Assembly (NCBI GenBank): GCA_950097015.1
Contig: CATNEN010000008.1
Location: 4,526,001-4,590,000, forward strand
Direction of reading: 5' to 3'
DNA length: 64,000 bases
From: Macrostomum hystrix
Taxonomy: Eukaryota; Animalia; Platyhelminthes
In this document: one piece after another, positions 1-64,000 of the stretch
Numbering within the stretch: the first letter of the stretch is position 1
Layout of the letters: each line of letters starts with the position of its first letter
Made by a program: the position numbers and the translations under genes
Notes under the pieces: generated by a model
What the model was told of the DNA's origin: nothing
The model's input: the letters and a program-made list of their open reading frames with translations, nothing else
Database searches by the model: none

Positions 1-410
1 AGTGGATTCTGCAGATTATTATTCAGTGGATTGTGTAGATTAGAATTAAGTGGAGACTCTAGATTAGAATCCATAAGGGTTTGTAGATTAGAATCCAGTG
101 GAGTCTGTAGATTAGAATCTAATGGAGTCTCTAGATTATAATCTAGTGGAGTCTGTAGATTAGAATCCAGTGGGGTCGGTAGATTAGAATACAGTAGGGT
201 CTGTAGATTAGAATCAAATGAGGTCTGTAGATAGAATCCTATGGAGTCTGTAGATAAGAATCTTATAGAGTCTGCAAACAAGAATCCTATGGAATCTGTA
301 GATTAGAATCCAGTGGGGTCTGTAGATTAGAATCCAGTGGAGTCCGTAGATTAGAATCCAGTGGAGTCTGTAGATTAGAATTCATTAGAGTCTGTAGATT
401 CGAATCCAGG
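1..410. repeat. 24-bp minisatellite (GTAGATTAGAATCCAGTGGAGTCT-like), in flotillin intron
   Basis: Degenerate tandem unit read directly; same family as 4175-5210. Confidence 0.9.
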
Positions 411-575
411 TAGCCGGGTAGTATTATGATAATTCTACTGAGGGATAACTAAGATAATTATTCTCTAAAGACAGCAATATAACTGTGTAAACAGAGTGCT
501 TAGTAAGATCCCAAAAATGGCTAATTTCAGCTCGCCTATCATAACGCAAGCTCTCCCCACCCCCACAATTTCCAG

Positions 576-1079
576 GAGCTGGAGATCGTTCGCAAGGAGC
601 GCCACCTGGACGCCAGCGTTCGCAAGCCAGCCGAGGCTGAGCGCTACCGCCTAGAGAAGCTGGCCGAAGCCGAGAACCAGAAGATTATACTGGAGGCCCA
701 GGCCGAAGCCGAATCCATCCAGCTCAAGGGCGAGGCCGAGGCCTATGCCATCGAGGCCAGGGCCAAGGCTACGGCCGAGCAGATGGCCAAGAAGGCCGAC
801 GCCTGGAAGGAATACGGCGAGGCGGCCAAGCTGGATCTGGTGCTGAAGACCCTGCCGAAACTGGCCGCCGAGGTGGCCCAACCGCTGGCCGGGGTGAAGA
901 AGATAACAATGGTTAGCAACGGCGGCAAAGGCTCCGAACTGGGCGCCTCCAAGATCACCGGCGAAGTGATGGACATCATGGAGCGCCTGCCGCGCATTGT
1001 CAACAGCATGGCCGGTGTGGACATCGCCAAGACGATGGGCGGCGACGGCAGCGGAGGTGGCGGCAAGAGGCGCAACTAA
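576..1079 (+). CDS. FLOT1: Flotillin-1 (reggie-2), last coding exon
   Basis: Acceptor tttccag at 575, then [33 protein letters not shown]...[35 protein letters not shown]...KITMVS...GASKITGEV, the flotillin C-terminal region; stop TAA at 1079. Confidence 0.93.
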
Positions 1080-2061
1080 ATACGGTGGATAAGGAATGAT
1101 TGATGGTTTTTGCTGTTCTGTTTTTGTTTTCGTTTAACTGACAGATGCACTATCTACAAATCTTCTATTTCTTAATTTATATTCGTTATCTGTCTACGCG
1201 ATCTTCACTGTCTCTTATGATAATTAACCATATGACTGTCGCTCATAAACTACCAAAAAACGCTGAAACGGAGTAACAATCAAATTGTTTTCTTTAATTT
1301 TATCTGAAATTCAATACTTTTAAAAAGTGATCGCAATTGTAAGAAACGGTTTTTGTTGTTGTTTTGTTTCTTCTTCAATAGCTACCCGTTTTCGCAATAC
1401 AAAAAACAATGCTTCTTGTTTTTTCTTTAAATTGAGGATTTTTATCCCGTAGGCAATCCCGCCTGTATCTCAGGAATTGGACTTGTCATCTCCAATTCTT
1501 TTTTGATTCTCTTCTTTTTTATCGCGTCTATGTGCAATAGTTGCTACTACATAGTTTACAGTAATATAGATGTTGTTGGCTAGCATTAACTTCGCGCAGT
1601 AATTATTCAAGCTTAAAAACTGTCGATTAATATATTTATTGACCAGGCTTTTTATTTTAAATTGTCCTCACAAAAAGTTTAGCTTTTATTAAACACTATT
1701 TATTTATTTCTTCTTCTGTAAATTTACAATTGAGTTTTAGAATCACTTCTCTTGCAGCCAGGTTTCTCAATTGTTTTATTTCTTTACATTTTTGTTGGGT
1801 TTGTTTGTTTTCACAATTCTAGAGCATACTTTAGATCCGGTTTAATTGAGGGGATAATCAATTACCATATTAAAATTGTTAACACCTTAATTTATTTTTT
1901 TAGTATATAGGACTAGCGAATTCAAACCCCCTTAGATCCCCAAATCAATTTGAATTTCATAAGCGCTACTTTCAGTAGTGCAGTATTAGTCCTTAAAATA
2001 TAATAAACCTGTTTGCGATTTAAACTGATCTCGCGATGCTTAAATTGTTCTTTATGCTCTC

Positions 2062-2085
2062 ATATATATATATATATATATATAT
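2062..2085. repeat. (TA)n microsatellite
   Basis: Direct reading. Confidence 0.9.
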
Positions 2086-2359
2086 CAAATCTAAATGCAT
2101 ATTTTTGTCTATATACAAACCCTATACACATGCGCAGCAAACAAAAACAGTTTTTGTAAGTCCAGATTTGAGCAGATAAACGCAAAAAAAGATAAAAAGA
2201 TAGCTGGGATGGCCAGTCGCTCACCTAACCCACTGTTCGGTGACGTTTTGTGCATGTCGCTTCAATCTTCTATTCGACCCGTTAATCCGCTTCTAAGTGA
2301 TAGAAACAAATTTTATATTAGATCATGCCTTTCGTGTGTTCTGTTATTTGCTGTTTTCT

Positions 2360-2680
2360 GGGGGGGCCAGTGGCCGAGCGGTCTAATGCATTTGCCTCTC
2401 ACACCAAGGTCTCTGAGCACGATTTCACGGTGAGGCCACATTTATTTGGTGCGCAGCCGCGGAGAGAAGACTTGGGGGGTTGTCGGGCAATTGACGCCCT
2501 TGAGGGCCAACCTTCAAGACACAGTGAGAGTGTACACTGCCTGACAATGAGAAAGTCAGGGCAGATGTACACACCTGTGTGAGTGTATGCCTGCTTAAGT
2601 ATCTGAGTGCGTGTGTGCTCAGGAGTCAGCGGAATGGGTAGAATTGCCTCCCTCCTGCACATATTATTATTATTATTATA
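2360..2680 (+). mobile_element. tRNA-derived SINE, family A, copy 1
   Basis: A-box-like TGGCCGAGCGG, degenerate B box, body shared with 29896-30160 and 44451-44608, (TAT)n tail at 2661-2680. Confidence 0.75.
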
Positions 2681-2744
2681 AAATTTCCTGTGGTCTCTAG
2701 ATTCTGTCACCGCTGCGTATAGATCTCCCAGCATTCAGTCTCTA

Positions 2745-3780
2745 GATCATCTCAGTTAGTATCCAGTCTCTAGATCATCTCAGTTAGCATCCAGTCTCTA
2801 GATAATCTCAGTTAGCATCCAGTCTCTAGATCATCTCAGTTAGCATCCAGTCTCTAGATGATCTCAGTTAGCATCCAGTCTCTAGATCATCTCTGTTAGC
2901 ATCCAGTCTCTAGATCATCTCAGTTAGCATCCAATCTCTAGATCATCTCAGTTAGCATCCAGTCTCTAGATCATCTCAGTTAGCATCCAGTCTCTAGATC
3001 ATCTCAGTTAGCATCCAGTCTCTAGATCATCTCAGTTAGCATCCAATCTCTAGATCATCTCAGTTAGCATCCAATCTCTAGATCATCTCAGTTAGCATCC
3101 AGTCTCTAGATGATCTCAGTTAGCATCCAGTCTCTAGATCATCTCAGTTAGCATCCAGTCTCTAGATCATCTCAGTTAGCATCCAATCTCTAGATCATCT
3201 CAGTTAGCATCCAATCTCTAGATCATCTCAGTTAGCATCCAGTCTCTAGATCATCTCAGTTAGCATCCAGTCTCTAGATGATCTCAGTTAGCATCCAGTC
3301 TCTAGATCATCTCTGTTAGCATCCAGTCTCTAGATCATCTCAGTTAGCATCCAATCTCTAGATCATCTCAGTTAGCATCCAGTCTCTAGATCATCTCAGT
3401 TAGCATCCAGTCTCTAGATCATCTCAGTTAGCATCCAGTCTCTAGATCATCTCAGTTAGCATCCAATCTCTAGATCATCTCAGTTAGCATCCAATCTCTA
3501 GATCATCTCAGTTAGCATCCAGTCTCTAGATCATCTCAGTTAGCATCCAGTCTCTAGATCATCTCAGTTAGCATCCAGTCTCTAGATCATCTCAGTTAGC
3601 ATCCAGTCTCTAGATCATCTCAGTAAGCATCCAGTCTCTAGATCATCTCAGTTAGCATCCAGTCTCTAGATCATCTCAGTTAGCATCCAGTCTCTAGATC
3701 ATCTCAGTTAGCATCCAGTCTCTAGATCATCTCAGTAAGCATCCAGTCTCTAGATCATCTCAGTTAGCATCCAATCTCCA
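2745..3780. repeat. 28-bp minisatellite (CAGTCTCTAGATCATCTCAGTTAGCATC), ~37 units
   Basis: Period 28 counted; very homogeneous. Confidence 0.97.
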
Positions 3781-3807
3781 GACACCAGTACTTTTTCCAT
3801 ATTTCAG

Positions 3808-3945
3808 CAGCTACATCGACTCCAGTTGCAGTATAATTATGCTCAGTATTCATCTGAAGAATTGTCAGCAACAAGGGACAAAAGCCGTTTCATCAGGACC
3901 AAACAATGGAGCTTGTGTTGTCGGGCGAAGAACAGTAATTCAAAA
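3808..3945 (+). CDS. Possible isolated internal exon (QLHRLQLQYNYAQYSSEELSATRDKSRFIRTKQWSLCCRAKNSNSK)
   Basis: Strong acceptor (tttccatatttcag) and donor (aaaa/gtgagt), 138 nt open in phase 0; no recognised homology. Confidence 0.3.
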
Positions 3946-4174
3946 GTGAGTGAAGACCTCTTCACAGTCGGCATTGTGCTATATCAGAGGATCTAAGCAG
4001 TACAAGTATAGAATTTCTTTTGTTTGCCATGGATAGGAAGAGATAGAAATATAGCAATAAAGAATATTAACAATAAACACTAAACAGAAAATACGAGTAT
4101 AAACAAGAAAGTGAAATGCCTTAGTGAAAAAATGTGCCAACTGCCGAAATCTGGCCTGGAATCCACTGAATAGA

Positions 4175-5210
4175 GGAGTCTGTAGATTAGATTTTACCGG
4201 AGCCTGTAGATTAGATTTTACCGGAGCCTGTAGATTAGAATCCTATGGAGTCTGTAGATCAGATTTTACCGGAGCCTGTAGATTAGATTTTACCGGAGCC
4301 TGTAGATTCGATTTTACTGGAGCCTGTAGATTATATTTTACTGGAGCCTGTAGATTAGATTTTACTGGAGCCTGTAGATTAGATTTTACTGGAGCCTGTA
4401 GATTAGATTTTATTGGAGCCAGTAGATTAGAATCCTATGGAGTCTGTTGATAAAATCCAATGGAGTCTGTAGATTAGAATCCAGTGGGGTCTGTAGATTA
4501 GAATCCTATGGAATCTGTAGATTAGAATCCTATGGAATCTGTAGATTAGAATCCAATGGAGTCTGTAGATTATAATCCAATGGAGTCTGTAGATTAGAAT
4601 CCAATGGAGTCTGTAGATTAGAATCCAGTGGGGTCTGTAGATTAGAATCCAATGGAGTCTGTAGATTATAATCCAATGGAGTCTGCAGATAAAAATCCTA
4701 TGGAGTCTGTAGATTAGAATCCTATGGAGTCTGTAGATCAGATTTTACCGGAGCCTGTAGATTAGATTTTACCGGAGCCTGTAGATTCGATTTTACTGGA
4801 GCCTGTAGATTATATTTTACTGGAGCCTGTAGATTCGATTTTATTGGAGCCTGTAGATTAGACTTTACTGGAGCCTGTAGATTATATTTTACCGGAGCCT
4901 GTAGATTAGATTTTACCGGAGCCTATAGATTAGAATCCTATGGAGACAGTAGATTAGAATCCTATGAAGTCTGTAGATTAGAATCCTATAGAGTCTGTTG
5001 ATAAAATCCTATGGAGTCTGTTGATAAAATCCAATGGAGTCTGTAGATAAGAATCCTATGGTGTCTGTAGATAAGAATCCTATGGAGTCTGTAGATCAGA
5101 TTTTACTGGAGTCTGTAGATCAGATTTTACCGGAGTCCGTTGATTAGATTTTATTGGAGTCTGTAGATCAAATTTTACTGGAGCCTGTAGATTAGAATCG
5201 TATTGAGTCT
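4175..5210. repeat. 24-bp minisatellite with two alternating subtypes (GTAGATTAGATTTTACCGGAGCCT / GTAGATTAGAATCCAATGGAGTCT)
   Basis: Direct reading; same family as 1-410. Confidence 0.95.
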
Positions 5211-5734
5211 GTGTTCTATAACCTAGGAGTTAGGTCCAGTTAGAGTGCTCTACTCTTATCTGCAGGATAATCCTAAGATGCACCCAGTGCACTCGGTGCA
5301 AGTTGTATCATTTGGCACAGAGCTCAATAAATTCAGAATTAGTCTGAGCAGCCAGCTGTGCATGAATGGGAAGTTTTGCGCTGGAATCTGGCTCCGAGAC
5401 AGATTCTCGTCTGCGCTTTGATACGTTCTCCTGTAAGATGTATTATTTTACACACAACAATGCGCACGGCGCTTAGAATACTAAAAAAATCCCTACTTGT
5501 CCGGAGCCCTGCGACCGCCCACCAACGCGGCCTGACTTCTCTGCCCCACAGCCAATCCGACCCTCAACTGTTCCCCACGCATTCTTTGATCCCCATTTTT
5601 GCATCCTCTCTCCCCACCACTCTGTCTCCAGTGCAGATGAATATTTCAGTGCCCGGGAGGACACAGTGGGGAGGATAAATCCCGGGATTATCGTAGACTA
5701 GAAACACTTTCCGCTGCAGTTGTTGATTCTCTGC

Positions 5735-6440
5735 TCAGGTGTGCTCAGCACTCGAAGCTCGGCCTCTCAATATTCTATGATTGAATGTCTTCGCATCGGC
5801 TGCCACAGATCCGCTTGAGCCTGGTCGGCGAGTCTGACTCCGGCGCATCGCCAGCTCAACCTCCGGGCTCGGGAACAACTTCTTCGACATCTTCCAGCCG
5901 GATGCGACTGCCGTGGATCGGCGCCGCTGGCAACTCCGTGGCCGCCGGGCAGGTGAGAAAATATCCCACCTGGCCGGAGCTTCGAGTTGGCGATCTTCGC
6001 GGCGAGTCCTATCAGCGACGTCGTGCTGCGGCTCAGGCTCGCCTACTCGGCGACACGGCGGCGGCAGTCGCCACAATGTCGTCGCCGACCGACTCGGTTC
6101 AGTCGGAAGAAAGTGTCGAAGCAAGTCGGCGAGGAGCTCGCAGTCCGCCGCCAAGGAGGTCGGCGCCCCTTCTGCTGCCCTTGGATCTGGCGAAGCTCGA
6201 TGCCGACGAGGTCGACATTCACGAAGCCGACGACAAAGCTGGTCGCGATGGAGCTGGAGACCGGATTCGCGTCGCAGTTGAAGACATTGACGCCGGTGAG
6301 GACTCGGGAGACTGCGAGGAAGAGACGCAGCGGAGGACCAGGCAGCGGCGGCGGCGGCGGCGAAGGCGGAAGCAGCAGGCCGAGGTGGAAAGCTGCGACA
6401 AGCCCTGACAAACAACTGCTCGATGCTGAGGCTGGCTGAT
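5735..6440. CDS. GC-rich probable coding island; strand and frame unresolved (+ 5785-6408 versus - frame ending at 5735)
   Basis: GC-rich like confirmed exons; long open frames on both strands; no recognisable domain. Confidence 0.35.
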
Positions 6441-6452
6441 GACCTTGCTGGT

Positions 6453-6826
6453 GATTCTGGAGTCTGACACGATGCTGATGGTTCTGGAGTCTGACACGAT
6501 GCTGATGGTTCTGGAGTCTGACACGATGCTGATGGTGGAGTCTGACACGATGCTGATCGTTCTGGAGTCTGACACGATGCTGATGGTGGAGTCTGACACG
6601 ATGCTGATGGTGGAGTCTGACACGATGCTGATGGTGGAGTCTGACACGATGCTGATGGTGGAGTCTGACACGATGCTGATGGTGGAGTCTGACACGATGC
6701 TGATGGTGGAGTCTGACACGATGCTGATGGTGGAGTCTGACACGATGCTGATGGTGGAGTCTGACACGATGCTGATGGTGGAGTCTGACACGATGCTGAT
6801 GGTGGAGTCTGACACGATGCTGATGA
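6453..6826. repeat. 24-bp (27-bp variant) minisatellite GAGTCTGACACGATGCTGATGGTG
   Basis: Direct reading. Confidence 0.95.
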
Positions 6827-7387
6827 TTTTACAGTGTACAGTGTTTTCATTTTACTGGTGCTTAGTTGTTTGTTTCGCAAGGTTACATGTCAAAGTACAA
6901 GTACCTGTACTTTTATTGCACTGGACTGCTAGAAAGTTATTTTGAGAGGCCTACGTAAAGATTTTTTCTGTTGTCAGGTATTCAGCCACTTGAATCTATT
7001 TATCTATCTGATGTACAAACCATTTTACCGTTTCTGGTGTACCGGATTGTTGTATCGTTCCCTTAGGCTCAAAGCACTAAATAGAAATGCACTTTTCTAA
7101 CCCGAGTGAATTATTATGCAATCATCTCAATCTTTTCAACTCTGTTTGAGAGCACATCTTCATTTTTCTAACCCAATATGCCTTTTTCATGTTATCGGTA
7201 AATCCATACTGAAATGCAGGATAGACTTTTGCAAAAGAAAATATTTTTATACGCGGACAACTGTTCAAATTTATTACTGTCAGTAGAATATAGAAAATTT
7301 ATGCTGCGGAGTAAAAGTATTCGTAGTTTTACGCCCTGTGTCTTTTGCAGGTATTTGGTTGTAGGGATTAAAAAGAATGGGATGAAT

Positions 7388-7950
7388 ACACAGACACACA
7401 CAGATAGACATCACAGACACACAGACGGACATGCACACAGACACGCACAAACAGACATACACAGACATGTACACACAGACATACTCGTACATACACACAG
7501 ACACACACAGACATCACGCACAGACATCACAGACAGACATACACAGACAGACATCACAGACAGACATCACACAGACAGACATCACAGACAGACATCACAC
7601 AGACAGACATCACGCACAGACATCACAGACAGACATCACAGACAGACATCACACACAGACATACACAGACAGACATCACAGACAGACATCACACACAGAC
7701 ATCACACACAGACATCACACACAGACATCACAGACAGACATACACAGACAGACATCACAGACAGACATCACAGACAGACATCACAGACAGACATCACAGA
7801 CAGACATCACACACAGACATACACAGACAGACATCACAGACAGACATCACAGACAGACATCACAGACAGACATCACACACAGACATCACACACAGACATC
7901 ACAGACAGACATCACAGACAGACATCACACACATACATACACAGACACAG
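7388..7950. repeat. Compound (ACAG/ACAC/ACAT) microsatellite
   Basis: Direct reading. Confidence 0.9.
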
Positions 7951-8269
7951 GCATGCGCACATAATATGAAGCAAATAAAATATATGTACATATAAGTGGT
8001 GCCTCCACAATGGCCAGCCGGGCCACCCACAAGACTCGGTGACGCGCAAAAACGAGGTATAACGTTTAGCAACAGCTGCAGCTCGGACTACAATTCGAAG
8101 ATAGCAGTTGAATGAATAGATTTCACACCCTTGACTATTGCGTATGTCGCTAGAGCTTTCGAGTGAGTCATCAAATATCTGGGCTATCTGAAATGCTTGC
8201 ACTTTTCATCACCTCCATGTTGAGAGCTCGTCATTTTACTAATGAAGTTTTAAATGACAGAAACACAAG

Positions 8270-8910
8270 CTTAGAGTGACAGACTACATAAGCTTAGAGT
8301 GACAGACTACATAAGCTGAGAGTGACAGACTACATAAGCTGAGAGTGACAGACTACATAAGCTGAGAGTGACAGACTACATAAGCTGAGAGTGACAGACT
8401 ACATAAGCTGAGAGTGACAGACTACATAAGCTGAGAGTGACAGACTACGTAAGCTTAGAGGGACAGACTACATATGCTTAGAGTGACAGACTACATAAGC
8501 TGAGAGTGACAGACTACATAAGCTGAGTGTGACAGACTACGTAAGCTTAAAGGGACAGACTACATATGCTTAGAGTGACAGACTATATAAGCTTAGAATG
8601 ACAGACTACATAAGCTGAGAGTGACAGACTACATAAGCTGAGTGTGACAGACTACGTAAGCTTAAAGGGACAGACTACATATGCTTAGAGTGACAGACTA
8701 CATAAGCTTAGAATGACAGACTACATAAGCTCTCTTAAATCCAGAGAATTAGAGTGACAGACCAGAGAATAAGAATGACAGACCAGAGAATTAGAGTGAC
8801 AGACCAGAGAATTAGAGTGACAGACCAGAGAATTAGAGTGACAGACCAGAGAATTAGAGTGACAGACCAGAGAATAAGAGTGACAGGCTAGAGACACAGA
8901 GTGACAGAGA
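8270..8910. repeat. 23-bp array (AGAGTGACAGACTACATAAGCTG) followed by related 21-bp array (AGAGAATTAGAGTGACAGACC)
   Basis: Periods counted from sequence. Confidence 0.93.
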
Positions 8911-9789
8911 ATTGTGCAGAAGGCGAAAGTACACTCGATTAAAGTAAAACAGGCTGAAGGAGACTGAAGGAAAGAGGGAGGAGCTAGTTCCAGACCCGGA
9001 CAGGTGGGCCGAAGGCCGTTTCTCATTTCTCAGCAGCAGCCTGAGCACACTGCAGCCAACTAGAGCACTTCTCATTGTTGAGTATAGTTAGGCTTTGAGA
9101 AGCGGTTAAATAATTGATTCCACTGAAACTGAGAAGGAGTCCACGCTCCATGCTCTGACAGAAGAAGCATAGCGCAACTGCCCGACTGTTTTTTAAGGGG
9201 AGAAAATTTTGCGGAATAGCGGGAGGGGGGAGAATTGAAAAGAAAACCTCCGGCTTCTTTGAAGTCCCCTTCAGTCCGGCGTCAGGGGAGCTGAAACTGC
9301 AGCTGCTGACTGCCCTCTCCTCCCCCAGGGGATCTCAACGAGAGTGGAGGAAGGGGAGAGGAGCTGCTAGGATAAACTCCCAATTGCGTTGGGCAATTTC
9401 TTCGAAAAAGGGGACAGTGAACTAAAATCCCAGACCTCCGCTTCCGGGTTCATTCTTTCCCTTGTCCAAAACCGCAGAATCCGACCGTCAGTCCCAGATG
9501 GGATAACAACTACCGCTGCGAGAATTCCCCCACACACCCCGACAAACTCCAGACAAACTTTTCTAGGTGATTCTGATTTGCTTTCGTCAGTGTCGCATCC
9601 TCTCCTGGCCTGTCTAGAAACCAGGATTTCTTCTGAGAGCACCGCTGGCTCCATTGGCAAGGCCCAAAACAGCCACGCTTCCCTAAAAACTCATTCTCCA
9701 CAGTGTCACAGATTTTTCCCATTTCTTGTATTCTTCCCCATTTTACAGAATCTTTCCCATTTCCTGGATTCTTCCCAATTTTATGGAGT

Positions 9790-10780
9790 CTGCCCCATTT
9801 AATAAATTCTTCCCCATTTCACAGATTATTCCCCATTTCACATATTATTCCCCATTTCACAGATTATTCCCCATTTCACAGATTATTCCCCATTTCACAG
9901 ATTATTCCCCATTTCACATATTATTCCCCATTTCACATATTATTCCCCATTTCACAGATTATTCCCCATTTCACAGATTATTCCCCATTTCACAGATTCT
10001 TTCCCATTTCACAGATTATTCCCCATTTCACAGATTATTCCCCATTTCACAGATTTTTCCCCATTTCACAGATTATTCCCCATTTTACAGATTCTTTCCC
10101 ATTTCACAGATTCTTCCCCATTTCACAGATTATTCCCTATTTCACAGATTATTCCCCATTTCACAGATTATTCCCCATTTCACAGATTATTCCCCATTTC
10201 ACAGATTCTTCCCCATTTCACAGATTATTCCCTATTTCACAGATTCTTCCCCATTTCACAGATTATTCCCTATTTCACAGATTATTCCCCATTTCACAGA
10301 TTATTCCCCATTTCACAGATTATTCCCCATTTCCCAGAATCTTCCCCATTTCACAGATTATTCCCCATTTCACAGATTATTCCCCATTTCCCAGAATCTT
10401 CCCCATTTCACAGATTATTCCCCATTTCACAGATTATTCCCCATTTTACAGATTCTTTCCCATTTCACAGAATCTTCCCCATTTCACAGATTATTCCCCA
10501 TTTCACAGATTATTCCCCATTTCCCAGAATCTTCCCCATTTCACAGATTATTCCCCATTTCACAGATTATTCCCCATTTCACAGATTATTCCCCATTTCA
10601 CAGATTATTCCCCATTTCACAGATTCTTTCCCATTTCACAGATTCTTCCCCATTTCACAGATTATTCCCTATTTCACAGATTATTCCCCATTTCACAGAT
10701 TATTCCCCATTTCCCAGAATCTTCCCATTTCACAGATTATTCCCCATTTCACAGAATCTTCCCCATTTCACAGACTTTTA
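9790..10780. repeat. 19-bp minisatellite TTCCCCATTTCACAGATTA
   Basis: Direct reading; 19-aa period in ORF track equals 3x19 bp. Confidence 0.96.
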
Positions 10781-11371
10781 TCCATGGAAGTGACAATAAT
10801 TTTTCGTATATTAGACAGAGAGGATTCGCGTATTGAGTGCAAACTGTGAAATCGCTTCAACTATTGAGTAATAAAGCTGACACAGTGGAGTTTTTTGGCA
10901 CACAAAGAAGCGATCGTTTATTTTTCACACTGCACTGCAAAGCATGAGGGTAATTCTCTGCTCCCATTCTATACTTTAATATACTAGTATAACAATGTGT
11001 GCCATATACTCTTCATAATAGCCTGGTCCGATCCCCTGTCTGGTGGGCTGGGCTTGGTCCTCTGCCGATTTGCCGACCACCGGCACTTCAAAAAACGTTG
11101 CATTCCAGTAGCTGATAGCCTGGGATTAGAAGGGGCTTGACACCTTCTAGACTAGCTGCCTAGTGACTGGCTGCCCTGGTCAGGACTGACAGCTCGCTGA
11201 CTGACGGACAATGCGACTGGGCAGCCGGGCTGCCACCGGGCATTTTTATTCTTCCTGTTTGTCTCCTCCCTGCCTATCCTGGCCATTGTGAGAGCCATTT
11301 TTTTTAAATTAGCACTTCTACAATGACTGATGTCAGTCAGGGCACTTTGAATTGGAAGTAAAGAGGAGAGA

Positions 11372-11762
11372 GCAGGACAGGACAGGAGTGGACAGGACAG
11401 GACAGGAGTGGACAGGACAGGACAGGAGTGGACAGGACAGGACAGGAGTGGACAGGACAGGACAGGAGTGGACAGGACAGGACAGGAGTGGACAGGACAG
11501 GACAGGAGTGGACAGGACAGGAGTGGACAGGACAGGACAGGACAGGACAGGACAGGACAGAACAGGAGTGGACAGGATAGGACAGGACAGGACAGGACAG
11601 GACAGGACAGGACAGGAGTGGACAGGACAGGACAGGACAGGACAGGACAGGACAGGAGTGGACAGGACAGGACAGGACAGGACAGGAGTGGACAGGACAG
11701 GACAGGGGAGGAAAGGAGAGGAGAGGAGAGGAGAGGAGAGGAGAGGAGAGGAGAGGAGAGGA
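11372..11762. repeat. (GGACA)n then (GGAGA)n pentanucleotide repeat
   Basis: Direct reading. Confidence 0.95.
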
Positions 11763-11886
11763 GCTGAAAGTGTCAAAAAATCAACCGTACTTTATTATAT
11801 GTGGAACAAATTATGACATTTATATTCACATGCTTACCGCTCGACGCTAATATTGTGTGAATTTGCAGGCGAATATTAGGTCTCCA

Positions 11887-12036
11887 GCCATTGGCTGAGG
11901 CTCTCGGCCAATCAGCTCGCTGCAAGTTGGGCAAAGCAATCAAGGCGGCGCAGTTCGTTACTCATTCCAGTGGGCTGAACCAGATAAAAGAGCTCACACA
12001 TCAGCTGCCGGGTGGCAGGGAATTGACCCAGCCAAT
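11887..12036 (+). promoter_or_regulatory. Candidate CCAAT-box promoter region of the anosmin gene
   Basis: ATTGG/CCAAT motifs near 11890, 11908 and 12031, 160-300 bp upstream of the ATG. Confidence 0.3.
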
Positions 12037-12190
12037 TAAGAAGCCGGAATCCAGTTTAAACTCCGAGTTGGTTGCTAGTTTTAATAAAAGCAATTTGGCC
12101 CGCTTTCGCAAGAAAATTATCATATCAATAGAAAATTTACTCTCAACAATTTCTTCAGAGGAAGAAAACGCGAATTAGAAAGGCTGCGAG

Positions 12191-12334
12191 ATGCAGAAAA
12201 AACTGCTTCATCAGCTGCTTCTGCTGATTTTGATCATCGTCGAGATGATGAGTTCAACAACTCAAGCCATCAGATCCGACGGTGAAGCAAGGACACAGTG
12301 CATTGCCGCCTGCTTGAAGGAATTCAAAGCCAGG
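12191..12334 (+). CDS. ANOS1: Anosmin-1/KAL-1 exon 1 (signal peptide plus first CxxxC)
   Basis: MQKKLLHQLLLLILIIVEMMSSTTQA...RTQCIAACLKEFKAR; donor gtgagt, phase 0. Confidence 0.8.
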
Positions 12335-12407
12335 GTGAGTTTGATATCCTTTGAATATGGGAAGAACCTATCAGGTTAGAGGAATCGCAAAAAGGACTCA
12401 AATCTCA

Positions 12408-12800
12408 GCAGGAACCGTGGCTAGAATCGAAGCGAGAACCGTAGCTAGAATCGAAGCAAGAACCGTAGCTAGAATCGAAGCAAGAACCGTAGCTAGAATC
12501 GAAGCGAGAACCGTAGCTAGAATCGAAGCAGGAACCGTAGCTAGAATCGAAGCAAGAACCGTAGCTAGAATCGAAGCGAGAACCGTAGCTAGAATCGAAG
12601 CAAGAACCGTAGCTAGAATCGAAGCAAGAACCGTAGCTAGAATCGAAGCAGGAACCGTGGCTAGAATCGAAGCAAGAACCGTTGCTAGAATCGAAGCAAG
12701 AACCGTAGCTAGAATCAAAGCAAGAACTGTAGCTAGAATCGAAGCAAGAACTGTAGCTAGAATCGAAGCAAGAACTGTAGCTAGAATCGAAGCAAGAACC
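12408..12800. repeat. 24-bp minisatellite CCGTAGCTAGAATCGAAGCAAGAA
   Basis: Direct reading. Confidence 0.96.
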
Positions 12801-13246
12801 TAAGCGAATGACTCGAAATCAAGGTGATAATCTATATACAATGATAGAACCTTGGCTTCATGCCTATTATATCTTGGCCCCTCCAAATGGCGACAGAAAT
12901 GTGAGTCATAAATCAGGGAATTCTTCTACCATTCTCGTGGCAACGCAAATTTGTTGAATCACAGGCAGTTGAGAAGGCCAACTTTGTGATTGTCACGCCG
13001 AAATGAGATCGTTATAAATCGGCCACTATTTATTACTCTTCTATAAGATCCCCAAGGGACAAATTTCGAATAGCTGTTTATTGGGGCCAAAGCGGTGACT
13101 CAGAACTCAGTGGCGAATTCTTGCATACAAGGCTGAGGTGCCCTTGTCTTAACTGGCCTTAATAATTATGCTAAACTGCTTGTGCAGTTATTGCCATGAT
13201 CTCAATCATCACGGAAATGATTCAGATGCTGTTATCAGTATAGCTG

Positions 13247-14325
13247 ATGAGGGAGAGAGTCAGGGTGAATGAGGGAGAGAGTCAGGGTGCATGGGGGAGA
13301 GTCAGGGTGCATGAGGGAGAGTCAGGGTGCATGGGGGAGAGTCAGGATGCATGGGGGGAGAGTCAGGGTGCATGGGGGAGAGTCAGGGTGAATGAGGGAG
13401 AGTCAGGGTGCATGAGGGAGAGTCAGGGTGCATTGGGGAGAGTCAGGGTGAATGAGGGAGAGTCAGGGTGAATGAGGGAGAGTCAGGGTGCATGAGGGAG
13501 AGTCAGGGTGCATTGGGGAGAGTCAGGGTGCATGGGGAGAGTCAGGATGCATGGAGGAGAGTCAGGGTGAATGAGGGAGAGTCAGGGTGCATGGGGGAGA
13601 GTCAGGGTGCATGGGGAGAGTCAGGATGCATGGAGGAGAGTCAGGGTGAATGAGGGAGAGTCAGGGTGCATGGGGGAGAGTCAGGGTGCATGGGGAGAGT
13701 CAGGATGCATGGAGGAGAGTCAGGGTGAATGAGGGAGAGTCAGGGTGCATGGGGGGAGAGTCAGGATGCATGGGGGAGAGTCAGGGTGCATGGGGGAGAG
13801 TCAGGGTGAATGAGGGAGAGTCAGGGTGCATGGGGGAGAGTCAGGGTGCATGGGGGAGAGTCAGGGTGAATGAGGGAGAGTCAGGGTGAATGAGGGAGAG
13901 AGTCAGGGTGCATGGGGGGAGAGTCAGGGTGCATGGGGGGGAGAGTCAGGGTGCATGGGGGAGAGTCAGGGTGCATGGGGGAGAGTCAGGGTGCATGGGG
14001 GAGAGTCAGGGTGCATGGGGGAGAGTCAGGGTGCATGGGGGAGAGTCAGGGTGCATGGGGGAGAGTCAGGGTGCATGGGGGAGAGTCAGGGTGCATGGGG
14101 GAGAGTCAGGGTGCATGGGGGAGAGTCAGGGTGCATGAGGGAGAGTCAGGGTGCATGGGGGAGAGTCAGGGTGCATGGGGGAGAGTCAGGGTGCATGGGG
14201 GCGAGTCAGGGTGCATGGGGGAGAGTCAGGGTGCATGGGGGAGAGTCAGGGTGCATGGGGGAGAGTCAGGGTGCATGGGGGAGAGTCAGGGTGCATGGGG
14301 GAGAGTCAGGGTGCATGGGGGAGAG
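13247..14325. repeat. G-rich ~20-bp minisatellite GAGTCAGGGTGCATGGGGGA
   Basis: Direct reading. Confidence 0.95.
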
Positions 14326-15519
14326 GAGTCAACAGCCAAAAGTGTTGCTGTATGCGCTATCCAAGTTCAGCGCTGATGAAGACTTATTATACCCAACTCT
14401 TTCTCTAAGCATTCAACTATCAGACAATGGAATTTGATATGGTGGGTATCTTAACAAGATAATTTTAGCCCAGCAAGACGTGACAAGTGGTTGATGTGAG
14501 GGATTGGCTGAATAGAGCTGCAGTTTATAATAGAAATATATATTTCTTTTTGTTTTTTTTTCTGTTCTCCGCTGAGCCATGGCTAAATACTTGCGCCGTC
14601 TGGCACGATGAATTTTTTCATTCGTAATTCGAGTTGAAAACGGAGAAACTCATTTTTCTTTCTTTCTCTCGCTTTTTTATTTTTCTTTCTAAGGATCTGT
14701 TCTCAAATTGTGCTCATGATTACCTAGCCATCTAAGTGAAAGATAGACAATGAAACCTAGGTGTCTGACTGCAGGCATTTTGCCATTGCTAAATTCTTCT
14801 CAGACACCTTTGCTTTCTTATTTTCTGCTGGTTTATTTTAGCCTCGGAGTTTGAGCATTGCTGCCTGAGTAGCATAGTGGCTTGTTCTCAATTTATTCTG
14901 AGTCACGCTCCCACTAGAAGCAGCGAATTCAGCCAGGTTCACGATGAGTTTAGGTAGATTAAACTGTTTGGTGAGTTTATTTATTTAGAAAATTGCTATA
15001 TGGAAATGTGCCAAAATTTCTAACTCAACAGCTAGTTAAACGATTCGACAATCTGAACTGTTTTCGAGTGTTCCTGTGCCAAACTTGGTGCTACCCTGAA
15101 AGTTGGTAGAGGTGTGCATCGAGTACAGGCAGCATTGCACACTCACATATATTCTATTTTAGTTACCATGCTAGAAAACTGTGTGTTTGAATTGCCGCCA
15201 ATGTTTTAATTGTTGCCGAGTGCAGCTTTCTGAGCAATTCGGAACAGCTTTTTGAAGTGTAGACGCAACGAGAGATGAGGAATGGAAGGCCACTTGGAGA
15301 CAATTGAGAGTCTTGAGTGCGGTAGGGTGGCAGGGCCCATAGCAACAGAGCTCACAGAGGTGACAATTAATAATCTGCTACAACCCCCCAACAAACTGAA
15401 CTGTCAAAAACTGCTTTTAAATGAAAGAATATTGATAAACACTGTCACTGGAAATTGAAATTTGAATTCAAATCAAGCCTTGACAAATTCACAATGTGAT
15501 GCAATGCTTTGGATTGAGA

Positions 15520-17456
15520 GAGGGTCAGGGTGAATGAGGGAGAGTCAGGGTGAATGAGGGAGAGTCATGGTGAATGAGGGAGAGTCAGGGTGAATGAGGG
15601 AGAGTCAGGGTGAATGAGGGAGAGTCAGGGTGAATGAGGGAGAGTCAGGGTGAATGAGGGAGAGTCAGGGTGAATGAGGGAGAGTCATGGTGAATGAGGG
15701 AGAGTCATGGTGAATGAGGGAGAGTCAGGGTGAATGAGGGAGAGTCAGGGTGAATGAGGGAGAGTCAGGGTGAATGAGGGAGAGTCATGGTGAATGAGGG
15801 AGAGTCATGGTGAATGAGGGAGAGTCAGGGTGAATGAGGGAGAGTCAGGGTGAATGAGGGAGAGTCAGGGTGAATGAGGGAGAGTCAGGGTGAATGAGGG
15901 AGAGTCAGGGTGAATGAGGGAGAGTCAGGGTGAATGAGGGAGAGTCAGGGTGAATGAGGGAGAGTCAGGGTGAATGAGGGAGAGTCAGGGTGAATGAGGG
16001 AGAGTCAGGGTGAATGAGGGAGAGTCATGGTGAATGAGGGAGAGTCATGGTGAATGAGGGAGAGAGTCAGGGTGAATGAGGGAGAGTCATGGTGAATGAG
16101 GGAGAGTCATGGTGAATGAGGGAGAGAGTCAGGGTGAATGAGGGAGAGAGTCATGGTGAATGAGGGAGAGAGTCAGGGTGAATGAGGGAGAGAGTCAGGG
16201 TGAATGAGGGAGAGTCATGGTGAATGAGGGAGAGTCATGGTGAATGAGGGAGAGTCATGGTGAATGAGGGAGAGTCAGGGTGAATGAGGGAGAGTCATGG
16301 TGAATGAGGGGCAGAGTCATGGTGAATGAGGGGCAGAGTCAGGGTGAATGAGGGAGAGTCAGGGTGAATGAGGGAGAGTCAGGGTGAATGAGGGAGAGTC
16401 AGGGTGAATGAGGGAGAGCCAGGGTGAATGAGGGGCAGAGTCAGGGTGAATGAGGGAGAGCCAGGGTGAATGAGGGAGAGCCAGGGTGAATGAGGGAGAG
16501 AGTCATGGTGAATGAGGGAGAGAGTCAGGGTGAATGAGGGAGAGTCATGGTGAATGAGGGAGAGTCATGGTGAATGAGGGAGAGTCATGGTGAATGAGGG
16601 AGAGTCATGGTGAATGAGGGAGAGTCATGGTGAATGAGGGAGAGTCAGGGTGAATGAGGGAGAGTCATGGTGAATGAGGGGCAGAGTCATGGTGAATGAG
16701 GGGCAGAGTCAGGGTGAATGAGGGAGAGTCAGGGTGAATGAGGGAGAGTCAGGGTGAATGAGGGAGAGTCATGGTGAATGAGGGAGAGTCAGGGTGAATG
16801 AGGGAGAGTCATGGTGAATGAGGGGCAGAGTCATGGTGAATGAGGTGCAGAGTCAGGGTGAATGAGGGAGAGTCAGGGTGAATGAGGGAGAGTCAGGGTG
16901 AATGAGGGGCAGAGTCAGGGTGAATGAGGGAGAGTCAGGGTGAATGAGGGAGAGCCAGGGTGAATGAGGGGCAGAGTCAGGGTGAATGAGGGAGAGCCAG
17001 GGTGAATGAGGGAGAGCCAGGGTGAATGAGGGAGAGAGTCATGGTGAATGAGGGAGAGAGTCAGGGTGAATGAGGGAGAGTCATGGTGAATGAGGGAGAG
17101 TCATGGTGAATGAGGGAGAGTCATGGTGAATGAGGGAGAGTCATGGTGAATGAGGGAGAGTCATGGTGAATGAGGGAGAGTCAGGGTGAATGAGGGAGAG
17201 TCATGGTGAATGAGGGGCAGAGTCATGGTGAATGAGGGGCAGAGTCAGGGTGAATGAGGGAGAGTCAGGGTGAATGAGGGAGAGTCAGGGTGAATGAGGG
17301 AGAGTCAGGGTGAATGAGGGAGAGTCAGGGTGAATGAGGGAGAGTCAGGGTGAATGAGGGAGAGTCAGGGTGAATGAGGGAGAGTCAGGGTGAATGAGGG
17401 AGAGTCAGGGTGAATGAGGGGCAGAGTCAGGGTGAATGAGGGGCAGAGTCAGGGTG
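15520..17456. repeat. 20-bp minisatellite GAGTCAGGGTGAATGAGGGA
   Basis: Period 20; sibling of 13247-14325. Confidence 0.97.
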
Positions 17457-17892
17457 ATAGTAATGTGTGAATGCTTGATTGTAATATAAGGAAAAGTGTC
17501 ACAAGCTTAAGTCAAACAGCATAACTGTGTCCAGCCTCATAAAACCTAAGCGAACAGTGCATTCTATTTGCACAGTGGCTGGGTCTGGTAGCATTCTGTA
17601 GTTCCGGTGTTAAGAACAAGCAGCAACAGTTTGTCTTTCTTTCTGTCGAATTTTTTGCTATCCTTCTATTTCACAGGGTAGAAAATTCAGCAAATATAAA
17701 CGAAACATTCTATAGCTGGATGGCTTCAGCAGAATCTCGTGTTTGCCTCTTTTAAAAGATGACAGTTTGGCACAGAACTAATTTTTATCTTAACAGATTA
17801 ATATGAATAGTTATAGAAAGGATTGTCTGACTAAACCTAAATAATGCAAATACATAATTACTCAAAAAAAACAAACGCAGGTTTCACCTCAG

Positions 17893-18009
17893 CTGTCAGC
17901 CAAGTTGTCCCAGCATCCCTACCTCATCAACAGCGAGTGCGGTGGTGGCGGAGGCGGCAGCGGCGCTGAAGTGGCGATGGACAAAGCGGCAGTTTCTGCA
18001 TGTAGCTCA
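17893..18009 (+). CDS. ANOS1: Anosmin-1 exon 2
   Basis: ag/LSAKLSQHPYLINSECGGGGGGSGAEVAMDKAAVSACSS/gtgaga, phase 0-0; joining to exon 3 gives CSSCSRAC, the CxxCxxxC of the anosmin Cys-rich region. Confidence 0.7.
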
Positions 18010-18021
18010 GTGAGAATCTGC

Positions 18022-18330
18022 TTTCTATTCCCCACTTTCTATTCCCCACTTTCTATTCCCCACTTTCTATTCCCCACTTTCTATTCCCCCCTTTCTATTC
18101 CCCACTTTCTATTCCCCACTTTCTATTCCCCACTTTCTATTCCCCACTTTCTATTCCCCACTTTCTATTCCCCACTTTCTATTCCCCACTTTCTATTCCC
18201 CACTTTCTATTCCCCACTTTCTATTCCCCACTTTCTATTCCCACTTTCTATTCCCCACTTTCTATTCCCCACTTTCTATTCCCCACTTTCTATTCCCCAC
18301 TTTGTTATCCCAGTCTTCTATTCCTAACTT
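18022..18330. repeat. 14-bp minisatellite TTCTATTCCCCACT
   Basis: Direct reading. Confidence 0.95.
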
Positions 18331-19049
18331 TCTATTCTCTATCATCCATTCCCCACTTTCTATACCCTAATTTGTAATCCCCAGTTTCTAAATCCCAATT
18401 TCTGTAATCCCTGCTTTCTCAGCGCCTCTCCAAATAAATTCTGCCTGGAATCCATTACAGCGACACTTAGCCAATTCGAATTGTCCACTCGAGTATCATA
18501 AGCGCATCCTACACAGATTAGATGGATGGATGAATGGTTGCCATGGAGCCCATCGCTGAGTCACTGTCGCCTATAGCCGAATTCCTGTTCAATGTTGACG
18601 TCGCAAAGCAGCAAATAAAAGTGTTATAGGGAAGTGTTTTCGCGCGGTCAGCAACAGCAGCGGCTGCACAGCTGGAGTCGAGGGCTGTGGTGATGAATGC
18701 GAGGGACTCCCCGCTGGTCTCTGGCTCAGATGTCACTCCCCAAAACTGCTTGGCTACGGGGCAAAGCGTTTTACTTTTTTGCTTGTTTCAAAATTTCAAA
18801 AGAATCGGGCAACGATTAACCCGGAATAGTCAAATCATAGTAAACAGAGAGACTGCGAGACAGTTAAATATTAGATTGACTGACAGATATGCCAAATTCT
18901 ACATCCGTATACAAATGTCCGATCAATGATTCAACCCGAAAAAAATATATTTAATTGGACAGCCTTCTACACCATTCTACACTACAGATAATAGACTATT
19001 ATCTTCGAGAATTATAAGATGGTTTATAAATATGAAATAAGATCGTCTG

Positions 19050-21480
19050 TTCTAAGAAAGATAATCTTCTAAACTAAGAAAGAAGATCGTCTCTCTTTTC
19101 TAAGAAAGAAGATCGTCTCTCTTTTCTAAGAAAGAAGATCGTCTCTCTTTTCTAAGAAAGAAGATCGTCTCTCTTTTCTAAGAAAGAAGATCGTCTCTCT
19201 TTTCTAAGAAAGAAGATCGCCTCTTTGTTCTAAGAAAGAAGATCGCCTCTTTGTTCTAAGAAAGAAGATCGTCTCTTTGTTCTAAGAAAGAAGATCGTCT
19301 CTCTTTTCTAAGAAAGAAGATCGCCTCTTTGTTCTAAGAAAGAAGATCGTCTCTCTTTTCTAAGAAAGAAGATCGTCTCTTTGTTCTAAGAGAGAAGATC
19401 GTCTCTTTGTTCTAAGAAAGAAGATCGTCTCTTTGTTCTAAGAAAGAAGATCGCCTCTTTGTTCTAAGAAAGAAGATCGTCTCTCTTTTCTAAGAAAGAA
19501 GATCGTCTCTTTGTTCTAAGAGAGAAGATCGTCTCTTTGTTCTAAGAAAGAAGATCGTCTCTCTTTTCTAAGAAAGAAGATCGTCTCTTTGTTCTAAGAA
19601 AGAAGATCGTCTCTCTTTTCTAAGAAAGAAGATCGCCTCTTTGTTCTAAGAAAGAAGATCGTCTCTTTGTTCTAAGAAAGAAGATCGTCTCTTTGTTCTA
19701 AGAAAGAAGATCGTCTCTTTGTTCTAAGAAAGAAGATCGTCTCTTTGTTCTAAGAAAGAAGATCGTCTCTCTTTTCTAAGAAAGAAGATCGTCTCTCTTT
19801 TCTAAGAAAGAAGATCGCCTCTTTGTTCTAAGAAAGAAGATCGTCTCTCTTTTCTAAGAAAGAAGATCGCCTCTTTGTTCTAAGAAAGAAGATCGTCTCT
19901 TTGTTCTAAGAAAGAAGATCGTCTCTTTGTTCTAAGAAAGAAGATCGTCTCTCTTTTCTAAGAAAGAAGATCGTCTCTCTTTTCTAAGAAAGAAGATCGC
20001 CTCTTTGTTCTAAGAAAGAAGATTGTCTCTCTTTTCTAAGAAAGAAGATCGCCTCTTTGTTCTAAGAAAGAAGATCGTCTCTTTGTTCTAAGAAAGAAGA
20101 TCGTCTCTTTGTTCTAAGAAAGAAGATCGTCTCTTTGTTCTAAGAAAGAAGATCGTCTCTTTGCTCTAAGAAAGAAGATCGTCTCTTTGTTCTAAGAAAG
20201 AAGATCGTCTCTCTTTTCTAAGAAAGAAGATCGTCTCTCTTTTCTAAGAAAGAAGATCGTCTCTCTTTTCTAAGAAAGAAGATCGTCTCTCTTTTCTAAG
20301 AAAGAAGATCGTCTCTCTTTTCTAAGAAAGAAGATCGCCTCTCTTTTCTAAGAAAGAAGATCGTCTCTCTTTTCTAAGAAAGAAGATCGCCTCTCTTTTC
20401 TAAGAAAGAAGATCGCCTCTTTGTTCTAAGAAAGAAGATCGTCTCTCTTTTCTAAGAAAGAAGATCGTCTCTCTTTTCTAAGAAAGAAGATCGCCTCTTT
20501 GTTCTAAGAAAGAAGATCGTCTCTTTTCTAAGAAAGAAGATCGTCTCTTTGTTCTAAGAAAGAAGATCGTCTCTCTTTTCAAAGAAAGAAGATCGTCTCT
20601 TTGTTCTAAGAAAGAAGATCGTCTCTCTTTTCAAAGAAAGAAGATCGTCTCTTTGTTCTAAGAAAGAAGATCGGCTCTTTGTTCTAAGAAAGAAGATCGC
20701 CTCTTTGTTCTAAGAAAAAAGATCGCCTCTTTTTATAAGAAAGAAGATCGTCTCTTTGTTCTACGAAAGAAGATCGTCTCTCTTTTCTAAGAAAGAAGAT
20801 CGTCTCTTTGTTCTAAGAAAGAAGATCGTCTCTCTTTTCTAAGAAAGAAGATCGCCTCTTTGTTCTAAGAAAGAAGATCGTCTCTCTTTTTTAAGAAAGA
20901 AGATCGTCTCTTTTTTCTAAGAAAGAAGATCGTCTCTCTTTTCTAAGAAAGAAGATCGTCTCTCTTTTCTAAGAAAGAAGATCGCCTCTTTGTTCTAAGA
21001 AAGAAGATCGTCTCTTTTCTAAGAAAGAAGATCGCCTCTTTGTTCTAAGAAAGAAGATCGTCTCTTTGTTCTAAGAAAGAAGATCGCCTCTTTGTTCTAA
21101 GAAAGAAGATCGCCTCTTTGTTCTAAGAAAAAAGATCGTCTCTCTTTTCTAAGAAAGAAGATCGTCTCTTTGTTCTACGAAAGAAGATCGTCTCTCTTTT
21201 CTAAGAAAGAAGATCGTCTCTTTGTTCTAAGAAAGAAGATCGTCTCTCTTTTCTAAGAAAGAAGATCGTCTCTCTTTTCTAAGAAAAAAGATCGCCTCTT
21301 TTTCTAAGAAAGAAGATCGTCTCTCTTTTCTAAGAAAGAAGATCGTCTCTTTGTTCTAAGAAAGAAGATCGTCTCTCTTTTCTAAGAAAGAAGATCGTCT
21401 CTCTTTTCTAAGAAAGAAGATCGTCTCTTTGTTCTAAGAAAGAAGATCGTCTCTCTTTTTTTAAGAAAGACGATCTTCTA
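19050..21480. repeat. 26-bp minisatellite AAGAAAGAAGATCGTCTCT(TTG/CTT)TTCT, ~90 units
   Basis: Direct reading. Confidence 0.97.
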
Positions 21481-22231
21481 TTCTTAGAAAATAAACTGTC
21501 TCATTAAAACAACAATGAATACGATCTATTTTAGGTAAGAAATTTCTAAACCATTTAAAAAAAGTGTCCTTTTTTCTTTACAGAACTCACATCTCGATGA
21601 CCTTTATGCAATAGGCACAAAGGCAACAGGCAGTATATATTTTTTAACAATGACAAAGACTTGATTAGGAAATCTGCCATCGAAGTCCCAAAATTTCCAA
21701 CCTTCATGCCACCCGGGTGTGTCCTCCTCCTTTTACTGGAAGAGAATCTGAGAGAAGAAATACTTTTATAGATAAGAAATAATTCACAAACACTCAGATC
21801 TGATGAATGATTTTATCTGTGATATCGGCTGCATCCAACCTCAGCACCTCACTGCGAAAGCTTGAGTGACTATGAAGGGTGTCAGCCAGCTAAATGAGCT
21901 CAACTTCCTGTTTTTTATACTCGTAGAAATATTTTCTGAAGCCACTCGGCAAGCGGAAAATGCCTCGGGAGAGGAGTGGTTAAGAGAGTGAGTGCAATGC
22001 ATTGATTGCACACGTTGCCAAATGTATAGATGGGGTTAAGTTCATAACACTGAAACTGAACCAAAGTGTCACCATTCTCAACTTCAACTCAAAATTCAAT
22101 ACAGTAATTGATTGATTCTGATAGTATCTTTTCTAATGCGTTTTGAAAAGCTCAATTGTCATTCAGTGCCGTGATTGTTAATGAGGTAGAAGAGGTGATC
22201 GATTGATTGAAACTGATTTGGACAGATAGAA

Positions 22232-22457
<226 letters not shown>

Positions 22458-22994
22458 ACAAATCTCAGCCAAATTGGTCCATAATTGGCTAACATTGATG
22501 GTGAAAGTGTTTGCAGTCCGTCGGCCATTGCGCAATTCTCAGAGTGGCATGGCGAGTGTTTGTGTGTGAATTGGCACCGAACCCTCTTGACCCGGTGAGA
22601 GCCAATCCAGGCAAACTTTACCAAGTTTTCTGCTACAACTTTTTTTTACTTCAGCAAATTTGATAATGCAATCAGGAAAGCTTCTATTGACAGATTCAAC
22701 GCAAATCTTTCTACTGCTGAAGTGGGATTTTATCCCTGGCAGCCACACTAGCACTGGGAAGCCAAGTTGATTAGTCCTATTATCGAGATATTTGCCGGCT
22801 GCTGACTCAATCACGCCACGGCCCACTGACTTTCCTTAGCAAAACTGTTTCACATTTTTTTCTAGTTTACTTTGAGCAGTCGCAATTCTCTACTCCATCA
22901 CACTGAGCGTTGGTAATCCAACACTGCAATTTTTTGTTAGCACCATTCACTCTCTATACAATATCCCAATTCATTCTCAGATTTCTCTTTCTGT

Positions 22995-23680
22995 TCCACT
23001 ACCCTTCTCTCCTCCCCTCTGTTCCTTTACCCTTCTCTCCTCCCCTCTGTTCCTCTACCCTTCTCTCCTCCCCTCTGTTCCTCTACCCTTCTCTCCTCCC
23101 CTCTGTTCCTCTACCCTTCTCTCCTCCCCTCTGTTCCTCTACCCTTCTCTCCTCCCCTCTGTTCATCTACCCCTCTCTCCTCCCCTGTTCATCTACCCCT
23201 CTCCTCCCCTGTTCATCTACCCCTCTCTCCTCCCTTGTTTATCTACCCCTCTCTCCTCCCCTGTTCATCTACCCCTCTCTCCTCCCCTGTTCATCTACCC
23301 CTCTCTCCTCCCCTGTTCATCTACCCCTCTCCTCCCCTGTTCATCTACCCCACTCACCTCCCCTGTTCATCTACCCCTCTCACCTCCCCTGTTCATCTAC
23401 CGCTCTCACCTCCCCTGTTCATCTACCCCTCTCACCTCTCCTGTTCATCTACCCCTCTCTCCTCCCCTGTTCATCTACCCCTCTCACCTCCCCTGTTTAT
23501 CTACCCCTCTCTCCTCCCCTGTTCATCTACCCCTCTCTCCTCCCTTGTTTATCTACCCCTCTCTCCTCCCCTGTTCATCTACCCCTCTCTCCTCCCCTGT
23601 TCCTCTACCCCTCTCTCCTCACTTTTGTTCCTCTACCCCTCTCTCCTCCCCTGTTCCTCTACCCCTCTCTCTACCCCCTT
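22995..23680. repeat. ~26-bp pyrimidine-rich minisatellite CCCCTGTTCATCTACCCCTCTCTCCT
   Basis: Direct reading. Confidence 0.93.
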
Positions 23681-24529
23681 CTTAGCCTCCAAGCTCTCAG
23701 ATTTCTCTTCTTTCAAAAACATCCCCTAATCCTAACCCGATAATCAAACGTTTTCAAAATGAAGCTTCAACTAGCAATACGAGATGTGGCTAGAATTGAA
23801 ATCTTAAAATTTTTTGGAGGGTAGATAAAAGACGTATAGGAAGAAAGACAGAGAGAGGAACCAAGCTAGGGAGAAAAATCCCCTATATGACAAGATTCCC
23901 CCCATTTAAAAGCATCGGTACGGAGGGAGGAGTAACATTTTTTAAAGGCAAGTTCTAAAAGCATGGCACGGTCGGACACACAATCGGTCGGTCATGACTA
24001 GTAGAATTATGACACCTCAACTGTCACCTATGTGTGCGCCAGTGTCCAACGATGCAGCAGATGCCAGCCAGATGCTGCGCGGATGCAAGCCTTTTCCCCA
24101 CTTGAAATTTCTTCCACCAAGCCGCCAGCCGTCTGTAAAAGCCTCCCCGCAATCCTACAAAACCTATGAAAGAAGAAAGTTGTAGAAAACAACAGAATGG
24201 CGAAAGGGCTAACGTAGTCTTAGTGAAAACAGAGCAACCTGAGGATCGCATTTTGCGTAGGACGAGAAAGTGAAATTGAGATTTTTATTCCCTCCTCGAT
24301 GAATGCTACCTTGACGATTTTTGCGACGAAGAAAATTTTTTTTCTCTTTGTTAACTATATCTCCAGTCTCTCTGCGGTGGAAATTTTCAGTGCACAGCAT
24401 TGCATTGAAGATTGCCACTTTAAGTTTATTAGCAACACCCAATGGGACCAGAATGTTTGCTTGTGCGCATGACACTGCCGTGCCCGCCAGCCTCACCTTC
24501 ACTCCACTCACTCTACTTCACTTTAATGT

Positions 24530-25365
24530 CCTCCTCTCCTATCGTCTCCATTCCTCTCCCCTCTTCTCCTCTCCTCTCCTCTCCTCTCCTCTCCTCTCCT
24601 CTCCTCTCCTCTTCTCTCCTCTCCTCTCTTCTCCTCTCCATTCCTCTCCTCTCCTCTTCTCTCCTCTCCTCTCTTCTCCTCTCCATTCCTCTCCTCTCCT
24701 CTTCTCTCCTCTCCTCTCTTCTCCTCTCCATTCCTCTCCTCTCCTCTTCTCTCCTCTCCTCTCTTCTCCTCTCCATTCCTCTCCTCTCCTCTCCTCTCCT
24801 CTCCTCTCCTCTCCTCTCCTCTCCTCTTCTCTCCTCTCCTCTCTTCTCCTCTCCATTCCTCTCCTCTCCTCTCTTCTCCTCTCCTCTCCTCTCCTCTCCT
24901 CTCCTCTCCTCTCCTCTCCTCTCCTCTCCTCTCTTCTCCTCTCCTCTCCTCTCCTCTCCTCTCCATTCCTCTCCTCTCCTCTCCTCTCCTCTCCTCTCCA
25001 TTCCTCTCCTCTCCTCTCCTCTCCTCTCCTCTCCTCTCCTCTCCTCTCCTCTCCTCTTCTCTCCTCTCCTCTCCTCTCCTCTCCTCTCCTCTCCTCTCCT
25101 CTCCTCTTCTCTCCTCTCCTCTCCTCTCCTCTCCTCTCCTCTCCTCTTCTCTCCTCTCCTCTCTTCTCCTCTCCATTCCTCTCCTCTCCTCTCTTCTCCT
25201 CTCCTCTCCTCTCCTCTCCTCTCCTCTCCTCTCCTCTCCTCTCCTCTCCTGTCCTGTCCTGTACTCTCTTCTCCTCTCCTCTCCTCTCCTCTCTTCTCCT
25301 CTCCATTCCTCTCCTCTCCTCTCTTCTCCTCTCCTCTCCTCTCCTCTCCTCTCCTCTCCTCTCTA
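24530..25365. repeat. (TCTCC)n pentanucleotide repeat
   Basis: Direct reading. Confidence 0.97.
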
Positions 25366-25844
25366 AATAATAATATATTATATTATTCTCCTCTTAGAAC
25401 CCGAAGCTGAAACGCAAACGGCAACGAATTAAGAAAATTCAAATCCCTAATAACTGCCCTGGTCAATACAGTAATAAAACTACCCTGACCCTTAGAAACA
25501 AAGAATTCTTGAATTTGCAAGCACTTTCTGCTTCCGTCTGTCAGGCGGTGAAAGTGTTTCGTCTGCGGTCGCGAGCTCGCAACACTGGGGCAAAGTTGGC
25601 TAATTCAGGCGCAACTGCTTTATGTTGCCGCTTCTGCTTTATGCGTTAAAATATTTTTTGTGGTCCGTCATTTCTCATCCATCGCTGCTTTGCTAAAGAA
25701 AATAAGTTCAAGCCTAGGACAGGGAAGGGAAATTTCAAGTCAAAAGGATGTAAAATCTCAATGTCTTCTACTTTGAAAGACATTCTGAGATTCCAATCTT
25801 TCATTTCCAAAGCACTCGCAAATCGATTCAATTTGGCTTTGCAG

Positions 25845-25919
25845 TGCAGCAGGGCTTGCAACTGGTTCGATACGAAGAGCTTTCCTAGAAACAGCACCGG
25901 CTGCGAACAGTTCTGCAAG
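25845..25919 (+). CDS. ANOS1: Anosmin-1 exon 3
   Basis: tttgcag/[25 protein letters not shown]/gtgagg; CxxxC...CxxFC matches the anosmin Cys box. Confidence 0.85.
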
Positions 25920-25961
25920 GTGAGGCACTGAATACCGAAATTGGTAATTCACCTATTTGCT

Positions 25962-26022
<61 letters not shown>

Positions 26023-26023
26023 G

Positions 26024-26055
<32 letters not shown>

Positions 26056-26058
26056 TAC

Positions 26059-26090
<32 letters not shown>

Positions 26091-26099
26091 GGATAGATG

Positions 26100-26140
<41 letters not shown>
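25962..26140. repeat. (TAGA)n microsatellite (shorter run also at ~26420-26460)
   Basis: Direct reading. Confidence 0.95.
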
Positions 26141-26522
26141 GCGAAGGCCTCTCAGAGGCAATCCACGCACACAGTACTAGATGTTTTGAAATACCGATTT
26201 TTTAATATATAGTACGATGGACCAAATTTTCGGCCAAAGCTGGGCCTTCTTCAGGGTCTGTATATTTAGATAACTCAAACGAAAAAATATTGTTAAAGCG
26301 ATCGCTTATATATATGGGGGGTTAAAAACCGTATTGATTTTAAAGTTGGAATTGTACATAAAAAATTATAAACGAACACGGGCACGTTAAAAATAAAACT
26401 GTCAATGCCGCGTGCAGTCAGATAGATAGATAGATAGATAGATTGATAGATTGATAAGATAGTTAACTGAAAATTTATATTTCGATACATATAGGCTACC
26501 CCCCAAAATCCCTAACCGACAG

Positions 26523-26787
26523 CCTGCAGGCGGAGGCGGTCCCCCAGATTCAGCGAGCTGTGCGGCCTCCTGCAGCCGGCTCTCCACCCTGCTGGTCACC
26601 AACCCGGGCAATTGTCCCACCCTGGCCTCGTCGTCAGCTGCTGATGGCATCGGCTGCAGAGCGGCCGGTTCGCCGTGCCTCAGTCCGGGCGATGACCGCG
26701 ACTGCGCTGGCGGCCTCAAACCGATGCGCTGCTGCCGCAGCGACTGCGGCATCTCCGCCTGCCAGACAGCCAACATCAGCCTGGACG
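26523..26787 (+). CDS. ANOS1: Anosmin-1 exon 4 (end of Cys box plus WAP/four-disulfide core)
   Basis: SCAASCSRLSTLLVTNPGNCP...GCRAAGSPCLSPGDDRDCAGGLKPMRCCRSDCGISAC (8-Cys WAP pattern); donor gtgagt, phase 1. Confidence 0.92.
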
Positions 26788-27324
26788 GTGAGTGCATTGC
26801 TGAAAGCATGAAAGCTGAAGTGGAGACAATCAGGTGTATCAATTTTACCCAGGATGATGACTATTTATGGGGAGCGCATCGGGCAAGTGTTCGACTATAA
26901 AATTTATGATATTTTTTAGGTAGTTTAGGTGCGGGTTCGGCTTATTGTAGCCAGACTAGAAAGACAGGGCATTGTATTGCGCAGCTATGAAGCCTGCAAC
27001 TTTTTGGCCAGACCAGGCCCAAACAAACCAAATCCTGATTTGTTACTCTTTTCTTGTTGAAACTTTTTTGTTAAGATACGCGGCAGATATGGGACAATCT
27101 GAAACACATTGCATCAACGCCAGTGTCACCGGGCCATCCTAACCTGGCCTATTTTTAATTTTGAAACAAAACATTTTTTAAGGAATTCTACCATATTGTA
27201 GCGAAGCAATACGGAAGGAAACTCGATGCGCATGAACTTGCCATTTAAAAAACTATCAACTGCGTATCGGCAAAACTCCTAAACAACTCTGTAGCTGCGT
27301 CGATGTCGAAAACTCCTCAAAATC

Positions 27325-27496
27325 TAAAATAATAATAATAATATTTATAATAAATCATTACACCTGACCCAATCGGGCCAGATGTGCAGCCGACAGCACA
27401 GCCGCAGTGTCTCGCTGAAGGACTCATTGTTACAACTGAGTCGGGAATCGAACCCCCGACCTTTAAGTCGTGACTCCGACGCCCTAACCACTAGGC
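27325..27496 (-). mobile_element. Short tRNA-derived SINE, family B; a second head fragment at ~27553-27610
   Basis: Minus strand GCCTAGTGGTTAGG (A box), GGTTCGATTCC (B box), then GAGTCCTTCAGCGAGACACT, and a (TTA)n tail; no intact anticodon arm. Confidence 0.6.
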
Positions 27497-27643
27497 TTAA
27501 TCCTAATTTCCCAATTTTTTAATATAAATTCCATCCCCCGGTCCCGAGAATTCGGGAATCGAACCCCCGAACTTTAAGTTATGAGTCCGACGCTCGAACC
27601 ACAAAGGCTACAATCTTCGAAATCCCATCCCTGGTGTCCGCAG

Positions 27644-28149
27644 CTCTGCCGCCGACGCCGCAGGCGCCCTACCTCAAGCGCGCTATCGGGGCTGGTGGCA
27701 TCCTGCTGAATCATCGGCGCCAACAGACAGCCATGGAGATCGACTGGAGCAGCTACAGCCTGAACCCGGAACAGGCCGGACCCGATCCCGTCTTCTTCCT
27801 GCTGCAGGTGCGCAGCCGGCTGAGCAGACAGTTCGACGCTTTTGCCATGACAACTAGCCAGTGGCGCGACCTGGCCGTGACCTCGCAGACTAGGCTGCTT
27901 GTTGAAGACCTCGCCGCCGGCGCCTGGTACCAGTTCAGACTCGCCGCTGTCAGCTCCGCCGGCTTCCGCGCCTACTCGGAGGCCTCCGACCCGGTGAAAA
28001 CCGGCGACGCCCTTCCGCCGAGACCTCCGAGAGGCCTGCGAGAGGCTGACTCCAGGATCCACTCCGGCGGTAGCGCGATCGACGTCAGGATTCTCTGGCG
28101 ACAGCCGGCCCACGGGGACCCGGATGAGCTGCCGGTGGCAAAGTATCAG
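27644..28149 (+). CDS. ANOS1: Anosmin-1 exon 5 (FN3-1 and start of FN3-2)
   Basis: MEIDW...VFFLLQVR...QW...VEDLAAGAWYQFRLAAVSSAGFRAYSEAS...PPRPPRGLR...VRILWRQP...LPVAKYQ; phase 1-0. Confidence 0.93.
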
Positions 28150-28151
28150 GT

Positions 28152-29045
28152 GCGTCCCGCTCCCTCCTCCGCTCCCTCGCCGATCCTCCGCTCCCTCCTC
28201 AATCCTCCGCTCCCTCCCCGATCCTCCGCTCCCTCCCCGAGCTTCTACCCAATCCGCCTCCACCCCGATCCCCCGCTCCCTACTCAATCCTCCGCTCCCT
28301 CCTCAATCCTCCGCTCCCTCATCAATATCCACTCTCTCCTCAATCCACCGCTCCCTCCTCAGTCCACCGCTCCCTCCTCAATATCCGCTCCCTTCTCAAT
28401 CCTCCGCTCCCTCCCCAGTCCTCCGCTCCCTCCCCGATCCTCCGCTCCCTACTCAATCCTCCGCTCCCTCCTCAATCCTCCGCTCCCTTCTCAATCCTCC
28501 GCTCCCTCCTCAGTCCACCGCTCCCTCCTCAGTCCACCGCTCCTTCCTCAATATCCGCTCCCTCCTCAACATCCGCTCCCTCCTCAACATCCGCTCCCTC
28601 CTTAACATCCGCTCCCTCCTTAATATCCGCTCCCTCCTCAATATCCGCTCCCATCTCAATATCCGCTCCCATCTCAATATCCGCTCCCTCCTCAATCCCC
28701 CGCTCCCTCCTCAATCCTCCGCTCCCTCCTCAATCCTCCACTCCTCCTCAATATCCGCTCCCTCCTCAACATCCGCTCCCTCCTCAACATCCGCTCCCTC
28801 CTCAGTCCACCGCTCCCTTCTCAATCCTCCGCTCCCTCCTCAATATCCGCTCCCTCCTCAATATCCGCTCCCTCCTCAATATCCGCTCCCTCCTCAATAT
28901 CCGCTCCCTCCTCAGTCCACCGCTCCCTCCTCAATCCTCCGCTCCCTCCTCAATATCCGCTCCCTCCTCAATATCCGCTCCCTCCTCAATATCCACTCCC
29001 TCCTCAATATCCGTCTCTCCTCAATATCCGCTCCCTCCTCAATCC
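28152..29045. repeat. C-rich minisatellite (TCCGCTCCCTCCTCAA core)
   Basis: Direct reading; begins immediately after the donor site. Confidence 0.93.
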
Positions 29046-29611
29046 CCAGCCTTCACGCTCTCCCAACTCTCCGCTCTCATCCGAAATCCTTGCCTCGCTT
29101 ACAAACCAGTCTCACCCTCCAACCCATCGCAGTCCATGAAGGCATTGTGCCCATGAGTTGGGTCGAGCATCGTCATCAAACTAATTGTATAAAAATATGA
29201 AAAATGGCTGTCAAAAAACTGGGGCAGACGTTGGCGACAGGACAGCATCCATTCATTGGAGAGGTCGTTAGAGAACGAGTAGGATGCTGGTACACTTCGC
29301 AACTAGCAATGATCACTACGCTGCAATAGAATTCTAAACTACGAGTAGAAACAGAGAGCAAGAATTCGCCTGAATTGAATGGCAATGCCCCACCCCGCCT
29401 GGCGGAATACAAAGACAGTCTATATTAATTATTATTCAGAAAATTGATACATCAATGTTTTGGAGCTAAAACAGCTATAAAATTGGTTTCTGTATGGACA
29501 AATGCATTTAACTGAATACCTTGAAGTAATCTTTTAGAGAAATTTGTTTACAAAATTGGCTTTCTAATTGGTTCTCTGTCTTTAAAATGCAACTCCATCG
29601 ATTAGATTCGT

Positions 29612-29895
29612 ATTCCTCTCTCCCCTTCCTCTCTCCCCTTCCTCTCTCCCCTTCCTCTCTCCCCTTCCTCCCTCTCCCTCCTCTCTCCCCTCTCTCTTCC
29701 CTTCCTCTCTCCCCATCCTCTCAAACTTTCCTCTCTCCCCTTCCACCCTCCCCCTCCTCTCTCCCCTTCCTCTCCCCCACCCTCTCAAACTTTCCTCTCT
29801 CCCCATCCTCTCTCCCCTTCCTCTCTCCCCCTCCTCTCTCCCCTTCCTCTCTCCCCATCCTCTCAAACTTTCCTCTCTCCCCATCCTCTCTCCCC
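29612..29895. repeat. CT-rich low-complexity repeat
   Basis: Direct reading. Confidence 0.85.
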
Positions 29896-30160
29896 GGGGG
29901 GGTCGGTGGCAGAGCTGTTGACGCGTTTGCCTCTCGCACCAAGGACCCTAAGTTCGATTCCATGACGAGGCCACTTTCATTTGGGGCGCAGCCGCGGAGA
30001 GAAGGCTTGGGGGTTTGTCGTGCAATTTACGCCATTGAGGGCCAACCTTCAAGGCAAAGTAAGAGTGTACACTGCCTGACGATGAGAAAGTCAGGCAGAT
30101 GTACACACCTGTGTGAGCGTATGCCTGCGTACTGTGTGCGTGTGTGCTCAGGAGTGTGCT
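29896..30160 (+). mobile_element. tRNA-derived SINE, family A, copy 2
   Basis: A-box-like TGGCAGAGCTG, B box GTTCGATTCC at 29952-29961; body co-linear with 2360-2680. Confidence 0.8.
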
Positions 30161-30245
30161 CAAATTTGTCAGAATTTTTGACAAAAAATGGTCATGACTA
30201 CTATTTTTCCAAATTCAACACCGGAAAGAAATGTTGGCATTTTAG

Positions 30246-30314
30246 ATTTCCTGGGTTGAAATGATCGGCATTGAACGCGAGTCATCCAAGGTTTTCGATG
30301 CTAGCGTGCCCGAG
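30246..30314 (+). CDS. ANOS1: Anosmin-1 exon 6
   Basis: tttag/ISWVEMIGIERESSKVFDASVPE/gtaaag; continues KYQ-ISW FN3 strand. Confidence 0.8.
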
Positions 30315-30393
30315 GTAAAGTCATGCGTCGATACAAAATCGAAATCGAACCAAAATCAATTGGAGTTTTCCAACTAAAACACACAAATTGCAG

Positions 30394-30450
30394 CCGCAGA
30401 CGAGCTTCACTTTGACGAACCTGAAGCTGGGCACGACCTACAGGATTTCA
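30394..30450 (+). CDS. ANOS1: Anosmin-1 exon 7
   Basis: cag/PQTSFTLTNLKLGTTYRIS/gtgagt; FN3 LxxLxxGTxY motif. Confidence 0.88.
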
Positions 30451-30978
30451 GTGAGTTTGCCAGATTTTCTGCTACAATTCCTTCCTCTAAAAGAGAAGAA
30501 TTCCTTGGAATTCTTTGAAAAAAACTTCACACTATTATCGCGAGAGGAAATTAAAAAAGCAGAAGGCCAAACATCCCTGCCCCTATAGCTCACAAAGCAG
30601 GTCCACAGTTCTCACCCGGCTCATTGTTTTGCTTTCTCACCAGACGAAATGCGTTGAGCTGGAAGTTGCTCTGGTGTTGTTCTCAAACTCTGAGATGAAT
30701 GAAATAAAACTGGTGGAACCCTTCCACTTGCGTCACTTGCTCAAAGTAAACACAAGACTCGCGCATGTTTGTACCCGTAATTCGTGCCTATATGAGAAAA
30801 AAAATTCTATAACTATTTTCTTGAATAATTCAAAAGTCTTGTCGTCACAAATGAACTGGTTCTTAGAAAATAAACAAACACTTTTTCTCAGAGCGGGACT
30901 TATAAAATAAAACAGAATGAAATGAAAAATATTCCAAATTAAAATGCACAACAATTTTTTGTCGATTCGTTTTCTTAG

Positions 30979-31147
30979 GTAGCGGCTGTGGCCAGTTACG
31001 GACACCAGAATGAGTTGAGATCGAGAAATTCTACTTTTTATCTGACCACAATGCGACTGGTTAATCCAACGAACGCTCCGACTCAGGCGCCGCCGCTGCC
31101 TCCGCCGCCGCCGCAGCAGCCACCGTCGCCAACGCAAGATCAAAATG
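30979..31147 (+). CDS. ANOS1: Anosmin-1 exon 8
   Basis: ttag/VAAVASYGHQNELRSRNSTFYLTT...Pro-rich linker/gtgagc; phase 0-1. Confidence 0.85.
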
Positions 31148-31189
31148 GTGAGCAATCTTTTGCTTGGAATTAGACGAATCTGCTTCTTC

Positions 31190-31640
31190 AGTCTATGAAT
31201 CTACCATTTCTATCCAAGAATCTACCTTTTCCATCCAAGAATCTACCTTTTCCATCCAAGAATCTACCTCTTCCATCCAAGAATCTACCTTTTCCATCCA
31301 AGAATCTACCTTTTCCATCCAAGAATCTGCCACTTTTATCCAAGAATCTACGTGGTACATCATTCATCCAAGAATCTACCTTTTCCATCCAAGAATCTAC
31401 CTTTTCCATCCAAGAATCTGCCACTTTTATCCAAGAATCTACGAGGTACATCATCCATCCAAGAATCTACCTTTTCCATCCAAGAATCTACCTTTTCCAT
31501 CCAAGAATCTACCTTTTCCAACCAAGAATCTACCTTTTCCATCCAAGAATCTACCTTTTCCATCCAAGAATCTGCCACTTTTATCCAAGAATCTACGACG
31601 TACAAGGCTTGACAGACAAGCCTGTGAATCTACCTCTCTA
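31190..31640. repeat. 21-bp minisatellite CCAAGAATCTACCTTTTCCAT
   Basis: Direct reading. Confidence 0.95.
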
Positions 31641-31670
31641 ACCCGCAATCTACCCCACTCTACTATGCAG

Positions 31671-31841
31671 ACTCGGGGCCGCAGCGCAGACTGCAGACTG
31701 AGTTGGGCAGAGCGGACGCTCCGGCGCACACAATCGACTGCTCCTGTCACAACAGGCCGAAGTCGCCGCTGGTGTTCAACCTGCCTTATTATGAGGCCGG
31801 CAAATTGAAGCTGCTGTTGCTGTGGCCCAGCGCTGATGAAG
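31671..31841 (+). CDS. ANOS1: Anosmin-1 exon 9 (start of FN3-3)
   Basis: ...RPKSPLVFNLPYYEAGKLKLLLLWP resembles anosmin [24 protein letters not shown]; phase 1-1. Confidence 0.88.
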
Positions 31842-31959
31842 GTGAGATTCTGCGTAGATGCTGGGAGCCATCTGAATGGGGCAGAAACTGGGGTGAGATG
31901 GTCTCAAAGAAGTGGATAACGTGGGGCAGTGGAAGCCAAATGACTAGGAGACAGGGTTG

Positions 31960-34050
31960 AGGAGAGGTAGACAGAGAGGGAGAGAAGGAGAGAGAAAGAG
32001 AGGTAGAGAAAGAGGGAGAAAGAAGTAGATAGAGAGGGGGCGAAGGAGGGTGAGAGAAGTAGACAAAGTGGGGGAAATGAGTATGAGAAGTAGACAGAGA
32101 GGGGAGAAGGAGGGTGATAGAAGTAGACAGAGAGGGGAGAAGGAGAGTGAAAGAAGTAGACAGAGAGCTGAGGAGGGTGAGAGAAGTAGACAGAGAGCTG
32201 AGAAGGAGGGTGAAAGAAGTAGATAGAGAGCTGAGAAGGAGGGTGAGAGAAGTAGACAGAGAGCTGAGAAGGAGGGTGAAAGAAGTAGACAGAGAGGGGA
32301 GAAGGAGGGTGATAGAAGTAGATAGAGAGCTGAGAAGGAGGGTGAAAGAAGTAGACAGAGAGGGGGAGAAGGAGGGTAAGAGAAGTAGATAGAGAGCTGA
32401 GAAAGAGGGTGAAAGAAGTAGATAGAGAGCTGAGAAGGAGGGTGATAAAAGTAGACAGAGAGCTGAGAAGGAGGGTGAAAGAAGTAGACAGAGAGGGGAG
32501 AAGGAGGGTGATAGAAGTAGACAGAGAGCTGAGAAGGAGGGTGAAAGAAGTAGATAGAGAGCTGAGAAAGAGCGTGAAAGAAGTAGATAGAGAGCTGAGA
32601 AGGAGGGTGATAAAAGTAGACAGAGAGCTGAGAAGGAGGGTGAAAGAAGTAGACAGAGAGGAGAAGGAGGGTGATAGAAGTAGACAGAGAGCTGAGAAGG
32701 AGGGTGAAAGAAGTAGACAGAGAGGGGGAGAAGGAGGGTGAGAGAAGTAGATAGAGAGCTGAGAAAGAGGGTGAAAGAAGTAGATAGAGAGGGGGGAGAA
32801 GGAGGGTGAGAGAAGTAGATAGAGAGCTGAGAAAGAGGGTGAAAGAAGTAGATAGAGAGCTGAGAAGGAGGGTGATAAAAGTAGACAGAGAGCTGAGAAG
32901 GAGGGTGAAAGAAGTAGACAGAGAGGGGAGAAGGAGGGTGATAGAAGTAGACAGAGAGCTGAGAAGGAGGGTGAAAGAAGTAGACAGAGAGGGGGAGAAG
33001 GAGGGTGAGAGAAGTAGATAGAGAGCTGAGAAAGAGGGTGAAAGAAGTAGATAGAGAGCTGAGAAGGAGGGTGAAAGAAGTAGACAGAGAGGGGAGAAGG
33101 AGGGTGAAAGAAGTAGACAGAGAGGGGAGAAGGAGGGTGAGAGAAGTAGACAGAGAGCTGTGAAGGAGGGTGAAAGAAGTAGACAGAGAGGGGGAGAAGG
33201 AGGGTGAGAGAAATAGATAGAGAGCTGAGAAAGAGGGTGAGAGAAGTAGATAGAGAGCTGAGAAGGAGGGTGAAAGAAGTAGACAGAGAGGAGAAGGAGG
33301 GTGATAGAAGTAGACAGAGAGCTGAGAAGGAGGGTGAAAGAAGTAGACAGAGAGGGGGAGAAGGAGGGTGAGAGAAGTAGATAGAGAGCTGAGAAAGAGG
33401 GTGAAAGAAGTAGATAGAGAGGGGGGAGAAGGAGGGTGAGAGAAGTAGATAGAGAGCTGAGAAAGAGGGTGAAAGAAGTAGATAGAGAGCTGAGAAGGAG
33501 GGTGATAAAAGTAGACAGAGAGCTGAGAAGGAGGGTGAAAGAAGTAGACAGAGAGGGGAGAAGGAGGGTGATAGAAGTAGACAGAGAGCTGAGAAGGAGG
33601 GTGAAAGAAGTAGACAGAGAGGGGGAGAAGGAGGGTGAGAGAAGTAGATAGAGAGCTGAGAAAGAGGGTGAAAGAAGTAGATAGAGAGCTGAGAAGGAGG
33701 GTGAAAGAAGTAGACAGAGAGGGGAGAAGGAGGGTGAAAGAAGTAGACAGAGAGGGGAGAAGGAGGGTGAGAGAAGTAGACAGAGAGCTGTGAAGGAGGG
33801 TGAAAGAAGTAGACAGAGAGGGGGAGAAGGAGGGTGAGAGAAATAGATAGAGAGCTGAGAAAGAGGGTGAGAGAAGTAGATAGAGAGCTGAGAAAGAGGG
33901 TGAAAGAAGTAGATAGAGAGCTGAGAAGGAGGGTGAGAGAAGTAGACAGAGAGGGGAGAAGGAGGGTGAAATAAGTAGACAGAGAGGGGAGAAGGAGGGT
34001 GAAAGAAGTAGACAGAGAGGGGAGAAGGAGGGTGAGAGAAGTAGACAGAG
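31960..34050. repeat. GA-rich ~28-31-bp minisatellite (GAGAAGGAGGGTGAAAGAAGTAGACAGAGAG...)
   Basis: Direct reading. Confidence 0.95.
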
Positions 34051-34842
34051 GATAAAGCGAGTTTGGCAGACTGAACATCACATATGGCGGTGCATTGTGC
34101 GGTCATTAATAATTCAAGAAACTGGAATATTGGCGCCCGAGTGTTACACAATCAGCCCATGAACAATTAGCAGACCCCAAATGGAACACAAAAGCCTTTA
34201 GTCAGCCGGCTTTCAATATTTTTCTTCGAGTAAAAGCTTCTTGTTGAATTTGACGCGTCCGAAAAAGGCTTTGTTTTCTTCTTGTGTGGGAAAACAGGCC
34301 GCAGAAGAGGGAAAGATGAGGGCGTGAATTGTAGAATTTTGGTAGAAAATATTGTCATAAAAAAGTTGAGAGACAGGAGAGACACAATTTGTGCATTCGT
34401 CTGTTCCATTTTTACCCAGTTTTGACACAACCCAACTAAACTTGCTTTACCTCCACAAAAGCAGTTGAACGCTGCCAGCGAGGCGAATCCAGAAAACAGA
34501 CATGAAGAACTAGCTCGTAGATGTTGATCGCGAATTGGTCTGCATAAAAATGCCGTTTCAATTAGCATTTTACGCTCGTAATATGTGAGCGAATAAAATG
34601 AGGACAATTTTATTGCGTCGCATTAATGTAAATCTCAAGTACTGAATATCTTATTTAGTATAAAAATAGGCATGGAAAATTTGCTTTCACGGTCGTAAAA
34701 TTACGCTCGTTTTAAAAGTTTACCGTGAAAAAGAAATATTTTGCTTCTTACCTACTGCAAGTAGCACAATACAAACACTTGCTAGAAACAATGGTTTATT
34801 GAGCTTGTTTTTAATATAAAACTTTGAATTACTCAATTTCAG

Positions 34843-34955
34843 GACTAACACCTCGGCGACAGCCTGTGACCGCTCACATCATCAAGTGGACTCAGAGAGT
34901 TTGCATCGAGTCTGAGCCAGCTGGGGACCTGGCAACCAGACAGGCTGTTGTACAC
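34843..34955 (+). CDS. ANOS1: Anosmin-1 exon 10
   Basis: tttcag/GLTPRRQPVTAHIIKWTQRVCIESEPAGDLATRQAVVH/gtgagt; phase 1-0. Confidence 0.85.
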
Positions 34956-34964
34956 GTGAGTCTG

Positions 34965-35895
34965 CACTCACCGATTCACCATTCACAATATTTGATTCAC
35001 AGATTCACCACTCACAATATTTGATTCACAGATTCACCACTCACAATATTCGATTCACCGATTCACCATTCACAATATTTAATTCACAGATTCAACATTC
35101 ACAATATTTGATTCACAGATTCAACATTCACAATATTTGATTCACAGATTCAACATTCACAATATTTGATTCACAGATTCAACATTCACAATATTTGATT
35201 CACAGATTCAACATTCACAATATTTGATTCACCGATTCACCATTTACAGTCTTGATTCACAGATTTGGCATTCACAGTATTGATTCACAGTCTTGATTCA
35301 CAGATTTGCCATTCACAGTCTTGATTCACAGATTTGGCATTCGCAGTATTGATTCACAGTCTTGATTCACAGATTTGCCATTCACAGTATTGATTCACAG
35401 TCTTGATTCACAGATTTGCCATTCACAGTCTTGATTCACAGATTTGGCATTCACAGTCTTGATTCACAGATTTGCCATTCACAGTCTTGATTCACAGATT
35501 CACCATTTACAGTCTTGATTCACAGATTTGGCATTCACAGTATTGATTCACAGTCTTGATTCACAGATTTGCCATTCACAGTCTTGATTCACAGATTTAG
35601 CATTCACAGTCTTGATTCACAGATTTGCCATTCACAGTCTTGATTCACAGATTTGGCATTCACAGTCTTGATTCACAGATTTGCCATTCACAGTATTGAT
35701 TCACAGATTTGGCATTCACAGTCTTGATTCACAGATTTGCCACTCACAGTATTGATTCACAGATTTACCATTCACAGTCTTGGTTCACAGATTTGCCATT
35801 CACAGTCTTGATTCACAGATTTGCCATTCACAGTCTTGATTCACAGATTTGCCATTCACAGTCTTGATTCACAGATTTACCATTCACAGTCTTGA
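34965..35895. repeat. Composite minisatellite (TTGATTCACAGATTTGCCATTCACAGTC)
   Basis: Direct reading. Confidence 0.93.
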
Positions 35896-35946
35896 TTCCC
35901 ACATTGACCAATTACGATGTCAACAATCACCGCGCGCACTCCGCAG

Positions 35947-36121
35947 AATGGCATGGCCTTCACCATCAGCGACCTGCGGTTCAACTGTCACTACGCCCTG
36001 CAGGTGAGAGGCCTCACAAATTCTGGCGACGTGGCGTTCGCCTGGAACACCTGCTTCTGCACCAGGAGCTGCAAGGAGACCCAGATTAGGGGCGACCACT
36101 TCCCGATTTGTCCAAGAGACG
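35947..36121 (+). CDS. ANOS1: Anosmin-1 exon 11
   Basis: FTISDLRFNCHYALQVR resembles anosmin IILQDLSFSCKYKVTVQ; ...TRSCK...ICPRD; phase 0-1. Confidence 0.9.
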
Positions 36122-36229
36122 GTGAGGCGGCATTGTTCTTGCTGGCCCTGGGGAGAGTTTGGGGAGAGGAGAGTGGGAGAGGGCAGATAGGTAACATATA
36201 CGAAAAGGACAGAGTAGAGATTAGAGAGT

Positions 36230-36830
36230 AGGGATTGGGGATGGATATTAGGAGAGGGGAGATTAAAATAGATTGAGATAGGGGAGATAATGGGAGATTG
36301 AAAGAGGGGAGATTGAATGAGGGGAAATTCGGAGACGGGAGATTAGAAGAGGGGATTGGGAGAGGGGAGATTGGGAGAGGGGAGATTGGGAGAGGGGAGA
36401 TTGGGAGAGGGGAGATTGGGAGAGGGGAGATTGGGAGAGGGGAGATTGGGAAAGGGGAGATTGGGAGAGGGGAGATTAGAAGAGGGGTTTGGGAGAGGGG
36501 AGATTGGGAGAGGAGAGATTGGGAGAGAGGAGATTGGGAGAGGGGAGAATGGGAGAGGGGAGATTAGAAGAGGGGATTGGGAGAGGGGAGATTGGGAGAG
36601 GGGAGATTGGGAGAGGGGAGATTGTCAGAGGGAAGATTGGGACAGGGGAGAATGGGAGAGGGGAGATTGTGAGAGGGGATTGGTAGAGAGGAGAGGGAGA
36701 GGGGATTAGTAGAGAGGAGAATGGGAGAGGGGAGATTGGGAGAGGGGGTTGGTAGAGAGGAGAGGGGAGATTGGGAGAGGGGAGATTGGGAGAGGGAAGA
36801 TTGGGAGAGGGGAGATTGAGAGAGGGGAAA
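36230..36830. repeat. 15-bp G-rich minisatellite GGGAGAGGGGAGATT
   Basis: Direct reading. Confidence 0.93.
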
Positions 36831-36888
36831 TAGGGATCAAATCAGCACTCATAAAAAACCCAATTCTGATTTCCCAAATCCCATTCAG

Positions 36889-37472
36889 AAGCCGCCTCGG
36901 CACCCCAGCCGCCAACTCTGCTTGACTGGTCGGTGTTGCCGCGCCCAATACTTGCACCCAGCCAGCAGCAACAGCAGCAGCAGCGTCAGCGCTTCTACTC
37001 CATCAGAATCCGCTGGGCGGCCCCAGGCAACACGGCCTTGCACGCTATCTCTGGCTTCCGCATCACCTGGGGCCCGGTGGTGGACGATGTCGGCGTGGCA
37101 GGCGGCAGCGGCGGCGGGCTCGAGCCCCGCCTGGACGCCGATCGCTCCGACGCCAGCGTTGTCGACGTCCGCGAGAGGCAGTTCAACATCTACCATCTCA
37201 GGGCCGGCACAGTCTACGTGGTGATGATCCAGACGATGTCTGTGTTCGGCGACAGCCAGCCGGCGCGGCTGACCTTCGCCACGCCCGATGGCGCGTCATC
37301 GTCACAGTCTTCGTCCTCCTCGTCAAACTCCGAGGTGCAGAAGTACATCAACAAGGATCGATATCGCAATGGAGCCGGAGTCAGCGTTCGAGTCTCGCTG
37401 ACTCTGCTGATCCTGCTGCACTTGCTGCTGGCCCTAGCAACTCGCCGAGCTGCGCAATCGCTTCAGTGCTGA
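36889..37472 (+). CDS. ANOS1: Anosmin-1 exon 12 (FN3-4 plus hydrophobic C-terminal tail)
   Basis: IRWAAP...ISGFRITWGPV...FNIYHLRAGTVYVVMIQTMSVFGDSQPARLTFATP; the summed 12 exons give 2445 nt, in frame. Confidence 0.92.
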
Positions 37473-38029
37473 GATTTCACGAGCAAAAACATACTCAATC
37501 ATGTGCAACGTCACTTAGAAATTTGTTAATCTGTTTGCTGATTGGCCCCAGCATCCCCGCAAATTTAATCCCAAAGTCTTCGCCGCATGTCTTTCAAAAG
37601 GACTGTTTTCATTTTTGCTAAATTATTATTTATCCTATATTTACATAATTAGCAAATGCGCTCGTAATATCTATAGTTTCACATGTCTGTTACTACTTAA
37701 ACCATGTCTGTTCAGTAGTGTGTCGCAATTATATATCCAACTATAAATGCCTGACCTCTGCTGCAAATTTAATTGAATATCGACTGCCACTGGAACTATT
37801 TGTGTAGCAAACGCTAAATAAATTCATATTTCTACTGCAGTCTGCTCAGAATCAATATTAAAATTAAAAAACGACTTTTATAGGGCGAAATTGATGTATA
37901 ACCAGCTCCTAACTCTGATCACAAACTAATTGACTCAATGCAATTTGATCCAAGTAACCCTGACCCATTTCATTCTGAATTAATCCCTTAGTTTAATTCA
38001 AAGTAATATAAACCCAAATCTGACCCACC

Positions 38030-38890
38030 AACTTAAACACACAACTCTGACCTATTCTACTCAAACACCCAACTCTGATCTATCCTACTCAAACACCCAA
38101 TCTGACCCACCCAACTCAAACACCCAACTCTGACCTATTCTACTCAAACACCCAACTCTGACCTATTCTACTCAAACACCCAATCTGACCTATTCTACTC
38201 AAACACCCAATCTGACCTATTCTACTCAAACACCCAATCTGACCTATTCTACTCAAACACCCAATCTGACCTATTCTACTCAAACACCCAACTCTGATCT
38301 ATCCTACTCAAACACCCAACTCTGACCCATCCAACTCAAACACCCAATCTGACCCACCCAACTCAAACACCCAACTCTGACCTATTCTACTCAAACACCC
38401 AATCTGACCTATTCTACTCAAACACCCAACTCTGACCTATCCTACTCAAACACCCAACTCTGACCTATCCTACTCAAACACCCAATCTGACCCACCCAAC
38501 TCAAACACCCAATCTGACCCATCCAACTTAAACACCCAATCTGACCCATTCTACTCAAACACCCAATCTGACCTATCCAACTTAAACACCCAATCTGACC
38601 CATTCTACTCAAACACCCAATCTGACCCATCCAACTTAAACACCCAATCTGACCCATTCTACTCAAACACCCAATCTGACCTATCCAACTTAAACACCCA
38701 ATCTGACCCATTCTACTCAAACACCCAATCTGACCTATCCAACTTAAACACCCAATCTGACCCATTCTACTCAAACACCCAATCTGACCTATCCAACTTA
38801 AACACCCAATCTGACCCATTCTACTCAAACACCCAATCTGACCCATCCTACTCAAACACCCAATCTGACCCACCCAACTCAAACACCAAG
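38030..38890. repeat. 27-29-bp minisatellite AAACACCCAATCTGACCTATTCTACTC
   Basis: Direct reading. Confidence 0.94.
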
Positions 38891-39352
38891 TTGACCATAA
38901 GTCAGTAGGAGTAAATGAATCTTCAGTGTTAGTAAGCAAGCAGAAAGAACAGCTGAAACAGTTTTTTAGTTAAACTTATACAGAAGGACAAAGTTCTCGT
39001 ACGGGTACGTACTAACCTAAAACTGTACCGTTTTCGAATTAAGTATATTTCAAAATTAAAATCGATAACGTACAGCAGAATTCTATGTCTACAGCTGGCA
39101 GTTTAACTAAACAAATCAGGACATTGAAACACAGTCGTCCCGATCAAGGCTGAATAAATAGGTTCAATAGGATCTTGGAGGAAAGTATGAATTGATAAAA
39201 AAACGGAAGATGACAATTTTAAAATGTGATGACAGTTGAAATGAAAACAAATGAAAGCGTTATGATTGCGGTGCAAACACAGTGAGTGAATAGCCGCATC
39301 AACAGAACTGCCTAGCTTCTGCGTAAGAAGTTTATGTCAGGGTCAGTTAAGT

Positions 39353-39426
39353 TCACTTCTCAGCCTCGTCAGCGTTCTTCACCTTGTAGTCGTTTAGGGC
39401 CGCCTTGATTGCGTCCTCGGCCAGCA
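39353..39426 (-). CDS. ISCU: ISCU exon 2
   Basis: cag/(M)LAEDAIKAALNDYKVKNADEAEK*; completes LHCSMLAEDAIKAA. Confidence 0.93.
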
Positions 39427-39479
39427 CTGGAAGGCGGCGAATGGTGTGACTATGAGACTGCTGGCTGCTACGGAATAGT

Positions 39480-39815
39480 GGGCTGGGTCAGAATGGGATG
39501 GGTCAGGGTGGGGTGGGTCAGGGTTGGTTAGTTTTGGGTTAGATCGGGGTAGGTCAGAATAGGTCAGGTTGGCCAGGATAGGTCAGAGTGGGTCAGAAGG
39601 TCAGGGTGGGTCAGGTAAGGATAGGTCAGGGTGGGACAGGGTGGGACAGAGTGGGACAGGGTGGGACAGAGTGGGACAGGGTGGGTCAGGGTGGGTCAGG
39701 GTGGGTCAGGGTGGGTCAGGTAAGGATAGGTCAAGGTAGGTGAGGATAGGTCAGGGTAGGTCAGGATAGGTCAGGATAGGTCAGGGTGGGACAGGGTGGG
39801 TCATGGTGGGTCAGG
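39480..39815. repeat. G-rich GGTCAGGGTG/GGATAGGTCA repeat in the ISCU intron
   Basis: Direct reading. Confidence 0.9.
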
Positions 39816-39837
39816 CCGCATAGCTCCCAGTACTCAC

Positions 39838-40237
39838 TGGAGCAGTGCAGTTTAACAGGCGGCAGGCGCAGCTCCTTGGCGATGTCGGAGTTGCGAATTC
39901 CGGCGGCCTCGTCAACAGACTTGCCCTTGACCCACTCGGTGGCCAGGCTGCTGCTGGCGATGGCGGAGCCGCAGCCGAAAGTCTTGAACTTGGCGTCAAC
40001 AATCTTGCCGTTCTCGTCCACTTCAATCTGCAGCTTCATGACATCGCCGCAGGCGGGCGCGCCGACCAGGCCGGTGCCAACCCGCTTGCTGGCCTTGTCC
40101 AGGGAGCCGACATTGCGCGGATTCTCGTAGTGATCCAGCACGTTCTTGTGGTAGGCAGCGGCCGACTGGGTGATGCGCAGCTGCTTGACTGCGGCGGCGC
40201 GACCAGGCGACAGGGCGCGGAAGAGAGCGCTGGACAT
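39838..40237 (-). CDS. ISCU: ISCU exon 1, mitochondrial Fe-S cluster scaffold
   Basis: Basic N-terminal presequence, YHKNVLDHYENPRNVG, GAPACGDVMKLQI, FKTFGCGSAIASSS, LPPVKLHCS; donor gtgagt, phase 1. Confidence 0.97.
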
Positions 40238-40289
40238 TGTAGACAGCGGCTTTGGTTGCTTCTCTTCGAAAGTAGTTCGCTTTTAAAAT

Positions 40290-40372
40290 ATTGGCAGGCT
40301 TTTTAGAAAAGCAGTGCGCTGCAAGGATTGGGTGGCCAATCTATCAATTCAGATGGCAGCATTCGGCATTGG
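40290..40372 (-). promoter_or_regulatory. Compact ISCU promoter candidate with four CCAAT/ATTGG boxes
   Basis: ATTGG at 40290, 40327 and 40368, CCAAT at 40336. Confidence 0.45.
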
Positions 40373-40374
40373 TG

Positions 40375-41635
40375 TGGGGTTCTAAGATATGGGGTGTGGG
40401 ATTCTAGAATATGGGGTGTGGGATTCTAGAATATGGGGTGTGGGATTCTAGAATATGGGGTGTGGGATTCTAAACATAGGGTGTGGGATTTTAAGATATG
40501 GGGAGTGGGATTCTAAAATATGGGGTGTGGGATTATAATATGGAGTGTGGGATTATGTAGTATCTGGAGTGGGTTTTTGTAATATGGTGTGGGTTTTTGT
40601 AATATGGGTGTGGGTTTCTGTAATATGGGTGTGGGTTTCTGAAATATGGGTGTGGGTTTCTGTAATATGGGTGTGGGTTTCTGTAATATGTGTGTGGGTT
40701 TCTGAAATATGGGTGTGGTTTTCTTAAATATGGGTGTGGGTTTCTGTAGTATGGGTGTGGGTTTCTGAAATATGGGTGTGGGTTTCTGTAATATGGGGTG
40801 TGGGTTTCTGAAATATGGGGCGTGGGTTTCTGAAATATGGGGTGTGGGTTTCTGAAATATGGGTGTGGGTTTCTGAAATATGGGTGTGGTTTTCTTAAAT
40901 ATGGGTGTGGGTTTCTGTAGTATGGGTGTGGGTTTCTGTAATATGGGTGTGGGTTTCTGAAATATGGGTGTGGGTTTCTGTAATATGGGGTGTGGGTTTC
41001 TGAAATATGGGGCGTGGGTTTCTGAAATATGGGGTGTGGGTTTCTGAAATATGGGTGTGGGTTTCTGTAATATGGGTGTGGGTTTCTGTAATATGGGTGT
41101 GGGTTTCTGAAATATGGGTGTGGTTTTCTTAAATATGGGTGTGGGTTTCTGTAGTATGGGTGTGGGTTTCTAAAATATGGGGTGTGGGTTTCTGAAATAT
41201 GGGGTGTGGGCTTCTGTAATATGGGTGTGGGTTTCTGAAATATGGTTGTGGGTTTCTGAAATATGGGTGTGGGTTTCTAAAATATGGGGTGTGGGTTTCT
41301 GAAATATGGGGTGTGGGCTTCTGTAATATGGGTGTGGGTTTCTGAAATATGGTTGTGGGTTTCTGAAATATGGGTGTGGGTTTCTGTAATATGGGTGTGG
41401 GTTTCTGTAATATGGGTGTGGGTTTCTGAAATATGGGTGTGGTTTTCTTAAATATGGGTGTGGGTTTCTGTAGTATGGGTGTGGGTTTCTGTAATATGGG
41501 TGTGGGTTTCTGTAATATGGGTGTGGGTTTCTTAAATATGGGTGTGGGTTTCTGTAATATGGGTGTGGGTTTCTGTAATATGGGTGTGGGTTTCTGTAAT
41601 ATGGGGTGTGGGTTTCTGAAGTATGGGGTGTGGGA
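40375..41635. repeat. ~21-22-bp minisatellite AATATGGGTGTGGGTTTCTGT (5' units GATTCTAGAATATGGGGTGTGG)
   Basis: Direct reading. Confidence 0.95.
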
Positions 41636-42019
41636 TTAGTCGTTTTGGAATTCGTGGTGACGGGTTGGCCTAAAAATAACGGACGTTTAAGTAAAAACAT
41701 TTCATTATTATTATTTTAGTTTTTTAACTTAATTGTCTTGACAAAATGCACGAAAAATATGAAGAAAAACGAAAGAAAATGTAAATTAGACACTACAATA
41801 TTTATCCAACACCGCGTCTAATCGTTCTGAAATACAGGTGAAATAATTTACAAAAACTGAAGCTATTAACTACTATTAATAAGCGGTGCAATCGTAGGTG
41901 GCAAAATTTTATGTTCAGTCAATTTATGCGAGATAAATGCTCAATGAAGATTTTACAGATATGATGTTTGAATAAATACTTTAACACTAAATACTTGTTT
42001 ACGCAATCGAAATTGTGTC

Positions 42020-42548
42020 AATCTAAACAGCCATTCACACAATATAAACAGCCATTCACACAATGCAAACAGCCATTCACACAATCTAAACAGCCATTCA
42101 CACAATGCAAACAGCCATTCACACAATCTAAACAGCCATCCACACAATGCAAACAGCCATTCACACAATCTAAACAGCCATTCACACAATCTAAACAGCC
42201 AATCACACAATGCAAACAGCCAATCACACAATGCAAACAGCCATTCACACAATCTAAACAGCCAATCACACAATGCAAACAGCCATTCACACAATCTAAA
42301 CAGCCATTCACACAATGCGAACAGCCATTCACAAAATCCAAACAGCCATTCACACAATCTAAACAGCCATTTACACAGTCCAAACAGCCATTCACACAGT
42401 CCAAACAGCCATTCACACAGTCCAAACAGCCATTCACACAGTCCAAACAGCCATTCACACAGTCCAAACAGACATTCACACAGTCCAAACAGCCATTCAC
42501 ACAGTCCAAACAGCCATTCACACAGTCCAAACAGCCATTAACACAATG
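42020..42548. repeat. 21-bp minisatellite AAACAGCCATTCACACAATCT
   Basis: Direct reading. Confidence 0.96.
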
Positions 42549-42554
42549 CATCCC

Positions 42555-43025
42555 CTAGTCCTCGAACGGCATCAGGTAGGGCGGCACCTTGAGCAGGCAG
42601 GCGCAGACGCCAGTAGTGCTGTGACCGAAGGATCCAACAGTTTCCCATTGGTGCGTATCCAGATCCAGCCTGGACACCAGCCTCTGGCCAGTCTTGGTGT
42701 GAACATTGAAGCCGCCCAGGACGTAGATGTGCCGATCGAGAGTAACTGCGCAGGCCTCCTTATGCGAGGCTGGCATGGCGGACACGATGGTCCACTGGTC
42801 CGTCTCCGTGTTGTACTGCTCGCATTGCAGCACTGGCAGAGCATTGCTGCCAGCATTCAAAGAGCAGCCGCCGCATGCGTACAGCAGGCCGCCGGCTTCC
42901 ACCAAGCAGTGCCAGCCGCGGGCGGTGTGCATGGGAGCGCATTCCTCCCAGAACTGGCTGCCTGGCCGCAGTTTCTGCACGTCCGGGTAGAAATTCTCGT
43001 TGGCGTAGCCGCCAGAGATGTACAT
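42555..43025 (-). CDS. Kelch-like gene exon 5 (Kelch repeats 4-6)
   Basis: MYISGG...[13 protein letters not shown]...LYACGG...[12 protein letters not shown]...IYVLGGF...W. Confidence 0.93.
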
Positions 43026-43064
43026 CTGGCAGTGTGCGGAGCAGGAAAGAGAAGGTGATATGAC

Positions 43065-43772
43065 TCAGGATGCTCAGTGCTACCTTCCAAAACTTCAGGA
43101 TGCTCAGTGCTACCTTCCAAAACTTCAGGATGCTTAGTGCTACCCTCGAAAACTTCAGGATGCTGAGTGCTACCCTCCAAACTTCAGGATGCTGAGTGCT
43201 ACCCTCCAAACTTCAGGATGCTGAGTGCTACCCTCCAAACTTCAGGATGCTGAGTGCTACCCTCCAAACTTCAGGATGCTGAGTGCTACCCTCCAAACTT
43301 CAGGATGCTGAGTGCTACCCTCGAAAACTTCAGGATGCTTAGTGCTACCATCCAAACTTCAGGATGCTGAGTGCTACCCTCCAAACTTCAGGATGCTGAG
43401 TGCTACCCTCCAAACTTCAGGATGCTGAGTGCTACCCTCCAAACTTCAGGATGCTGAGTGCTACCCTCCAAACTTCAGGATGCTGAGTGCTACCCTCCAA
43501 ACTTCAGGATGCTGAGTGCTACCCTCCAAACTTCAGGATGCTGAGTGCTACCCTCCAAACTTCAGGATGCTGAGTGCTACCATCCAAACTTCAGGATGCT
43601 GAGTGCTACCTTCCAAACTTCAGGATGCTTAGTGCTACCTTCCAAAACTTCAGGATGCTGAGTGCTACCTTCCAAAACTTCAGGATGCTGAGTGCTACCT
43701 TCCAAAACTTCAGGATGCTGAGTGCTACCTTCCAAAACTTCAGGATGCTGAGTGCTACAATCCAAAACTTCA
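43065..43772. repeat. 28-29-bp minisatellite AAACTTCAGGATGCTGAGTGCTACCCTCC filling Kelch intron 4
   Basis: Direct reading. Confidence 0.96.
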
Positions 43773-43783
43773 GTACAACTCAC

Positions 43784-44374
43784 AGTGTCCTTGTGCACAG
43801 CGCCGGCATGCGAGTAGAAAGCCTGGCCCAGCGGCGGGCCCGCAGTCCAGCAGTTGGCCTCCGGGTCGTACAGCTCGCACTGCTGAAGTGCGCCCTCTTT
43901 GCGACGACCGCCGACGGCCAGAATGCGAGGCCGACGATTGATAAAAACAACGCCGGCGGCGAAGTAGGCCCTGCGCTGCTGCATGGGGGCGCACTGGTAC
44001 CAGGCGTTGAAGCGCAGATCGTAGCGACTCACGGCGTTGACAGCCGATTCGGCGTGGCCGCACTGGGTGACGCAGCCGCCCAGGACGTAGAGAAAATTGT
44101 TCAATACAACGCATTGCGCGTGACTAACCGGCGTTGGCAGCGAAGCCAACGGCTGGCGACGTACAGCGGCTGTTGAAGAGCTAGCAGAAGAAGTCGATGT
44201 TGAATTAGAAGAAGTAGGCGGTAGTAACAGGGCCGAGCAGTCCTCGGCAAGGCCGGGCGTCGGTTGCAGATCTCTGCCGCCGACGCATACAATGCGCTCT
44301 CGGTAACAGCGCAGCCACATGTCTGGCGGCGTAGCCAGCGGCTGACAGTGCGGCACCACGTGATAATTGAGCGC
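43784..44374 (-). CDS. Kelch-like gene exon 4 (Kelch repeats 1-3)
   Basis: ALNYHVVP...VVLNNFLYVLGG...SRYDLRFNAW...LAVGGR...ELYDPEANCW...YSHAGAV; phase 0-0. Confidence 0.93.
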
Positions 44375-44450
44375 CTGCGCGATTATTCAGTGAAATGTAC
44401 TTTTATTAACTATTGTACTTTTACTAACTAATGTACTTTTAATAGTGAGA

Positions 44451-44608
44451 GTCGCGGAGAGAAGGCTTGGACATTTATCGTACAATTTACGCCCTTTAGA
44501 GCCAACACCCAAGGCACTGTGAGAGTGTAGACTGCCTGACGATGAGAAAGTCAGGGCGGATGTACACACATGTGTGAGTGTGTGCTCAGGAGTCAGCGGA
44601 ATGGGCAC
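44451..44608 (+). mobile_element. SINE family A, 5'-truncated copy 3
   Basis: GCGGAGAGAAGGCTTGG...CTGCCTGACGATGAGAAAGTCAGGG...GCTCAGGAGTCAGCGGAATGGG shared with copies 1 and 2. Confidence 0.75.
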
Positions 44609-44976
44609 GATCACAAAATGTGCCTTGAAACTCAAGCGGCCAATTCGGTAGGATTAGGAAGGAATATTCATCCGTCTCAGAAATCTAAATTGATAATTTT
44701 GATTGGTATAAAATAGGTCGGATAATTAATAAATCTAAAAAACTTTTCGAAATTCAAATCGATTTTTTTGGCTGAAGTCGAAGAAACCTCATGAAACGGA
44801 TGGGTGGCCTGTTCTATTTTTAGCACAAAGCGGAAAGCCTCACAGAGTCAAACTTTTTTCAGCCAATGAGCGCTCGTGACCTTCAAACACGCGCAGCTTG
44901 CGTGCTCGCAATGTTTTAATAAAGACAAGCCAAGAAGGCGTGATGCTAACTAAAATACGAACACTAAAAAACAAAC

Positions 44977-45390
44977 CTGCAGCAACAGTCCGTGCAGTCT
45001 AGTATTAGCCATAACAGCCGGAGCCAATTGCACTTTAGCGACCAAATCCGACGGAGCAATCAGATTGTAGCGTATTTCAGTTAGCAACTGTTCCAGGCAC
45101 TGCTGCTGCTCATCTCTGGCTTCTAGCCACAATTGGACAGCTCGAAATAGGTCGATTTCTCTCAGCTGACAATGAGGCGAGCGCAGGCAGGCTAGCATGT
45201 GATCCAGGCTCAGTTGGCTAAGAGCTGGTCCATCAGCAATGGACAGCAGGTTGGCCGCTATAAATCTGTCAATCTGAGCGAGCACGCCGGACATGTTGTA
45301 AAGTCGGGCTGTGACAATAAAATCTGCGAAATTTTCCGGCGTCATTCCGCGCAGAAAGTTGCGCTCGCAGAATTCTAGAACTGGCATCAC
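44977..45390 (-). CDS. Kelch-like gene exon 3 (BACK domain)
   Basis: VMPVLEFCERNFL...ENF...ARLYNM...IDRFIAAN...LRSPH...EIDLFRAVQLWL...IRYNLI. Confidence 0.93.
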
Positions 45391-45462
45391 CTGGCAGTGT
45401 GTGATGACAGTTAAGAGAAGTGAGCCAGTGATTTTGTGAGGATCTACACAAAGAAAACTCAC

Positions 45463-45546
45463 CTGCAGGTGCGTTGCGGCAGCCAGAATGTCGAACACAT
45501 CGTCGCCCTCAATGCTGGTACTCGACGTGTAGATTATGTCCAGCAC
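45463..45546 (-). CDS. Kelch-like gene exon 2
   Basis: VLDIIYTSSTSIEGDDVFDILAAATHLQ; canonical splice sites. Confidence 0.93.
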
Positions 45547-45575
45547 CTGAAAGGAAATACGGTGTAGGAGCATTA

Positions 45576-45610
<35 letters not shown>

Positions 45611-45620
45611 ACAGACAAAC

Positions 45621-46013
45621 CTTCTCGAGTCCCCTAGCCGAGACGCCCTTGAGTTCGATCTCTCTCTGGCTGCACTCCTTCATGCCGGAAGTGAACATGC
45701 TTCGGAAGTAATCGGAGCAGGACACCAGGATGACTTTGTGCACATCGAATCGCTGACCGTCGGCCAGCAGGGTGACGTCAGTCAGGACGGATTTAGCCCG
45801 AAGCTGGCAGAGGCCCTGCAGCACCATCACAGCGTGGGCGGGATCCGGGCCTTGACCGGGTTGGAAAGCTGAGCCAGCAGACAAGGTCGCAGCGGCAGCA
45901 GGTGAGACGGTGGCCAGTGAAAGCTCTGGCGAGGCGGCCGCCGCGGCTGCGTGCTGCTCCGCAGAGGTGCCGCGGTTTCCGACGACAAAATCCCAAGCGG
46001 CAGAAGCGGACAT
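45621..46013 (-). CDS. Kelch-like (BTB-BACK-Kelch; KLHL9/13/26/36-like) exon 1, BTB domain
   Basis: LQGLCQLR...LTDVTL...FDVHKVILVSCSDYFRSMFTSGMKE...IELKGVS; five exons sum to 1953 nt (650 aa). Confidence 0.92.
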
Positions 46014-46147
46014 TGCGGCTTCTTTTCTCTAATGACACAATGAGTACACAATGAGCTGAGCTGAAAGTATGAGTCGGTATGCGATGTTAAATTATTGAGT
46101 CACAAGAAGCTAAAATGAACTAGATCGATAAAGATAATACCTAGCCC

Positions 46148-46612
46148 AGAGTGACAGACTGGAGTGAAAGATACAAATGATGAGTGACAGACTGGAGTGA
46201 AAGATACAAATGATGAGTGACAGACTGGAGTGAAAGATACAATGATGAGTGACAGACTGGAGTGAAAGATACAAAGGTGAGTGACAGACTGGAGTGAAAG
46301 ATACAAATGATGAGTGACAGACTGGAGTGAAAGATACAAAGGTGAGTGACAGACTGGAGTGAAAGATACAATGATGATTGACAGACTGGAGTGAAAGTGA
46401 CATAGGTGAGTGACAGACTGAAGTCAAAGAGACATAGGTGAGTGACAGACTGGAGTGAAAGGTACAAAGGTGAGTGACAGACTGGAGTGAAAGAATCATA
46501 CCAGAATCACAGACTGGAGTGAAAGATACAATGATGAGTAACAGATTGAAGTGAAAGAGACATAGGTGAGTGACAGACTGGAGTGAAAGATACAAATGAT
46601 GAGTGACAGACA
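46148..46612. repeat. 32-33-bp minisatellite GAGTGACAGACTGGAGTGAAAGATACAAATGAT
   Basis: Direct reading. Confidence 0.93.
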
Positions 46613-47094
46613 GATAAGAGAAAGATAAGAGTTGTGATCCAAAATTTCTAGAAAATCGATATGTAACTGACAGTTATAGACATACACTAATCGATTTGAC
46701 AAAATGACTAAACATATTAACCCGTATGATTGCAAACGCACATATGAATACAAATAAAGTAAGGTTCAAATACTGGATTTATTTCCACGCACACTCGGTA
46801 CATTAAATAAAAAAATGCATAGGCAAACCGGAGACACTTGACCCTCATTTAGTCACCAATCAAGGGAATACACAAGCTTGTCAAGTTTGACACTGCAGAT
46901 GATGTAGCAAAAACATGTTAATCATATTACATACTACTATAAGTAGGAATATACACAAATGAAACGTGCATAAAACTAAAAACATGAGTGTATCAGCAAG
47001 TACTTAATTTCTTATGGGCCAATGGCTGTCTGTTAGATCTTAGGCCGAAAAAACTGATCAAGTATCCTGGTAAACTGAATGATTTAAACACACT

Positions 47095-47585
47095 TTAAAC
47101 AAACCTAAACACACTAGATAAACAGGCCTAAACAGACTAGATAAACAGGCTTAAACACACTCGGTAAACAGGCTTAAACACACTAGATAAACAGGCCTAA
47201 ACACACTAGATAAACAGATATAAACACACTCGATAAAGCGATGTAAACACACTCGATAAACAGGCTTAAACACACTCGGTAAACAGGCCTAAACACACTC
47301 GGTAAACAGGCCTAAACACACTAGATAAACAGATCTAAACACACTCGATAAAGCGATGTAAACACACTCGATAAACAGGCCTAAACACACTAGATAAACA
47401 GGCCTAAACACACTCGGTAAACAGGCCTAAACACACTCGGTAAACAGGCTTAAACACACTCGGTAAACAGGCCTAAACACACTAGATAAACAGATCTAAA
47501 CACACTCGATAAAGCGATGTAAACACACTCGATAAACAGGCCTAAACACACTCGATAAACAGGTTTAAACACACTCGATAAATAA
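47095..47585. repeat. ~23-bp minisatellite TAAACAGGCCTAAACACACTCGA
   Basis: Direct reading. Confidence 0.9.
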
Positions 47586-47774
47586 AACAAAATACACTCA
47601 ATAAATAGACCTAAAGATTATTACTAGACCACACTAAAGAAACATAATGACAGGTTCAATTGGACCTAAAAACTCATTTAAAAAAATCATTTCACGGACA
47701 AGCTAGCGAATGTATTAATTAAACGCAGAGGGACTAGGTGTAAATACAAAAATCACTTCAATCACACAAACAAT

Positions 47775-48351
47775 TTATTCTCCCATTGACGAAGCATCCA
47801 AGCCAGGAAATGGTATCGGCCCGCTTCGCCCGTCAGCTGAATAAGGTCTAGAATAGTCCGACACGTCCAGTCCGGGACTTCGGCTGCTTCCGCTGCCCGC
47901 ATTGTCGCAGCCGTTGCGCTGGCGGCCGAATTTCCAGCTCCAGCAAGCCTCATCTAGTAGCAGAAGCAGCAATCGACCCAGAGACACTAATAGACAGAAC
48001 AGCGCCACGGATCTGTAGCCGAATAGGAAACGGTAGACTAGATAAATAGCCATCATGGCGAGCAGTGACGGATAGCCGGCCAGCCAGCGAAGGCAAATTC
48101 TAGTCCGGGGTCTGTCTGGTCCGCTGCCGTCTGGCCTGGCTGACTTGGACAGCATCGGCGCCGAGCGGTTGCCAAGGCGAGCTCGGAGTCGATCGCGCTC
48201 GCTAGACGGTCCAGTGAGCAGTAGGCGAGCTAATCTAAACCGGTTGGACAGAGATTCCAGACGGTCGGGCCCGGCTAGGTGGGTTAGCCAATCAGAGAGC
48301 TCGTTGGTCAGGACTACTAAAGTGCCGCATTCCCAGGAGCGGATTGGCTGC
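47775..48351 (-). CDS. SMPD4: SMPD4-like last exon (C-terminal TM region)
   Basis: (R)QPIRSWECGTLV resembles LQPIRSYEIASLV; CLRWLAGYPSLL resembles SLRFLGSYRTL; phase 2 acceptor fits. Confidence 0.85.
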
Positions 48352-48444
48352 CTTCAAAAGGGTGGGTGAGAATGAGAGATTTCTTTGATAGCAAAACACC
48401 GATAATTTAGAATTCATGAACACCAACCTTGGATGCCAAGAAAT

Positions 48445-48800
48445 CCATCTCGATTCCTAGAATCCCACATTGGATTCCTAGAATCCTACATTGGATTCCT
48501 AGAATCATACATTGGATTCCTAGAATCATACATTGGATTCCTAGAATCATACATTGGATTCCTAGAATCAAAAATTGGATTCCTAGAATCCCACATTGGA
48601 TTCCTAGAATCCTACATTGGATTCCTAGAATCATACATTGGATTCCTAGAATCATACATTGGATTCCTAGAATCATACATTGGATTCCTAGAATCCTACA
48701 TTGAATTCCTAGAAACCAATACTCGATTTCTAGAAACTGATACTCGATTCCTAGAAACCAATAATCGATTCCTAGAAACCAATAATCGATTCCTAGAAAT
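48445..48800. repeat. 21-bp minisatellite TTGGATTCCTAGAATCATACA in SMPD4 intron
   Basis: Direct reading. Confidence 0.94.
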
Positions 48801-48981
48801 ATAAATTTTCCATTCCTATATTCGAACATTTCATTCCTAGAAAGCAGCATTCGCTTCCTAGAAGCAAAAAATTGATTCGTAGAAATTCTTAGGTTCTGCT
48901 ACTGCCAAAGTGGATTCTTAGAAACCCATATTCTTTTTCCAGGAAAGCCAGTTAAGCCATCGACAAGCCATCGATGCCTAC

Positions 48982-49766
48982 CTATCCCAGTCGCCGGAGT
49001 AGGGCAGGTAGGCGAACCGGCGGTAGTTATTAGCCAGCTGATAGCGACCCAGCGGTGTCAGGGTGCCATCGGGGGCAACATCTGGGGCAGACACTGTAGA
49101 GTGCTGACCCATGGGCTGATGCTGCTGCAGACTAGGGGACTTCAACGATGCGGAAGAATCGTTCCAGGCGATGTTGGCTTCAACATCGGCATCGGCTTCG
49201 ACTAAAGCGTCGTCGCCTAGATCGCAGACTTCAACCAATAGGCGAGCCGAGTCAGCTAGGAAATCAACAACCCGACTAGTAACATCGTTGTTGTTATCCT
49301 CGTTGCTATAGCGACATTTTTCATCGTCAACAACGCCTAGATGCTGCTGACGAGACTCTCCACGTCCCAGTAGGCGACGCTTAGCGTCAAGGCAGGAGCG
49401 CAGTAGCTCGGCGCCGAGGCGGCCGACATCCCCCTGACGCTGCCACCACAGACTGGCAGCCGGAGCGGAAGTTGGAGCAGTCGCCGCAGTTGCTGCAGCT
49501 GCAGTCACAGAGGCACCGGAGAATGCGTCAGCTAGCAGAGGCTTGGCCCGACTGTAGACAGACAGGCAGCGGTGCAGCATGTGAGCAAAGCGGGCCACAC
49601 GCAGGTCAGCCCTGGCCAAGCGCTGCAGCAGGCTCAGCCAAAGATCTATGTAAAAATAGGCGTTGGATTCAACGAAGCCGCACCAGATGGCGCCGCTGGG
49701 CAACGGATCCACGGCTGCGGCTGCTGAAGAGGCCTGGTGCATCGGCGAGTCCAGATAGCGCCAGGG
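48982..49766 (-). CDS. SMPD4: SMPD4-like exon 5
   Basis: PWRY...FVESNAYFY...DGTLTPLGRYQLANNYRRF..YSGD; conserved SMPD4 motifs. Confidence 0.88.
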
Positions 49767-49858
49767 CTGGTGAGAGCGGAGCAGTGTTTGAGTCGGTTGG
49801 GGAAAACGGCAGCTGATGTTTAAAAATGATCGACTAAGTCTACATTAAATTAGCTCAC

Positions 49859-50137
49859 CTGTAGATAGGACAGCCAGGCCTCAAGCACGAATCTGAAGCT
49901 AGTATCGTAGGGCCACTGTTGAAAGGTGAAGTCAAAGAATGCGGCCATCCTAGGCAGCAGTTGGCGCGGCAGCCGGTCGCTCCTGTATCGATTGATGGCC
50001 AGGAGGAGCTGGTGAGTCCGAGGACTCGTGTCCGGCCTAGGCAAGCTTTTCAGATGCGCAGCGTATGAGAAATGGTGCAGAAATTTGATGGCCATGCGAA
50101 CTAGGCAAACGTGATCCGGCGTCGGCTGCAGCTCCTC
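49859..50137 (-). CDS. SMPD4: SMPD4-like exon 4
   Basis: PTPDHVCLVRMAIKFLHHF...FFDFTFQQWPYDTSFRFVLEAWLSYLQ. Confidence 0.92.
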
Positions 50138-50275
50138 CTGAGAATGGTGGGCATCGAACTCGGGACCTTTAGTGATTGACTTTATAGGGTGAGTGGCCGA
50201 AAGTAACTAAAAATAGTAAATTAACGAGTAAAAGTAACGAATAGCGCAGATTCTAACATGCAAACGCAGACTCAC

Positions 50276-51055
50276 CAGCAGATCCCTAGCCAGGCCGGAG
50301 CTCGCAGTCAGGCAGGCCGAATGGCGGCAGTCCAGGCAGCACCAGTTGAACCAGAATTCAAGCACAGACTGAATGAAACAATCCACCGGATAGGGCGGCT
50401 CGGCTGAATTCGATCGCGACGATCGGCCAATTAGCGAGGAGGCAGAGTAGCCGTAGCCGTAGCCGTAGCCGTACCCGTCCGAATCAACATTCGACGCAGA
50501 AGCAGCCGATTCTCGATCGAATAATTGCACGGAATCGGGGCTTAGCAACAGAAAGTGCTCCATATAGAGCATGAGCAGTCGGCAGTAAAGATAATCAACG
50601 GAGCCTCGCCAGTCGGGCGCACGGCAGCCCAGGTGAGCCGGATGGCCAATCAGATTGAACAGCAACAGTTCCAGAGCATTTATGCGCAGAGCGGGCGCAC
50701 CGGAGCTAGCCGGCTGTTGAATAAATCTCTGGCGAAAGAATTGCACACTATCTAGGAGGGTATTGGGCGCAGCGTCAGCCTGGACCAGGGCGCACTGGGT
50801 TCGGTGGGACAGCCGGCTGACTGGGAAGTCGTAGCGGCAGGCCTGATCCGGCAGCAGGCGGCGCAACAGGCACTGGCACAGCGGCCCAGTTGGAGCCAGG
50901 AAATTCACTATGTGGCAATACTCGCTACTAGAAGCGGAAGCATAATAGCTTGAGGAGGAAGAGTCCAGGGTAGAGCGATTGAGTAGGCGCCAATTTGAGT
51001 CGCCATCATAGCCGAAGATGTTATCTAGCAGAGTTGGCAGAGCTGCATGCACCTC
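50276..51055 (-). CDS. SMPD4: SMPD4-like exon 3
   Basis: EVHAALPTLLDNIFG...FLAPTGPL...YDFPVSRL...INALELLLF...YLYCRLLMLYMEHFL...FIQSVLEFW. Confidence 0.9.
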
Positions 51056-51152
51056 CTACAGTGAGGAAGCATTTCACAAGACTTAGGTTGGATTTGCCTA
51101 GGCAGCTGAAGCTGATTTATGTCACTGATAATTTAAAAACTAATTAACTCAC

Positions 51153-51242
51153 AAACACTGGAGCAGTCTCAAGGAAATGGGTCAACCTATCGATCTTCAC
51201 AGAGACCGACAGTTTAGGATTAGCAAACAATGTGGAGTAATC
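51153..51242 (-). CDS. SMPD4: SMPD4-like exon 2
   Basis: ttttcag/DYSTLFANPKLSVSVKIDRLTHFLETAPVF/gtgagt; phase 0-0. Confidence 0.7.
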
Positions 51243-52079
51243 CTGAAAAGTATTTTTTTAGAATTTTTAATTGAAGCTGGGTGAGTTTTTGTGTCTAAAG
51301 ACTCTAAACACTGCCATAGCCTCCTAATACTATTTCCCTTTATCAGAAGAATATATAAGTTATATTTGTATAAATTACTTTCTACTTCTATGACAGTTAA
51401 CTTTACATTTAACTAGCTAACTGGCAGCTAGCTAAACTATAGGCAAATATTGATATATGTACTTTCATGTACTTGGCATATTTATAATTATAGATAATAA
51501 AGGATTGTTAATCTACTTACAGGCATAGCAACAGGTCCATTTAAACTGTTTCACTTACTACTTTACTTAAAAATAAAACATTTTGGCCTCTCATTTTAGC
51601 ATCTGAATCAATTATCAATTCCTTATTGATATGCCATAGGAACTTTGTCTTCAGACCTCAGTGACAAACATTTTTATTTAGTCTCATATTAGTGTAGATT
51701 TTGTGTAATTTATCAGGTTACTTATAAAGAGAAACCATTTTTGTGGTCTACTCAACTTTCTTGTTTGTTTATTAACATTAGCTTGAAATTGTAATTTAAT
51801 ATAAAATGTATAAACAGTATACAGCCTAATTTAATATTTCTTTAACATAATTTTATAGTTAGCTAAGCCAAGCTATGTTCTATGACTAGTCATGACTTGA
51901 CTAATGACTAATTAGGCCCTAGCGAAATAATAATAACACACTGTGGCAGCCAGACCAGCACGCTGCCGGCGCGGGCAGTGCACCTGCACTCAATCGGCCT
52001 GACTCACCCTGCCCGGGGGGTGGGTACACCCAGACGGCCAGCGCACTAAGCCGCAGGGTCTGGCACGGACTATACGCAC

Positions 52080-52088
52080 CTCCCCCAT
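52080..52088 (-). CDS. SMPD4: SMPD4-like putative first coding exon (MGE)
   Basis: ATG GGG GAG/gtgcgt in a GC-rich patch; phase 0 fits; total model 2520 nt (839 aa). Confidence 0.45.
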
Positions 52089-53712
52089 GCCTCTCTGTCG
52101 CGCAGTATTTATATGCGATTGTGGAAAATAAAAGTTGACCTTCTCTTGCGCCATTTCATTTTGCGAGTCGCTAAAACACCATTTTAGCAGGTCTATCTGA
52201 ACTGAATATTATTCGAGAAATAGTACCTGTTTTATTCTGCCTGTAACTAAATTAATATTAGTTAACTTGTATTAAAATAGTACTATACAATTGACACATA
52301 ATAATAATAATATAACATAAATATAGCAAGTTCTGACATACAAATTAGCTTTTAATATAATAATCAATAGCCATTGTGGTGTGGAGGCTGGAGGCATCTG
52401 GAGCTACTGGCACTGCTCATTAGAAAGTGATGTTTTAGAAATTAATCGTTTTAAATGTATTGTTTTTGTCTCATAATTATAAGTATATAAGTAGGCCTAG
52501 AGATGTGCTCAAACTAAAAAGTGCTTATGGGTGAGAGGGTTGCAACCTTAAACCTGTAACACAAATAATGTAGCACAAGTGTAATTCGTAATTTAAGTTA
52601 ACGAATTGACACATTAGTAGTAAAGGCAACTAACATTTTTTATGCAAAGTACGAGCAACAAAACAGTTTTTGTACATAAGGTACGGGCACTCGTGTCGGG
52701 CCCAAATTTCACGCCGTCACCTTACGCAACATTAACTTGTAACACGATGAACAAGCAATTTATACATGAAAATTGTAAACAAATTTGAATTCGTGCGTCA
52801 ACAAGAAATATTATGCGGTCGTACTAGCTTTCGTATTTTTGTTCTTAGCTCCTATCTCAGCAGTGTCAATTTAAGTCTCTGAATTTAAGCTTACTTAAAG
52901 ATACCCAAGCTTTATAGTTTGGCACCGAGATTTCCTACATCTTACCTTTGAGAAAATGCACGATATGACTGACTATACTCATAATTTTACTGGAACATAC
53001 AAATAAAGCCAGTTTTTGTGCACTAGCAATGGTTTTAAGCCTTCCTTATGAATCTATCTACAACTGCATCTGTATCTTGAGCTTTGGTTTCGAAATGGAA
53101 ATTAGATTTTAGGATTCTCTATGAAAAATATTCGAAAAACAAGTTATTTACTGATTTGCGCTATTTAATACATGTGTTTACATAAAAAAGGCGCGAGGCT
53201 AGTTAGTTACATAACGCAACATGTTATGTTACTATACCGCCATCATTCGGATGAAAGTAAGTAAACCCAAACAAGTTTCTGCTTCAACACTAAGTCAAAC
53301 TTTTAATTAAAACTCCCGCAGTCTTAAGTAAACCTGGATGATTTCGGTGATCCGGTATATACAGGTTAGTTTTATTAAACAACAGAATGTTATGTTTTTA
53401 ACAGTGCATACTTATGATACTGATAATGATACATGCAAGATTGCCACATGTATAACATAACCCAATACTGCCACTGCAGATAAACTTTAAACTGAGGATT
53501 TTAAGTCTGTAGAAAATATGGTCTGTAGAAAAAAACCTGTAGCAAAGCTAAATGTAAATGTCTACTATTCAAATTAAAAACGCTTTATTTTAAATTTTGT
53601 CTATGGGTAGATTTGCACTGCACCATTTTTTGCAGCAAACCAAGAAGCAACATTACGTGATTTGAAAGTATGTCCCTGGAAAGCAAAGCAAAGAGAAAAA
53701 AGCAAATTAAAA

Positions 53713-54270
53713 ATGCATCAGCATATTCGACAACCCCACAATACACAAGTTGGCTGCAGTGAGAATCAACGCCAACAGGCAGTACAGGTAGCAACAGCCG
53801 TGGTTCTGCAGCCAGCCGTCAGCTCTGACCAGCAAAGCTTACCAGCCATCGTTGGCTGGCCTGTCAGCTTGTCTGTCAGCTACTGCACTGCCTTCGTACT
53901 GTACTCTCTAGCCTGTCTAAGCCTCCTGCTGCTGCTGATGTTGCCGGCCACCAGTACCCTGACAACACATCCACAGGGCAGGAATCTACTGCTAGCAGCC
54001 ATGGTACTAATAGGCATGATTTTCATATTTTGCATCTCCTGTCACTACTGCTCCGGCCTCTGCTGCCAGCAGAACTTGGCAAGGCAGTTTGCGCCTCTGC
54101 AGCCTGCTTCTGCAGTTGCTGACGACTGTCCGATGTCAACAACTATAGCCGCTAGGAGCAGTTGCTACTCGGAGTCCGCCGAAGCGATGGACAGGCTGGC
54201 CTATTATCGGATAGGACTGACAGAGGAAACGAATCAGTATAGAGAAGATTTTGTTACAGTACAGCGTTAG
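53713..54270 (+). CDS. Putative single-exon orphan membrane protein with two predicted TM segments (185 aa)
   Basis: GC-enriched ORF in AT-rich DNA; hydrophobic stretches TAFVLYSLACLSLLLLLML and LLLAAMVLIGMIFIFCISC, then a Cys cluster. Confidence 0.55.
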   Translation: MHQHIRQPHNTQVGCSENQRQQAVQVATAVVLQPAVSSDQQSLPAIVGWPVSLSVSYCTAFVLYSLACLSLLLLLMLPATSTLTTHPQGRNLLLAAMVLIGMIFIFCISCHYCSGLCCQQNLARQFAPLQPASAVADDCPMSTTIAARSSCYSESAEAMDRLAYYRIGLTEETNQYREDFVTVQR

Positions 54271-54299
54271 AAAATACCGTAAATTTAGCTTTCAGTTTT

Positions 54300-54537
54300 G
54301 CTGTTTTGCTTCATATCAATGCCCATAACAATGACAGGTACGTATGTCTCTAGTTGGAAATTATCCCACTTTCATATCGTCAAGCGGTTCCTGCCCACAC
54401 CCACCCTCAATTACCCCAGTTGATGCTGGTGCCCATTTAACAGCCGGGTGAACTGAAGCAACGCAGAGTTTCGTGTCTTGCTCGAGTCAGGAATCGAACC
54501 CCTGACCTTGAAGTTGTAACTAACCTCTGGGCTACCA
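54300..54537 (-). mobile_element. tRNA-derived, CORE-like SINE (family B related)
   Basis: Minus strand GGTTCGATTCC B box followed by GAGCAAGACAC...TTCACCCGGCTGTTAAATGGGCACCAG, resembling the CORE-domain consensus as recalled. Confidence 0.5.
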
Positions 54538-55091
54538 ATGCTTCATAATAAAAATATTCTATTGCTTCGTTTTATTAACAGCGCAAAAAAGGAAAATTGT
54601 AAAAACATCAATCCAATTCACAGTCAAATAGATCAGATAGATTTAAATCAAATAGTGCACTTCAGTGAATATATATATATTATGTGATTGTTGTTTTGCA
54701 TTGCAAAAGAAAGAGGCAATTTTTTTAAACAAACAAATAAAATCAACTCGACGAAAGATGTGTTTGTTTTGATTTGAAAATAATCAAAAAGGGGATTAGG
54801 CAGCAGATGGAGATTGATGGTGCTCATTGTGCCAGTGCAGTCACATTGTACAGTGCCGGAACAATAGTGCAACTAATGAAAACTAATCTCCAAAACCTTC
54901 TGCACTGATCCCCTTTTTAATGAGACGCCGAAAAAAGGCAAATTTTCTAAGAAAAGAAAAACCAACAATCAGATGAAGAAAAAGTAACTCCTATTACCAT
55001 AGACTTTTTATGGAGCAGTACCACTTGCGAAATTGATTTGAAACTGGAAATAGGGCCAATCTTACGATCACAATGTCCCAATGCCTCATCA

Positions 55092-55828
55092 GCTCTTGCT
55101 GCGATTCTGACTAGGGATCTTGCTGCGATTCTGACTAAGGCTCTTGCTGCGATTCTGATTAAGGCTCTTGCTGCGATTCTGACTAAGGCTCTTGCTGTGA
55201 TTCTGACTAAGGCTCTTGCTGCGATTCTGACTAGGGATCTTGCTGCGATTCTGACTAAGGCTCTTGCTGCGATTCTGACTAGGGATCTTGCTGCGATTCT
55301 GACTAAGGCTCTTGCTGCGATTCTGACTAGGGATCTTGCTGCGATTCTGACTAGGGATCTTGCTGCGATTCTGACTAAGGCTCTTGCTGCGATTCTGACT
55401 AAGGCTCTTGCTGCGATTCTGACTAAGGCTCTTGCTGCGACTCTGACTAAGGCTCTTGCTGCGATTCTGACTAAGGCTCTTGCTGCGATTCTGACTAGGG
55501 CTCTTGCTGCGATTCTGACTAAGGCTCTTGCTGCGATTCTGACTAAGGCTCTTGCTGCGATTCTGACTAGGGCTCTTGCTGCGATTCTGACTAAGGCTCT
55601 TGCTGCGATTCCGACTAAGGCTCTTGCTGCGATTCTGACTAGGGCTCTTGCTGCGATTCTGACTAAGGCTCTTGCTGCGATTCTGACTAGGGCTCTTGCT
55701 GCGATTCTGATTAAGGCTCTTGCTGCGATTCCGACTAAGGCTCTTGCTGCGATTCTGACTAGGGCTCTTGCTGCGATTCTGACTAAGGCTCCTTGCTGCG
55801 ATTCTGACTAAGGCTCCCGCTGCGATTC
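55092..55828. repeat. 24-bp minisatellite GCTCTTGCTGCGATTCTGACTAAG
   Basis: Direct reading. Confidence 0.97.
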
Positions 55829-56481
55829 TTGGTGGTATTGAACTGTCAGATTCTTAATAATAGCAGTATAAAACAGCAATATTTATTTATAAGATATGCG
55901 ATAAAAACATCCAAAACCCGATAGAAAAGTAATAATAGAATAACAGTAAAACACGCCAAACAGTGTAAGCCAGGTGCGGCATTGCAAATGAATCGATTGT
56001 GAATTTTAATCGAGATGAAAACATTGTGGCTTAATAGTTAATTGTTAAGTCATTTTTGGAATGTCAGCCTGTTAGTTTGAATAAATAAAAGGAGAAGTTA
56101 ATTATCCAATTAAATACTCATAGTAATATAAGAGCTCATCTATGTAAAAAGCAATATTTACTGAAAACGCATTTAGTTTAGGCATAATAGACAAAATTAT
56201 AAAACAGAAGAATTCACTTAAAAACGAATGCTACAGTTAATTGATATGCCGTCTGACGCTAAAACCGACACAGAAAGAGTATTTGCTTAACAAAACAATT
56301 TAATACAGAAACTGAAGCAAAGAGTGGCTGAAATACTAAAAAAACTAAAATTTCGCAAATGTTTTATAGTATTGCACAAACACAAGGTAACCAAGTAAAT
56401 CAAATCTGATTGTCTCATAGATTAGCATCAAAAGAGGTTTCTAGTGATTTTAGCGCATAATATACGAATAATTGAACAATA

Positions 56482-57042
56482 TCAACAGTTCGAGTCTGTT
56501 CCGTAGACACGATTGACAAGGAAATACCGTCGCTCGGTTAGCAAGCTGGGGCTACTTGATGCCACAGGCTGCTGCTGCTGCTGCTGTTGCTGTTGCTGCT
56601 CATTCTCCTGCTCTTGTCGCTGCTGCTGCTGCCGCCGCTGCTGCTGCTGCTGTTGCTGATCATTCTCCTGCTCTTGTCGCTGCTGCTGCTGCTGCTGCTG
56701 TTGCAGTGCTGGTGGCAGACTGTAACAACTATGTACCAGCGGTCGTTCCAGTAGCACCAGCGATGTCGCAGCGATCTGACTGTCCGGCTCGGTTTCATCA
56801 TCAACATCGTCGGCGAAGTCAGCGTCTCCGTCGAGCGTGTCGTCCGCGTCGCCAGTTGACGAGGACATGAACCAGCGCGTCCGCATGGCCAGCTGCTGCA
56901 GCTGGCGCCGTTTCACCGAGTTGAAGCGGCCGGAAGGCGTTCGTTGGTGCCAGGCAGATTGGGGATAAGAGGCATCGAAATCTACGTATAGCTGCTGCTG
57001 TTGCTGCTGCTGTTGCTGATCTTGATGTTGGCCTTCGCTTGC
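56482..57042 (-). CDS. Unidentified gene, last exon (polyQ and acidic, disordered)
   Basis: Acceptor cattctcaag, phase 0, 187 codons open to TGA; GC-rich. Confidence 0.55.
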   Translation of the reverse strand, partial: ASEGQHQDQQQQQQQQQLYVDFDASYPQSAWHQRTPSGRFNSVKRRQLQQLAMRTRWFMSSSTGDADDTLDGDADFADDVDDETEPDSQIAATSLVLLERPLVHSCYSLPPALQQQQQQQQRQEQENDQQQQQQQRRQQQQRQEQENEQQQQQQQQQQPVASSSPSLLTERRYFLVNRVYGTDSNC

Positions 57043-57094
57043 CTTGAGAATGAGGAAAGGTTAATAAGGTTTCTCAATTAGAAGAGGTAGCTCG

Positions 57095-58890
57095 CGGAGT
57101 GAAGTAGATGGCGGAGTGAGGTGGTTGGCGGAGTGAGGTGGTTGGCGGAGTGAGGTTGCTGGCGGAGTGAGGTTACTGGCAGAGTGAGGTTGATGGCGGA
57201 GTGAGGTGGTTGGCGGAGTGAGGTTACTGGCGGAGTGAGGTTACTGGCGGAGTGAGGTGGCTTGCGGAGTAAAGTTATTTGCAGAGTTACGTGGCTAGCT
57301 TTCTTTAATTTGTTTTATTTGATTTTTATTCCGAATTCTCCTTATCATTTTCTTATTTAGATTAATAGACAATGAAAGCTGGCCATGGTGGCTAAATCAA
57401 AGTTTTCATTCATGTTAAGATTAAAAATACCAATTGTTAGAACAAGTGAAGATAACTACCTGGTATAACTCGTATTTTTGTGGCAATGTGTTAGTCGAAA
57501 AGCGAAGATAAGTATTTGAAATTTAATATTGATTAGTTTAAGTACTGAAATTTGTCAATAAAAATGGTAATTTTGTTAATACTCGTAAAATACAACAAAT
57601 CGGCAGGTCAGTAAAAGTTTTCGATGCTATTAAAAATCAAGTTAAAGTTTGGATTGCCTGATTCGAGAATGAGAAAAGTAAGTTAATAAATTTTAAATAA
57701 AATAGATAGCTCGCGGAGTAAGGTGGCCGGCGAGTGAGGTGGCTGGTGGAGTGAGGTTGCTGGCGAAATGAAGTGGTAGGCGGGGTGAAGTGGATAGCGG
57801 AGTGAAGTGGCCGGCGAGTGAGGTGGCTGGCGAAATGAAGTGGTAGGCGGGGTGAAGTGGCTAGCGGAGTGAAGTGGCCGGCGAGTGAGGTGGCTGGTGG
57901 AGTGAGGTGGCTGGCGAAATGAAGTGGTAGGCGGGGTGAAGTGGATAGCGGAGTGAAGTGGCCGGCGAGTGAGGTGGCTGGCGAAATGAAGTGGTAGGCG
58001 GGGTGAAGTGGCTAGCGGAGTGAAGTGGCCGGCGAGTGAGGTGGCTGGTGGGGTGAGGTGGCTGGTGGAGTGAAGTGGCTGGTGGAGTGAATTGGCTGGC
58101 GGAGTGAATTTGCTGGCGAAGTGAATTTGCTGGCGGAGTGACCTGGTTCGAGGCAGTTAATCGATGCTTTTAATCGAAAGTAAAAAATCTTGACAAAATA
58201 TAATGTATCTAGGCTGTTAAAATGATTGTTAAATAGTTTCTTTAGTTATTAAAGTGCAAGAATTTTTAGCACTGCCAATCTTGATGTGACAACATCAAGT
58301 AAAGCGGGTTCGGGCTCCTTTGCCTCTTGGTATAAGCGAGAATAACAAACCGAGTAGCAGCAGCGGGGCTGATGCTGCCGCTGAGTGTGCCCTCCGTCTG
58401 CGCCATCATCACCATCATCTTTATCTGCCGCAACTGGCGGCACTGACAAGCACTGAAGTAAGTTAGAGTGTGTCAAGTACGAGTAATTAACCGATATGCA
58501 TTGAAAAAGGTGGCAGCCATCGATCGCTGTAAATACGATTTGCATGCAAGACTACTGGATTTCCTGCATGCAGATTTGCACTCTAAAACAACTGCTAACT
58601 AAAACTACAAGTTAACGAGTAAATTTAAGTGAATAGCGGATTCACTTCACCTAGGTAGATAGGGTGCGTAGTGAGGTAGACTTTGCAGTGGTGTGGATTA
58701 CGGAGTGAGGTGGGCAGCGGAGTGAGGTGGGCAGCGGAGTGAGGTGGGCAGCGGTGTGAGGTGTGCTGCGTAGTGAGGTGGGCAGCGAAGTGAGGTGGGC
58801 AGCGGAGTGAGGTGGGCAGCGGAGTGAGGTGGGCAGCGGAGTGAGGTGGGCAGCGGAGTGAGGTGTGCTGCTTAGTGAGGTAGGCAGCGG
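57095..58890. repeat. Three blocks (57095-57290, 57710-58140, 58670-58890) of GGCGGAGTGAGGTGG-type minisatellite
   Basis: Direct reading. Confidence 0.88.
58351..58442 (-). CDS. Possible 92-nt cassette exon of the unidentified gene
   Basis: GC-rich, cttgtcag acceptor and gtttgt donor; length not a multiple of 3. Confidence 0.35.
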
Positions 58891-59088
58891 AGTGAGGGTG
58901 AAGTTTCAGGCTCCAGATAAAATAATATGAAGTTAACTTTTCTAACTATTCCTAGAAACAATATTGTAACACATGGCACGCAAGCTGATGAAAATAAAAA
59001 CGAATGAATCGTATAATTGCCACCTAAACAAAGGGAAAAATAAAAAAACACATTAAACAATACTGTTCAAATTAAAAAAATTCCTCAC

Positions 59089-59402
59089 TCGTCTAAGCCC
59101 AACCGGCGGTAGGGTGGAAATCGAAGGGGGCGATGGAGCCAACGCGAGCTGCCGCTCCAGCTGGTCCTGCTCTTGCTGCTTCTGGGGCAGCGGAGACTGC
59201 GGCGGTCGCGGCCGTTGAAATCCGGTAATGTCCGACTGCATGCTGTAGACAGACAAGGAGTCAATGCCGCGCCCGACTCTGCCAGCGCCGCCGCCGCCAG
59301 TGCCGCTGAACGTATTATTGGCGTTAGCTGCTTGTTCGCTGTTTAACAAAGGTGCCCCAGGCTGCAGCGAGGCGTACTCGGTGATAAGGGTTGGCGTCAC
59401 GT
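59089..59402 (-). CDS. Unidentified gene, internal exon (DVTPTLITEYASLQPG...DSLSVYSMQSD...)
   Basis: cccag acceptor phase 1, gtgagg donor phase 0; GC-rich. Confidence 0.6.
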
Positions 59403-59841
59403 CTGGGATGTTTGAGACGGGTCATCAGTTAGTGCACACAAAGAAGTATTGCGCTTTTATTGATGCTATAAGATTGTGATTGTATTTTTAGAAACTAGTT
59501 TTACATGACGTCACACAAATACATGCTTTTCTTTTTTGGCATAATAAAACACAGAATGTTTTATTTGTATAAACAATATAAACAAGCTTCTTTTTTAGTA
59601 GATTAGAAAGTGACTCTAAAAAACAAACATTACGCAACAATCTATTTTTAGAAACAAAGAATGACAAATGATGCTATTCTTAGACATGTTTGTAGATTAC
59701 GCAATATTCTATTTTTAGAAACCAATAATGACATAACCCAGATTTTTTCTCATATGAACAACTCATTAGACGATGCGACAAATGCCAATCGAAATTTAAG
59801 AATCGGAATTTGAGTTCTATCAGAATTAACAAAACACTCAC

Positions 59842-59910
59842 CCATTGCCGTGCCGCGATAGTTTTCAACGCCGTCTCGCATCACAGTCCTGTACTGAGCC
59901 TCCGTGATCG
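59842..59910 (-). CDS. Unidentified gene, internal exon (ITEAQYRTVMRDGVENYRGTAM)
   Basis: ttcttag acceptor, gtgagt donor, phase 1-1, compatible with the next exon. Confidence 0.6.
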
Positions 59911-61094
59911 CTAAGAAGAAATTGATAAACGTGAAGGAAACTGTTAGTCGCGGACAGAATACACGCAAACAGACAAGCATAATAAAAATTCTGCAAAATT
60001 TGTAAACCGGTGTTTGCACAGATTCAAGTTCGCACCTCAAATTAAAAAGGAAAAACAATAGTGACTAAAATGGAACACTAAAAAGAGCAAACACAAGCTT
60101 ACACTAAAGCTACAGAGTCTGGTATAAAACTTCGCATTTGTTGTAAATTAATATTATGAAAATGGCACCAAAAGAAAAGAAATAGGAGAATAGTATAGAG
60201 GAAAGTACAATACTAAAACTGGGTACCGGGTGAATTGCGATATCCTTTGTACAGGTGCGAGTAACACTCCGGTTGTGTTCGTTGGTGCTTTAAGGAAATT
60301 GTATTTTTGCACAAGTCAATTTTTCCAAATAAACTACGAATTCAGTGCAAAACGGCATCGCTTTAAAAATATTTTTGCTTGATCCTCGCTATTAAATAAT
60401 CAAATAAATTTAACAAAAATACCTGAAAAACTGTTTACACTACTAGCTGAACTACCTCAGTAGTCATCTAAAGACACAACAAATATTTTTCTAGATAAAA
60501 TAGAAATAAACGGTACTGGACAGCGAATCGGCTTGTAAACTTCTTTCTAATATCTAACCGACAAGAAGACAAAGGGCAGTAAACTGTAAGTAGTGTAATA
60601 TTTAGCTGACAACACCACCAGCAGTCACCGTAGTTTTAAAATTTACCGTCGTCCATAACGCAAAAGCCGCGTTTTTTAGATTCGGCAGCTAAAATCTCGG
60701 CAAATTGGCGCATCGCTCGTTCGCCTTTTTTTAAAACACAAAATAATATTTTAATTGTTGGTTCGTTAATTTAGAGTTGCATTTCAATGTTGATCTATCG
60801 ACCCTGATCTGTGTTTATAGGTTTCAACTGCACAAACTGAAAACTTGTTTATTCTAAAGTCGGTGTCCCATAATTGGGTCTATAAAATTCGACGGAAATA
60901 TTTGCAATTGGGGCAAATTTGTTTCTTTAAAGGAATAAGCGACGGTCTAAAGAAACTAGTGCAGACAAGCAAGCAGTTAAATTTGCACGTGCAGAGATGC
61001 AATTGCACGCTCTCGGCTGTGCTATAAACCAAAGCTTCAGCTTTCTAGATCGCTGTTAGAGTTAAATGTGTTACAGTTAGATTAGGAAGGAAAA

Positions 61095-61440
61095 AGGCAG
61101 GAGAGAGGAGGGGAGAGGGGAGAGGACAGAAGCAGGGGAGAAGAGATGGAAGAATTGAGGGAGAGAGAGTGAGAAGAAAAACAGGGGAAATTAGAGGGAA
61201 GGTCAGAAGGGAAAGAGAGGGAAGGCGAGGGGAGACGGGAGGGGAGAGACGGGAGGGGAGAGGGGAGGAGAGAGAGGAGGAGTGAGGGGAGGAGAGACAG
61301 GAGGAGAGAGGGGAGGAGAGAGGGTAGTAGAGAGGGGAGAAGAGAGGGGAGAAGAGAGGGGAGAAGAGAGGAAAGGAGAGGAGAGTAGAGAGGCGAGAAG
61401 AGAAGAGAGGAGAGAAGAGAGAGGGGAGAAGAGAGATAGA
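61095..61440. repeat. GA-rich low-complexity tract
   Basis: Direct reading. Confidence 0.85.
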
Positions 61441-61879
61441 ATAGGAGTTGTGTTAGTCACGGAAGAGTCATAAATCAGAACCTATACAAGGCTACAACAT
61501 GAGCAATCATCAGAGAAGTTGTCGGCATTCAGTCTCTTTCGCATTGAAGACACTGAGGTCAGGAAAATCGCGAGAGTGAAATTTGACACACAATTGAAAA
61601 GCCTATGTATGCTAGGGGAGGATAGGCGAGATAAGCGATCGATTTGAAAGACACATTCGCGATATGGGCCGGCTTAATTAGGACGTCACGTGTACTCCCT
61701 CCGGGGGTGGGGGGGGGTAACAGAAACTCGGGGACACGTCAAGGAGGGTCAATAGGCGATACGAATGCTGCTGCATGCACTATTAGCGACTGGGAAAACT
61801 AAATTGGGGACTATAAGGAACATTGACGAAGGCAGGGATAAAATCCCAGGGTGGGGCAAGCGCGAAAGTGAGGAAGAAG

Positions 61880-62285
61880 AGAAAGAGAGGGGCAGGTAGT
61901 GGGTGAGAAGGAGAGGGGCAGGTAGTGGGTGAGAAGGAAAGGGGCAGGTAGTGGGTGAGAAGGAGAGGGGCAGGTAGTGGGTGAGAAGCAGAGGGGCAGG
62001 TAGTGGGTGAGAAGGAGAGGGGCAGGTAGTGGGTGAGAAAGAGAGGGGCAGATAGTGGGTGAGAAAGAGTGGGGGAGATAGTGGGTGAGAAAGAGTAGGG
62101 GAGATAGTGGGTGAGAAAGAGAGGGGCAGTTAGTGGGTGAGAAAGAGAGGGGAAGATAGTGGGTGAGAAAGAGAGGGGCAGGTAGTGGGTGAGAAAGAGA
62201 GGGGCAGATAGTGGGTGAGAAAGAGAGGGGCAGATAGTGGGTGAGAAATAGAGGGGAAGATAGTGGGTGAGAAAGAGAGGGGAGT
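61880..62285. repeat. 26-bp minisatellite GAGAGGGGCAGGTAGTGGGTGAGAA(A/G)
   Basis: Direct reading. Confidence 0.94.
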
Positions 62286-62694
62286 TGAGAGTTGAGAGTT
62301 GCCGGCACAGATCTAATCTGATCTGATCAAATGAGGCTGTGTTGTCATCATCAGCGGCTGAGGCAGCACAATTTGATGGAATCCAAATCAAATTAGTTGG
62401 CATTTTGTGAACTTTTCAATGTCGTCAAGACGAAATCTAATTTTTTTATCAAAGAAAAATTTCTTCTGAACTTAATTTGGGTCCCTAAAAATCAAGGACA
62501 TCATGAAATATATACTAAGGCTTGACTGAGTAAAAGCTACTGTAACTGAAGCCACATTTTCAAGAATGCGTATTGAGACAAAATGGAGAATTTATTTACT
62601 TTTGCCAGCAAAAATATTCCAACAGAAAGGGAGATAGAGGAAAATGAAGGGGGTAGAAGACGATTGGAAGTACGATATGGGAAACGAAGGAGGG

Positions 62695-62850
62695 GAGATG
62701 AACGAGGGAGAGAAAGTAGGGGAAATGACGTAGGGGAGATGACGGAGGGGAAATGACGTAGGGGAGATGACGGAGGGGAGATGACGGAGGGGAAATGACG
62801 TAGGGGAGATGACGGAGGGGAAATTACGGAGGAGAGATCACGGAGGGGGA
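62695..62850. repeat. 15-bp repeat GGGGGAGATGACGGA
   Basis: Direct reading. Confidence 0.85.
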
Positions 62851-62915
62851 GATCAGATTAAAAAAAACTTAAAATAGATCGACAGCTTGATCAGAAGGAA
62901 GACAGCAAGCAACAT

Positions 62916-63094
<179 letters not shown>

Positions 63095-63096
<2 letters not shown>

Positions 63097-64000
63097 GGGA
63101 CAAAAGTGCACCGTTCACGCCGGGTCCCTGAACACCTGGAGCAAGCTCCAGGGGACAAATTGCTCTACCACCCAGACAAGCTTCCGCAACAACCACCGGA
63201 CACTTCCATTACAATCACCTGCCGAGGGGGACGAACTACACCTCGTGCTGCGCCTCCGCGGTGGCGAGGCGCCCCAAGCCAGCCGCAACGGCATCAAAGC
63301 CTGCTCCACGGAGTTGGCCGCGTGGCTCCACCGTCACAAACCAGCAGCGGGTCTCCTGCAGGAAACCAAGCTCAAGCCGGGGCAAACCTACCACCCACCG
63401 GAAGGGTACTGCGTCGCCGCACGTTGCGATGGACTACCCAAGCCGGACCTGCCCCAGCCACCTACTACACCGGACCAATCACTACCGTCAGACCAGCCAA
63501 GCAGCATTGCCCCAGAAGCCGTGCACAGGCGCCAGCAAACCCGCCCACGGTGCCGCCTTCCGTGGCCGGACGGCAGGGCAACTGAGTGGTGTGCAGGCTG
63601 CCGCTCAGGCCGCTCGGCCTGCAACCGCCGCAACAAGCCGTGGCCGACCACGCGGCCCACACCGGTGTCACAGCAGCAGCCCGAACGCCAAACCGCCACC
63701 CGCCGCAACACACAACCAGGCGCAAGTGCGGGGAGGTGGGCACCCTCGTTCTGATCCGCTGCGACATCCCGTGCCAAGAGACACCAAAACCGGACGATAG
63801 CTCCCGCGGCCACCTCGACATTGCTACGACCATAATCTCGCCTAGAAAGGACCACGACATCATGCTCTCGTCGGTCTACGCACCACCAACCAGTGCCCAA
63901 CGCCAGGACAACTGGCAACCGCCACTCCACCTAATCCCGCAACACCACCGTTCGGTAATCAGAGGGGACTTTAACGGGCACGGAACCTGGAACGCAGACG
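63095..64000 (+). mobile_element. 5' part of a non-LTR retrotransposon ORF: ubiquitin-like tail plus APE/EEP endonuclease, one frameshift; continues beyond the window
   Basis: NGIK..EL..WL...LLQETKL...GY..ARCD in one frame; GTLVLIR, LSSVYAPP (63865-63888) and IRGDFNGHGTW (63958-63990) in the -1 frame. Confidence 0.8.

Follow-up and report, generated by a model that had tools for sequence, protein, structure and literature searches.

A ubiquitin-tail motif at the position of a 2A peptide in LINE retrotransposons of macrostomid flatworms

Non-LTR retrotransposons of the APE type (LINEs) that encode a single ORF are known to carry a viral-type 2A peptide near the N-terminus of their protein, as is the case for L1Tc/Ingi and for elements of the CR1, L2, Rex1, and Crack clades (PMC3708506, PMC3894237). 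Located 40–80 residues from the N-terminus in these LINEs, the 2A splits off a short leader and so leaves the enzyme as a separate product (PMC3708506, PMC3894237). An N-terminal separation module is therefore an already known kind of device in single-ORF LINEs, but the reason for its presence is still debated. Site-specific LINEs additionally rely on host expression of their target, as exemplified by R1 and R2 in rDNA and by the microsatellite-specific elements of the R1 clade.

Proteins are also released from precursors by way of ubiquitin. In polyubiquitin and in ubiquitin–ribosomal protein fusions, a full 76-residue β-grasp domain, which deubiquitinases (DUBs) need, ends in ...LRLRGG, is followed by a residue other than proline, and precedes a protein to be released. 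Ubiquitin insertions in the polyproteins of cytopathic pestiviruses create a processing site that is cut by the host. The tail can also serve as a processing site without the ubiquitin fold: the LXGG sites of coronavirus PLpro and of the marafivirus endopeptidase (PMC8348309) are bare ubiquitin-tail-like peptides within a polyprotein, and both enzymes are papain-like proteases with a second function as deubiquitinases. DUBs, for their part, hydrolyze tail-only LRGG peptides very poorly, since the ubiquitin globule is bound as well (PMC7477763).

Here, we analyze a stretch of 64,000 nucleotides from Macrostomum hystrix, referred to as the window (G000:C8:4526001-4590000), together with the 220-Mb, 42-contig assembly (G000) to which it belongs. 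The window ends within a defective LINE, in which the first-pass annotation had recognized the C-terminus of ubiquitin ahead of the endonuclease (EN) and had proposed that a ubiquitin-like domain had been captured. We find instead a lineage of LINEs in which a 2A appears to have been swapped for a seven-residue copy of the ubiquitin tail that is under strict selection. The ORFs of these elements are open to the 5' end, two families are without a usable AUG, and all 13 insertions with a CAG-type flank lie in the glutamine frame. These last three features are newly described here. In the library searched, neither LRLRGG nor a ubiquitin tail is connected with retrotransposons, and the papers of Odon and Ryan on LINE 2As do not mention ubiquitin.

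Table 1. Features at the LINE insertion in the window, and the ubiquitin-tail motif by family.
Feature	Position in window	Strand	Basis or remark
(CAG)60 microsatellite	62916..63095	+	TRF; upstream flank and target of the LINE insertion
Family-A LINE, defective, 5' part	63096..64000	+	5' end set by copy comparison
Conserved 5' nucleotide block, GTTCACGCCGGGTCCCTGAAC	63113..63133	+	Aligned 5' ends inspected
RTL tripeptide at ubiquitin spacing	63197..63205	+	Family A only
Ubiquitin-tail mimic (putative), 10 residues	63236..63265	+	Conserved core VLRLRGG at 63245-63265; Glu next, not Pro
Linker remnant EAPQASR	63266..63286	+	Copy comparison
Endonuclease N-terminal half (NGIK...LQETKL) and long low-complexity insert	63287..63738	+	Translation, copy comparison
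Second endonuclease half (GTLVLIRCDIP...GDFNGHGTWNAD), other frame	63739..64000	+	Translation versus L017
Motif, family A			Ten residues with core VLRLRGG
Motif, family B			LIQVLRLRGG
Motif, family C			LHQVLRLRGG
Motif, family D			LNLVMRLRGG
Motif, family E			IHEVLRLRGG
Motif, family F			LQLVMRLRGG
Motif, P0001 (outside this genome)			LLSVMRLRGG
Motif, Macrostomum lignano PAA56246.1 and cluster members (P0024/P0175)			NLHRVLRLRGG

The elements are APE-type non-LTR retrotransposons, with EN followed by reverse transcriptase (RT) within one ORF. The order along this ORF is leader, VLRLRGG, Arg-rich linker, APE endonuclease, RT, RNase H, and CCHC. The family-A copy L017, used here for comparison, has an open ORF of 1465 codons with a C-terminal CCHC. 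Pfam recognizes Exo_endo_phos (1.8e-12), Exo_endo_phos_2 (7e-14), RVT_1 (1.5e-31), and RNase_H (4.6e-10) in this ORF, and detects neither the ubiquitin family PF00240 nor any protease domain there. L017 is bounded at both sides by a 10-bp target-site duplication (CAACAACCCT), ends in a (GAAA)n tail, and lies within a CAG-rich minisatellite. Our guess is that the lineage belongs to the Ingi/I-group, which would fit the domain order EN-RT-RNaseH-CCHC, the single ORF, and the 2A-bearing relatives. All comparisons are between individual copies.

The copy in the window starts directly next to the (CAG)60 tract and extends ~1.9 kb beyond the window end, where its (GAA)n tail is followed by CAGCAGCAGCAGC, repeated in the 3' flank. 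Retranslation confirmed the frame on which the first-pass annotation had built, in which 63197-63265 reads on into the NGIK...LQETKL stretch (63287-63373), as well as the start of the listed ORF at GTG 63245. The gap of seven codons counted between GG and NGIK is true of this copy but is particular to those that carry a 90-nt deletion just after GG, namely the window copy and its duplicate on contig C7. The deletion, at 63286/63287, took out the Arg-rich stretch and EN strand β1 (LRVLQFNC); less damaged copies read GG-EAPQASRRRPRRRRPHCRQRPSDGEEPGHL-LRVLQFNCNGIK, with 37 codons from GG to NGIK. Further damage consists of a frameshift near 63731-63739 within EN, after which the frame ends at a TGA, and, beyond the window, of a deletion that relative to L017 has removed ~1.47 kb, including the end of EN and the greater part of RT. 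What remains encodes a broken EN, the end of RT, and RNase H. There is no ATG, the sole upstream Met of L017 being replaced by Gly. The window copy is thus a dead, rearranged family member, unable to express anything. The locus is duplicated on contig C7 together with the same dead LINE (L014, C8:4588500- versus L015, C7:126800-), the 5' part of the LINE being 100% identical, deletion included, and the flanks ~96% identical; this second copy is either a segmental duplication or a retained homeologous or allelic region. On the 5' side of the CAG repeat, the window is densely occupied by minisatellites rich in purines, the units of which repeat every 12, 14, or 26 nt (61097-62853).

When the first 400 residues were used as a protein query against the genome, the families A–F of Table 1 were identified, between which EN identity is 45–51%. 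The pattern [DE][EN][LI]xxV[LM]RLRGG is found ~25–37 residues ahead of EN strand β1 in at least six families and in Macrostomum lignano copies, and the heptapeptide VLRLRGG equals residues 70–76 of ubiquitin exactly. The aligned sequences show no variation at V, R, L, R, G, and G, just as they show none at the catalytic residues of EN. Pairwise identity reaches 92% in the seven columns of the motif, compared to 20% in the upstream leader, 33% in the downstream linker, and 59% in the N-terminus of EN. The residue that follows GG varies across families (E, N, H, D, A, or D) and is never proline. The genome contains 49 matches to a degenerate DNA pattern of the motif (9 in the control), made up of 23 at host ubiquitin loci, ~24 LINE copies, and 1–2 unassigned matches, so that each motif family comprises few copies. 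A single LINE copy has LHNVMRFRGG (G000:C10:2130735-2130763, minus strand), with Phe at the equivalent of Leu73; it is the sole deviation from RLRGG outside obviously decayed copies. In an exhaustive profile search of 1.84 billion representative proteins, one further representative with the ubiquitin tail was found, corresponding to the M. lignano cluster, and a word search with the N-terminal 150 residues of family B returned no match. In current databases, the motif lineage is confined to Macrostomum-type flatworms. A LINE-like protein of the leech Helobdella robusta (P0083, XP_009024514.1) begins MALEQWLLRGGNDRS..., ~60 residues before its endonuclease, which may be an independent LRGG-type 2A remnant or an artefact of the gene model.

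The codons of the motif differ synonymously among copies. One of the Arg positions uses all six codons (CGC/CGT/CGA/CGG/AGG/AGA), the Gly codons vary among GGT/GGA/GGC/GGG, and sub-families of D and E show 4–5 synonymous and 0 non-synonymous differences. Taken at the level of sequence, this comparison shows that purifying selection acts on the motif as a peptide in this LINE lineage, and synonymous turnover with fixed residues leaves no room for a signal in RNA or DNA, nor for a one-off chimera. The latter had been put forward in the first-pass annotation, for the event that other copies lack LRLRGG; families A–F have all kept V[LM]RLRGG. A signal at the nucleotide level, whether a promoter, an RNA structure, or a Kozak-like start region, or else mere chance likeness, could be suspected because family D has an ATG inside its motif (VMRLRGG) where families A, B, and E have CTG, and because a separate block near the 5' end is conserved as nucleotides. 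However, family C has CTC at this L/M position, the conservation reaches upstream to [DE][EN][LI]xxV, and every codon of the motif turns over while its amino acid is fixed. With these codon data, a non-peptide reading counts as already refuted, and the probability that we would still assign to it is negligible.

The exact match to ubiquitin could also reflect a captured fragment of a ubiquitin gene, or a ubiquitin-like domain acquired through an mRNA or pseudogene chimera, the upstream part of which has since degenerated. The host genome does contain ordinary polyubiquitin genes, family A matches ubiquitin in 10 of 10 tail residues and has the RTL tripeptide at the right spacing, and 24–25 of 30 nt are shared with host polyubiquitin. 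The domain itself, however, is absent. A search of the whole genome with PF00240 recovered 51 host loci and 0 LINE copies, the ubiquitin profile being silent upstream of GG in every copy, and none of the families gives a β-grasp signal. When residues 1–430 of family A were modeled with AlphaFold2, the EN core was predicted with confidence, whereas residues 1–66, comprising leader, motif, and linker, had pLDDT values <50. In family B, only ~33 residues separate the 5' end of the element from the motif. At the DNA level, likeness to host polyubiquitin is limited to the 27–30 nt that code for the shared residues, where the match is forced by the identical amino acids, and upstream of the motif the comparison with four host polyubiquitin loci stays at the random level at any offset. 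A frameshifted ubiquitin homology in the upstream region was also considered and discarded, as offsets of -6 to +6 and local alignment against the same four loci gave nothing above random. The RTL tripeptide is present in family A, as the first-pass annotation had noted, but absent from the other families, which have only xxV[LM]RLRGG in common; the ten residues between RTL and the tail match ubiquitin in 0 of 10 positions, and RTL is most likely a coincidence. The motif can moreover be accounted for without capture by the 2A alignment and the tree described below. We regard capture as largely refuted already, and as a very improbable origin. The idea that LHLVLRL is simply the β1 strand of EN was rejected as well, given that β1 of intact copies is found in its own place, as LRVLQFNCNG located 30 residues farther downstream, and that the motif is not packed onto EN in the AlphaFold2 model.

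A different origin is indicated by the nearest relatives that lack the motif (P0028, P0030, P0033, P0003, and P0040), all of which have ...LLLLRAGD(V/I)ExNPGP at the aligned position. In P0028, P0030, P0033, and P0034/36, a canonical 2A is followed by an Arg-rich linker and then by EN, for example, PAYLALLILRAGDVEENPGP...RRRR...LMQFNCNG, and in P0003 and P0040 a PHD-like finger stands between 2A and EN. MAFFT places VLRLRGG|D/E/N over the N-terminal half of the 2A, LLLLRAG|D, which bears out the earlier remark that the motif sits where related LINEs have 2A peptides. LLLLRAG needs just three changes, of L to V, of another L to R, and of A to G, to become residues 70–76 of ubiquitin. The sequence 3' of GG is variable in the copies with the ubiquitin tail and its NPGP half has decayed: family B retains N-P at the NP position of the 2A, and an NPGP-type motif is found neither in the copies compared nor in the window. 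In an unrooted tree of EN-RT-RNaseH, computed by a quick method after removal of the N-terminal columns, the six ubiquitin-tail sequences form one clade (SH-aLRT 100) that is sister to a 2A-bearing clade (SH-aLRT 90), 2As being scattered across the rest of the tree, so that a single change separates the two states. Because the tree is unrooted and was obtained by a quick method, the polarity from 2A to ubiquitin tail rests on parsimony. The 2A sequences compared come from other organisms; 2A-bearing LINEs are common in this genome, as judged from many matches to the 2A pattern just 5' of more distant LINE ENs (31 matches to D(V/I)ExNPGP as DNA in G000, and 0 in the control). The presence of a 2A at the aligned position in the relatives and the placement of the ubiquitin-tail clade beside 2A elements point to derivation from a 2A rather than to capture, and the motif probably arose through a small number of point substitutions, with decay of the NPGP half going on alongside, which is the better of the two accounts of its origin.

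Such a history raises the possibility that what the motif inherited from the 2A is a variant form of translational recoding or pausing, exerted in the ribosome tunnel without NPGP, and that its likeness to ubiquitin is incidental. It is homologous in position to the tunnel-binding half of the 2A and is placed like the 2As of other LINEs, 40–80 residues from the N-terminus (PMC3708506). Yet StopGo cannot do without the D(V/I)ExNPGP half, which is decayed here, and GG is not followed by proline. Furthermore, all three changes from LLLLRAG hit the residues of ubiquitin and then froze, which tunnel function does not predict and which speaks for genuine mimicry of ubiquitin's tail. We therefore consider recoding improbable. 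As D(V/I)ExNPGP is gone, any separation brought about by the motif would be due to post-translational proteolysis and not to ribosomal skipping.

The question of what might need to be separated leads to the leader and to the sequence in front of it. Over 249 leader codons, the ORF frame contains 0 stops, compared to 8 and 7 in the remaining frames, and the ORFs of these LINEs are open to the 5' end of the element. No usable in-frame AUG precedes EN in families B (L036, L039, L040, L044, L052, and L056) and D (L012, L013, and L053): the first Met of family B lies inside EN, past the catalytic Asn, and the sole pre-EN Met of family D is the one within VMRLRGG. An AUG supplied by spliced-leader trans-splicing was considered and provisionally set aside, since the copies lack a leader-like sequence at their start, and since the only AG near the 5' end of family B would give the wrong frame.

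These LINEs favor CAG/CAA-type repeats as insertion sites, and wherever such a repeat lies upstream (13 of 13 insertions), it is in the frame that reads glutamine with respect to the LINE ORF. The insertions (window 62916-63096, L003, L004, L009, L012, L035, L037, L038, L040, L052, L053, L056, and L063) represent families A–D as well as M. lignano, and thus two species. The spacers between repeat and element measure 1, 4, 7, or 10 nt and are unrelated in sequence, and the mechanics of integration, as understood here, give no explanation for the glutamine phase. In the window, the (CAG)60 tract reads as polyQ in the frame of the LINE ORF, and this frame is closed by a TAG at the 5' edge of the repeat. 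In M. lignano, a LINE with the ubiquitin tail continues the frame of a host ORF for a C2H2 zinc-finger protein rich in polyQ (L063:1068-2645, NIVC01002647.1), and the fusion is annotated as a single protein, PAA56246.1. The zinc-finger paralog P0174 (L066:5001-5972, NIVC01000019.1) is uninterrupted and runs on into a further zinc finger, although the site with the insertion lacks 533 bp of the target.

Together, the glutamine-frame flanks, the open leaders, the absent AUGs, and the M. lignano fusion suggest that translation may enter the elements from upstream, and they point to a mode of expression in which the LINEs ride host frames. Such elements would integrate at polyQ repeats and continue the glutamine frame with an AUG-less ORF, with translation beginning at a host AUG farther upstream or, through repeat-associated non-AUG initiation, within the CAG tract itself, and the ubiquitin-tail mimic (the 2A in relatives) would shed the N-terminus that the host sequence or the polyQ repeat encodes. 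We advance this full scenario tentatively, and consider it rather unlikely to hold in all its parts. A preference for a repeated target is shared with R1/R2 and the microsatellite-specific LINEs, the target here being CAG/CAA; the open ORF and the families without a start codon come in addition. The suggested dependence differs from that of R1/R2-type LINEs in that it would concern translation in frame with a polyQ-coding repeat, which to our knowledge has not previously been described for a LINE. Open leaders and the lack of an AUG speak for the removal of an upstream part and for the need of a separation device.

A selected motif at the position of a 2A, with a GG that never precedes proline, would most economically be read as a site of separation or processing. 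The motif belongs to an N-terminal module that macrostomid flatworms have in one lineage of APE-type LINEs with a single ORF and an RNase H. This module consists of a short disordered leader, V[LM]RLRGG, ~10 variable residues, and an Arg-rich stretch, followed by the endonuclease. The proposal that we favor, to which we give about an even chance, is that V[LM]RLRGG is a 2A-derived mimic of the ubiquitin tail that took over the separating job of the 2A. Post-translational cleavage after GG, by a protease with which the host processes its ubiquitin precursors, would then free the Arg-rich-EN-RT-RNaseH protein from whatever had been translated upstream. The shed part would be either the element's own leader or, when translation enters from outside, sequence encoded by the flank, such as polyQ.

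Several features of the described systems recur in this arrangement. As in 2A-bearing LINEs, the motif stands between a short leader and a linker or PHD finger ahead of EN, in single-ORF elements without an ORF1; it is positionally homologous to the canonical 2A of the sister clade, from which it differs by the lack of D(V/I)ExNPGP and by conservation of the upstream half instead, changed to VLRLRGG. With ubiquitin fusion precursors, it has in common the ...LRLRGG ending, a non-proline residue next to it, a downstream protein to release, and the proposed logic of a host protease. It differs from them in having 7–10 tail residues within a disordered leader in place of the complete domain, and in its probable derivation from a source other than a ubiquitin gene. 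In its bareness, it resembles the viral LXGG sites. These are cut by proteases that the viruses encode themselves, whereas Pfam finds none in the LINE ORF, so a host enzyme would be required. The case for DUBs is weakened by their need for the body of ubiquitin, which is absent here (PMC7477763). On balance, cleavage after GG by a host protease appears plausible, with the arguments about evenly poised. The exposure of an N-degron after GG was considered as a further role and rejected: 13 of the 20 residues qualify as destabilizing, and five of six is therefore not significant.

Alternatively, the tail may remain uncleaved and act as a docking mimic that binds a reader of ubiquitin tails, for example by recruiting or occupying a DUB against degradation, or by engaging other factors of the ubiquitin system. 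The strong selection on the peptide and its exact match to ubiquitin 70–76 would be expected of such a ligand, as would the disorder of the region, which is typical of short linear motifs, and tail-only peptides do occupy DUB clefts while being poorly hydrolyzed (PMC7477763). On the other hand, the motif replaced a 2A, the sole known job of which is to separate two products (PMC3708506), ORFs that are open to the 5' end and lack an AUG demand removal of the upstream part, and no partner is known. Docking is in our judgment unlikely, if worth keeping in view.

If host enzymes do cut the tail, as in the separation model, these LINEs would be the first retrotransposons known to use the machinery that processes ubiquitin precursors, and the motif would be a natural DUB site that functions without the ubiquitin fold. 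It would also amount to a genetically encoded linker of very small size that the host cleaves, possibly useful in flatworm transgenesis, for which a method is available in Macrostomum (PMC5730564). If the tail is not cut, it would represent a viral-style mimic of the ubiquitin tail with another target. Open ORFs, absent start codons, and in-frame CAG flanks offer a possible reason for the existence of any separation module in such LINEs.

Two further conserved features accompany the motif. A block of ~20 nt (GTTCACGCCGGGTCCCTGAAC in the window; GTYCACGMSGNGYCCCYGRA) is conserved near the 5' ends of families A–E. Since family C reads this block in another frame, it probably serves as a promoter or as an RNA element of the 5' end rather than as a peptide. 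Within EN, an insert of ~100 low-complexity residues, which AlphaFold2 predicts with low confidence, contains a conserved Cys4 motif of the form C-x11-C-x2-C-x6-C (CRLPWPDGRATEWCAGCRSGRSAC, 63551-63622; CRLRWP...WCxGCRSGRxAC). Besides family A, the insert occurs in families B–D, P0001, and P0003 (L036, L037, and L059 included), and its Cys4 motif may be a zinc knuckle for recognition of the target DNA.
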